From contig OY253670.1 in NCBI GenBank assembly GCA_958009085.1, positions 124,001 through 188,000 on the forward strand: a stretch of DNA of 64,000 nucleotides, read 5' to 3'. This document shows, piece after piece, positions 1-64,000 of the stretch. Position numbers and translations under genes: made by a program. This DNA comes from Protoeuglena noctilucae. Taxonomy: Eukaryota. The notes below the pieces were generated by a model that saw only the letters and a program-made list of their open reading frames with translations, was not told where the DNA came from and searched no databases. The number at the start of each line of letters is the position of its first letter. Position 1 is the first letter of the stretch.

Positions 1-2026
1 GGCCCACGGCGCTGGGACCGGGCTCAGGGATGGGCTCGAAGACAGTCGGATGCTGCGGGCGGGCGGGACAACTCATGGTTGGTGAAATGCGACATGCGAC
101 ACTTTATGGTTGGACAATTGATGGGTCATCGGACGCAAGAGACGAGCCAAGCAGTTGCTACCAGACGCCATCTGCGCGCTGGCACCCTACCAAGCGCCAA
201 ACGCCCCACTTGCCCTGCAACACGCGCCGCTACCACCGACGCCACCCCCCCAGCAGACCCCGCCTCACCTGCAGCCGCGACTGCCCCACCGCGCCCCTCC
301 GAGGCGAGTCCGCCGTTGATTCTTCCCGAGCAAAGCTGCCCCGGAAGTCACCCCGCCCGCTCCACACCATCGTGCTCTCCCCGCTGCCACGCCCCACGCT
401 CCCACTGCGGACGTCCCCCCTCCGCTCTGTCCCGTAACCCCCGCGCCCCTCCGCCCCCACCCCGTAACTCCCCGACTCCCTCTCCCGGCCCTGCGCCCGT
501 GCAGACGACCCCTGGGGCCCCGAGGGACTCTCCGCCAAGTCACCATTCGCGACCCGTCCCCGCGCCCCACTGCCCGCCTCCCCCGCCGTCCGGTCCACGG
601 GCCGGTCCGCCGCTCGCGCCGCGCTGGGGCCCGCCGGCTGCTGCGGGGCGCGCCCTGGCGTGGCGCCGTTGGCCTGGGCCTCGGCCCGGGAAGGGGACGG
701 CTGTAGGAGTGACGACCGCCCCTCCCTCGCAGCCGCCTGCAGGGACGCACATGCATACAGTGAGTAGTACTCACTGTCATGCACCTCACGATATACACCC
801 TCCGCGCATTCCACGGCGCCATCGACAACCCCACCACACTCGCGCTATGCATGCCCGCTCGCCTTGTCGGCCGCCTGCCGCGAGAAGGCCGGCGCTGCCC
901 CGGACAGCTCCAGTCGCCGCCTGCGGATGAGCTCCTCGAAGAAATCGTCCAGCGGGTGCTGGCTCTGGGACGCCCCTGTGGTCTCTTGCGTGAAGAGGGG
1001 GTCGCCATCCCCGTCCTCGGTCTCGGTCCATCCGGGGGGCATCGGGGCCACGCGGGCGAACTTGGCCACCTCTAACACGTACGGATCTGAAAAGCCACAA
1101 ACGGGGCGAGGTGTCTTCCGAGTTGGTTGAGGCCACCCCTGCATGCATGCCACCCCGCGTGCCGCGTCAGCCCAAATGCGCCCCTCGCCTTCGCCTGGGT
1201 CCAATTCCAGGTAGTCGTACATGGCGGCTAACTCATCGGGAACCGGCGCCGATCGTTGCAGCTCCTTCTGAGGATAGGCAAGGCAGCGATGGAAGAGGTC
1301 GCGTATAGCAGCGACCGATGCGGCTTCCCGGGTGAGCTTTGCAGAGCTTTGGGAGGTTTGCATGGTTACAAAACTCGCCTTGACCTGATCCCAGCCGTCA
1401 CGCTCCATGTAGAGCGCCATGCGATAGAAGGGCATGTTGGGATGCTCCCACACGGACTTTCCCGTGCCCGCTTTGGCGTAGAAGTGCCGGCCCGAGTCGG
1501 CGTGGAGGTACATGGACCACCCCGGGGGAAGCGTGGCCTCGTTTGCCATGTCCCGGGCGATCCACAGCAGATCCGCGTCGGCATCCTGCGCGGAGGGGGG
1601 CACGCAAGCGGGTCGCACGTGCCGGGTTCGCAGCGCGTGCGGGGAAGCCAGGGAAGCAACGCCTGACTCCTCCGGCTCCTTCGCAAAACTATAATGCATG
1701 CAATGGCGCCAGCAGCGGAGTGAAACATGCCGGTGCCGGTGCCCCGCGCGGGGACAAAGACAGCATGAGGCCTGCCACCGCGGAGCAGCGTCGAGGAGGA
1801 GGCGGAGCAGCTCCTGGCAGTCAGGTCAACAAAAGCGGTATACATGGACATTGCTCGCACAGCCATTCGCCCGAAAGGTGCGCGCGCCGGGCCAAAGCGT
1901 GGTGTTGTTGCGAGCAGTGCGAGGGCAGCGGGACACGACTCGCGTGGGACCGCGGGCGCAAGCCGCAGTCACCGGGTCGATGCCGAGCTCCTTGCACGTC
2001 GCCTCGACAGCCGGGGGTAGCGACAT
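1..2026 (-). CDS. Tandem WW-domain protein with CEP164-N-terminus-like repeats; multi-exon, 3' end runs off the window
   Basis: Spliced MSLPPAVEATCKELGIDP|DADADLLWIARD..LPPGWSMY..YAKAGTGKSVWEHP, then a second unit YLELDPGE|DPYVLEVAKFARVAPMPPGW..SQSQHPLD. The LGID..LLWIA..LPxxW pattern recalls the CEP164 N-terminus. GC-AG introns near 1187 and 862. Confidence 0.7.
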
Positions 2027-2608
2027 AGTCGCGGAGGGGACGCGCGGCAGAGCGCCGCAGGTGGGGCGTGAGCCAGGGGGACCGCCGGGCCCGTGGCCCG
2101 TGCGCCTATGTCCAAAACTCTTCTGAAAGCGCTTTGTCTACGTCAAAAGCTTCATCCCGTGAGCCAGGCCTCGCACGCTCTTGCTGCGCATGCAGCAGGC
2201 AGTGAGAGCTCTTAGGGAGCCTGAGACCTAGCAGTGGGGCCAGCGAAATCTCAAGGCTGGCAATGACTTTCGTTGATCAGCAGACTGTCCATGCGAGAAG
2301 ACATGCCGCAAGCAGACCAGGGCAAATCACCTGCAGTCAGGCAGGCAGTTTATCCGACACACCATCTTGCCAATTCGCCAACAGTGTGCAATATACGGGC
2401 GAGCTTTGTCGCTGGACGGTCTTCTGCTCGTCGTTCAGGAGGCGCGAGATGCCCTCCATGTGTTGACCCTCCCTCGCCGCCCTTGCGAGCGAGCGTCCCC
2501 GTCTCTTCCACGCTGCGACATGCTTGACGCGTGCAAATAGGGTTTTGGTGGCCGCAAGGCAGTGTCACGCCTTGAAGGACACAGTGGCTGGGCCGGGTGA
2601 AGTCGGGA

Positions 2609-3423
2609 ATGGGAGGATGGCCTGCGTCGCTCTCCAACATCTTTGGTGCGTGCAACAGGTCCTACCTGGCTGTCCAGCGCGCCGTAATTCGCGCACCAGC
2701 GCCTCTGGGCCTTCGCCACAAAGGCGTTTGTCTCGCTGCAGGGACACGGCGCCAGGGGGGTCGGGGAGATGCCCGGACGAGTGTGGAGGGGGAACTTGTG
2801 CCGTCAGATGTAGAGCTGGCCATCACAGGTGCGGGAGGGAGGCAGCGGCTCTGTGCTTCTTGTGCATGCAACCGCCGCCCACCCGCGTGGATAGCTGACT
2901 TGATGGAACCTGCAACAAATTTGACTTCGATTGCTTGTCCAATTGCTGCTAACAAGTCAGCAGTTTAGCTCCCCGAGCGCCTGCACTCGGCTTACGTCGC
3001 CCGCCACACTTCACCTCGATTTTGCGGGCCCCCGCGGCCAAACGCCGTTTCATCCGTGTCGTGCGCAGGAGATGTGACGCTGATGCCCCATCGCAAGGGC
3101 ATCAAGCCGAAATCGGTGTTGCGCAGGGGGCGGACGGGAGCGAAGAAGGGCGTGTCGTGGGTGGACGAGAAAGGGCAGGCTCTCGCGGTTGTCCACGAAT
3201 ATAACGTGAGTAATGCCATTCGGAACATGTCAGCCGGGGGCTGGGGGAGGCCGTTCTGCGCCCTCTCCGAAAACGTGCCTTGCTCCACGTCCCGCCCCGC
3301 CCCGCCTTCCCACGCTTGGCCGGTCTTTTCCACCCGCAGCAACAACCCCCCGGGCCGTCCGTGATCGAGGGCGGCGAAGAGCGCGCGAGGAGGTGGTCCT
3401 GTAGCCTCTGCTGCTTTCTCTGA
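2609..3423 (+). CDS. Small protein with RVxF-like PP1-docking motif, N-terminal MG and C-terminal CCFL (4 exons)
   Basis: GT-AG splicing gives MGGWPASLSNIFG-TRRQGG..ELAITG-DVTLMPHRKGIKPKSVLRRGRTGAKKGVSWVDEKGQALAVVHEYN-QQPPG..RWSCSLCCFL, ending TGA at 3421-3423. Confidence 0.65.
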
Positions 3424-3734
3424 GGCGCAGAGCCTGCTTCTGGTCGCCCATGGTCGGTGTGGCCGCTCTGCCTCCGTCCCCCTTCCCTACCCTGACCCGG
3501 CCCACGATTCCTTTCATGTGGCCAGCGCCCTAGCCCTAGCCCTATTCCCGCGCCGCTCACTTCCTCTCCCACGGAGGGGTGCTGGCTCCCCGCCAGCGCC
3601 CTCTGCAGTAGTGAGGCACCTTGACCCCACACGTACGACCAGGATTCAAATCACTGCAGCGCCAAGTGCACATGTAAGAGTATCTACAAATCTTTAGAAA
3701 AGCGCCCGCAAACTCTGCCACTCTGCCCTTTGAT

Positions 3735-6523
3735 TCAACCACCCGCATGCTTGCTCCCGTCCGCATCGCCTTTGTCGCCCACGTCCCCTGCTCCCTGTCC
3801 TTTCCCGCCCTTGGCCCTCTCCAACTCCGCCAGCTCCGACTCCTCCCTCGCCTGCTCCTCCATCGCCCGCCGCTTGGCAGCACGCGCCTGCAAAGTGGGA
3901 CGCATCAACATAGGCGTGTACGCTACACACGCTCTAGAAGCATGCATGCCTGCTCCATCAGCATGCACGCCTGTGTCAAGCACGCCGGCAATCATGGCAT
4001 ATGTCTATGAGCATCCTCAGCTCGACATCTCCTCACCTCCCTCTTCTTGATGATTTCTGGCGACAGCTGGGGTGCGGGGTACTCCCTCCCGCACGCCGCG
4101 ATCCTCCTCTCCATCTCCCTGGCCATCTCCGTCAACTCCCCCACGTCCTGCACCTTGGACAGTGTGTGCTGCAGGTCCATGTGCTCCTGCAAGGGCAAGC
4201 GGTGAAGGCGGGGTCACCACGGCGCACACAACAGCGTGCGTCTCTCATCGGTGAGACCGGCCGCATGCCAACATGGCTGGGACGCACAGAACCTTGTGCA
4301 TTATAAATAAACTGTGCAAAGAAGAACAGACAGCAGCCGCAGACGCAAATGGCATGCCAAGCATGGCGATAGTGCAGCCACCAGCATCCCCCACCGCTGT
4401 GGCTCGTCACCTGCAGCCACTCCCCCAGGAGCCTGTGCGTGTGCGCCTTGATCATCCTCTTGGGCGTGGGATACTTGCGCACCTCCTCCAAATACTCCGC
4501 CAGCATGCGGGGGCCCTCAACCGCCGTCCGTGCCGTCTCCTGCGATGGGACAGAACAGGCCAAGTGCCAGTGGGGGTGCTAGCCGGCCAAGTAGGCAGCG
4601 TTGGATGCGCAGCGGGAAGCAGCGGGTGCAAATGGCACTGTGAGAGTGTCATCGCGCACACCAGTAACACAAGAGAGCAGCCCCTCTCTCACCGGCTGCC
4701 CCGCGCGCCGTGCAAAGAGCTTCGGGTCTTCCAGCAGCTGCTCGGCACTCATCACGCCCTCGACGCCCGTGTATTCGATGCACTGCGATTGGGAGAGTCG
4801 CGAAGTGTCAATCGACGGGCGCCGAAGCTGCGACCTGGTGCCAGGTGCCATGGGGGACAAGGCGCCATTATTCACAAGCAAAACATGCCGGTATGTCGCC
4901 TCGCCTTTACGGCGTCCTCGTAGCTCCGGACATTGCCGTTGGCCAGGACGGGGACCGTGAGTGCTTCCCTGACAGCCCGGATCTGGTCCCAATCGGCAGG
5001 GTACGTCCCCGTCTGCTTCTGCTCTCGAGTCCTGGACAGGCCGGGCAGAGTGGTGCAGGCGGTGAGGCCCCCGCAGACACCCAGAGCGGTTGTGACCGAA
5101 GTTTTCACCCACCGCTTGCCGCTTGCGTGTGGCAGGCAGCCTCGGCGTGTGGGAGGGACACTGCTCGTGTGCAGCACGCCCTCACCTGCCGTGCACGCAC
5201 ACCAGGGAAGCCCCCGCGGCCTCCAGTCGCCGTGCGTATCGGATGGTGTCGGCCACGTCGGGGAAGACTCGGATCTTGACGCTGATGGGGACGCGCAGCT
5301 CAGAGACGGCGTGGCGGACAATGCGCTGCGGAGATGGGGGGGGCGGATGACAAAAAACGTTGAGTCCAGCCAGGGGCGGCTGCATCTACCACCACTGGTC
5401 TGACCGAGACGAACCGACTGTCGCAGGCAGGGAATATTGACGTTGCGGCTGTGACAAGAGGCAGCTGGGGAGCAGCGCACCTCGATCAAGGGGACGTCGT
5501 CCATCAGGAACGCCCCGTAGTTGCCCCTCTTGGCGATGCGTTGGGGGCAGCCCAGGTTGATGTCGACATAATCGCACTGCAAGGACAGCGGCAGGACAGC
5601 CTCGCTGGAACTCGCAGTCGCTGCATCTTGTCCTGCACCGTTTTCTTCCATACCAGCCGCGCAGTCGACCCGTGGAGACCAGAGCCTTTATCAACGCCAC
5701 ACCCCTGCGGTCGATGCATCACCTGGTCCTGCACGAACGAAGCCGCCTGCACAAAGTCAGCGGGGTCGTTGGTGCAGAACTGCACGAACAGCGGCCGGTC
5801 TTCGGGGCACGTCGTGAACATTTCCTTGCGATAACTGTCCTTTCCCGCAAACAGCCGGCTGTGAAGCATCGGGGTGTAGGCCGCCTCGGCTCCGTACTTG
5901 CGGCAGAGCGCACGGAAGGCCAGCTCGCTTTGGTCCACCATTGGAGCCACGACGAAGCGGGGACGGCCGAGCTTGCGCCTGGGACCAGAGCACACGAGAG
6001 CAGCTATGGAGTGTCCCCGGTTCGACAAGCGGTGGTGCACGCGACGGAGCGTTGAGCAGCGCAGAGCGGGTCAGCCGCGCACCAGTGCTCCCACGCCGCC
6101 TCCCGTTGCGGAGGGCTGGCCCGCTCCGCCACCAGGGCCGCCACCTCGGGGCCGTAAACCTCGCCCAAGGGTCGCGGCTCTGCTGCCCACTTGGCGTTCC
6201 AGTCCACGCACTCCGCCTGGGCCGCATAGACGTGCTCGCCGCCCGCCGTTCGCCGCTTCGACCCGGTGAGCCCGACGGCCGGCACCGCGGCGGCGCCTGC
6301 GTGCGGATACGCGTGCCTCACCAACAGCAGCCGTCGCTCGTTTCGGAGCAAGAGATCGCAGGAACCGGCGCGACGTATTCGTTTCTGTGCAAACACTCAC
6401 CCTGCGAGACCAGGGCCTCTTTGACCTCGTGCGTGGGACGCAGCCGCTTGTTCTGCTGCGCAAAACGGCACTCTTTTCCTCGTCACGGAAAAGCCCTTTC
6501 CAGCCGCGAGAGCCAAATGCCAT
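3735..6523 (-). CDS. DUS1: tRNA-dihydrouridine synthase (DUS1-like); start codon uncertain
   Basis: Exons encode [105 protein letters not shown]. Confidence 0.93.
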
Positions 6524-7066
6524 GACACAGCACGGTTGCCTCGTTCACGAGGCAATGCAGGATGCGGCACTAAAGCGGCGCACGCGGCACCTGGCTGCCT
6601 TCAGAGGTGCCGGCGGGCCCCTCGTTCCCCTCCGGGGCCGGCCGCCCAGGGGGAATATCCACCACCATCACAATAAAGGGCGCGACGTTCGAAGGTCGCG
6701 CAGGGACAGCTGACAGGAAACGTGCGATGGACCGGCCGGCCACGGCCATCAAGGAGCGGTGTGATGCGCTGCGCAGCGATGGACGGCGCTACTTTCGCGG
6801 TGATAGTGAAGCAGAGTCATCTGTCGGACCCCTTGCGGTCCTCGGGCCCTGAGACACGCATGGGCCAGCATCTGACATGTTGACGCGTAGGGACGCGGGG
6901 GCCCTTGCCCCTGAAAGCCGCGCCGTTGCCACGAACGCAACAACATCTGACTTGACTTGCAGCGGCGAGGCTGGAATCTTAACCGTCGAGGGCTCACACA
7001 GCCAATTTGAGGGGCAACTCTCGGGAACTATCGTCGCGGACTCAGTGATATACGCTGCGGGCTCGC

Positions 7067-8774
7067 ATGTCGACGGCAACCGTGACTCGTAACGGGCACG
7101 ACGAGGGCGCGGCCGGGAGCCCCTCGACGAGTCGGCACTCGGGTCTGGCCCGGCGACTTGTGCCCATCGCGGCGGTGGGCGTGCTTGGCGCGGCTGCGTT
7201 CTTCACCACGGTTGGGGCCATCGCGACGCTGTACAATGGCTGCGACCAGACCCAGACCATTGGATGGGCCTCCTACCACTCCTACACCGACTTTTTACGC
7301 GCACGCGCCACGGCCGGGCAGGATGCCTCCGTGGCGCAGCAAGTGGACTTCTGCTTGAAGTGGGGGATTGCCAACAACCCTTTCGTCGACATCGCGACGT
7401 GCAACACGGTGCTGCAGAACCCCTCCTTGACGTTTTTTGGGACGAAGGTGTGTGGCAGGGCGCCCTTCGCATGCAGTGTCCAGCGCCGCTGTGTGCGCCC
7501 TGCGATGTCACCCCGCGACGCCGCCCGCAGTGGGAGCACGACGTGCACCGATACTTCGACTGCGAGCACGCGTGGCGCCCTACCCTGATGCACATCCTCA
7601 CTTCCGGCGTCATGATCATCGCCTTCGTCCTTACCGCCTCCCTGGACGGCTTGGAGGTGCGGGGCTGCTTGTAAAGGCATGCTATGCGCAAGCGACACTC
7701 ATGGCCGTCACCGTGGGCCCCAACAATTGCATGGCGGTAATTGCGCCATTGTGGCCACAGACGATCCCTGCTTGTAGCACCGCTTCAGCTGTGTGACCCT
7801 CGGCGGCTTCCTAGGCCCTCCCACTGCAGCATTCGCGGCTCCGTGGAAGCCCCCACAGGATCGCGGTGTCGCCATCGCGCTGGCTTGCCTCCTGACCGCC
7901 ACGGCCGTCTACACGACCGCATCTGCGATCGACTGGGACTTCACCGCTGGCAAGAACCCCGTGCCGCAGCCCTACTGGGGCTGGCAGGACGTCAACAGCT
8001 TCTGGCAGGCGATCGACCCGTCCACGTACTTCCCGGTCGGGAGCAACCCCGCGCTGCGGACGGGGAACGAGGAGGCGTATTGGAACGGCACGAGCGACGT
8101 GTTCACGGGGCAGAACGACGCGCTGCAGAGGATCCCTGTCACGGAGACGAGCGAGGTGGTCGAGAACCTGTGGGTGCGGGACGTCGAGGGGCAGACGGGC
8201 AGCGCGGCCAAGATGTGGGTGCCGAGGGTGAGCTGGGGGGGTGTATGGGTTTCGTGAGAGCGTTTGGGTGGCAAAGTGGGTGCCGAGGGTGAGGGTGGGT
8301 GGGTGTATGGGTGTCGTCAGAGTTTGGGTCGCAAAGTGGGTGCCGAGGGTGACTGTGGTCCCAATGCACTCTGCCCCAGCTGCAAGCTTGTGTGGTTGAG
8401 GTCACCGTGTGAGTGAGGTCACCGTACCACCCGGCGTCGCAGGTCGCGTCGATGTGGAACATGGGGATGTTCGAGGACTACAAGGGGGACCAGACGCCCT
8501 GGGCGCGGTCGGCGATCACCGTCTTCGCGGGCCTGGTGGCTCTGACCATCATTCAGGCGAGGGGCTGTTTCAAGCTCTGACGTCCCGACAGCAGGGTCGC
8601 CACATCCTCCCACCTCTGTGCACCCGCCAGGCATATGATGTTCCTGACTGGTTTATCTTTAATGTCCGTTTGCTCTCTCTCCCGCAGTACGCCGCGGCTG
8701 TCCTCGCTGCCATCTGGGCCTCGTTCATATCCCCTAAAGAGAAGCACCGCACGCACCCCTCCCTGCCCACCTAA
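7067..8774 (+). CDS. Putative four-transmembrane protein with two large loops (5 exons)
   Basis: Exons approx. 7067-7448, 7531-7656, 7859-8227, 8443-8556 and 8688-8774 splice in frame. Hydrophobic segments: VPIAAVGVLGAAAFFTTVGAIATL, LMHILTSGVMIIAFVLTASL, VAIALACLLTATAVYT, AITVFAGLVALTIIQYAAAVLAAIW. Confidence 0.7.
8215..8352 (+). repeat. G-rich tandem repeat, 60-61 nt unit, about 2.3 copies, spanning an exon/intron junction
   Basis: GTGGGTGCCGAGGGTGA starts at 8215, 8276 and 8336, with similar spacers (GGGTGTATGGGT..GTTTGGGT.GCAAA). Confidence 0.9.
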
Positions 8775-9011
8775 GCGAGACTTGCCTTCTCATACTCTGC
8801 TAACCCACTTCTCTTCACCCACCCCTTTGGTAATTGATTTCTGTGTTCAGCTCCCACTCTGCCCCGACAGGCGCTCCGCTTCGCTGGACGTCGCGCATGT
8901 GCTCTGTGACCCGCGATTCCTCTCCATAGCTGCGCGCCTCGCTCGCGACCCCTCGCAAACCTCGCTTTCTCTTTCAAGTAGCAAATGCCAAAGGCAGTGG
9001 ACCGCATGCCA

Positions 9012-10849
9012 TCATTCACTGTCCCCATCGCCGTCACCCCCATCGCCCTCCTTGCCCCCCTCCTCCCCCTCGGGAAACACGTCGAAGCGTTCCACAGAGT
9101 ACTTGTTGCGCAGGGGCTCGCAGGGGATCAAGTTGCCCAGGTTGTCCTGCAGGGATGATCGGAAAGGCCAAGAGGTTTCAGCATCACCAGTGACATCACC
9201 CTTGGCCCTATCGACATGCTTGTGACAAAGCATCCCAAGCGCACTACCCTTCACTCTATCCTGTTCATGTTCCATGCTTAGCGTCCACTGCATGTCACTC
9301 GACGCCACAGGCCCACCCAGCTAGGGTCACAGCAACTCGCCTTCCCCAGGAACAGCGCGTATCGGAAGGCGCTTCGGAAGTCGCCGTCCTTGGGAAACGC
9401 CTTGGCCCACGACCCCTGGGGCGCGGCCAGGCCCTCCTCCGCCACGTACACCACGGGCACATCCTCGTTCGGCCAGTCCCTGCATGGGAAGGGGTGGCGG
9501 CAGTGGTGGATCGGGAGAGGAGTCGGGAGAGCGCATACGACAAGGACGCAGGGGAAGGTGACGGTGGATGGGGAGGCGTAACTGGGGACACCCTCAGCCC
9601 CGGTCTATGAGTGGGGCGCGTTTCCACGGTGTCGTTGTGTCATGCGCACTGCCCTTGGTGGCGTGACACCCTCATAGACAAGGAGACATTTTCACCCAAA
9701 ACATCCAACTCCTCACCTGTCGTCCACCAGCACGTGATAGAAGAACTGGTTGGCCCCTGCTTTCAGGCCCCCCTCCTCCTCCTGCTGTGCTGCCCACTCC
9801 TCCCCCTCACAGCACCGCCGGTCCCACCCCACGACGACGCCCCGGTACCCCTTGCGCGCGTGCCACACCCGCTGGCCCAGGCGGAACCGAGGGTCCACCT
9901 CCACGGCCCACTCCGACGCACGCAGAGACGCGGACACGCTCTGCTGCTCCAGCTCCTTGATCGCGTCGCGGAGCTTCGCGGCCTCCGCGTAGTCCTGCGC
10001 GGCAGCGGCGAGGCGAGACTCGAGTCGACGACACGGCTGCGGGGAAGCACATTTGCACGCCGCCCTGCCCCTCGCACCTCGTCGGCGATGGCCTTCTGAA
10101 GGCGCGAGCGCAGTCGCAGGCCCTCCGCGGTGATGTCCACGATCTCCTGCGACTGCCCCGGCGCCGCACCTCCCGCCCCCGGGCCCTTCGTCTGCTGCAG
10201 CTGCTGGTACGCCAAGTCGACCTGCTCCCGACGCCGGCGGATGTCCTGCGCCTCCTCGAACGCATCGTGGTGCAAAGCGCGCTGCAGCATCACGTCCAGC
10301 TCCATTTGAAAGAGCAAGATCTGCGCGACGACGCGGGGCAAAAGCGATCGAGACGGGTGGGAGAGGTGGGTAGCGAGGCGAGGCCAGTAGCAGCGAGCCT
10401 CGCGGCTCTAGGAGCGCCGGCGACGGAGATGTCACTCACTAGGAGCTCCTCTTTCGATATTGCAGAGAAGTCCGACATGATATCACCCGTCTTGCGCTCC
10501 CACGGCACGACGCTGCTCCCCGGCTGGTCGGTGGCCCGAAGCGGGGAACCCCTGCGATGAAAGCGAGGTCCGTGGATTCAGGACGATGTAGGGGCTCAGC
10601 ATCTACGCCGCGCGACGAAAGGGAGCTTCGATCGGGATCGCGCGGCGACGCCAGGCACCAGGCACCAGCCACACAACCAGCACAGCGCTGGCGCCGCCCT
10701 CGCCTGGCGTTTTGGGCGCGATGACCAGTGCGTGCGATTCTCAGTGCGGAAAAGCAGTTTGGGCAAAGAGCTCCGCGCCGGGCCGGCGAGGGCCACGTCG
10801 CCAAGCCCACGCGGCCCAGGGCGGTGCCCGTCAGCTGCGCGCCTCGCAT
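9012..10849 (-). CDS. ClpF: Plastid Clp protease adaptor ClpF-like protein (UVR motifs + YccV/HspQ-like domain)
   Basis: ILLFQMELDVMLQRALHHDAFEEAQDIR; DYAEAAKLRDAIKELE (UVR); RFRLGQRVWHARKGYRGVVVGWD..CCE..W..QFFYHVLVD; VYVAEE. N-terminus is R/S/A-rich like a transit peptide. Confidence 0.85.
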
Positions 10850-11307
10850 GCCTCTGCTTCCCCAGGATAAGCGTTAATGATCTTGCAAACTGCCCAGCTG
10901 CGGGAGGTGTTTAAGGCTCGGAAAGGCGAAGGCTCTGAGGCAGCGGATTGATGCGACCCTGTCCAAACAAGGCGCGGTGGATAGCTGTGGGTCAGCGCTG
11001 CGCCCCAATCATGTGATTCTCTTGGCACACGATGGCATGTAGCATGGACCTCACATGCACGCGACTGGCATGCACGCCTGACTCGCTTGCCTCGCTCTTA
11101 CTCGATTGACAGTGCTGAAGAGACGCAGATGGGTTGGGCGCAATCGTTGCTGTCAGTGCGTATTGCCGGGTGATAGGAATCCTCGACAGCAGCAGTGGAT
11201 TTTGCAGCTCCTTTCCGCAGAAGAAAGAAATAGAAGCGTGGCGAGGAGCCCGCCCAGCGCACCCAAGGCACCTTTCGCGTCGTCAGCAGCGTCATTGTGG
11301 ATCCATC

Positions 11308-13467
11308 ATGGAATCTGGATCCTCGGAGGACCCCAGGCTGGCCGCCTTCATCGCGCGCCTCGACCCGAACACGCCGGAAGAGATTCAGGAGCCCATCGTC
11401 GCTGGCCTCAAGCGGCGCTTCGTCTCCGACAAGACGGAAGACTTTGAGTTTGTGCTGCGGCGTGCGATCCCTCCGGACCGCCTCCGCGACCTCCTGGTGC
11501 GGCCATCCAAATTTTGCCTGCGACAGCTGCGACCAAGCTGCGACAGGAGGTCTTGAAGAAGCTGCGACAGGCTGTCTTCCTTTCGCAGCGTCTTGAAGCT
11601 CAAGAGGCTGCGACAGGCTGTTTGCCTGCGACAGCCTCTAGTAGACCATTTCCTGTCGTCTGTCTCCTCCCCCGCAGTTCGCCCCATCCAACGATGACAT
11701 GGCGCTGTACCCGAGCCTCCTGGCGGCTTCGCCCGAGGAGCTGGCGACGGACGCGCCCGCCAAGCGCGTGCAGACGAGCGCCTCTATCGTGCTATACCTG
11801 GTGCACTCGCGGGATTGGGACCGCATGCGCCCCTTCATCGAGGCCGGGGGCCTGCGTGCCTGCGCCGACATGCTGCGGCACCCCAGCGCCCAGTTGCAGG
11901 GCCAGGCGTTGGAAATCCTGCTCAACGCCACCGCCAGCGAACGCTACGATTGGTTCGCGGACCCACCGGGGCTCGAGCGAGGGAGCCCCTTGAAGGGACC
12001 CGACGGGTGAGGCGCAGTCCAGCACCCTCGTGTGGGAGAGTGGACGGGGGGAACGACCCGGACTGCCTCACCCCCTGGGTGCAGCCGGGCCGCGCTGTGC
12101 CGCGCGGGCCTCGACGCCGCCGACGTGCATGCGGCCTTCTGCCACTGGGCGCGTCATAAAGCGAGCCAGCCCCGTGCATGCGCTCGCAGGGACCTGTGGG
12201 GCCGGATGCTGGAGCTGTCTCGCACGTCATTCGTGGGCACGCTCCTCTCCTTCCGCTCCCGGCCCTTCCCCGGTGCTGGCCTGTCGGCGCTGCGCCTGTT
12301 CGCCTTTTATGCCAGCTGGGTGCGGCGGTGGTTCTGCCCCGGGGGCGTGTTGCGCATGAGTCCCGAGATCCTCGAGCGCCTGCGACTCTGGGCCACGGAC
12401 GAGGAGGCGGAAGAGGCGGAACGGGTGCTGGCCAAGCAGGTGAGAGGGCAAGCAGAGGGAAGCTGGTTGTGGCTTGGTGACACGCGACACTGTGCCGACT
12501 CCCACCAAGGCGCCCCATGGTGCCAGCGAGTGACGGGCTGTGTCTTTCAACTCTTCACCTCCCTTGTCGCTTCCGCAGTTGCACGAGGACTTCAGCCGGT
12601 TCCCGCTCACCGACCCCGGGGGTCCCAACGCCGTGTCGGGCGACGGCACGATCGCCACGGAGGAGGGGGAGGCGCTGGAGGGGCTGCGCGTGGTGCTCGA
12701 TCGCACGAGCATTAACGGGGGCCCGGGGGAGGGCGCGTTGGGGTTCAAGGAGAGGGGTAACGCGTGTTTCCGCGAGGGGCGATGGACGGAGGCCATTGAG
12801 TGGTACTCCAAGGCCATTGACTGCCCTGTGCCCGTCGAGGAGATTGTGCGGGGTGAGGGGCGAGGGGTGGTGACGGGTGCATGCATGAGCGCTGGGGGGA
12901 GAGTCAGCTGCAGCCGTGGCCTTGCGGATGATCGGAGGACCGTGCGTTCCTGTCACCGACGCAGAGGGCCCTCGCCGTGCGGGCTACCATGCCAACCGCG
13001 CGGCGGCGTACCTGCAGCGCGCGGCTGCCTACGCGGAGGGGCGGCTGGCGCCAGCCGTGGACGCCTTGGGGCATTTGGAGGGCCGGGAGGTGTCGGGCTC
13101 TGCGGAGAGCCTAGCCTTGCAGCACCAGGCAGCGGTGCTCGACTGCGACTCCACGCTGGAGCTGGAGCCGAGGCACTGCAAGGCGTGGCATCGCAAGGCG
13201 ACGGCACTGGTGCGGCTGGGGCGGACGGCGGAGGCGCGGGCGGCGGCGGAGGAGGCGGAGAGGGCGGCGGGGGGCGACGCGGGGCTGCGGAGGGAGGCTG
13301 CGCGACTGCTGGCGAAGATTGCGAGAGCGGAGACGGGCTCGCGGAAGGAAACGAACGATGACGGCTGTAGCAATGGGAAGGGTGACGAAGTGGTGATAGC
13401 TTCCGACTGCAAGCACGGCGGCGAGTGGCTGCTGCGGGAGGTGCGCACCAAGCGGTATGCGTCGTGA
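11308..13467 (+). CDS. ARM-like + C-terminal TPR-repeat protein
   Basis: TPR motifs ALGFKERGNACFREGRWTEAIEWYSKAI, YHANRAAAYL and AVLDCDSTLELEPRHCKAWHRKATALVRLGR. Helical N-terminal region; GT-AG introns. Confidence 0.8.
11518..11639 (+). repeat. Intronic cluster of six CTGCGAC units ending in an imperfect hairpin
   Basis: CTGCGAC at 11518, 11527, 11538, 11562, 11608 and 11626 inside intron 11497-11677. Inverted arms AGAGGCTG...CAGCCTCT. Confidence 0.8.
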
Positions 13468-13600
13468 GTGGCTGCCCGGCACACGTGCTCTTGTCAGGCT
13501 CGTTCAACTTCTGTTGGCCGACTACCCGGGTGCTCGCTTCCTACGTCGCACCCTTGACGAGTCTCGTGCGCCCGTGGGTTAGGCTGCCAGCACCGCCCGC

Positions 13601-15817
13601 TCAGGCATAGGCCTTGCGTCCGACCGAGCGCCGCGCGACGGCCACGATGTCGTCGACTTGCGGGAAGGCGTTGGCCTCCATGTCCGCGGCGTAGGGCGTG
13701 GGGACGTCGGCGCCCGTCACGCGCTCGACAGGGGCGTCGAGGTCGTCAAAGAACCGCTCCATGGCCATGGCGGCCAGCTCCGCCCCGACGCCGCACTGGG
13801 GCCACCCCTCCTCGACGGACACCAGGCGGTGCGTCTTCCGCACCGACCGCGTGATGGTCTCGGTGTCGAGCGGGCGCAGCGACCGCAGGTTGATCACCTC
13901 GGCGCTGATGCCGTCCTTGGCAAGGATGTCGGCCGCCGCCAGGCAGTTGCCGACCTGCAGCCGCGAGTCGGCGCGAGAGCGGTCACGTCGCGTCGACACG
14001 ATGCACTCCGAGGAAGCGAGCACAGGGGACCCGCGCGGCATGCAACGAGCGTAGTATGTAAAGGGCACACGCGCGTTCTTCTGCGAGTGCACATGATCCG
14101 ACTCTCCGCTCCCCACTCGCCTGGCGGGAGAAGGACACGAGGGTGACGTCGGTGCCCTCGCGCATAACCTTGGCCTTGCCCAGGGGCAGCGTGAAGTCCT
14201 TGTCCAGCACCTCAGGCTTCACGGGGAAGGACTGCCCGTACATGATCTCGTTCTCCAGGAACACGACGGGGTCGGGGTCGCGGATGGCCGCCTGGAGGAG
14301 CGGGGGCAAGGGAGGTATTAGGAAACCGACCTCGCGCTTGCTGCCCACACTCGCCGCCGTTGCCACCCGCCAGGACACGACCGCACGTGGTGCCAAGTCG
14401 CCGCTTGGCCTTCTCTGTGAACTGTGTCACCTTCAGCAGCCCCCTGGCGTCCTCCGAGTCGTACGGGGCCAGGACCTTGAGGCCCGGGACGGAGGAGTAC
14501 CACGCGGCGAAACACTGGGAGTGCTGGGCAGCCACGCCAGCCGCAGCGCCTGGGAGGAGAGGGGGCGGGGGAGTCGAATGACGGGACTCACATCCCATTC
14601 CATGAGGTGTGCGTGACATGCGACCATGCACCATCTGTGCACATAGCTGGGTGACGGCGAGGGCGGCACGCACCGTTGGGCCCGCGGAAGACCATGGGGC
14701 AGGGGATCTTGCCGGCAGACATGTAGTAGGTCTTGGCAGCCGAGTTGACCACCTGGGAAGAGGGATGGGGTTGGAAGGGTTGCACCTGAGATGGCAGTGA
14801 GACGAGGCGTTGGACCTCGCCAAGCGCGGCTGGATCCCTTCCCACTCGCCTGGTCCATGGCCTGCATGGAGAAGTTGAAGGTCATGAACTCGCAGACGGG
14901 GCGCAGGCCCGCCCAGGCCGCCCCGACGGCGAGCCCCGCGAACCCGGCCTCCGTGATGGGCGTGTCCCGGACACGCTTGCCGCCGTACTTCTGGAAGAGC
15001 CCGCGCGTAATCTTGTACGCCCCCTGGTACTCGGCGACCTCCTCGCCCAGAATGAACTGCGCGGGTGGACGGGCGGGCGGGCGTGGGGTCGCACGCCGAC
15101 GCGGTGCAGGTCCAGGAACAGCGATCCCGGTGCCGTTGACGGGCGACACTGCTTCTGCGGTCTAGCGACGGCTGCGAGGCGCGCGCCGAGGGTCGGAGCG
15201 GCCACCCGGGGGGCGCGGATGGGGCGGCACGCACCACCCCCTCGTCACGCTCCATCTCCTCATCCAGCGCCGAGTTCAGGGCGTCGCGGACCGTCATCTC
15301 CGAAGTGCCGCTGCTGAAACCCCGCGCACCCGCCGCCAGGCCCTGGTTGCGCGCCTGCGGGGGGCGGGAGGGGCTGGGACATGCACGGACGAGGTCGCGG
15401 GGAGCGCCCGGCGGGGCCGACGCGACGAGACGGATCGCGGCCCGGACGCAACCGCGAAGTCAATTTCATCGAGCGATGGCTCTCGACGGCCGTGCGCCCC
15501 GCGCTCCGGGCAGGCGCCGGATTCACGTGGGCCGTCGCGCGTGTGAGCGCCCGCAGCGCGCTAGGGGCAGATTCCGCGCGGACGCAGGACTCGAGCACAT
15601 GCCTAGGCCACTGAGCCCCCCGTCTAGCCTAGAGATCGTTAGAGCAGCCCGAGGGGCCCCGCCGTGCCCACGTACAGTTATGCAGCCCCATCCCGCAGCC
15701 CTGGACCGCGGTCCAGCGACGAGCGCGACGCCGGTGAAATCCATGAGGCGTGAACAAGACATCCCGAACCTTCACATGGCGCAAGAGGTCGGATCCGATG
15801 CGGGCGAGGAGACTCAT
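13601..15817 (-). CDS. PDHB: Mitochondrial pyruvate dehydrogenase E1 beta subunit
   Basis: [114 protein letters not shown]. Probable targeting exon [16 protein letters not shown]. Confidence 0.97.
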
Positions 15818-16146
15818 GACCCCCTCTGCAGAAAGCACCACGCCTGGCCCAGGCGAGCAGTGGAGACACTCTCGTGAGGCTTCAATAGGACGTGGCAGGG
15901 AGGCGCGGGGAAATCGGGCTCGAACTCGCGAAGATCCAGCAGCGGAAGCCTCTCTTTAGCTGCGAGCTCCGATTGTCCAGCCAAGACCCAGCTCTGCGCT
16001 ATTTCAGGAGGCTGGCCCACAGTTTGCGCAGCCTTGTCGTATTGGGCCTCAGAAACCATTTTTCTGGCAAGAAATTTTCCTCCATTTGCAACCAGGGCCA
16101 GCCAATACGTGATGATGCTTCATGATAGAGAGCGGCAGGGTCCCTG

Positions 16147-18543
16147 ATGACCACTAGGGGCGCGAGCGCGGCGCTCTCCGCCCCTGAGCCCCTGCACCGG
16201 CACGTGTGTCCGGTCGCGAGGCGATGGGGCTTGGCGGGGCCTGGCAGGCGACGAGTTCATCAATGGCGCAGCGGGGGGTCAAAGGGCGAGGTCGTTCGGC
16301 CGACGCGATGCGCGGCCATGCCGGATATATCGGCCAATGCGGGTCCCGACGAGCTCCCGACGGGCTACGTGATCTCTAGCCCAACCAGTCAGGTGCCCCT
16401 CTTTCCAGGCGCTTCCACGGTAACGCATATGCTTCTGCGTGTGCGCCAATCCTCAAGCGCACGACGCACGGCTGCCCGCAGTACGAGGTCCTGGGCAAGG
16501 TCGGGCAAGGCAGCTTCGGGACGACCTACCGGTGCGCCCGCCCCGACGGGACGCGCGTGGCCGTCAAGGTCGTGGCGGTGCGCGCGCAGGGCGGGTGGAA
16601 GGCCTTCGACCTCTTCGAGCGCGAAGTGCGCGCGTTGCGGAGCATCCCTGCGTGCCTGGGCGTCCCAAAATTCCTAGACGCCTTCGAGCTGGCCCTCGAT
16701 GGAGGCGGCCTGGCGTGCGTCCTCGTGCAGGAGCTCGTCGAGGGCGAGAGCCTTGGCGCGATGAGTTGCGTGCGCGCGCCTGCACTGCTCTCGGCACTCA
16801 GGGGCCAGCCCTGCCCGGCACCGCCTAGCCAGCGACCCCTCACGCGGCCCCTTGATCTCCCGCCCAGTGCGCCGCGGCTGGCGACCGACGGAGGCCGAGG
16901 TGCGCCGCATCACAGACTGCCTCCTCGAGACCACGGAGGTGCTGGCCTCGCAGCGGCCGCCCGTGGTGCACCGGGACATCAAGCCCGAGAACGTCATGGT
17001 GGAGGGGGGCAAAGAGGTGAGAGGGAGCCTGCCTCTCAGGCCTGCGAGTGCTACCTGTGCTCCGCCACCTCATTTCAACTCACCCCTCGGGGTCCCTTGC
17101 TTCCCCAGGGAGGCCGCGTGGTTCTGGTCGACTTCGGCGCCGTGCAGGATGCCGTGAAGGTCGGCTCCCTGGGCACGACTGTCGTGGGCACGTACGGATT
17201 CATGGCCCCAGAGCAATTCCAGGGTGCCGCCGTCCCTGCCTCGGACGTGTATGCCGTCGGGGGCGTCTGCCTGTACCTTCTGTCCGGCAAGAGCCCTGAC
17301 CAATTCCCCCAGAGGCGCCTCGCGGTGGCCTTTGAGGGTCTGGTGGAAGTGTCCACGCTGCTGGGGCAGGTGCTGCGGGGGCTGCTCGAGCCGCTCCCGG
17401 AGGACCGACTGACGGCCCGCGAGGCGCGGGACATGCTGGCGGGGAGGCAGAGGGCAGCTGGGGCGACGGGGCTGGCGGCGGCAGGGAATGCATCTCTGGA
17501 GTTGGGCCGCGCTCAGGGTCGGACGCGGAAGCCCAAGGGCTCGCGCGTCGTGTTGGACCGGTCTCCGGGTGAGAGGAGCGACGCGATGTGCGATGTGCAG
17601 GGAAGCAGGCCCCGCGCGTTGCGGTGCATGTCAACACGCACATCGCTCGCACCCGTTTGTCCTGCCCAGGGCGGTTGACCGTGCTGCTGCCGTCGCGCGG
17701 CATGACGTGGGACGCGGCGGGCCTGTCTCTCTTCACGGCCACCTGGGTGGGGTTCGTGGGGCTGTGGACGGCCGGGGCGCTCTTGTCGGGCGGCGGCCTC
17801 ATGGCGCTTTTCAGCGCCCCCTTCTGGGCCGCGGGCGCCCAGTTGGGCCGGCAGACGGCGGACACGTGTTTCTTGACCGAGACGCTCGACGTGCACCGGG
17901 ATCAGTGGACGCTGCGGCAGGTGAGGTCGGCGGAGTGCGGCTGGGTGCAAGGCACCGGGACAGGGGCGGCGGGCGTGTCGTCGCATTGCTGTGCGAGACA
18001 GTGCCCCGGCTCTCGCGCACTCGCAGAAGTGGGTGCTGAGGAGGCGGCAGGCGGCAGACGCGGAGGACTCTGACAGCGATGGCAGGGTCGTGGCATCGGG
18101 GGCCACGGCGGACCTTCAGGTGTGGTGTGGCTGGGGCTGGAGCGGCCTGGCTGCCTCCTGCACCGTCACGCGTGGCCCGCTCGCTCTCTCGCACCCGTCC
18201 GCGTTCCCTGGCATGCACTGGCACCTGCGTGGCGTGTGCAGGTGGCCTTGAAGCGCGTCCCCGTTGCTGGGGAAGCTGGGGAAGGCGCGGAGCCAATCCA
18301 AGTCCTGGTCCTGCGGGAGGGCGTCGAGGAGCGGCCGTTCGGGGTGGGATACCTGACTCAGGTGGAGAACGACTGGATCCGCAGGTGGGCTGACTGCTGT
18401 GGCAGGGACAAAGGGCACTATGCGCTGTGTGTGCGGGGCGGGCATGTGCGGGCAACTGCGACTGCCGCTCCCTCGCTCTCAGTGAGTTGGATGGCTTTCT
18501 TGCTTCGACGCGGGCGCGCCTGCGCGAGCCTGGGGATCCCTGA
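16147..18543 (+). CDS. Ser/Thr protein kinase of cyanobacterial (Pkn/Spk)-like type with C-terminal TM hairpin, probably plastid-targeted
   Basis: GKVGQGSFGTTY, VAVK, WKAFDLFEREVRAL, PPVVHRDIKPENV, LVDFGAVQD, TVVGTYGFMAPEQFQG, SDVY. Hydrophobic LSLFTATWVGFVGLWT..LFSAPFW; N-terminus resembles a transit peptide. Confidence 0.88.
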
Positions 18544-18758
18544 GACACAACCCATGATGACCCTGGCTAAAGACAGGGCCGGGAGAGGGTCTGCGCGATT
18601 TCATGGCAGGGTTTGAATGTTCAAACCGCCGTCAAGCAGTCATGCGGGCGCGCAGGGCACGTTCTGGCCCTCGCTGCCACGTCATGGACGCCCAAACCAG
18701 CCACCCAGAGCCGTCAAGGATTGCGGCCTGCTTCGCCCTACCCTTCCCGGAGCTCGTC

Positions 18759-20572
18759 TCACAGTCCCACGCGCTCCGGGCAGTACTGTCCGCGGAGGGC
18801 GGTGAGGACCTTGTTGGCGAGGCACTCGCTGTGCTTGTTGTTCGAGAAGCGCAGGCGGTTGGTGGCTTCCTGGAGGAACGCCACCCAGCCGCCCTCCTCC
18901 GCCTTGATGCCCTGCGGGGACTGGAGTTCCCGAAGTTTCCATAATGAAAGCCGACCGCCGGCAAAGAGCAGGCACGTCACACCCCTCGCGTCAACGCAGC
19001 GGAAAGGCTCGCCTGGGCCCCGCCCGTCCCCGCCACCGCCACCTCCGCCCTCGTGCACAGCAGCACGCACTCTGCGAGCTGCAGCGCTGCGGCCAAGCGC
19101 CAGTAGTCCAGCTCTCCCTCCGCCAGTCGCCTCTGCACCTCCTGTGGACTCCCCAGGGCCTCCACAGCGCGCGCGATTGACCGGGGGGCGTGGACCGCGT
19201 CACTCCTGTCGTCTCCACCGCCCCCCTTCTCGCTCCCGCTCTGCATCGCCTTCTCCAGAGCCCTGCGTCGCGGGTGGCTAACGGGATCTAGAGCTGCGAG
19301 GCACGTCACGTGTGGATGCGCACAGGTGGTAGCGGAGTGGCCGTCACCTGAGGGCCGCCGTGCGCACCATGCACAGCGTGTTGGGGTGGCTCTTGCCGGT
19401 CGCCATCCACGTCCGCAGCACGTAAGCAGCGCCCAGGGGATGCAGGTCGCCTGCGTAGGGGGTTTGAAGGAAGGCCTGGCATCGGAGCACGCAAGCCCGC
19501 GCGTGACGACAGCCTCCCGCTTTCATCTCACCGTCGATCCACGAGGACACCTGCGCCGCCACGTCGCGACCCGCGGGTCCCGGCAGCGCCTCGAGCAGGG
19601 CGCGGGCCGCCTCCCTTGAAGCCAGCGACAAGGGTCCCAGCGCGGGCGCGTCCGGAGGGTGCGAGGCGTCGTGGACGGCCCCGAGGGTCAGCAGCGCGCG
19701 GAGCAGGTCCCCGCACGCGGCCGAGTCCGCGAGGAAGGACGCCGCGGCCGGGGATCGGGCCGCAGCGGCAACGTAGGCGCACGCCCGGCAGACACCCCGT
19801 GTCTGGGGGGCGGTGGGTACGGGCGACGACGTGCCCGCCTCCCCGCCCGAAGACCGTCCCCGATCCGGTGACGCTAGCACGCCCAGCGCCGCCAGCTCGG
19901 CCAGCACCGCCCGGGGCCCCGGCAGGGCAGCGCCAGGGTCCGCCAGGGCCCCCAGCAGCAACGCGCATGCGCGGCCTCCTGCAGCCACGGGGGGGCTCGC
20001 CCTTACGCGCGGAGCGCAGCTGATGGTCGACTGTCATCATGACGTGACTTCACGTCCCCTATACCGCGGCGGTCGGCGCTGCAGCCCACCTGCACCCTCG
20101 TCCTCCTGTCGTATCGCTGCCGCGAGCAGAGTATCCGGTTGGACTGGCCCGTCCGCGCCGCCCCTGGCCAGCACCGTCCGCGCCAGCCGCGCGTCCGCCA
20201 CCAGCGACGCGGCATCCGACGCCCCCTTCGCCGCAAGCGGCACGGCCTTCCCGAAGTGCCACGTCGCCAGGAGTGCCGGTCGAACCTCCGTTCGCTCCCG
20301 CAGGTAGTTTGCTTGCTCCTCCGCTCTGCTCACGAGGTTGTCCATCTGCGGCGGCAGGTCGCAGGGTGCGGGAGACCGGCATGGTGCACGCTGGGGGCCA
20401 TGCTGCGCCCTGGGCTCCGCACCTGCGCCTTGTGGCGCAGGCTCTCCACGGCCGGGGGATCCGCCGGGGCGCATACATCTCCCTGCTCCCGGTCCTGGGC
20501 CTCGAAAGCCGCCTGGAGCTGCAGGAGTTTTCTGCGCTTTGCGCGGGCCTCCTCGACGCTCAGCGTGACCAT
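18759..20572 (-). CDS. Hypothetical protein (helical, Ala/Leu-rich), multi-exon
   Basis: Exons splice in frame at GT/GC-AG sites from MVTLSVEEARAKRRKLLQLQ to ..NKVLTALRGQYCPERVGL-TGA. No family recognised. Confidence 0.6.
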
Positions 20573-21137
20573 CCGACCCGTGTGACTCGCCAGCCTGCGC
20601 TCCTCCGACCCCGCTGCTGCAGACGCACCGTCTGCCTGCGCAGGCGTCCCGGCCGTGCCCGTGAAACACTCGGTCAAACCAGCAGGGTATGGTACCTATC
20701 CCGTGTGCTCAAACTTTGCGAGCACCACACGCGAATTCACGAACACCCCCACACAACCTTTTGTTCCGAGTCAAGTACCACTGCTTTTTCCTGATGATGC
20801 GTGCTTGGTGACCGTTGCGCCCCCCCGGACGGCTCCACCCGTCTGAAGGCCGAACTGGCCCCACGTCTCAGGCATTTACCACCTTCTGCGCGCACGACGG
20901 GACGCGCGCGAGCTGGGCGAGGGGCGAGGGGCGAGGGGCGTCGCCCCAGGTAACCAGTGAGCACATAGGCCCGGTGGTGCGACGGTCTTATGTTTTCTGT
21001 TGTACCGACACGCTGCAGGGGGTCTGGCTGCCGTTCGCGCCCGAACCATCCCCACGCCTGCTCGGCGGTCTGGCGGCGAGGGCATTTCCTCAGGAGCCTC
21101 CTGCGACCCCCATCCTCCGCGCGCAGGCTGAGTCGTC

Positions 21138-23993
21138 ATGAAGGGTGAGGCGGAGACAAGCGCCGGGGGTCTGGCTAGCACGAGCGGCCAGGCCATGGAG
21201 GAACCGGATCCGTCGCGGCCGAAACAGGTGAGAAGCCGCGATCCCCTTCCAGTAGAGCGATGCAGGGGCTCGCGGGCGCCCTCGCGCGCGCGTGGAACCG
21301 CCTCGCGAGGGCGGGTGGCGCCCCGTGTGCGCTGGGGTGGGTAGCGCCGGCTCTCCGGCCCGCGTTTCACGGATGGCCGCCTCGCCGCGCTGACGCATTG
21401 CTTGGAAGCAGTGGTGACTGCTCGGGTTCCTGGTGTGCCCTAAGATCCCTCCGGATCTCAGGAATGATCCATGCCACCACGTCGCCCCCAGGGCGTCCTG
21501 TGGATGGGCGGCCTCGACGACTGGATGGACGAGGGGTATGTCGCCAACCTCTTCGCACCAGCGTTCCTCGTCCAGTCCGTCAAACTCATGCGGCGCTCCC
21601 GGGGACGGTGGCGATCGTACGCTTTCGTTGACTTTGGGGTGAGGGCCCGGGCCGCGCTGGCCCGACCACGTCGCCCCCTCGACGCGTGCGTGGATGAAAT
21701 GTCGCGATGCCGGCTGGATACGCCGGATGTGCTCCCCTGGCGGCACCTCATCGGGCAGCACGGTGACCTCCCCCTCCGCCGGATCGCGCGTGGCATCGGA
21801 GATCCACGCCCTCCCTTTGCGATACGTCGCAGACCCGTGATGCGGCGGCGGCAGCCCTGCGGGCGTTCGCGGGGCGTGCGATGCCGGGCACCCCACGACG
21901 CATGTTTCGCCTCAACTGGGCCGAGTTCGGCCTCGCCACGGCGCTGGAGAACGAGTACTCGCTCTTCATTGGGGATTTGGACCTTTCCGTAGCGTGAGGG
22001 CGGCGCAGAACGCGCCCGCGGTCGGAATGCTGCCCCAGCATGGTCGCGCTGGCAGGGTGACGTGGCTGTGCCGCCCGCGACGCAGGGACTACCAGCTCTA
22101 GGAGGTCTTTCAGAAAAAGTACACGACCGTTCGGTCAGCCAAGGTCATCGTCGACGGGGCTACCGGCAAGTCGCGGGGCTTTGGCTTCGTGCGTTTCACG
22201 GGCCAAGCAGAGCGCGACGCGGCCGCCCGCGACATGGACGGCGCCGTCATCGGGTCCCGAGCCGTCAGGTGATGCGGACGTCGCGATCCTGCGGTGCGCT
22301 GGCGGGGCTCCCCGCCTGCACCGACCTCCATGCCACGCGCGTCCCTCTCCGCAGGGCCCTCCCGGCCACGTCCGCTCGGGGCCCCAATGCCGGCGCCCCA
22401 GATGTAGAGCCGGAGCCGAGCAATGACATGCGCAACGGTGCGGCCGCGAGTGGCGGGCGCGTGGAGCTAGCCGAGCTCCCTGCGCCACGCCCGCACTTCC
22501 GCCGACCCTTCCCCTCCGCAGTCATTTTCGTGCACAACTTGAACAGCGCCAGGACTACGGACGCCGCCCTCGCGGAGTTCTTCGCCGCCGTGGGCCGAGT
22601 CGAGGCGGCCCGCGTATTCCAGGGACAGGACAGTGGATTTGTGCGCTACACGTCCCAGTACGACGCCGCCCGGGCCATGGAGAGACTCCAGGGCTGTGTG
22701 TTCAACGGAAAGCCCCTGCAGCTCACGAGCGGCCAGCAAGTCCAAGCAGCATACTCTCAGGTGGCGCTGCCAGCAATGCACCGCACTGCATCGCCGGGCC
22801 TCCTCTGCGCCACCTTTGCGGCCGCTCGTGTGCTTGCATGGCGGGGGCGCGACAGCCGGTCACGGAGACCCGAGACACTGCTGCGGGCTGAAGGGCACCT
22901 GTCGCCCCGCGTGCCCCGCAGGCGTTGATGCCGGCAAGCTACCTGCCCCCCGCGGGCCCCTTGCTGGCCGGCATGCGATACGAATCGGAGCAGACCGGCG
23001 GGGGGATGTCGGTCCCCGGGGCCGCGCCAACCAACCCTTCCTCGTGGGACGTGTCTGGCTGGGCTCCCACGACCTACGGTGTGCTGGGGCAGGGGGCACT
23101 GGCGGGGATGACCCTGCCGCAGGTGTTGATTCTCAACCAGGCATACGGCATGACGCCATACCAGCAGCAGATGGTGAGGCGCGCGAGAGGCCTAGGGTCA
23201 GCGTGGGTCGGGGTGGCCGCGTGTGCGGGCGAGAACGTCCTGCGGCTTCCGCGCCCCCGCAGCTCCTGCACGCGGCGGTGATGCCGGACCAGCAGCTCCC
23301 TCTCCTGCCCATGTCGCCCATGTCTCCGGCCATGGCCGCACAGCCCTACGCGCCAGCACAGTACGACGTTGGGGCGTACATGGGGCAGGGTGTGGCGACA
23401 GACCTGTCCGCGGCTGGCCTCGTGCCCCGCCTCGCGCACGGGTACGGCGTCGCAGGTCACGGCACCGTGGCAGCTGCGTCGGTGCCCCGAGGGGCGGGGC
23501 CGCCACGTGTTGTGATGGGGGGCACCTTCGGCGACCTCACCTCAGCGATGCCCGGGTGAGCGATGCAAGCCATGCAGTTGCGCGGCGGTGGACGCGCGCT
23601 TGGTAGACTGCGCTGGCTGCTGTGCCGCGCACGCTCGGCAGCCCGCACCGCCCATCCCGCCCCGCCCTTGCTGCCTACAGCATGATGGCCATGCAGGACC
23701 AGCACCGGCACACCTCCAGCCAGCCCTCGGGGCGAGGTGAGACCGCTCGCCTGCTATTGCACCGGTGGAAGCCCCCGTGACCCCGTGCATGCGACACCCA
23801 TGCGAGACCCTTGCCCCGCCACGCACCCACAGGCGACGCGGCTGTCGCGGAGTTCCTCTCCGGCACCTCCCAGCACAGCCTGGTGCTATCCGGGACTATG
23901 TCGCTCCCCGGGGACCCCCCACCGGACGTCGAGGAGTTGCAGAGGCAGCTCCGAACGCTCTCTATGGACGGGACAGGCGCCTCCCGGCAGTAG
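21138..23993 (+). CDS. Three-RRM RNA-binding protein of RBP45/RBP47 (Nam8-like) type, with an in-frame TAG at 22099-22101
   Basis: RRM1 LWMGGLDDWMDEGYV..YAFVDF..FRLNWA; RRM2 SLFIGDLDLSVADYQL*EVFQKKYTTVRSAKVIVDGATGKSRGFGFVRF; RRM3 IFVHNL..GFVRY..AMERLQG. Low-complexity Q/M/P tail. Confidence 0.8.
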
Positions 23994-25791
23994 CCCGCCT
24001 CTGCAGCCTCGCCGGCGCTCCATGGCGCCGCAGATACCCGCGAGGACACCCCCACCCCGCCCATCGGTTCCATGCCTGGGTCGTTCTCGCCAGGCGGCCC
24101 CCGCCCCTTGCGTGCTGGGGTCCGCCTGCGCCCACCCCTCCCGCGGACACTGACAGGTGGCCCCGGCTCCGCTGCTCCGGGCGCCACTCCTCTTCTCGTC
24201 TGTGCGCCGTCGGGACAGCCTGGGCCGTCGCACTCTCTCCCATGCCTTTCCCGCTGCCCGTCACGCTGCCTCCGGGCTCAGGGCTTTGCTGGGACATGCC
24301 GCATGCCACGTGCGCCCCCGCTGGAGGGCGGTGCATGCCTGCCGCCCCCGGCGCCTTCCTCGCCGGCTCGTCTCCTCGCGCTCCTTCGCCACCCCCGCTG
24401 CATGTCGTCCCCCGCCTCCCCAGCATTTGCAGTAACAACACACGGCAGCCGTCGATCTTTTGGCCCATCTTCGCCGGGTCCCACCACCGGGAGGGGCTGC
24501 CTACCATCGCAGGGATTGCCGTGCAAGTGCGTTGCCTAGATGAGAATCTTGTCCAGCGCGGCCCCTCCCCCATTCCTCCGTTCCACGAGCGTAGACCCAT
24601 CTCCTTTGCCTCACCTCCCGACGCCCTCCCAGGCCCGCTGTCGTTTCCTTGCGTGGGAGGGCCGCTTGCCCCTCCGCCGGCCGGCGCTTGGCGCCCCAGC
24701 GGCTCGCGCCTCCGCCTCCGCCCTGCTACCTGGGCGTTGCGAGCGCGGGGCCCTCGCCGCCCCTCGCACGGGACACGCTCCTTTCCCCGCCCCGGCCATC
24801 CATCGCAGATTACCATGCTATGGATGTAATGCGAGGCCTGGCCGAACAACACCCCTCGCGCGCATTTCCAGCGCCCCCCGGCACGCTCGCCAGCATGGAC
24901 AGCCGCACACCCCAGTGGCCGCGCGCCTTTCCGTGGGCCACGTTAGACGTCCTCGGGCCGGCCGGCCCGCTGTCCTGCACCGCTGGCCCTCCCGGACAGC
25001 GTGTTTGGAAGGCGCCTTCTATCGTCGAGGTTTGCCTCTGTGTTTGCTGGGCCCCTCGAGCGCACCCAGGCCCGGCGTATGGGCCGCTGACCTCATGACC
25101 TCGGCCGAGGCTGCCTGGGACTCTTTGCGCCCTCCATTGGTGCTTGACTTGCTGCCCCCGCGGCTTGGCGTGGGGTGACCGCGTCGCCCGTCCGCAGCCG
25201 CGGCAGCGCGTGGCTCTTGTCTCTGCCGTCTCTGCCGCCATCTCTCCTCGTTGCTAGCCCTTGTTCTCGACGCCCCCGCAAGTTGCAGGATGCTTTGCAA
25301 ACAATGACGCGTGGCATGGTTGCGCCAAGTGTTGCCGTGATGCGTGGGCCTGCCTTGCTTCGCCGACGTGCTTGCCCGTCTGCGCCGCCTCCCAGCTCTG
25401 GGGTGGCCCAGTGGATGTGCCTTGTTCCTCGTGTGGTACGGGCAACGCATGGATCCGCCTTTTAGCCCCTGCTGGAGGCTCTCCGTGTTGAAGGACCCCC
25501 CGTTGTCCAGGTCCTGGACGTAACGTGTAACGTGAAAGACGATCCCCCCACCAGCATTCGGGGAGGGCCTCGTCGTCGACCTTGTTGAGTCGTCTCGGAA
25601 AAAGCGCCCTGCTGTGCCTGACCAGGTATGACCCGCTAGCTGGACGTCGTCTCTAGCGCGAGGAAGCTGTCCCGATCCGCTAAATCATTCGTTCTTTCAT
25701 GATTCGTGTGCGTCGGACGATAGCTGTGTGCGCTAGTTCCCTCCTGCCGTCCCGCGGACCCCGCGTCGGTCCGACTTCCAGCTGCGGAGCC

Positions 25792-26122
25792 ATGGGTCTC
25801 CTGGCCGCCTTTCTCGGGAAAACCAAGCCGGATGGCACTGATGATGCGAAACGCACGCCGTCGCAAGGCAACACCGGGAAAAGCGACGGCAGCGGCACCA
25901 GGACCGTCGTCTTGCATGGCCAGGACGCCCAGAGGCGACTCGAGAGCTCGGGCCGCTGCAGTATCGCACGATTCAAGGCGCACAAGCTGCAGAACGACGG
26001 GTCCCGCTTCCCCAACCCACGCGCAGGGCGAAGCTGAGCGCCGGGTTTCTGCGCAACGCAGCGCCGTTCGAGGGCACGCGCCGCAAGGGCATCAACAGCG
26101 CCAACGTCGCGAAGAACATGTA
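25792..26122 (+). CDS. Possible small protein (MGLLAAFLGKTKPDG...); exon structure uncertain
   Basis: GCCATGG start context and coding-like codons. Ends at TGA 26037 if unspliced, or near TAA 26122 if spliced. No family recognised. Confidence 0.3.
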
Positions 26123-26206
26123 ACGTGAGGCCAGCGAAAGCATGTCAAGGCATCCTAACCGGAATATCTGCAGCCTCGCTCTGTTGTCTACTATCTGTTG
26201 CAAGGC

Positions 26207-28176
26207 TCAGAGGAAGTACTCTGGGGCTCGCGACCCCTCCGCCGACCCCACCGCGACGCCCGCGCCCGTCCCCGCGGCGAGATCGCCGTCTTCGACGCCC
26301 GCAGACCCCGCGGAGGCCGCGATCTCCCCGATGGTGGCAGACGCGGCAAACACGCTCGTCTCCGAGGGCAGGGCGGCCGCCGTGGCTGGTGGCCGAGCGC
26401 CGCTGAGGAGCGCCTGAGAGAGCTAGGAGATGGGACAGAGGTCACAAGCGACCGGGCAGCGACGGGCGGCGAGCGGCAGCCGCGGCAGTTGAAGCGACGC
26501 AAGCGGCACACACGAGCGGCATGCAATGCGCCTCACCTGCTCATAGTCAGTGACGCTCTTGCTGAACCCCAGTACATGCTCCAGATTCTTGTCCCACTGC
26601 TGCATCCGTAAGGCAGGCGAGCCACGCACGGTGCCGACCACTGCGGGGTCACGGCCACAGAACCCAGCCCGTCACATGCCGACACAGCCATAGGCATGGG
26701 TAGTAAGCATCGTCCATGCCGTGCGCTGGTGAAGGTAGTGCTGCCGCAACGCCCCCGCGCTCACCCTGCGCCGGGCTGCCGGCCACCATCTGGTGCGGCA
26801 GCACGGGCTTGAGCACGAGGCTCCCCGCGGCAACCTGTGCGCCCTTCCCGATCTGGATGTTCCCCAGGATGCTCGCGTAAGCCCCGATGAGGACGCCGTC
26901 TCCCACCTTGGGGTGCCTGTCCCCGTGCTCCTTGCCCGTGCCGCCCAGCGTCACACCCTGGGACACACGAAAGTGCCCGGCGCATTACGCCATGCTGCAT
27001 CGCAGCCCATGGCACCGCCGGCGAGGTAGCATGCGCGCACAGCGATACATATTACGCAGAGGCCTTCAAATGAACCTCGTTTTGATTCCCTCCTCGCCTG
27101 GAGCATGCTGCAGAAGTCCCCAATGACGGCCGTCTCCCCAATGACGACGCCCGTGGCGTGGTCCAGCAAGAGGCCCTTGCCGATGCGCGCGGCCGGGTGG
27201 ATGTCGACGGCAAAGACTTCGCTGATGCGGCTCTGGAGTGCGAGGGCCATGAAGCGGCTGCCGCTGTTCCACAGCACGTGGCTGGGGCGGGGAGGGGCAA
27301 AGCGCATGGGTGCGGGGGCACATGGCGAGCACGGGTTACATCTTGTGGCCACTGCGACAGAGCTCGCACCTGATTCGGTGCGCCTGGACGGCGTGGAAGC
27401 CCTTGGAATACAGCAGGCACTGGGAGTAGCCCTGGCACGCGGGGTCGCGCTCGACGGCCGCGACCACGTCCGCCCGGGCCGCCTCGGGGACGCTCTCATC
27501 CTGGCGCAGGACTTCGTAAAACATCTCGAAGAGCTCCGTCGCCAGCAGCGTCACGTCGGCGAGCCTGGGGCACGGGGACGGAAGCGAGTGACGAAGGGGC
27601 TGCGCGCAGGATCGCGCCGGGCTCCGACGCTCATCGCGTACGCAGCTACTGCTGTACCTGTTCGACAGCACGAACGCCAGGGCGCGCTCGAAGTTGTCGT
27701 GGCACAGGATGGACGCGTAGAGGAAGGATGACAGGAGGGGCTCAGAGCTCGCGTCCCTCTCCGCCTCAGCCCGTATCGCCTTCCACACCACATCTCCGTG
27801 CACGCGCTTGCCATCCTTCAGGTCCTTCCGCGCCACCGCGTCCTGGATGGCCTCCTCCAGCTCCAGGCACTCCGGGAAGGCCTGGTAGCTTTGCAGGTAC
27901 GACGGAAAGGCCGAATCCGTGATACGGTCCCCGCTGCAGTGGCGAGGGGGGACGGGGCATCGTCGGAGGGGCGCAGCAGCGGGGAGAGTTGAGGAAGGCT
28001 CGCAGAACGCACCTCTCGTCTCCCACGGACGCGCGCCTACGTGCGAGATAGCCGCGACATCGCTTCTCGAAAGCCCACCACCGAACGCGCCGAGGGGCTG
28101 GCGGCCGGGGGCCCCCCAGGGGTCGGGTACAAAGCTGAGACGGGGAGCCCGCTCGCGTCGCGCCGGTGGCGCACAT
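26207..28176 (-). CDS. SAT: Serine O-acetyltransferase (CysE/SAT), probably organellar
   Basis: VWKAIRAEAERDASSEPLLSSFLYASIL, ERDPACQGYSQCLLYSKGFHAVQAHRI, FAVDIHPAARIGKGLLLDHATGVVIGETA, GVTLGGTGKEHGDRHPKVG. Ends PEYFL-TGA. Confidence 0.96.
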
Positions 28177-28504
28177 GCCGACGGGAAGCCAAGCTATGCT
28201 CGTCGTATCGAGCACGACGCACGACCGGGAGACTCCCAGGTCCGCGGGTCCCTCCGCGGGTCCCGCAGGTGATGTGCTGTGCTGGCGACGGCAGCAAGCA
28301 CCCACGTCACTGACGTATTTGGGAAATGGCCACTCGACCGTGCGCACGGAGCTCGAAATATGCGCAATTGGATTGGGAACGGTAAGCATACATCACGAGC
28401 CGTGCCAGCCGTGGCCGTTGCTGGCACTGGCGGGGCAATTGACGAGGCACAGTCCTCTGCCTTGTATTCACAGCGTTTTTCATCAGTCTGCGACCCCCCA
28501 GCTA

Positions 28505-31500
28505 TCAGCACACGCGCAGGGCGCCCCTGGCTGTGCTGCAAAAGTGCACAAACGCCTTTCGGAACGAGTTTCTGCGCTCGCGGGGGGACGCCAGCGCGGC
28601 GCAAGTCGTCGCGGCGTGCGTCTGCAGGTCCGTGAGGTGCTGGGCGAGCGAGGACGCTGATGCTGACGGAAGTCGGCCGTCCTCCCCACAGAGCCTGCGC
28701 CCACGGCAGGCGTCATGCGCTGCGCTGGGAAGCAGCAGCTCGAGACTGAAGCGCGCGCGCACGCTCGAGTGTGGCAGCCGCACCTGGCGAAGATAGCGCG
28801 CGTGTCGAGTCCCGGCATCTGGAACACCAGCACCAGCACCTCGGCCAGGGCGTCCGCCATGAAGTTGTCCGCGAAAGTGCCCTTGGCGACCGCGGGACCC
28901 ACCAGCTGCACTCCCAAATAGGTCGGCAGGCCCTGCGGATAAGCCCCTAGGAGGTCCCCGAGGCCGCTCTTGCCTTGGGACGACGCGTTGGCGTGCCACT
29001 GCAGCAGAAACGCGATGCCCTGCGCGAGCAGAGAGCCACAGTGCGCTCGCCGCGGCCGGCCGATGAGCGACACCACAGCAGTACGATCGCGCCGCTCGCG
29101 GCGCACTTCCCCCCCGTGCAGGGCAAACCACGGCCTCTCTTCCTCACCTCGAGCGCCGCAGACCCGACCTCCACGCTCCCCTCGGTCGACGCGAACAGCA
29201 GAGTATCGATGAGGACGCGGAAGGAACTGGCCGGCAAGGCAGACACCTGCGCATGGGATCCTCAGGCGCAGGTGTTGCCACGACCGTCACGGGGGCGGGG
29301 ATCAGCAGAATGACAGCAAGTCACAGCTGCACCTGCTGCGGGAAGGACTCGAGTGCGCTGGCAGCCAGCGACGTGTATTCCTCCGCGACTTTGGGGAACC
29401 GCAGCAGCGCGGCATCCACGGTGGAGAGCACGCCCGCGAGGCCCTGCACCACCGCTGGCCCCAGGAACGCCCCGGGAGCGGCCCCCGCATCTGCTCCCTG
29501 CGCAGCACAGCAAGTGAGACGCCCGGGTTTCCATGAAAGCCCAACGCCATGCATTGCGACACCCCCAACACCGTGCAAGCCTCGCCTCTTCCCCCTCGTC
29601 TTCCACGAGGTTCCTGCTCGCCAGATGCCTCAGCATCCGAAGCAGCGACGTGACCTCCTTGGACCGTTCCCTCAGCACCTGCTCCCTATGACCAGTACCC
29701 GCACCGATCTGCGGGACAAATCACGCGGGACCATAAGCAGATAGAGTCACTCGCAACGGTGTTGCCGTTACATCGACAACGCGGAGGACTGCGCATAGCA
29801 GCCCGGACATGCAGCGGCACGCACCCCGTCTGCCCCCGCGTGGGTGCGATACACGTCCACCACGCCCAGCACCCATTGCGCCAGCGTGCGAGCGTCCCCG
29901 TCTGACAGGTACACCACGTGGGCCTCCACGATCAGCGCCGCCAGCTTGAGCAGGCGGGCGCGCAGGACTGCGGGGGGGCAGAGCGGCGTGGTGACCTAAC
30001 AGGCAGCGGCGCAGGCACATGCAGCGTTCAGCATGCCATGTGCCTCGAACAACTCTCCACGCATCCCTGTCTCGGTCAACGCCCGCCGACGCCCACCAAC
30101 GCTCGCCTGTGTTGACTGCGGCGGCCCGCTGCACCTCCAGCAGGACGCCCAGGTGGGGCTGCAGGAGACCCCACAAGCGCTCGTGCATGCTGGGCTCCAT
30201 GCCCTGGCAGAACCCGCACAGCCGCTCCACCATCAAGAGCATCTGGGAACCCCCGCTGCCCTGCACGTCGCCCTCCCCCAGCCGGCGGCCCCCCAGCGCC
30301 GCCAGCCCCGCCCCCACCGGCCCCGCCAGCCCCGCCAGGTACGCCCCCCGGGCCTCCGCCTCCCCCAACCCCGACGCGGCCTGCAGAGCGCAGCACGCCA
30401 GCTTGCGATGCAGTTTCCCCGGCAGGTGCGCGAAGGGCGGCTCGTTCGCCGCAAAGGCCCCCACGAACGCCGCCCACTCCGGCACCCCCGCCAGCGCCCC
30501 GCACGTCCGCGTGTGCCGCGTCAGAGCCGTCATCAGCTTCCCGCACACGATGCCGTGCAGCGTCGACTCCCCTGGGTAATCCGCCAGCAGCTGCCGGGCC
30601 AGTTGGACCGTCGAGGCCAGCACAGCGGGGCCCGAGCCCTGCAGGCGAGCGCAGAGGCGGGACTCGGCTTTTCGGGAGTTTGCAGTACCATCCGTCCTTA
30701 TCCCTTACACTGCAAGCTGACAGTTGGCAGATGGTTGCATGAGCGCCCTCTACAGGATAGCGCCCACCGTCACCTGCGCCCCAAACGCGTCCGCCACCCT
30801 TGCGGGCCTCAATGCCAGCAGGAAGGTGTCGGCCCAGCGGGCGAGCGCGGCCGCCAAAACCTCCATGATGCGCGGGCTCATGCCGGCGGGCCCCAGGCGC
30901 AGCGCCAGGTCCGCCACGCCCAGCAAGGCGCGCGAGAGGTCCACGGCAGGGTCCGGTCGCCCCTCGCGCGCCGCCCTGTCGCACGCCTGCTCGAGCACCA
31001 GGGGCGCGCTGGGCGTCTCGCCCTCCACAGCGTCTGCCAGCACCCCCGCCGCCACCTGCACCAGCGCGCACAGCTGCTCCAGCGCCACCACATGCGCCGC
31101 GGACCCGGGGTCCCCCGCGCGCACCGCCTCGGCCACCGCCCCCAGCCGCCCGGCCAGGAACGGCGCCGTGGTCAGCATGGCCACCCGCCCCAGCACCGCC
31201 AGCGCGTCTCCCCGGGCCTCCTGCGACCCCACCGCGTCGCCCTCGGCGTCGTGGTCGTCCTCGTCGTCAAACGCCTCCTGCGCACCCAGCGCCGCCTGCA
31301 GCCACGAAGTTCTGCCAGGATTGGATCAATCGTTACGTCAATCTCACACCCTCGCATGCAGCATGCAGTCCATGATGTGGTCCATGACATGAAATAAGAG
31401 CCACAAAGCATTTCTCTCTTGCCTTCTGGTCGACCAGCGTGCAGAAGACCTCCCCCGCCGCCTCCGTGAGGGCCGTGGGTGCCCCGCCGTCCGTGCCCTG

Positions 31501-33746
31501 CAGCAGCGCCACCCACGTGTCTAGGGCATTCTGGAGGCCCGTGTGCGCCAGCGACTCCTGCTGAGAGTCGTCCAGGCCGCCCTCGCGGGCCAGCGCCAGC
31601 GTGATGTCCCGCAGAAGCCCTACTGCAGCGAGGGACATCACGAGGGGCGTCGGTGTGCGAGAGAGCGGGAGGCAGGCAGCTGCATTGTGAGAGAGGGAAA
31701 GAAGCGGGGCAGGAGCAACGCAGGAGTTGTGGCGGGGTCCCCGCTGTTGCGAATGTCGCAGGCATGGGTGGCTGCAATGCTCCCTCACCCAGCCCTCGAG
31801 GCAGGCGGTCCCCTTGGACCATCGACGCAGCTCTCTCCATCTCATCCGGGCGCATCACGAGGCTCAGTTGCAGCTGCAGGGAAAAGAACATGACTGGAGT
31901 TGCCTGCCTCGGCAACGCTGTTGCGTACCGCATGCCCCGCTGCTGTCCCCAGCCCCATGCATGTCACAGCGCGTTATAGTCGAATGCTGCTCTGCCCCGC
32001 AACTCACCAGGACAAAGGTGACGGACCGCACGGCCAGCTCCGCGGCGAGGTTGCCCCGGAGTGCCGCCCCGACAGACCACTCGAGGGGCCACGCAACGGC
32101 GAGGGACGCGGAGATCACCCAGGCGGCGTGGGTGGCCCGGGACGCACCCGCATCGTCGTTGGGGAACACGTCACCTGTCAAGACGGCCAGCTGCGGGGGA
32201 CGCCTGGGACAGACGATCGCATCGCAAGCGAACGGCGGCACGATCACCCACATGCCTTCCCAGGTCATCTCACTCCTCTGCACCCTCGCCCTCTACTAGA
32301 CCCAAAGCACTCGCCTGCGCAATGACCTCCAGGCCTTGTGAGAGTACGTCCAGGCTGCGGGGTTGCTGAGCCCCCTGCCCCGTCGACCCTCGCCAGCCCC
32401 CCACGGCCCACAGGCACGCATCCACGATCCACGCGAGGTTGCCCTTGTCGAGCAGCGTCCCGCGCCACGCGGGTCCCGGCTCCACGGTGGCCGGGTCGAC
32501 CCCCGCGCGCAGGGACGGAGGCACGGGAGTGTCGATGGGCGCGTGGCGGAAGTCCCACGACAGGCAGGCGGAGAGCAGGTCGAGCGCCGCCTGCGAAACG
32601 CCGAGACGCTTCGAGTCCGTGCGCGCAGGGGAGCCTCGCTTGCCTGGCACGGCTGCCGGCCGTTGAGGTGCCGGTGGGGGCAACCCAAGCCCACTCGCCT
32701 GGCACACTCGCGTGGCCTCGTCGGCGGGCAGCGCCCCCACAGCGGCGCCCCCGGCCTGCAGCCCCGATTGGAAAAACTCCAGGAGTAGGGTTTCCCCCAG
32801 GGACCTGCAACAACGCTCGTGGAACTCCAGGGGCATACCCAGGCGGGAGGAGGTGGTGGGGGCGAACTCCACGACCTGGGGCGGGGAGGGAGGCGGGGAT
32901 CGAAGCGAAGCGAGAACAGCTCGTGACATGATGCGGCGGGCTGGGGCTTTAAGTGGCGCCGAGGCTGTCTGGCTCGGTCGACTGCGGCCACCCACCAGGG
33001 CCCGCATGACCCCCAGGGCGACGAGCTGGCCGGGGCAGTCCCGGCGCTCGCGCAGCGACTGGAGGAAGGCGGCGTGGTCCGAGGGGGGCCTGACGAGCCA
33101 GCCGCGCTTGGTGAGTACGGCCACCACCCGGAAGGCCGCCTCCCGCACGGGACGCACGTGCTCGACGGCGCCGGCCAGACTCGCCAAGACGGAGGCCACG
33201 AGGCTCGCGGGGTCGAACCCAGGCACCGCCCAGTCCCGGAGCGCACACGCCTGTGAGATCGGGGTGCGTGGAGGGGCGCTTTGGAGGCAAAATTGCCACT
33301 GCCGTGTTTGCACAGAGCGGCGCACGGTGCGATAGTCTCGCTGTAGCAGTCGTGCGACAGCGGAGGCAGAAGCATCAATCGCCTGGCAGCCCCCGTGCGC
33401 ACCTGGATCGTGTGCAGCGCCTGGAGCTGGGCAGCAGGAGACTGGGAGTGGGCGAGGATGACGTTGCACACTTCGTAAGGGTCGGGCATCGCGCGGAAGG
33501 CCATCTGCGCGCCAGGGAGCGCGCGGGAGGTTCCCGAGCACAAACCAGGACCCCGAGCACAAACCAGCGCGATTCTCGAGCAATGCCGCGCTCCCTCAGC
33601 GCCGGAAGCATCTGGAGACACAGCAGCAATGTATGCTCAGAGCATCGTCGCACCAGCGTGCTCTCCCCGTCCCTGACAGTGCGTGGGTCCTCCAGGAGGC
33701 GGCAAGCATGCTCGACCGCCTCCATCTGCGCGCGCAGCCTCTCCAT
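28505..33746 (-). CDS. XPO4: Exportin-4-like karyopherin (HEAT repeats)
   Basis: N-terminal AVEHAC..ESTLMAFRAMPDPYEVCNVILAHSQ..QLQA..ALRDW, VLTKRGW, VEFAPTTSSRLGMPLEFHERC, CLSWDF, LLRFPKVAEEY; C-terminal RNSFRKAFVHF. Many GT/GC-AG introns. Confidence 0.85.
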
Positions 33747-34682
33747 CTGGCCACGGCGCTAGATCCCCAGTCCTAAGGCAGCATCATGGCCGCACGCCGG
33801 CAGGCAGAAGGGCAGCTGCTGGTGAGATGTCAGCCCACGCCTCATATGCGTGGGTAGATCTTCGCTTCGCTCGCTCCAAGCGATTGATATATATACGAGC
33901 TAAGGGCCTGAAGCAATTGCACGCGCTGCCTGTGACCCAGACAGGTGTATCTTGGCCTACGTTCGCGGGGTTTGGCCAGTGACGGCTGCCGGGTCGTGAA
34001 TTTGGCGGCTGGCGCTGTGGACGAGGCATGTAAGCTTTTTCTTTACAAATACGCGACGAAGAAGAGTGTGATTAAGCCGCCAGGCGTTTTGATGTTTTCT
34101 TGAAACGGCGGGCACTGGTATCGTTGACCCCCGATGGGGCCCAGGGCGTCTGTCAGCTCGTCACATAGAGCTTTGTTTAACGCCGATCCGGACGCGTGAC
34201 ATGCGCTGCGCCCGAGGTGGGGCGTGCGCCTCCCCCCGCTCCAAAGGCGCAGAGGCGTGACCGATTTCCCCACCCCCTCGACGGGCAAGGTGAGACGCAT
34301 GCGTCAGCCGCAGGCGGCCCAGCGCTTTGCCTGTTTGCGAGCTGCAAGGGCGCCGTTGCACACTCGCATGCGGTGTGCCCGCAAACGCGGCTGTCGTCTC
34401 ACGAACACCGCCGCGACATGCGATTTCCGGTCACCTTTGAGACGTCGTCGTATCGCGCCCCGCACAGTCGCCCCGGGCGGCTCCTCGCGCCCCGCAGCAT
34501 GACGCGGTGGAAATTGGAAGGCCCGCTGCGCGCGGGCCGTCCCGACAGCGCGATCTCGGGCCTTTGTTTCGGTCTTGCAGGACTGATTGTGTCGCGGGGA
34601 GCGTCCGGCGGCGAATCTTGGCCGCCCAGACGAATCATCGAGGGTCATCTCCCGTGGGCGGCCACCGCGCCGCGCTGAGGCG

Positions 34683-37600
34683 ATGAATCAGGGTTCCGCA
34701 GAACTCGCTGCATCCCTAGCAAGTCTTTCCCCGGGAACCCGCAGCTTCCTGGGGCTCACCAGGCGAGCCCGCAGGCCATGCAGCACTACCCTCCCCTCTC
34801 TTTCGGCCCATACGCGACACGGAACCCCCTTTCGCGCCCTCAGCCCGCAAGACTGCGCGTCACAGGCCGCGCTTCTTGCTTCCGTCCTGTCCCCCGAGGG
34901 CCGGGCGTCCCTCCTGGACCTGCGTGGCATCAGCGAGCCTTTCTTTGTCGCCTTGTCCAAGCTCCTTGTCTCCCGCACCGTCACCCTGGAGCAGGTCCTC
35001 GATCTCGACTATGTCGGGCTCCTAGAAATCGTGTCCCAGGCGCCGCCAGACCAGCAACTCCCGCTCCTGGAGAGCACGCTCCGGAGGGTTGGTCAGGCGC
35101 AGCCCGGTCGCGGCAAATCGACATACCGTGCTGCAGCACGCACGCCGACATACGCGATCGCTCGCGCGTGACCCGTGCGTGTCGCTACGGCCGCCACTGC
35201 CCCACGTCCTGCCACCCCTGCCTGGTCCACCCCCCCCAGGTCTGCCGTCTCTGCCTCCCCGTCCCCCTCCCCGCCCCCCGCGCGTCCCAGCGCGCGCCCG
35301 CCCGCCCTGTCTGCGGCGGAGCGCCTGTCCTCCCTCCAAGTTTCCGGCAACGGCCCCGTCGCCTCCCCCGCGCGGTGGGCGCGGTCCGAGACCTCCCAGT
35401 CATGGAGGAATAGCCCCCAGTCCACGTCCCCCATTGCCGCGAGCGCCCTGCCGCAATGGGGCGCCGTGGGGTCCCCGGCCTCCGCGGCATTCGCCACGCC
35501 CACAGGTGTGAGGGTGCTGTGCATGGGCATGGATGTGAAGCTGAGACACGGGAGCAAACATAGGGTAGGTGTTTGGCGGGTGCATCGGCACGGCTACTGC
35601 ATGGACACTCAACTTATCCACTCCTCGACTCCCGCAGGCACCCGCCCTGGATCCCCAGAGCTGGGGGCCACCCCCGGCAGCAACGCCGTCACGCAGTGGC
35701 GGCCGACCCCCACGTCCACGCCCACCCCTGCTGCGGGCCCCATGGCGCCGCCGTCGGGATGGAAGGCCCCTGCGCGGGGGATGGACGGACTGCATGCGGG
35801 CGTCCCGGGTGGCGCCCCGACCCTCGCGAATGGGTTCCGGAGTTATGACGGGCAGCTGGCGGGTGAGGGCGGATAAAGAGGGTCGCGAGACGCGCAGACG
35901 AGATGCATAAAGAGATATGGATCCCTGTCCCGAGCGCTGCGTGTAGTTGGGAAGGGCGGCCTGCGCGGCATGCCATGCAGCTGTGACCCACGTGCCCTTT
36001 TGCTGTCGACAGGGTGCCGGACACCCGATGCGGCGGGCGGCTTTACGCCCGGCGGTCCCCGGCGGGACTCTGCGGGATGGAAGACGGCGGCCAGCCTCAA
36101 CGGAGCCTTGGGCAGGGACAGCGGGGGCGTGGCCACCCCGGGGCAGGCGTCGCTGTCACGGAGCGGGTCGGACCACAGCGGCCCGGGGTCCATGCGCAAG
36201 CAGGACGCGGTGCTAAATAGGTGAGTCAAGGGTGCCTGTGGGGGCTTTTCCTTGCACTGGAGCGTGCAGTGGGTGTGCGGCGGCAAGGCGGGAGTGCGCA
36301 CGCTGTCGCTGGACGCGACTTTGATCAATGTAAACAGCGCTGTTCATCTCATCGCTCTCACCCCTGCCGTGCCTGCCCCGCAGCTTCCCCCTGATCCTGA
36401 CTGGCACCAACACGTCAGAACTGTCGGGGTGGAACCCCGCCTCCACGTCCCCCGGGGGAGGGGCCAAGGCTCCCGGTAATCGCTGGTCTAACCTCTCGGA
36501 ATCTGGCCCGGGGCCCGCGAGCGCCGGGCAGAGGGCGCCGTGGCCTGCCCAGGGCCCTGAGTGGGGAGGGACCCTCGCTGTGCCCAGCCCAGGGGGGGCG
36601 GGCACGCCGCCTCCGGAGCTGGCGGCGGCGGCGCAGCATGCTCTGGCCCGGGTGCAGGCGGGGGCGGGACCCGCGAGGCCCTCGGAGGCGAGCGTGTCGG
36701 GAGGGGAGCTTGGGGAGGGCGGCGCAGGCGCAGGGGCGCGTGTGAGCCGGGGGTGGCGTCCCGGGGATGCCACGCCGCCGATGCGGGGGTCGACGGAAGT
36801 GCGGCGGGAGAAGGCGTGGCTGGCGGAGATCGAGGTGAGGGGGCAAGGGGTGCAGGCGGTGTGGATGGGCCGAGGCACTCCCGGTCACAGTATGGCTGCC
36901 GCTCTGCAGCCACTCGACGTTGCCATGTTTCGTTGATTGCAGGACATGCAGGGGCAGATTATGAACATCACCCAGGCGCCCTGGGTCGGGTCTCTTCACG
37001 CGTCGGCCAACCGTGCGGTGGAGGAGCTGCTGCAGGAGTCAGGGAAGAAGCTGCGCGCCCTGTGCCGGCTTCCCGAGGTGAGATTGACAAACGTCCATGA
37101 AGCACACACTAGAGGTACATGCAAGAGGCGTTGCTGTGGGTCCGAACGCAACCCCACCCGGTCGTCGCACTCACGCCCACCCTCTCCTGTGCCCCATTAG
37201 AGCATCGCCAGGGCCGCGCTTTCCAAAGAAGACTTTGAGGCGCTCCTCACGTGGTCCATGGACCTGAGTGTCCCCGAACTGACTGCCATTGGGGACTGGC
37301 TCTCGGACCCCACCACCCCCGTGCCCCTCCGCGCGCTCCTCTGCCTGCCGTCGTCAGCATTCTGGAAGTGCGCCACCGCCGACGACGTACGCGTGGCCGC
37401 GCAGCCACTCGCCAGGCTGCCGGGGAAGCTGCTGCAGGCGAGTGTGTGGGACAGGGCGAGGCGAGGCAGCGTGCAGCTGCAGGTTGGAAATCGTGTTGCG
37501 GAGAAGCGTGACTTGCACAGCAAACATGGGTCGAGTCTCACCAGTCGCCTTCGCACGGTGTTGGGGCAGGACCCACGACGAAAGGGCGAAATGGGCAAAA

Positions 37601-40337
37601 TGGCGACAGTCTTACCTCACGCCCCGCCCTGCCCTCGCCCATCGCAGATCGGCCGCAAGGACGCCCACTTCAAGCAGGTGCTCGCGTGGACCTCCAAGTC
37701 TGCCACGGCGGCCAACGTGCTCCAGGCAGTGCTGAACCCCCTGGATGTCGCCTCGGGGGGCCTTGTGCTGGACACAGTGGCGGCACTGCCCCCGGCCATG
37801 CTGGCCAAGGTCCACAGGTGTGAGGGCGCAATGCTACCGCAATACAGAGCAGTGCAGAGCTGGGCATGGTGTGCATGCAGGCACGGGGACGAAGGCTACC
37901 TGGCCCGGATGGGTACAAGAATGCTTTCATCGACGGTCGTTGACGCGCGCGCCGCCCTACCTAGCTGTGCGCGACGCCCGCCCTGCTGCGTCGTCCCCGC
38001 AGCCCCCAGGAGCTCGACTTCGTGGTCAAGTGGTTCAACCGCGCCCCCGAGAGCGTGGCGGCCGTGGCCAAGTTCATCGAGAGCAACCCCACGCTCAGCC
38101 TGCCCCAGGTCTCGCGCGCTCCCCTGGCCATCCTGTCCAAGTGCACCAAGCAGGAGCACGTCGACTGGCTCTTCCGATCCACCAAGGCGGGTTGTGGGGG
38201 GTCGTGCGAAAGCCCAGAGCAGCGCGCATTGCGCCGCGTGGGTCGCCCGCACACTCGCTCACCTACCACCACACCTGCTCATCCACCACGCCTGCCGGCA
38301 GACAGAGTCTCTATTTCTCCTCAACTATGACGCTTTCCGCCCCGCCCCCAGGTCGTGTCCTCCAACCGAGAGATGCTCAACATCGCGACCGTGATGCTCG
38401 ACCAGAAAGTCTTGGACCTCGACACCTTCTCCCTCATACCCCTAAGCGTCCTGGCCGAAGTGCGCACCGTGGAGCAGATGCACATCGTCGTGCGACTCGC
38501 CCCGCTCCTGGGCGAGATGTACGTGCCGCTCCACAAGCTCAGCCCGGAGAAGACCTGGCGTAGGCCCACACAGGTGGGGAGCCCGGCATGCATGCCCCCG
38601 CCCACCCGCTGCCTCCACGCCACCCGTGAACCAGTCCTCCTCACCACCCTAGCACCGCCCATCATCGACCCGACCCACGTAACTCACTTCGCGGTGAGGC
38701 CGCGGGGGGGTGCTGGAGTTACTGCCGAGATGTCTTCGTCTCTCTTCTCCCAGGGCGAGTTCGGCGCCATCTTCCAGGCGGAGATGGCGGGCGCCGCCGT
38801 GGCCTGCAAGCTCCCCTTTAAGGTTGATGACTGGTTGGACTTGACGATCCAGGAGATCCTGACTCTGGGCAAGCTGCCGCCCCACCCGGCCATCGTGCCG
38901 CTCTACGGCATCACCCTCAAGCTGCACCGGGGGGACATCGACCTCTTTCTGCTCATGGAGGTGAGGAGGGACAGAGAACGCACGGTTGGATGATGACCGG
39001 TATGTTTGACACACACGGAACGTGGCTTCTGCGCGCTATGGAGCCACGAGAAATGTGCCATCAAGGTTCCTCGCGCAATGACGTCATCGCCCACGTGGCG
39101 TGGCATGGCCAGCGGGTCTCTGAAGCTGAGCGCGTGACATTCACCCCCCGGTCCTTCCCGCCTCGCAGTTCTGTCCCCAGGGCAACGCGGCCCGCTTCCT
39201 GGCCCCCGTCAACGCCACGAACGGCACCTGGGTGGACCGCTTCGCCGTGCTGCTGAGCGTGGCGGAGGGCATGGCCCACATGCACAACCACAACCCGCCC
39301 ATCGTGCACCGGGACCTGAAGCCCGAGAACGTGCTCCTTAAGGAGCGGCCCAAGAAGGTCCAGGACGGCGGGAAGTGGCAGGGCGTCATCACCGACTTCG
39401 GCCTCGCGCGGCTCAAGCAGGGGGAGGTGCTCAAGACCAAAGTCGCGGGAACGGACCGGTGCGGGCGCGGCATCGATGGTCCGCCGCCTGTGTGCACGAG
39501 ACACGCACGCGCGCACTCTGTCGGAGCGGCACACGATGCCGGGCGATTCGTTTAGATACATGAATGATCCTCGCCTGACGCAGGTACATGGCCCCCGAGT
39601 GCTTCCTTCCTCAGAACGAGGGCGGCGGCGTCAGTGAGCCCGCCGATGTCTTTTCGTTTGGGATGGTGTGCTGGGCCATCCTGACGGGCAAGCTGCCCTT
39701 CGAGGGGACCATCTCCGACGACTCGGAGAAGGGGTGGATCGAGGCAAGGGGCGGCGGGGGAGCTGGCGGCAGGGTAGACGAGGTGTGAGGTGGGGCGGTC
39801 CGACAACGCACGCCAAGTTTCGCCGCAGGTGTTCAAGCTGGTGGTGGAGGAGGGCAAGCGGCCCGACGAGTTCTCCCCGTGGCCCAAGCAAGTGCCCCCG
39901 GAGGTGCGGGAGCTGGTGCGGCAGTGCTGGGCCCAGAAGCGCCAGGCCCGGCCGACCTTCAACGACATCTGCCACGACCTGCACCAGCTGACGCGGCACT
40001 ACCGGCTCTGCGGGCCGGACGCCAAGGAGCCGAGGTCCAGCGCCCCGGACAAGGGCGGGAAGCGCGGGGGCTTCCTCGGGTAGGGCATATCCCTGCCTCT
40101 GCGTTCGTAGACAGGCCGGCGACATGCGCCCGCCTTGCTAGGCACATTCCTCTTTTCCCCCCGCTGTTGTCGAGTCCCAGTTGTGATCCGCGGTGCGTGA
40201 TCCATACCGACGAGCCTTTTTGCGTCTTCTTCACGCCGGCCCCGCGGTTGCTCTGCAGCATACCGAGCAAATCCGTCCGCTACGCTTTGGACGCGCCCTG
40301 GCCGCCTCGTGGAATGATGTATGAGTACAACTCCTGA
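34683..40337 (+). CDS. Large TKL-like Ser/Thr protein kinase with long low-complexity and helical N-terminal region
   Basis: QGEFGAIF, VACK, HPAIVPLYG, GMAHMHNHNPPIVHRDLKPENVL, ITDFGLAR, GTDRYMAPE, DVFSFG, CWAQKRQARPTF. An intron (GG|GTAGGG...CTGCAG) gives a last exon ending YEYNS-TGA at 40337. Confidence 0.85.
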
Positions 40338-40568
40338 CAGAGGAGTTACATCACCCTCGCCACCCTGGTCACATAGAAGAGAAAAAAGAGATGTGCTGCA
40401 GCGCTGGTACACGGGCACGGGGCGCGGGTTGATATGGTCTGCAAGGCGGTGTGACGACCTCGACATGTGCACTCATCGACATATACGGCACCTGGCTGAC
40501 ACTGCGACGCTCCTCTGCAGCTCCGAGTGCGATCCCTATCCTTGTGCTGACCTGGAGGGGCGTGGGGG

Positions 40569-41708
40569 ATGGCGGCGACCTCGCGGGCCTCCGGGGGTCT
40601 GGTGTACGCCTTGATAGCGAGGGGCACGGCTGTGCTGGCGGAACATGGGGTCCCAGGCTGCCCGGCCAACGCCGGTAAGCGCAGCCAGGGTTTGGCCTCC
40701 CTGCGGCCGCGCGCGCAGTCCGCGAGGTCGCGATGCAGCGTCCACGCTTTTTTTGTATCCATCCCTGCCATGATAGAGTTTCTGCCGGCTTTCCGAAGCC
40801 CCTGTGCTGCGCGGGCCCCCCGAGGGGACGCTGCTCACGGACTGCCCACGCAGGCGCGACTTCGCAGCAGATCCTCGCGCAGCTGTCCTCGTCGGACACT
40901 CGAGTGACCTATGCGCAGCTCTCGTACGTCTTCAGGCAAGTTTCACCGCCCGCGCGCCCCGCCTTGGTCACCCAGTGCATTTTAAGGCTTCCCGCGGGGC
41001 CCCCGCCGACCAGCGTCCCCCCGACCGTCACCGCAGCATCCGTCAAGAGAATGGGATGGTGTTCCTGTGCATGGCCCAGGGACAGCAGCCCCAGGGCCGC
41101 AGCGTGGCGTTCGCGTTCCTGGAGGACATCAAGGCACGGCCCACGCTGCCGCGCAGCGCGCGCTCCAGCGCCGTTTCCCGGCCCATAACAAACGGTGCTC
41201 GCGTGCGCTACACAGGAGCGCTTCTTCCAGCAGCACTCCCACCACATGGCGTCCGTGCCGCCCTACAGCCTCACAAGCGAGCTGGGCCCGGTCCTGGCGG
41301 AGCGCATGGCGCACTACTCCAACGCGGCCGAGGCCGACGCGCTGCAGAAGGTCAAGGCCGACCTGGATCACGTGCGGTCCATCATGCTGGACAACGTGGA
41401 CCGGGTGCTGGAGCGGGGAGAGCGCATCGACACCCTCGTGTCCAAGGCAGACCACCTGTCCTTCGACGCCATGAACTTCAGGCGAGCGACGCGACGCGAC
41501 GCCGATGCCGATGCTAGCGCCTGGCTGGGAGGGGGCCACGAGAACGGTCGCAACGGTTGCGACTGCCCGCAGGACCGAGGCCCGGCGGCTCCGCCGGACC
41601 ATGCAGTGGCGCCAAATCCGCTACATCATCATCCTGTGCGTCGGCGGCACCTTCCTCCTGTACCTCTTGCTGGCCCTGATTTGCGGGTGGGGCTTCGGCC
41701 GCTGCTGA
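40569..41708 (+). CDS. VAMP7: VAMP7/VAMP71-type longin R-SNARE
   Basis: LVYALIARGTAVLAEH, FLCMA..VAFAFLEDIK (longin); VRSIMLDNVDRVLERGERIDTLVSKA (SNARE); C-terminal TM. Three of four introns are GC-AG. Confidence 0.95.
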
Positions 41709-41775
41709 GAGGGCGGAGGGGCAGGACATGAGAGCTCAACCTCCATGTGAATTACAGTCCGACTTCGTTTCAACG

Positions 41776-42307
41776 TCACTCGCGTTCGACTTCGATAGTC
41801 GCTTTGAGTCCCTCCTCGACCACGCGCAGCAGCAGGTCGATGTTGGGGTGCGAGCCGGGCGCGCCCTTCGCCTCTGCGACGTACTCGTCGTACCTGCGGC
41901 CATCATGACAATCGTACCTTTTTGTCAATCGTCTACTTAAGTCCCTGGACGTCTGCAATCGAGGCCCTGAGACCGCACCAGAGCAGCGCCTCCCGGGCCC
42001 CCGTGGCGTCCAGCCGCCCGCCGTGCCGAAGGCCGATGGCGTGGTAAATCGCGACGCTTGCGGCCTTCCCGGGCTTGTTCTCAATGCTCCAATCCAGCTC
42101 GGGGATCTGTGCGGGGCGAAAAGGCCAATAAGAGCTGCATACCGATGGACAGCCCGACGGAGAGGTGCCAAGCGCGCCGCCACTCGCCCGAATACGCTTG
42201 ACGTCCGCCACTGATGGGAGCTGAGCGACGTTTTCCTTCATCGCGCGTGTCGATAGCTGACGATACCTCCCCGACGCGGCATATGCTGCCCACGCTCGCA
42301 GCTGCAT
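41776..42307 (-). CDS. DUF2322-like small protein (bacterial-type family), two introns
   Basis: MKENVAQLPSVADV..IENKPGKAASVAIYHAI..GGRLDATGAREALLWYDEYVAEAKGAPGSHPNIDLLLRV resembles my recollection of proteobacterial DUF2322 (NL.QLP..IENKPGK.GS..HPNIDRL). Confidence 0.7.
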
Positions 42308-42599
42308 CTTGGGGAGCCCTGGTCACGCGATGCTATGTAGACGCCAATCAGGGTGTCCAGCAAGGGTGAATTATGACGGATGCGCGCCTGGCAGGGGGCC
42401 GCTGATCATGGCGCAACGAAACGAGCTGTCAGTGTGCATGAAACGCTGCCCCAACATTCAATGCGCTTGAAATGCTGATTGAGGCATATGAAGACAGGGC
42501 CAGATCACGGACGTGCGGCCACAGCAGTAGGGAGACGGGGCTGGCACGCCAGGGCACAGATATCGTAACGAGAGGCACTACACTCCCTGCCAACCTTTC

Positions 42600-45500
42600 T
42601 CAGGGACCCAGCCGCAGCACTCGTCGCAAGGGCTCCGTGACAGGAATGAGGCCCATCTCCCTGCCCTGTTCCGTCCAGAAGACTGCAGAGCAAGGGACCA
42701 ACAGCGCACGTCCGCATTGGCAACGCACATGGGCAACACCCAGACGCTGTGCCCTGCTATCCACAGCGCACGTCGCGTGCCCCCCTCGCCTGTGTAGTTG
42801 CCCAGCACGCCAGGAACCATGCGGCGCAGCACGCCCTCCACTCCCGCCCCCGCAGAGTGCGCGACCCTGCGAGCGCAGCGCGTCGCAGTCACTGTAAGTA
42901 GGATCGGTGACACCACTGGTAGAGAATGTAGATGATCCTGTCCAGCAGGCCCTCACCAAAGAATTTGCAGGGCACGTTCCAGCCACGGTGTGGCCCATGC
43001 CTCCAGGTGCCGGTAGTGGCGGGACCATAGTTTGGCCAAAACATAAGACACGGCGGCGACGACCAGCAGGACCTGGGGCAGCCTGCGGGAACGACGAAGC
43101 GGCAGCGCGGCGCCGTGAGGTGCGGCACCGCAGCGGCTGCCAACCTGACCAGCAGAACCCACGCACGACGACCCATACTGCACCTCGCCTGTATTCGGCC
43201 CCAATGCCCAGAAGGAACGCGCGGATGTGGCCAAGCAGGGACCCCACGGCGCGCACGAGGCCCGCCGCCAGGCTGTGCACCGCCAGGGCAAGACGCAGCG
43301 CCGCACGCGCGACCCACAGCGCAGCCCCCAGGAGCCACAGGCCCAGGCGGGGCAGCCAGAGGGCGACCCCGAACAGGCTGCGGGTAGCGGGAGGGTCCGG
43401 GCGTCGAGCTGCGCCGAACAGCTGCAGTGGTGGCAGCTGGCCCTGGGCGCGTTGCCACCTCACCTTAACACCGCCTCTGCCGCCCAGAGGATCCCCCGCG
43501 CAACCCGCATGGCCAGCCGTTGTCCGTGAATTAGCGCGCCGTACCAAGCGAGGCGGAACTCGCCCTCCCCAAGGGCCAGGGCGCCCGCCATCTCCGCGGC
43601 CGGCGGGCGCTTGGCCGGGTCGTGCGACAGGCACCGGCTCGCCGCGTGAGCCGCGAAGCGCACTCCCTCGTGATCCCACGGCCCCGCGCGCTTGTCCCCG
43701 AGCCCACGTGCGGCCCCGTACTCCCGCCAGCCCTTGTCCAGGTGAGCTGTCGTGGGCGCGTGCGGCACGACTGCAGAGGTGCGACAGAGGGGCCTGCTTG
43801 GAGCCATTCGCAGACGCCGACGCTGGCTGGGCCGATCCGGTCAGACATTGCGGCGCTCGCCACCTGTGTACTGCACTCGATGTCCCGCAGGTGCCTCGAA
43901 GCCCAGGGCCAGCCACAGCTCGCTGAGTGATGGCGACAGCATGAACTGGAAGGTCGCCCAGTGGACGGCTGTCGCCCACCACCCCCGCCGTCGCATCTTC
44001 ATCTGCCACGCCACCCGCTTGCGCCTGCGGAACTCCTCCACGCTCTCCTGCGAGCGCGTGATCGCAGAGTCGACGCTCACATCACCGCCTGCAAGCATCT
44101 CAGCCACCCGCCTGCGCCGACCACAGCCTATTGGCTCGCCTGGGTCTCTGTTTGCACGTCCTGCAGCCACAGTGTCTCCACGAGCCGCTTCCCCCGTAAC
44201 GCCTCCCACACCATCACCCCCAGCGCCCAGACGTCCGACGGCGGTCCCCGCCCCAGCCCCCGCGCCTGCACGGCCTTCACGGACGCACGCACTCGCGCCC
44301 CATGCTCCCGCCCCGCCACCTCCTCCTCCTCCTCCCCGTGCCCTGCCCCCGCGTGTGGCCGGCGCCGGGTGCGCCCCGTCATGGCCCGCCCGGCCGCCAG
44401 CAGCGCGGGCGCGCGGTGAATCGCCTCAGGGGCCACGTAAGCCCACCCCCGCTCGTCGTTCCGGATCATCGCGCGCCCGTGGTAGCCCCCCGGCCCCATC
44501 AGGGCCTCCCCCAGCAAGTCGTGGGCCCACCCGACCAGCACAGCGCGCCCGTCCGGCGCCACGATGACGCTGGCGGGGTGCAGGTCCCAGTGAACCACGC
44601 CTGCATTGGCATAAGATGCCATGTGGGCGTCACGGTGGGCATCTACGGGGGCATCTCTCCGCTCGGCAGCACCGGCAGCTCACCGGCCCGATGGAGCGCC
44701 TCCAGGCCCAGCGCTGTGTCGTGCAGGGCGCGCAGTCGCTCGCGCCACTGCATGGTGTCCTCAGGGACCCTGTGCCCAAACAGCCTCCCCTCGAGCGTCA
44801 TGCCCGGCACCAACTCGCTCACCACCGCCGCTGCCTCCCCACAGGAACCCACGAGCCGGCACACGTGGGGCGACTCGATCGCAGGGAGGGACCGGGCAGT
44901 AGCCAGGAAGCAATCGATTTGCGCGTGAGTGGGCTGGCCAGCCACGCGGAACCGTTTGACAGCCACGTCCCCACCGTCCAGCTTGCCCTGCGTGACGGGG
45001 CACGTTGAAAGGGTCCCTTAGCGGAGCGGGAAGCAGCGCGATGGGCTGTCATGGTTCGCGTCACGCACCCAGAACACGTCAGCCACCGCGCTGCTCGACA
45101 GAAGGCGTCCCCAGGCCCTCCCGTTGGCGTACGTCGCCATATCAAGGTCTTCGGCCGATAGCTCCTGCGCCGTGATTGATGGGGGCCGAGAATTGACGGC
45201 GATGGTGAATCGACCGTTCTTGCTACCGACACGTCATGCCTTCACCCAGGATAATCGCCCCGCGGTGACCAGCCAACGTGAACTGCATGCCATTACCCCT
45301 TTGCTTGCCAGGCCTGTGGCCCGTGATCACTTCAGGACACGCAACCTTGTGCACCATAGCTTTACCTGAGGTTTGCGCCCGCGGAACGGCGACCCGGGGG
45401 CCTTCAACCCCCGGCCCTCGCGGGGCATCGCCTTCGGGCCCGGCTGAAGGCAGAGCCTCCGTCTGCAGGTGGCCGGCTTTTCCCAGCCGATCGTGTCATC

Positions 45501-45645
45501 CCGCCCTCACAACGTCATCGTGCTATCCCTCGCTATGGCTCGGCACATCCAAAATGCGAGCAGCATTTCAGGCAGGGCCACGCTTTCCTTACGCTTCTTG
45601 GTGCAGGATGCGAAACGTGTCTTCCAAAAGTGCAACGCGTCGCAT
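42600..45645 (-). CDS. RLK/Pelle (IRAK)-like pseudokinase with C-terminal hydrophobic segments
   Basis: LSAEDLDMAT, GKLDGGDVAVKRF, HVCRLVGSC, VVSELVPGMTLEGRLF, MQWRERLRALHDTALGLEALH, VVHWDLHPASV, YVAPE, SDVWALGV, DKRAGPW..CLSHDPAKRP. Ends VLRLGP-TGA. Confidence 0.75.
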
Positions 45646-46181
45646 TTGCCCCGTCACGGATCGAGAACCCAGTGCAACCCGTGAATTCTTGCAAGTCTGG
45701 CGGTTTCACGGTCAGACTTCATGAAAGAGCCGTCCGAGTTGCCGGGCAGAGCATTGGCAAAAGAGAGAAAGCACGTCGACAAATGCGCCGCGCCGAACTG
45801 CACAGCCACGCCGCGCACTTGGGGGCAAAAAGCAGCTGAGGACCGAGTGAGACCGCCGGTCGCTGCAGCGGAGAGTATTACATTTCCCCCGGAAGACGAC
45901 CGCCGAGCGGAGAGCGGCCGGGCGGGCTCGGAGGCCACTGTCCCCACCCGGGGCGCGAGGTGCGTGGGAGAATGGCGGGCGGCGGCGCACCAGTCACTCA
46001 TGTTCCATTTACGCTGTCATTGCGGAGCGCTGCGCGACTCGCGGCGCCCTGGAGAGGCGCGGGGACTTGCGTGCCCTGGTCGCCGCCCGCAACCCGTCGG
46101 CCCGCCGCGCCCCCCTCGCTGCCGGGCTCTCGCCGGAGTCGCCTGGTTCTGGCGTTCGTGCAGGGGTGATTGGGAGGCGCC

Positions 46182-47349
46182 ATGCCGCAGAACGAGTACA
46201 TGGAGCTTCACAAGAAGCGGTACGGGCAGAGGCTGGACTTTGAGGAGCGCAAGCGCAAGGTGAGGCCCGCGCGCGAAGGCCCTGCGGTATCTAACGCGGC
46301 CGCATGAAGACGCCGACAAGATGCGGCGCGAGATGGGAGCTCGCCGGCCCATGATGGGGTGCTGCCGGGCCCTGCTGTCTGCAGAAGGAGGCGCGCGAGG
46401 TGCACAAGCGCGCCGAGTACGCGAGGAAAGCGCTGGGTATCAAGGGTAAGATGTTCGCGAAGAAGAGGCACGCGGAGAAGATTCAGATGAAGAAGACGAT
46501 CGCGATGCACGAGGAGTCGGACAAGAAGCACCGCGTCGAGGACGGGCAGCCCAAGGCGAGGGCCCGTGCGGCGTGGATGTGCAGAGGCAGTTTGCGGAAC
46601 GGAGGGCGACGGGCGGGGTCACCGGCCCAGGCGCGCGTGCGGCCTCTGACCCCCATCGGTGCGCTGTCCTGCAGAATGCCGTGCCCACGTACCTGCTGGA
46701 CCGTGAGCAGGCGGACCGCGCCAAGGTGCTGAGCAACACCATCAAGCAGAAGCGGAAGGAGAAGGCGGGCAAGTGGGAGGTGCCCCTGCCCAAGGTGCGG
46801 GGTATCGCCGAGGACGAGATGTTCAAGGTCATGAAGAGCGGGAAGCGGCAGAAGAAGTCGTGGAAGCGCATGGTCACCAAGGTCACGTTCGTGGGACAGG
46901 GCTTCACGCGCAAGCCCCCCAAGTACGAGCGCTTCATCCGCCCCACGGGCCTGCGGATGACCAAGGTGGGGGCTGGCACGACGCGGAAGCAGGCTGGCGA
47001 CGGGAGGCTCTGCTCAGACCAGCGTAGCGTTGAGCGGGGTCAGCCACCACCTGTGCACCGCTCTCCCATGACTGACCGACGATGTCGCGTGGCCCACCGC
47101 TCCCAGGCGCACGTGACGCACCCGGAGCTCAAGGCGACCTTCTGCCTCAACATCATTGGGGTGAAGAAGAACCCCAACGGGCAGATGTACACGGGGCTGG
47201 GGGTGATGACCAAGGGGACGGTCATCGAGGTGGACGTCTCGGAGCTGGGGCTCGTGACGCCGGCGGGGAAGGTGGTGTGGGGCAAGTACGCGCAGATCAC
47301 GAACAACCCGGAGAACGACGGGTGCATCAACGCCGTCCTTCTGGTATGA
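46182..47349 (+). CDS. NSA2: Ribosome biogenesis protein NSA2
   Basis: [61 protein letters not shown]. Three introns, one GC-AG at 46556. Confidence 0.98.
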
Positions 47350-47688
47350 GGGGGCACCATCATTGCTGCGCCCCCCTGGGTCGCTCGCTTGCAGTGACGC
47401 CCGCATGTTGGTTTTTTTACGGCGTTGCTCTAGCGCTTGAACTGAGATGGGGCGACTGACTGACGCGGGCGGGTCACAGAGTGCGACGAAGCCGGCGGCT
47501 GCAGCGAGGTTCCAGCATGGGGCAGCCCTGCCTCAGTTCTTGGCAAGCTTGCCGCCTGGGACCTAGATGTCGTCGTCAAACTTTCCATGTTTACTTAGCG
47601 AAGACAATTGACTTGTACCGCGATGCGCCGGGCGTGACATGCTGCGCATGCTGTGGGGTCGTATCCAGGGAAGCGCTGCGATATCAAG

Positions 47689-49825
47689 ATGCCGGAGAGG
47701 TCTTGCCTGTGGGGATGGACGGTGTGGACCTGTTGGTGAGAGCGGAGCAGTTCGAGGGCTCCCTTGGGGCAAATGCACACACAGAAAACGCTTTGCATTT
47801 GGCTTCCATGCAGGCTCCTCGTCACGCCCCTGATCTTCCTCTACTACGCCCTCAAGGTCTATGTTTGGGGTTTCCTCAGCATCTACCTGCGAAGGGCGGG
47901 CACCCAACTCTTCTGCGGCCTGTGCATCCTTTGCGGGTGGACCTATGTCGACAAGGACTTTAATGGAGACGCAGCCATCGTCGGTGGGACTAAGAAGGGC
48001 GGGGATTTCAGGCAAGGGTGCCAAATCAGGATCTGCCTGGCGCAGAGGGATGCATGCGACAGCGCGAGGGATGCATGTCGTCCTGTGCACTCGCAGCAAC
48101 ATCTTGGCGAGCGTGGATATGAAGGACGTGCGCTGGCTGCGGATCGGCGAGGTCTGCCGATCGATGGGGTACCTGGACGGCAAGGACGTGCCGCTGTTAT
48201 TCGCCGAGAAGATCGAGCCTGCGGACATCCTGCAGGGGGGCCTGGGGGACTGCTGGCTCCTGGCAGGCATCGCGAGCGTCGCCATGCACCCGCACCTCAT
48301 CCGGCGGATATTCGTGCAGCGCGAGTACAGCCCCACGGGACGCTACAAGCTGAGGCAAGTGCAAGCTCCAGGGGACAGGTCAACCAGAGGCCTGTCGAAG
48401 TGCACTCTTGCGTCAGGTCCATCCTGCTACCCTCGCTGTGCCGTTCAGGCTTTATGACCGGGAGACGCTCCAGCCGAGGACGGTCGTCGTGGACGACCGC
48501 ATTCCCTGCGACAAGGACGGGCAGCCGCTGTTTGCCAAGCCGAACGGGAAGGAGGCGTGGGTGCTCCTGTTGGAGAAGGCGTTCGCCAAGATGTGGGGGT
48601 CCTACCAAGCCCTGGACGGGTGCGCAGACGCGGCCGGCAAGGGCTCAACGGCTTGCATCACGCCATCGTAAGAATGGCAATATCCACCTAGGCCGCCCCT
48701 GGTTCCCTTCGCAGGGGCCTGACCGAGTGGGCCATTCAGTCGATGCTCGGCTGCCCTTCCATCTACTACCGTCGCAAGGCGAACGTGTGGGTGCGTGTGG
48801 CGGTGCATGGCCCCGTGGAGGAGGCCAAAAAGCAAGTGGGTGAGTGCCTCACCCACTGCCAACAGTCTCTGACACCGCAGCCGGCCAAAGTGACGCCTGC
48901 GGGGTCGTCACTGGTCTCGCTGGCTTCCCCGCCCGCGCAGGCAAGTCGGTTACGAACGATGAGATGTTCAAAGTCCTGTCGCTGTTCCTCAAGCTCGGGT
49001 CGCTCGTCTCGACGTCGATGCACGACGAGGAAGCGGGGCTGGAGCACGTCAACACGTGAGTGCTGACTCGCAATCTGAGCCGTGACATGGGATGCTGCGA
49101 CATGCGGCTGAGCCAGAGCTTCCTTGGACACCGTCGCACGCAGCCACGGCCTCGTCAACGCGCACGCCTACTCGCTGTTGCGCACGGTGAGTGCCAAGGC
49201 CCAGGACGGCACGAAGGTGCGGCTGGTGTCTCTCCGCAATCCTTGGGGACGCGGCGAGTGGGAGGGCGCGTGGTCAGACAACTCTCCGATGTGGGAACAG
49301 AACCCGAAAGTCAAAGAGGCGGCCAACGTCGTGGCCAAGGGTGAGGGCGAGCACTGCTACGGTGACCGTCTCCCTGGCTTAAACAGCACCCACCCCGACC
49401 CTCCCCTGCCCTGCCTTCAGATGACGGCTCCTTCTGGATGCCGTGGGATGAGTTCTCGCGTTCATTCGAGATGGTGCAAGTGATGGCGAGGGACCTGGGG
49501 GCTAAGAACTTGCTGATGGACTATGACGAGAGCCGGCCGTGCCTGGGGCCCCTCGCAGGGTGCACCTGTGGACTACTGTCCTACTGGTGAGTCGGGGAGG
49601 GCGCGGTGCATGGGTCTCCTGTCCTGCCACGAAGCCATGCGACAGGCTGCTGTCTTAAGAGAGGCCCATCTGCACGACCTCACCGTCACCCGCAGCTGCT
49701 GCTGCGTGGGCTGCCGCGCCGTATGTTGCGCGGCCGAAGCGGACTACGTGGCCGAGACGGGGCCGACAGATGCCAAGTGCCTCAGTCGGCGGTGGTGGTA
49801 CAACCACCTCGTGTCGTCCGAGTGA
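47689..49825 (+). CDS. Calpain-family cysteine protease (CysPc) with N-terminal hydrophobic segment and Cys-rich tail
   Basis: Catalytic triad motifs QGGLGDCWLLA, HAYSLL, LRNPWG..EWEGAWSD; also VVVDDRIP, WVLLLEKAFAK and DDGSFWM. Confidence 0.92.
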
Positions 49826-49913
49826 AGCTAGAAAGCCGAGAGTGACCGGAGCTGCTCCAGCTGCAAACTTGAAAACGTTAAGCGGAAAGCATGCGACGCG
49901 ATGCGCGTGCTTC

Positions 49914-50742
49914 TCAGCGCACCGGCACCTCCTGGGGCCTGTCGTCCCCCTCTTCCTCCTCCTTCTCCTTCTCCTTCTTCTTCTTGTCCTTGTCCTTGTC
50001 CTTCTCCTTGTCGGGGCTGTCCTCCCCGGGCTCAGGCTCCTCGCGGCGCTTTCGCTCCTCCTGCGAGAGACGGGCAAAGATACGCACGTTGCGTCGGGAC
50101 CGAGGGGCGCGCCGCGGGAAACGCGGCCGCGCATGGCAGGGGGCAGTTCGCTGGCTGCTTGGCGAGTGTGCACAGTGCGATTCCTTCACCTCCTCGAGCT
50201 CCTCTTCGTCCGGAAGCTCAGGATCCCCCGGCATCGGTTTTGGGTCGGGATGCTTGAGGCGCTCGAACTCGGGGAAGATGTCGGGGCGGCGAGAGGGCAC
50301 GGGCGTCATCCACTCCTGGGGGAAGTCGAGGGTGGACCGCTCCTTCTCCGTCTCCGGAATCTGCAAGCGCAAATATCGCCGCACGTCAGCATGCGGCCGG
50401 CCGCCGCTGCCGAGCCCGCGCGCGCCGCGGAAGCCGATGTTGGGACCCGGCACAACCCATCCGCGAGCGCGTCGGCGGCGCGGTCCCGGGGAGGCACGAC
50501 GACGTGGGCCTGTCAAGAAGCACGCAACAGTAGCCTAACGACACGCGGAGGCCGGCGAGTCCACTCACGCAGGGGTCCGGGTACGTCCGGGCGACCACCA
50601 GCCTGCCCCGCGAGGCAGACGTCAATGGAGCAACGGCAGTCTCCAGTGCCACCGAGGCTGGCCTCGGCGCGGATGTGCTGGGCCTGCTCGAGCAGCCGAG
50701 CGGGGCTGCTAGGCCCCAGGGACGAGCCGCCGACGCCAACAT
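49914..50742 (-). CDS. Small acidic protein with probable plastid transit peptide
   Basis: S/A/R-rich N-terminus, then YPDP|IPETEKERSTLDFPQEW..RRPDIFPEF..PMPGDPELPDEEE and an E/K/D tail. Resembles an uncharacterised green-lineage protein (recollection only). Confidence 0.7.
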
Positions 50743-51248
50743 CGCTGCGGCTGGCGCACGGCCGCGCTATCGCCACACGCGGTGTCCCGGCAGAAAGGAC
50801 AGACGAAGAATCGGCGCAAAGTGGTTCGAGGCACGCTCGTCCTCGTGGATATCAGATAGGGACGGAAGCAGGCCCACAGGACTTCGCAAGTCAAGCGCTA
50901 GGACAGAGCGGGACGACCAGACGCAATGTCGACATATGCACTGGGTCCTACGCAGCTTGAGGTCGAGCTGCTGCTCCGCCAGTGTGCGACGCCCGCGTCA
51001 GTGTTTCGAGCCCAGGGGAGAGAAAACTTGGGCTCGCATGCTCCTCGATGTCAAGAGCGTTGCGTGATCCGCCTACACTGCGCTCGCTGGCCTTGCTCCC
51101 TCATCGGCAAAGCTCTACCCCTGCTTCGCTCGCGGTGAGCACTTTCGGGCGACTGCATGGTGTTAAGTCGTTAAACTACGCATTTTGTAGATTTGTTGGG
51201 TCGCTCTAAGGCGCTGTGATACTTCTGCCGCAGAGATCGCGCGCGGCG

Positions 51249-53930
51249 ATGGCCAGCGAGCCCGTTCCCGTCTTCACGGACCTCGTGTCCGTGTACGGGA
51301 CCGATGGGGCCGCGGAGGCCAACGAGCGCTATCGCGAGTTGAAGGTGAGGAGTATATGGGCTAGGCGTAGGATCGCGGGCGTGCCGAGGCGTTCTGGACT
51401 GGGAGAACCGGCCCGCAACACGCAGGAGGCGTTTGAGCGCGCGTACGGCGCGGCCCCGGAGCTCTACTCTCGATCTCCTGGCCGCGTCAACCTGATCGGC
51501 GAGCACATCGACTACGAGGGCTACGGGGTGCTCCCGATGGCCATCAAGCAGGACACGGTCTTTGCCTTCCGGTGCGCGGTCGTGCCAGCCTGCGCGCGAG
51601 CCCCGGCGCCACCGATTCCGCCACGCGGCCTCTCAGAGGTTCACTTTGTCTCGCTCCGCAGGTCAGCGGGGTCTTCCCTTCAGGTAGCCAACGTGAACGG
51701 CTCCAAGTACGCGCCGGTGGAGTTCCGTGCCGATCACTCACAGGAGGTCGACCGCTCCCACCACACCTGGGCCAACTACTTCCTCGCGGCGTACAAGGGC
51801 GTCTTCGAATACCTCGCCTCCAAGGGCATGCCCCTGCCGCAGGCGAGGCGGGAGTGCGCACCGCACCGGCGATGCGAGCGGGTCGTGCTGGCCTCTGGAG
51901 CGTGCGTATGACGTGCCGCATGCCGCCTTCGCAGGAGCGGGGCATCCAGGTCATGGTGGACGGGCGCGTCCCCACGGGGGCGGGCCTGTCTTCGTCGTCG
52001 GCGTTCGTGTGCGCGGCGGCCATCGGGCTCCTGGGGGTCTTCGGCGTCTCATTGACCAAGGGAGAGGTGGCCGAGTTCACAGGTGAAGCGCTTGCCTTTA
52101 GCTTCCTGCAGCCGTGGGCGTGCATGTCATGTTGCCGTGGGTACCTTGGCTGACGACGGATGCCACGGTGCGCTTGTACGCCCAGCCAAGTGCGAGCGCC
52201 ACGTGGGCACCGAGTCGGGGGGCATGGACCAGGCGATCTCGCTCATGGGCCGCCCCGGCGTGGCCATGAACATCGACTTCAACCCCGTGCGTGGCGGCGA
52301 CGTTGCGGTCCCCACCGACGGCACCTTCGTGATCGCTAACAGCCTCACGGGTGAGGGAGGAGTGCAGTGAATTGCGCGTCGAGTGCTCGGACTCTCGGCT
52401 GCATTACATCTCCCAACCCCGTGCCTTGCTTGGCAGCCAGACATTGGAGCCGGACAATGCCTCGACTGCGGTGTGCGCTTGGCTGCGTGAGATGACTCGC
52501 GCCTCTCGGTGCCCTTCCCGCAGTCAGCAACAAGGCGGAGACAGGTCCCCGCAACTACAACATGCGCGTGGTGGAGTGCCGCTTAGCCGCCGCGTGCCTC
52601 GCCGTGGCCCTCGGCACGCCGCCCGCGGACGCCCGGCGCATCGTGACGCTGCGGGAGGTGGAGCCCCTGGTGAGTGACTGAGTATTGGCCTGTACTTTGA
52701 TCGGTTCTAGCAAGGTTGACCAGCACGGAGAGCGCAAAGCACGACATGACCATCACCACCACCTTGACATTCATGGACAGGTGGTCTCGGTGCTGTAGCC
52801 AATCTGATGGTGCATGCTGGCCTCGCTTGCAGGTCGCGCAGGGCAACCCCGACCACGAGGCGGTGCTGGAGGCGGCGGCGAGGGCGGCGCAGGAGCACCT
52901 GCATGCGGGCAAGTACACTCAGGTGAGAGACGCACTTCACAGACACCCCACCCTGCACAGTGCTACACAGCCGGTACCTTGGAGTGACTTTGGATGGTCG
53001 CTCTGTGCCTGTGCAACTCACGTCTCACGACTCTGCACCAATTTCACCTCTTGCGCAGGAGGAGGTGGAGTCTGTGCTGGGGGTCCGCCTGGAGACTCTT
53101 CTGGAGGGCCGCGCCAGCCAGCTGCAGGTGCTGCCCGTGGCGGCGCAGGGCGGCGGGTTCAGCCTCCGCGACCGCGCCGTGCACGTCTTCACGGAGGCGG
53201 CAAGGGTGGAGACCTTTCGGTGAGGAGCGATACGCACAGTGGGGCATGAAAGGGGGCGTGCTGGGTGGGATGATCATGAGCAGAGATTCATGCATGGAGT
53301 GATGAGGGAGCCAAGGGACGAAAGCTGTTGCGTGTTGTGCCTGCGTGGCCGACGCAGAGAGATGCTGACGTCAGCCCGCTCCCTCTTGGTGTTTTGTTTG
53401 CAGCCGCGTGTGCGCGTCGGGCGCCCCCGGCCAGGAGGTCCTGTCGCAGCTGGGGGAGCTGATGAACGCGTCGCACGCCTCGTGCCGGGACAGGTACGAA
53501 TGCTCCTGCCCTGAACTGGAGGAGCTCGTGGGCCTGGCGCGGGCGCACGGGGCCCTGGGGGCTCGGCTGACGGGAGCGGGGTGGGGCGGGTGCGCCGTGA
53601 TGCTCGTCGGCAAGGGCCGGGAGGGGGCATTCATCAGGTGCGACCTTGCCACGCCATGCATGCCGCCTCCCTACCGCAGTCATGGGCGCTCGTAGTCATA
53701 TGCACTGATGTCGTTCCACTCTACCCTCTTACAGCGCTGTTGCAGTCGCCCTCGGTTTCGTGCTTAGTCCACCTACGTGACTCCCTCTCCCGCCCTCCCC
53801 CAGTGCCCTGAGGGAGGGTTTCTTTGCCAAGCGCGTGGCGGCCAAGGTGCCAGGATCCGAGGATTCGGACGAGGCCGTCTTTGCGAGCAGGCCCGCTGCG
53901 GGGGGCGCGCTGCTGCGCCTGAAGCTCTGA
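51249..53930 (+). CDS. GALK: Galactokinase (GHMP family)
   Basis: [93 protein letters not shown]. Confidence 0.97.
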
Positions 53931-54619
53931 GAGAGGTGCTGCTCTGTGAGAGGTTTGCGCCCATGGCTGTGACTGTGACACCGTTGCAGTGTCACGTGGT
54001 TGGTTTTGGGAGAGACGCGAGCTTGACAAATGGGCGCGACGAAACGTGCACGGCTAGACAAACACAGTGAACGGCGAAATGTGCTCTGGCGGGCTCGCCC
54101 GCACGGAACGCGAAAGAATCAAGGAACGCGAGAAGATCGGATCGCGAGCCCGGCGGCGCTGTTGCCAATCGGGTCCTAGTCAAGACATGGAACGTGTCAC
54201 AGGGTCAGACATGGCTAGGCTAGGACGGGCGAGAACGGGCGAGGGGCGGCTCGCCCCTCATCTACACCAGGTGGAACCGAAAACGCCGGATAGCAGCTAC
54301 GAGGACAGCTTCCAGGGCACTTGGGGGGGATGCCGACACGGACACACCGACATAGACATGGAGTTGAGCGACGCATTGCGCCTGCAGAATGCCTGTGCAT
54401 GGAACGCATGCCCGACGGCGAAGCGAGGGGCCGGGAACGAGGCGGCTTGAGCGCGTCACGGCCCTTGGGCCGGTCATCCCTGGTAGTATGCTACAGAGGA
54501 GGGTGCCAAATGTCCAACAGGGTGTCCCTGCACATGCAGAGCGAGGGCCGTGCATTCCTGCTCCTACACATCTCATGGGACCAGCCTCTGCATGACTGCG
54601 CGACTGTTGCTTGCCAGTC

Positions 54620-55957
54620 ACCTGAGCCGCCGCCCCAGCCCCCGGCCCCCCTCGACCCTCTTCGCATTCCCCTGCGCCAGCTCCCCCGTCCCCCCCAGCT
54701 CCCCGATGTCTGCGGCCGCAAGGGACACCAGTTCAGTTCAGAGCATGGAACAATGTCTCTCGTGCTATATACAACCCCACCGCCTCCCTGCCGCGCACCT
54801 GACATGGGCACCCTGACTGCCTCTGCATTCTCGTCATCGGCACCCCAGCCCAGGGCGCCTGCCGATGACGCGCTCCCGTCTGCCTCCGTGTCGCTGCCTG
54901 CTATCGCCGCATTCGCCAACTCCAGCAAAGTCGCTGCCTCCACCTTCACCAGACTCGCGGGGTCCACCTCTGACAGGTCGTCTGGCTCGTCTGCCCCCTC
55001 CTCTCCCTCGCTGCAAGCGCCCTTGTCGGCCACCCACGCCCCCTCCATGCACGACGCCTCTCGCTCGGACGTGACCCCCACCTGGCCCCCACGCGGGGCA
55101 CCCTCGGGGACGCTGTCACCATCGCGCTGCGCGGGGAGCTCAGAGCCACGCAGCTGCTCCGCGTCGCCCCCCTGAAGCAGCCTGGGGCAGGCGGGGCTCA
55201 GGCACGTGCTGGCTGGCGCCCGCGCCTGGCCCTGGCGCTTCTCCGCGGATACGCACGCGCAGTGCACGGCCGCGTCGTATGCGCCGGCGCCACGGAGCGT
55301 CATCAGAGACCCTGCGGGGAAGTGCAGGGTGGTTGGGGCGGTCGCGGGGGGGGCGGTGAAGGGGGTTGCTGTGTGCGACCCCAGTGCACCCTCTACCCAA
55401 TGCCACGAGCTCCAGTCCACTCGCCTGTGAGAGGATCGTCGCATGAAAAGCTGATGCTGAGGTCTGAGTCCTCGGGGAGGGCAAAGGCAGCGCGGATGGC
55501 GTCGGTGAAGGCCTCGTAGCCGCCGCGGCCGGACTGCACGGTCAAGGAGAGGGCCTGCCCGCCAAAGTTGACGGCCATGACGGCCGGGGCGGAGCAAGTG
55601 AGGTCGGCCGGGGTCAGGGGAGCCCGCCAGTCAGGGAGAGGGCCGTGGCAGAAGTCGCAGCAGTGCTCGCGCGCGGTGCCGGCCGACTGGAGCTGCCAGC
55701 GCGCGAGGCACAGGGCGTGCACGAAGCGTGGGCAGTGACATGGCTGCGGGCGAGGCGGGGCGGCGTAGGTGCCCTGGCCCGGAGGGCACAAGGCACGGGC
55801 AAGGGCCCGCCGGGAGAGGCACGTGTGGGGATGTCGACCGTCGCGCGTCTTCCTATATTGGGGCAAGGCTGCTCACCCGAATTAGCTCCGACTCGTCGGC
55901 GCCGTCCAGGCATATCCAACAAACCTCGTCGTCTCGGGGGGGCTGCGAGGGCAACAT
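54620..55957 (-). CDS. RING-CH (RINGv) zinc-finger protein with algal-type C-terminal domain; 3' end uncertain
   Basis: EVCWICLD..LIR|PCHCPRFVHALCLARWQLQSAG..CDFCHGPLPDW, then MAVNFGG..F.CDDPLTG..TLRGAGAYDAAVHCA and an acidic tail. Confidence 0.8.
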
Positions 55958-56896
55958 GGTCCATGTCGAGACAGGATAGGGCGGCTCGCTGGCGCAGACC
56001 CGCCTATCTGCGTCGCCCAGGCGCCCATAAGGCAGTCTAGGTAACACTCTTGGCACTGACGATGAAAGAGAGCGGATATATATCGCGAAGGCGTGCCAAA
56101 ACGTCAGAGCACGTGGGTCGGCGGGCACAAGCGAGCGCCGGCGCCACCATGTGCATGCACACGATAATTGTGAGGGCAGACACGAAGCAAACAGCGCAGA
56201 GGGGCGGGCTAAGAAAAGTGACCAGCCTTGCGCGTCGCACGGTGGACAGTGCGCACTTCCGTCGCCTCATCATAGCAAAACAAAGCTAAGCGATCCGCGC
56301 AAGGCCGGATCCACCGGTCAGGATCGCGGCAAACGGGCGCTCAGCTCTACAGGGCGCCCCACACGCGGTCCTTCCAAAAGGAGCGGGCCGCAAGGGCTTC
56401 TTCATAACAATAATATCGCAGTCAGTGATCGGAGGAAGGTCGTTGGGGGCCGCATGGAAAATCTTGGCCGTTACCGGAAAAGTGTCCCCACTGCCAAAGC
56501 CTGCAGCGACGTGACTCACCTGTGTCACCTGTGTGTCTCTCCTGCGCGACATAGTCACACCATTAGGGGAACGGAGAGGCTTAAAGCGCTTGCAGACGTG
56601 CTCCAGCTGGACATGCAGTCACATGCGGGAGCTGCCCAGGCTGAGACCCCAGTGATGCAAGCGCAGGAGCCTCCCAGCCGGTCACACTTTCCAGCCACCT
56701 CTCAGATTCAAGAAGATCAAGACGGGTAGATTGGGGAGGGTACTTGGGCGGGCAATCAGAAACAGCAAGTAGGAGAAAACAAGGGGGGGAAAGGACCCCA
56801 CTAGCCTCAGACAGGTGAGATTACGAGGGCAAACAGTCTGGATAACTTGGCAATGTCGGTAGGTGAACACAGGAGCAGATCGACTTGTCACCCTCG

Positions 56897-58290
56897 TCAT
56901 CCGCCGAGGCCCCGTAGCCACTCGTAGGTGGCCCAGAGGACGACGTTGAAGGACCCGATGCGCGCGAAGTTCGGCCAGAAACCCTTGTAGAACGCCGTCA
57001 GCCCCTCGTCCCTGGCCATAGCAACCACGGTCGCCCACAGGCGCGCGTGGCCGGTAGTGGTGATGAGCCGGGTGCCCAGCACATCAGCGGGGGAACCCAG
57101 CAGTGTCGCCACAAACCCAGCCGCCAGCCCGCACCCCAGGTGGAGCCCGAGCCCGTCTGCACGACATGACATGGCAAAAGGTGCTGCTTGCACAGCCCAC
57201 ATGTGCAAAGCGCCAACTGCACGGCTGTCAACAGGGCACCCAGTCACCTGGCACGCCGCTGTCCAGCGCTGCTCGCTTGGTCCAGTCGTACGAGACGATC
57301 TCTGCTGTAGATATCGTCGAGTTGCGCATCAAGTTTGCCGCGTAGCCCTTGTAGAGCCCCCCCCACACGCCCTCGGCTCTGCAAGGCAAGGGCGCGGCGC
57401 AGCACTCGCGAGGAGCCCAAAATGGGGCCGCTACCCTGCTGGCCCCGCTGCAGACCCCCGTTGCCGCTGCCCTGCCACCCCCAGCTGCCACCCCGTAACC
57501 GCACCTGGCGACGGTGGCGTAGGCCCTGAGCACCCCTTGGCGCGCCAGCGACCCCGCTTCCGTGCGCCCGCTGGCGCTCGCATCCGCCTGGAAGCGCACT
57601 TTCAGGACGTCCGACGGGTTGGCTGCGGTGATGCCCACTGCGCCGACGAGCGACACGCCGTGTCATAAGGTGAGACCCATGGCGGCCATGAAAGCAGTCA
57701 GAGTCGACAGCCTGTCAGTAAGCAGCACCGGACGCCCTCCGCACGGCGTAGGCCCTCACCAGAGCTAGTGATGACAGCGGCCACGACCTTGTGCCCCAGC
57801 GATGCGTCCCCCACGTCCCCAGCGACCCACCGCTTGATGTGGTCGTAGAGACCCAGGCGCAGACCCGTGAAGATGAACTGCCGATGCAGCCCCGGGGATA
57901 GACCCTTGAACGGCGCCGCCACGCCCTCCTCGCGCACGATCGTTGCCAGCGTCTGGAAGGGACCTGCGGGCGGCGATGGCGTGGCGGTGCAGCGCCCGTC
58001 GTGCCTCGGCGTTGCGATGCCGAGGAGGCTGCAGGGCTTGTGAATCTCAGGAAAGGGAGCGCATACCAACCTCGGTACTTCGGCGCACTCGCTGCAGACG
58101 CCCCCGCCTCCTGTCGCAGCTGTCGGATGCTCTGCAGCTGTAGGCGGACTTTCGCCGTGTCCAGCGGGATCGTGGTTGCTTCTGCAACCGCAGCTGCCGT
58201 CGCGGAGGCCAGGACGTTTGTTATGATGTCCTGCCGCCCGGGCTCTGCCTCCTTGGACCGAGGAGACTCCTCAGCGCCGGTACGACTCAT
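56897..58290 (-). CDS. UCP: Mitochondrial carrier, uncoupling protein (UCP/PUMP)-like
   Basis: Three Px[DE]xx[KR]-type repeats (IPLDTAKVRLQ, NPSDVLKVRFQ, SPADVLGTRL), plus KGLSPGLHRQ..LRLGLYD and FYKGFWPNFARIGSFNV. Confidence 0.92.
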
Positions 58291-58710
58291 CGGCTACCCA
58301 ACGATGGACAACACGGGCGCTGGCACGGCGTCGAGGGTCCCGTGAAAACAGATAAGCGATGATCGTTACGGTGTAGTTGACACATCCGATCCCAGTTAAG
58401 GGAGACGTTGACGCCACAAGGATCATTCGTCAACGATGCGTTTGACGGCATGACAAAGACGCAGGAAAGATTGCCGCGTCGCAGGACTGGCACGCATTGA
58501 CGCGGCGCGTCAGAGACTCCGTTGAAAGGCCCCTGGCAGGCCTTGTGTTCCATGCAGTCCTTGGTTGCCAGTGGACGTGCAAAGCGTGAACAGCATCGGG
58601 CCTCCTGACCGGTTGAGCCGGTGATTTCGTGGTCGCGAGCGCGAACACGCTGTGCCCGGCTCTCAGACCGGCGGACGTCGCGGGGCTCGCGCCCCGCGCC
58701 GCCCGGCGCC

Positions 58711-61251
58711 ATGCCCCGTGAGCTAGTCGTGATCCAGGTCGGGCAATGTGGCAACCAGATAGGAACTCGGTTCTGGGAGATGGCGCTGAGGTGACCGCGG
58801 TCTCCGCGACCTCCCTCAACCGCGCGAGGCGATGCGCCGCCGGCCTGTGCCCTCATTCCCTCGCGAGTGATGTCGTTCTTTCCATCGCGCGATGCGGGCA
58901 ACGGCGGAAGCTTTTGATCTTCTCGCGCAGGGAGCACGCGGCGCACAACCCGCAGGGCGTGTTTGACGACGCCATGAGCAGCTTCTTTCGGAACGTGGAT
59001 GCCAGGTTCGAGCCACCACAGGAGATTCCTTTGGGTGGCCGCGTGCGGGACCTGCGCGCTCGCGCCGTGGTCATCGACATGGAGGAAGGGGTCGTCAACT
59101 CTCTGCTGCAGGGCCCATTGGGGTAAGGGCCGCATTGCCGCTGACATCTGCGGCTGCTTCGACCAGCCGCGATGGCACCCACGGCCATCTGCTCTGATCC
59201 CAGGGACTTGTTCGACCACCGCTCCATGCTGACGGACGTGAGCGGCGCCGGCAACAACTGGGCCCACGGCTATGCCATGTACGGTCCCAAGTATCACGAC
59301 AACCTCGTCGAGTCCGTGCGGGCAGCCGCAGAGCACTGCGACTCTCTGCAGAGGTGGGCAGCGTGACCAGGAGCGCCCTTCCTTGCGCGCCACGCACCCA
59401 CACCTGTGGCTGGAACACTGACCCAGGTGTCGCGCATGTGCTGTCGAGCGATAAGCGTGTACTGACACCGTGACCTCCGCAGTTTCCTGGTCACCCACTC
59501 GCTGGGCGGTGGGACGGGCAGCGGCGTGGGTAGCTACCTCATGGGTGTGCTGGAGGACGAGTTTCCTGAGGTGTATCGCTTCAACGTGGCCGTGTTTCCC
59601 AGCGAAGACGACGACGTCATCACCTCGCCCTACAACTCCCTCCTCAGCCTGTCCAAGGCGAGTCCTGTGCATGTGGCAAAGGGTGCACCAGGGGTCAACC
59701 TAGGGCACATAAGCCTGCGAAACAGCGTGCCATGGGAAGTCTTGCGCATATTTCCACCCGCAGCTCGCCGAGCATTCGGACTGCGTCTTTCCCGTGGAGA
59801 ACCAGGCGCTGATGGACATCTGTGCAGCTATCGACGGGGCGGGCCCGCGGCTAGACGCGAGGAGAGGTGCGGCACTCGACGGACAAGTGGCAGACGCGCC
59901 CGGGTGAGCGGTGCGGCGCTGACGGAAGAGGTGGAGTGGCGGCAGTGCTGGCGATGGCGGGAGTGCTGCATGTTGCATGGCAACGCACTTCATGTGTGCG
60001 AGGGTGAACGACGGGTGCCACATCATTCATACCCTGGCCCGTACACCCAGGACGCGGGAGAAGCCCTTTGACCGCATGAACGGCATCGCTGCCAGTCTGA
60101 TGCTCAACCTCACCTCCTCCGTCCGCTTCAAGGGCTCCCTCAACGGTGACGGCCGGCGCAGGGTAGCAAGATGGTCAACAAACCTTGTGCATAGACCTCC
60201 ACTATAATCGACATGATCTCTGTTTTTTCATCGATAAGTCTTGGTCCCCAATGTGCCGGGGATGGGACTTGCCGTCGCCATCCCCATCACCAAGAGAGAC
60301 CTTGGCTCTCAAGTCCTCCCTTGCCCCCAGTGGATGTCAATGAAATTACCATGAACATGGTCCCGTTCCCACGACTGCACTTCATGACTGCGTCCATGGC
60401 ACCCATATGGGCCCCGGGGGGTCCCCGTGCCATGCGGCAGCCCCGGGGCCTGGAGCAGATGTTCACAGACGTGCTGCAGCCCAAGAGCATGCTCGTGCGG
60501 TCGCAGCCCAAGGCACACACCACGCTGGTGAGGATTGGCCGAGCTAGGCTGGCGAGTCGTCACACAATGCCCGTCGCTGGTCGGCTGCCCCACTGAGCCG
60601 CCTGGGCAGGCAGGCGCTGCGCTGGCGTTTCATCGACGCTCCGATAGTGCCGCTTTCGATGCACGCCGGCCGTGACCTCCCTGCACCGCAGGCCTGCGCG
60701 ATGCTGATGAGGGGCGAGGCGACCATCTCTGACGTGAACCGGTGCATGGCTAAGGTTAAGAAGGAGATGCGCATGGTGCCGTGGAACCGGGACGGTTTCA
60801 AAATCGGACTGTGCAGCAAGGGGCAGGTCGGCATGCCACAGGTGAGCGCCTGCCAGCCCCACTCGGTGTCACAACTGAGCAGCAGAGCAATGGACGAACT
60901 ACTGGCCTGCGTCCTCTGCGTTTCGCGACCCGAGAGAGCGCGCCTGCACGCTGCCACCCCTGCGCACCACCACCTCTACCCCTCGCATGGCCCCCGCAGT
61001 CCCTCCTGTGCCTTCAGAACAACACGGGCATCCAGTCGAGTTTCCGCGCCATGTGCGACCGCTTCGACAAGCTCTACTCCCGCAGCTTCTACCTCCACCA
61101 CTACACGCAGTACATCGAGCAGGCATCGTTTGACTGCGCGAGGGAAGACGTGAGGCAGCTGGTGGAGGAGTACAGGGGGCTAGAGACCGGAGGGGTGCAG
61201 GGCGCGCCCGCCACGCGCCTGCAGCCGGTCGGGCTGTCTTTTAACCGGTAG
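58711..61251 (+). CDS. TUBE1: Epsilon-tubulin (BLD2 orthologue)
   Basis: [98 protein letters not shown]. Confidence 0.96.
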
Positions 61252-61320
61252 CCTAGGATGTGCATACGACGGACACGTGTCCAGTGCAAGCGTCACCGGC
61301 CCGCTTACCGGGTCTCTGGG

Positions 61321-62466
61321 TCAGGTTTTGCGCTTGGGCGGGTCGTACTTGCCCTTGAGCGGTGCGAATGTGAGTCGGTGGATGGGGCAGGGCCCGTGCA
61401 CGGCGATGGCTGCTACATGCTCGCGTGTGGGGTAGCCCTGGGGCGGTGACAGTGGTTGGAAGGGGGCATTGATGGGGCGGACCCCCCTAGTCAGCGCCAG
61501 GGCCTACCATCGACAGACTCATGTCACCTTGTGCTGCTTGAAGTTGTACTGGGGCCATCGCTTGTCGAATTCCATCATGAGACGGTCCCTGCAGTCACGG
61601 CACAATGGAGTCGCGCGCCATCGCTATGAAGGTCGTGACAAACACGCAGCCATCGCTCGCTGGTGACCTGTGGACCTTTGCGATGACGGATGCAGCGCTG
61701 ATGCACCGCACGATGCGGTCCCCGCCGACCACCGCCCGGGCACGTGAAGCGTCCAGCTCTTGAGGGAGCCTGTTGCCGTCCACTAGGACGAAGCCCGGTC
61801 GCTGCGGTAGGTACCGCACCGCCGCTGCCATGGCACGCATCGCTGCCTGCGGGAAGCAAGGCTACATGTTGGACGTGTTGGCAGCGGGCAGCGAAAGCGA
61901 CATTTGGAGGGTAGGGGAAGTGTGGCACGCAAGGCGCACCTGCAGGATGTTGATCTTGTCGATATCTCCCGCCGACACCTCCGCCACCGCCCAGCAGACG
62001 CGGCTGTCGCTGGTGAGCTGCTGGTAGATGGCGTCACGTTGCGCCTCGGAGAGAAGCTTCGAGTCGTTTAACTCATCGACTTGCACGTCCTCGGGGAGGA
62101 TGCACGCCGCAGCCACGACGGGACCCGCCAGCGGACCACGCCCCGCCTCGTCCACGCCAGCGATCAACTTGTACCCGTCTGCCTCAAGCTTCCGCTCCAT
62201 CTCCCTGGCCTTCCCCGCGCTGCTCGGGCCTGTTGACGCTCCCCGGCGCTGAGCTGGCTTGGGCTTGGGCTTGGGCGAGGAAACCGGCGATGCTTTCGCA
62301 GCCTGCGAGCGCGCAGGCCCGGTTTTAAGCGCGGTTGTTGCAACGCCATGACGTCCTGCCCCTGGCCTGCGCTCGCCTGGCGCGACGTGGCCCGCGGGCG
62401 GAGCACTCGCAAAGGCGCTCTCTCGCTCATCGCAGGCTCGGCTGCGCGCGACCGGCCCTTCGCCAT
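61321..62466 (-). CDS. rnhB: Ribonuclease HII, bacterial-type
   Basis: [87 protein letters not shown]. Confidence 0.95.
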
Positions 62467-62927
62467 CGACGCCACGCAGACCCTCCAGGCCCTGCGTGCC
62501 TCACGCAGCAAAGGCCCAGCGAAATCCACACGACATGGCAAGAACGATCACTTGCTTGCGCAGCGATCTCACCGCCGCGAGGATCGAGATCAGGTATGGA
62601 CGTGCTCGGCGGGCAGACTGGCGGAGACGCGCCAGTGCAGCTGACCAGTGCGACGGCAGCGATGCGTGAAGGGGCCCGCGAAAGCACATGCGACATTTAA
62701 TCGTGTCGGGGAGCATCCTCGGGGTGGGAGCTGGCGTCCTGGGTTTGGTTAGCGGGGGATCACTTCTTGCCGTTGCTGGGGAGCAGACTGCGCGCGCAGC
62801 AGGGGTCGCGGCGATGGGCGCAGACGAGAATTGAGCTTTATCGGCATCAACAACGTATCCGACATCGTAGGGCGTTCAAGAACGGACTGCGCGACCTGAA
62901 AGAGGCCCGTGCACGCTCATCGCCACG

Positions 62928-64000
62928 ATGGTGCCGGCGGCCGCCCCCAGGCCGGCTCGCGTCGATACGTACGACGCCGCCGACCCGTTGGAAGACGTAG
63001 AGGACGAACGGCTCCTCGGAGATGCCATGGGCGGTGAGGTTGCGAAAGAGGGCGTGCATGCAGTGGCGCCTCTGAGCAAACAGCGACCCCTGCGCCTCAG
63101 CCGCCGCGTCTGCAGACGGGCGCGCGCGTGACTTCGCGTCCCTGGATGGCAAGAAGTTTGCGCCGATTCCCGCCGACGCCAAGGGCCTGCCTTCGGTGCC
63201 GGAGCTCCCCGTGCTATCGACCGAAGACGAGGACAAGCTCTTTGCCAAGATATCCTGGCGGATCCTCCCTGTGCACTTCACGCTCGCCATGTGCTGCTTC
63301 ATCGACCGCACCAACCTGAGCTACGGCGCGCTGCAGCTCAACGAGGACCTCGGCTTTGGCCCAGAGGTCTACGGGCTGGGTGCTGGCATCTTCTTCATCT
63401 CATACACCGGTGCGCTACTACCGGTGGCTACGAGGGCGTGCGTGATCCACTGCTGTGAGCCACGTGCACGCACGGCCCCTCGCCTCTCTCTCCCTGCAGC
63501 CTTTCAAATCCCGTCCGACATGGTCATCGGCCGTGTCGGTGCCCCGCTGTGGCTGGCGCTCATCCTGTTTGTCTGGGGGGGGCTGGCTGCATGCATGGCC
63601 GGCATCCGGAGCCAGTCGGGCTTTTTCGTGCTGCGGCTCTTTCTCGGGTGAGCGCAGGGCCGTGAGCAAACCCAGCATGTCAGGGCAGGCGCAAGCACCA
63701 CACTGAGCATTGCCCTTTGCGCACCGCCACGCAGGGCCGCGGAGGCGGGGACGTTCCCGGGCATCTGGCACCACCTGGCGATGTTCTACTCTCCACGCAC
63801 GGTCGGCGAGGCCTACACGCGCGTCGCGACGGTCACGGCCTTCTCCTCGGTCGTTGGCGGCCCCTTAGCGGCCCTGCTGATGCAGCTGGACGGCGCCTGG
63901 GGCCTGCGGTGAGTGCCCTGCCTCTTGCAAGGAAGGGGTTGTGCGGCAGGGGGCGCAGCAAGGCGCTTCGCTCTGCCCATTCTGGCTAGCACCTAGGACA
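62928..64000 (+). CDS. MFS transporter, anion:cation symporter (ACS) family; 3' part outside window
   Basis: KISWRILP..CFIDRTNLSYGALQLNEDLGF..YGLGAGIFFISY..FQIPS..RVGA..FFVLRLFLGAAEAGTFPG. Confidence 0.9.

Follow-up and report, generated by a model that had tools for sequence, protein, structure and literature searches.

An in-frame TAG within RRM2 of an RBP45/47-like gene of Protoeuglena noctilucae: probably a young nonsense allele in an alga that reads TAG as stop

The stretch of DNA analysed here (the window; 64,000 nucleotides, G000:C3:124001-188000 of a genome of 26.3 Mb in 27 contigs) contains an RBP45/47/Nam8-like gene whose RNA-defined spliced frame runs from an ATG at 21138 to a TAG at 23991-23993 and, along its 555 codons, is interrupted by one internal stop, codon 138 (Table 1). 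The three RRMs bear the motifs of the family, in keeping with the RBP45/47-like label of a preliminary description made from the sequence, with RRM2 and RRM3 above the Pfam cut-off and the RRM1 exon below it, and are followed by a low-complexity tail. With RBP45 and RBP47 of plants and Nam8 of yeast the gene shares the three RRMs, the LWxG start of RRM1 and the NWA motif before RRM2, and its RRM2 pattern matches 40 homologues, the best hits at about 31–41% identity; it differs from them in its long branch, its long low-complexity tail and the in-frame stop in RRM2. We take the LWxG start to be typical of RBP45/47/Nam8, and the family label, the hits being unnamed, comes from such motifs. According to PMC9813592, RBP45d is a homologue of the yeast U1 auxiliary protein Nam8. 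Automatic callers report just a 387-residue downstream piece of the gene (P0003). An intron in the 5' UTR occupies 20950-21126, and in both RNA contigs more than 600 nt are transcribed beyond the final stop, although contigs cannot show the true transcript end.

Once the intron that ends with the acceptor at 22085 is removed, the exon reads GAC TAC CAG CTC TAG GAG GTC TTT, that is DYQL, the TAG at 22099-22101, and EVFQKKY, exactly as first described; from the RRM fold, the codon presumably sits in the first helix of RRM2. Out of 12 runs with the stretch, four were aligned over 20900-24600 (X1 and X2, DNA; X9 and X10, RNA). The DNA assemblies X2 and X1 cross the whole interval with the TAG present and zero differences, and the RNA runs X9 and X10 show ten GT..AG joints, no variant letters and again the TAG. 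X9 joins 21993 to 22086 (GT..AG, 92 nt skipped), and a 14-letter loose end of X10 at 22086 equals the end of the upstream exon, giving the same junction. No letter differences or gaps were found in any of the four over 3.7 kb, which suggests one strain; all four are assembled contigs, in which rare variants and transcript levels are invisible, X1 and X9 come from one sample, and either DNA run may be the source of the assembly. The coding signal is still +0.16 per codon 3' of the internal TAG and ends at the second TAG (23991-23993), so that one mRNA would need TAG in two meanings if the first were translated.

Table 1. Coordinates of the features in the window
Feature	Position	Strand	Evidence
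RBP45/47/Nam8-like gene, 555 codons including both stops	21138..23993	+	RNA joints, GT..AG ends, translation, Pfam RRM_1, family alignment
Ten coding exons	21138-21227, 21492-21638, 21833-21993, 22086-22268, 22355-22437, 22522-22760, 22922-23173, 23263-23555, 23681-23736, 23833-23993	+	RNA joints and GT..AG ends
In-frame TAG, codon 138, context CTC TAG GAG	22099..22101	+	DNA, RNA, translation, family alignment
Phase-2 intron GTGAGG...CGCAG, removal brings TAG into frame	21994..22085	+	X9 joint, X10 loose end; donor score 3.9, acceptor 4.45
RRM1, first part, LWMGGL motif	21492..21638	+	Pfam RRM_1 E 0.008, below curated cut-off on single exon; family alignment
RRM2, main part, intact RGFGFVRF motif 3' of TAG	22087..22266	+	Pfam RRM_1 E 8.8e-12, read with TAG as Q
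RRM3	22524..22760	+	Pfam RRM_1 E 1.1e-12
Terminal TAG, coding signal ends	23991..23993	+	Coding log-odds per codon +0.14 before, -0.38 after; GC3 0.84 to 0.69
TAG ending epsilon-tubulin, ordinary terminator	61249..61251	+	Downstream log-odds -16.2

A profile of the RRM2 exon and its paralogue gave 150 matches, 93 of them spanning RRM1 and RRM2 and 40 with the LWxG motif. In these 40 homologues the TAG column holds Q 18 times, L 8, M 5, E 3, Y 2, G 2, H 1 and V 1, and the Q count may be inflated by the Q that the query itself had at this column. The glutamine, at first called conserved, is the commonest residue there and is not invariant. The paralogue (G000:C20, locus L192) has three intact RRMs, no stop in six joined exons and Gln at the TAG column. 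In a quick tree of 42 rows the two copies group at SH-aLRT 85 (unstarred, the placement of the long branch being unsure), and the branch of the window copy is long, at 3.22, where the paralogue has 1.27 and the median branch 0.83. At columns at least 90% conserved the window copy matches 20/23 before the stop and 12/14 after it, the paralogue 21/23 and 12/14; judged by these residues, the gene shows no decay, in agreement with the earlier remark that its remainder looked intact. Protein searches for close relatives gave distant RRM proteins and, from the gene itself, its downstream fragment, and nothing else (14 of 296 candidates were hits in one case, 1 of 1,683 in another), a protein cluster had three members, all matching the window gene itself, and a metagenome scan found 10 loci at 36–62% identity, except for one 16-residue match at 81%, and no close relative.

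The use of TAG as a terminator was assessed with a gene-finding HMM trained on 879 kb (about 3% of the 26.3 Mb), namely the window, 15 blocks of 20–50 kb (7 around dynein genes) and 71 short loci. Its models are approximate, giving 525 codons for the RBP45/47-like gene where RNA gives 555 and merging some neighbours, and it recovers the TAG at 22099-22101 when readthrough is allowed. The sample comprises 281 genes of at least 100 codons, with about 146,000 codons, 5,009 CAG and 525 CAA. Among 242 predicted gene ends in it, 148 are TGA, 73 TAG (about 30%) and 21 TAA. The predominance of TGA in the window had been put at 19 of 22 gene ends and proved weaker: 14 TGA, 5 TAG and 1 TAA among 20, by approximate models that sometimes merge neighbours. 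After 71 of the 73 TAG ends the next 28 codons have a coding log-odds of 5 or less (2/73 lie above +5), with medians of -21.0 after TAG and -24.8 after TGA (p 0.07); a backup stop within 5 codons follows 6/73 TAG ends and 17/143 TGA ends, no excess after TAG. Several C-termini before TAG we recognise as presumably natural ends: the actin-like IVHRKCF, two dynein heavy chains, the Dim1-like GIHFS and epsilon-tubulin. The case of epsilon-tubulin had already cast doubt on a full reassignment, a doubt borne out here by TAG as terminator in many genes. A genome-wide reassignment of TAG is ruled out: the alga reads TAG as stop, and the 3% sampled of its pedinophyte-like nuclear genome follows the standard code.

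Internal stops are rare. Seven dynein heavy chains contain 1,378 Gln codons (1,314 CAG and 64 CAA) and zero internal stops, 29 of 30 DHC_N2 matches genome-wide are stop-free (the other has a TGA), and none of 917 codons opposite Gln in paralogue alignments is TAG. The sole stop in those alignments, a TGA opposite Lys or Cys in an ankyrin-repeat paralogue at G000:C8:611458 (+), is probably another nonsense allele. Among the 150 kinase matches listed, of 167, ten have a TGA and two a TAG, both TAGs inside stretches read as GC-AG introns and for this reason rejected as internal codons. Other candidates were also dropped: a TAG in a UPF1 match is a splice acceptor, in a gene model with a TAG at window position 35507 a predicted intron divides that codon, and the first exon concerned has weak support, and the TGA in L032 reflects a fusion of two genes. 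Of the 1,505 introns predicted, 187 (12%) begin with a GC donor, a high proportion should it be real; inspection of kinase genes (L197, L198) by eye gave two GCGAGG donors.

In the roughly 146,000 codons, stricter penalties of the HMM leave 3 TAG, 0 TAA and 0–1 TGA (the latter a gene fusion) as unsplit internal stops; looser penalties yield 7 TAG, 3 TAA and 2 TGA at -8, and 10 TAG, 10 TGA and 3 TAA at -7, most of them at gene fusions or gene ends. The counts are to be read as minima, since a false intron in the HMM can conceal a stop close to the edge of an exon. Two mid-exon TAGs outside the window, at G000:C2:948811 (minus; L165:8811) and G000:C3:16087 (minus; L086:1993), have coding-like flanks on both sides and are followed by 152 and 97 open codons; the exons with them have no Pfam match, and both may be considered candidate premature stops or readthrough sites. 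With this codon usage, 69–73% of new single-base nonsense mutations are computed to give TAG, and 3 TAG among 4 premature-looking stops are therefore as expected. Such stops affect 3-4/281 genes (1.1–1.4%), a figure that includes a window chosen for its stop and two cases without homology support. Subject to this selection of the window, it exceeds the rate in Drosophila, where nonsense alleles are common, at 35 genes of 13,300 per haploid genotype (PMC5888714).

The decoding machinery, as far as searched, agrees with the standard code. A genome-wide pattern for a CUA or UUA anticodon loop upstream of a T-loop gave 38 matches against 70 in the reversed control, and ARAGORN called no tRNA with either anticodon among all 20 nuclear pattern matches, a search blind to tRNAs whose introns are long, whose T-loops are odd or whose anticodons are edited; within it, the tRNA-Gln with CTA or TTA anticodon that reassignment led one to look for was not found. 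One CTA call at a relaxed threshold was rejected as the antisense of a tRNA-Ile, and ARAGORN with long introns and a relaxed threshold gave mostly noise. The ordinary tRNA-Gln(CUG) is present (L041), as is a probable tRNA-Gln(UUG) at C10:599238 (Rfam hit and pattern). In eRF1 (L033) the GTS, TASNIKS and YLCDNKF (YxCxxxF) motifs, E55 and S70 are all intact, giving no sign of the altered code for which this factor had seemed worth inspecting, and position 69 is Gln, as is typical of green plants. The motif list was taken from PMC5304391, which also relates that cognate tRNAs are often not found even in recoded genomes and that the UAG-recoded lineage exLh has a nearly canonical eRF1, altered motifs not being strictly required. 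The evidence from tRNAs and eRF1 against reassignment supports the standard code and does not decide the matter. The best PF03463 match, L032, was rejected as eRF1 and is pelota-like; this gene (L032:1970-2050, G000:C18) forms a very tight tandem pair with a small gene upstream, whose frame it shares and whose TGA precedes its start by 15 nt.

The position of the alga also matters, TAR=Gln being known in Dasycladales, Cladophorales, Trentepohliales and Blastophysa (PMC2984419) and the known green-algal lineages with TAR=Gln and TAG=Ser being ulvophytes (PMC2984419 and PMC8271138). A mitochondrial tRNA(UCU) at L002:2275-2346 (G000:C26) has G3.U70 and A73, a tRNA of Ala identity such as PMC12574857 describes for AGR=Ala in Marsupiomonadales; all mitochondrial tRNA matches lie on one strand, and in the plastid duplicated tRNAs flank a single-copy stretch of about 6 kb. 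These organelle features match the Marsupiomonadales (Pedinophyceae) as portrayed in the same paper, and the alga seems to belong with the pedinophytes rather than the ulvophytes. A literature search of main texts, with subscription papers largely outside it, brought up no account of pedinophytes with a deviant nuclear code, and a standard nuclear code for such pedinophytes is stated neither in the text available of PMC12574857 ('nuclear genetic code': 0 occurrences) nor in that of PMC8271138. With the ulvophyte TAR=Gln and with the UAG-only codes of Iotanema (Gln), the rhizarian exLh (Leu) and Scotinosphaera (Ser) the present case has in common a TAG at a Gln-modal column in a green alga. Recoded lineages have TAG at conserved columns in many genes (PMC8271138), whereas here there is one TAG in a conserved domain among 146,000 codons, TAG ends 30% of genes, and the algal class is different.

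We consider it likely, with a probability of about 0.72, that the TAG is a nonsense allele of recent origin, CAG>TAG, in a duplicate gene that is redundant and evolves fast. A recent C-to-T point mutation would have converted CAG to TAG (GAG, TTG or TAC being less likely sources), translation would cease after 137 residues, which cover RRM1 and the beginning of RRM2, apart from near-cognate leakage at a basal level at most, and the loss would be tolerated because of the second, less diverged paralogue with its three intact RRMs, which we infer to be functionally redundant. The lesion is single, lies one base from a common sense codon and is accompanied by an intact copy elsewhere. Because there is no second lesion and no decay, the stop would have to be younger than about 1.5–7% neutral divergence, the range depending on the assumed indel rate and the part of the gene counted. 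Strain-level nonsense alleles in redundant paralogues similarly combine one point change to a stop with an otherwise intact gene and an intact paralogue; here, in contrast, the polymorphism is presumed, and splicing of the transcript is still complete. The four identical runs, which may be of one strain, show no CAG allele at 22099-22101, and the Gln occurs just in the distant paralogue and the family. Several findings count against the nonsense allele: the genome has a UPF1 gene, yet the mRNA is completely spliced and its assembly unbroken (contigs give no level), decay is absent, there are two more mid-exon TAGs, and the rate of stops is above that of Drosophila. Of the four options that had been offered unranked, this one is best supported, sequencing error and reassignment are ruled out, and readthrough and low-level editing are left as rivals.

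The rival with most in its favour, though unlikely, is gene-specific readthrough, in which the TAG is kept by selection and some ribosomes insert Gln by way of the near-cognate tRNA-Gln(CUG), making a little or a regulated amount of the three-RRM protein beside a one-RRM product. The required tRNA is present, the RRMs 3' of the TAG are intact, the coding signal persists past it and every intron 3' of it is spliced; yet a young nonsense allele predicts equal intactness. Yeast inserts Gln at premature UAG and UAA codons (PMC13192750), but at a UAG in the QXQ context the level there is just about 1.6–4.7%, and the context here, CTC-TAG-GAG (TAG-G), is without QXQ, +4 C or CAR-YYA and has no flanking Gln codons. 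Over the 144 nt that follow, the RNA is no more stably folded than shuffled sequences (z -0.89). In Arabidopsis 34 of 144 readthrough genes encode RNA-binding proteins, an enrichment (PMC9293766), but the cases are C-terminal extensions, and RBP45 and RBP47 are not in the main text of that paper. Like programmed readthrough, then, the window gene has a long open coding-like frame after the stop and encodes an RNA-binding protein, but no leaky context or downstream structure was found and the stop splits a domain instead of preceding an extension.

An incipient or ambiguous code, with TAG generally leaky, rare internal TAGs tolerated as Gln and TAG still ending genes, appears very improbable. 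It would agree with the 3 TAG, 0–1 TGA and 0 TAA left under the stricter penalties and with the slightly more coding-like sequence after TAG ends, but these 3 TAG stand against about 5,500 CAG and CAA codons, the TAG share of internal stops matches mutation pressure, backup stops are in no excess after TAG ends, no CUA or UUA tRNA was found and the eRF1 motifs are intact. In ambiguous codes of the Condylostoma and Blastocrithidia type, termination occurs just near the transcript end. Stops are frequent inside genes in that type, which is not so here by the DHC_N2, dynein, kinase and HMM counts. We give slightly less credence to a minor transcript that avoids the stop, whether by U-to-C editing or by splicing from 21989 (TCC/GTAGCG) to the TAG as acceptor. 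Donor 21989 and acceptor 22101 would keep the frame, and rare variants drop out of contigs; nevertheless this splice escape, raised in the preliminary description, is absent from both RNA contigs, and it is unlikely because donor (-4.5) and acceptor (-3.9) both lie in the lowest 1% of scores among 1,505 predicted sites and the deleted stretch would include Val, Asp and Leu residues conserved in 88–100% of the family. We know of no nuclear U-to-C editing in green algae. Least credible of all are an error of assembly or sequencing and a complete change of TAG to Gln like that of ulvophytes. Gln is modal at the column, and ulvophytes provide a precedent for TAR=Gln (PMC2984419), but independent libraries, the DNA runs of 2016 and 2023 and two RNA runs, would not share an error, and against reassignment stand the 73/242 genes ended by TAG, the dyneins without internal stop and organelle features that point to Pedinophyceae.

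As a nonsense allele, the TAG carries little weight beyond an annotation point for this genome. The consequences would be larger under a doubtful proposal, in which TAG is a normal stop and is nonetheless read through as Gln, without a dedicated tRNA, at a few selected internal sites, in mid-RRM2 and perhaps at G000:C2:948811 and C3:16087. The protein, on this view a splicing or stress-granule factor, would switch between one-RRM and three-RRM forms, and the case would represent either programmed readthrough in mid-domain or TAG reassignment at an early, ambiguous stage, outside Ulvophyceae. Readthrough of this kind, if true, would be rare in lying in mid-domain and would serve as a model of the ambiguous intermediate that has been proposed for the origin of TAR=Gln in green algae (PMC2984419).

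The survey of tRNAs brought up some further genes of unusual type or arrangement. A nuclear tRNA with anticodon TAA and a long variable arm, at L034:1488-1577 (minus; G000:C17 near 355,800), has G73, a Ser-like discriminator, and a normal tRNA-Leu(TAA) with A73 is also present in L171; no recoding of TTA was seen, TTA codons aligning mostly to Leu, with Ser not among the top residues. The nuclear genome also carries a tRNA-Ile(GAT) at L012:1501-1575 and a tRNA-Val(GAC) at L041:1494-1565. In eukaryotes the usual anticodons of these two tRNAs are AAT and AAC; Ala(AGC), Pro(AGG) and Leu(AAG) here conform to the common type. Further tRNA genes lie less than 1 kb from the starts of C2, C7 and C11, and on a small contig (G000:C24:1038-14592) six identical or near-identical tRNA-Ser(GCT) genes stand in tandem, about 2.3–3.1 kb apart.
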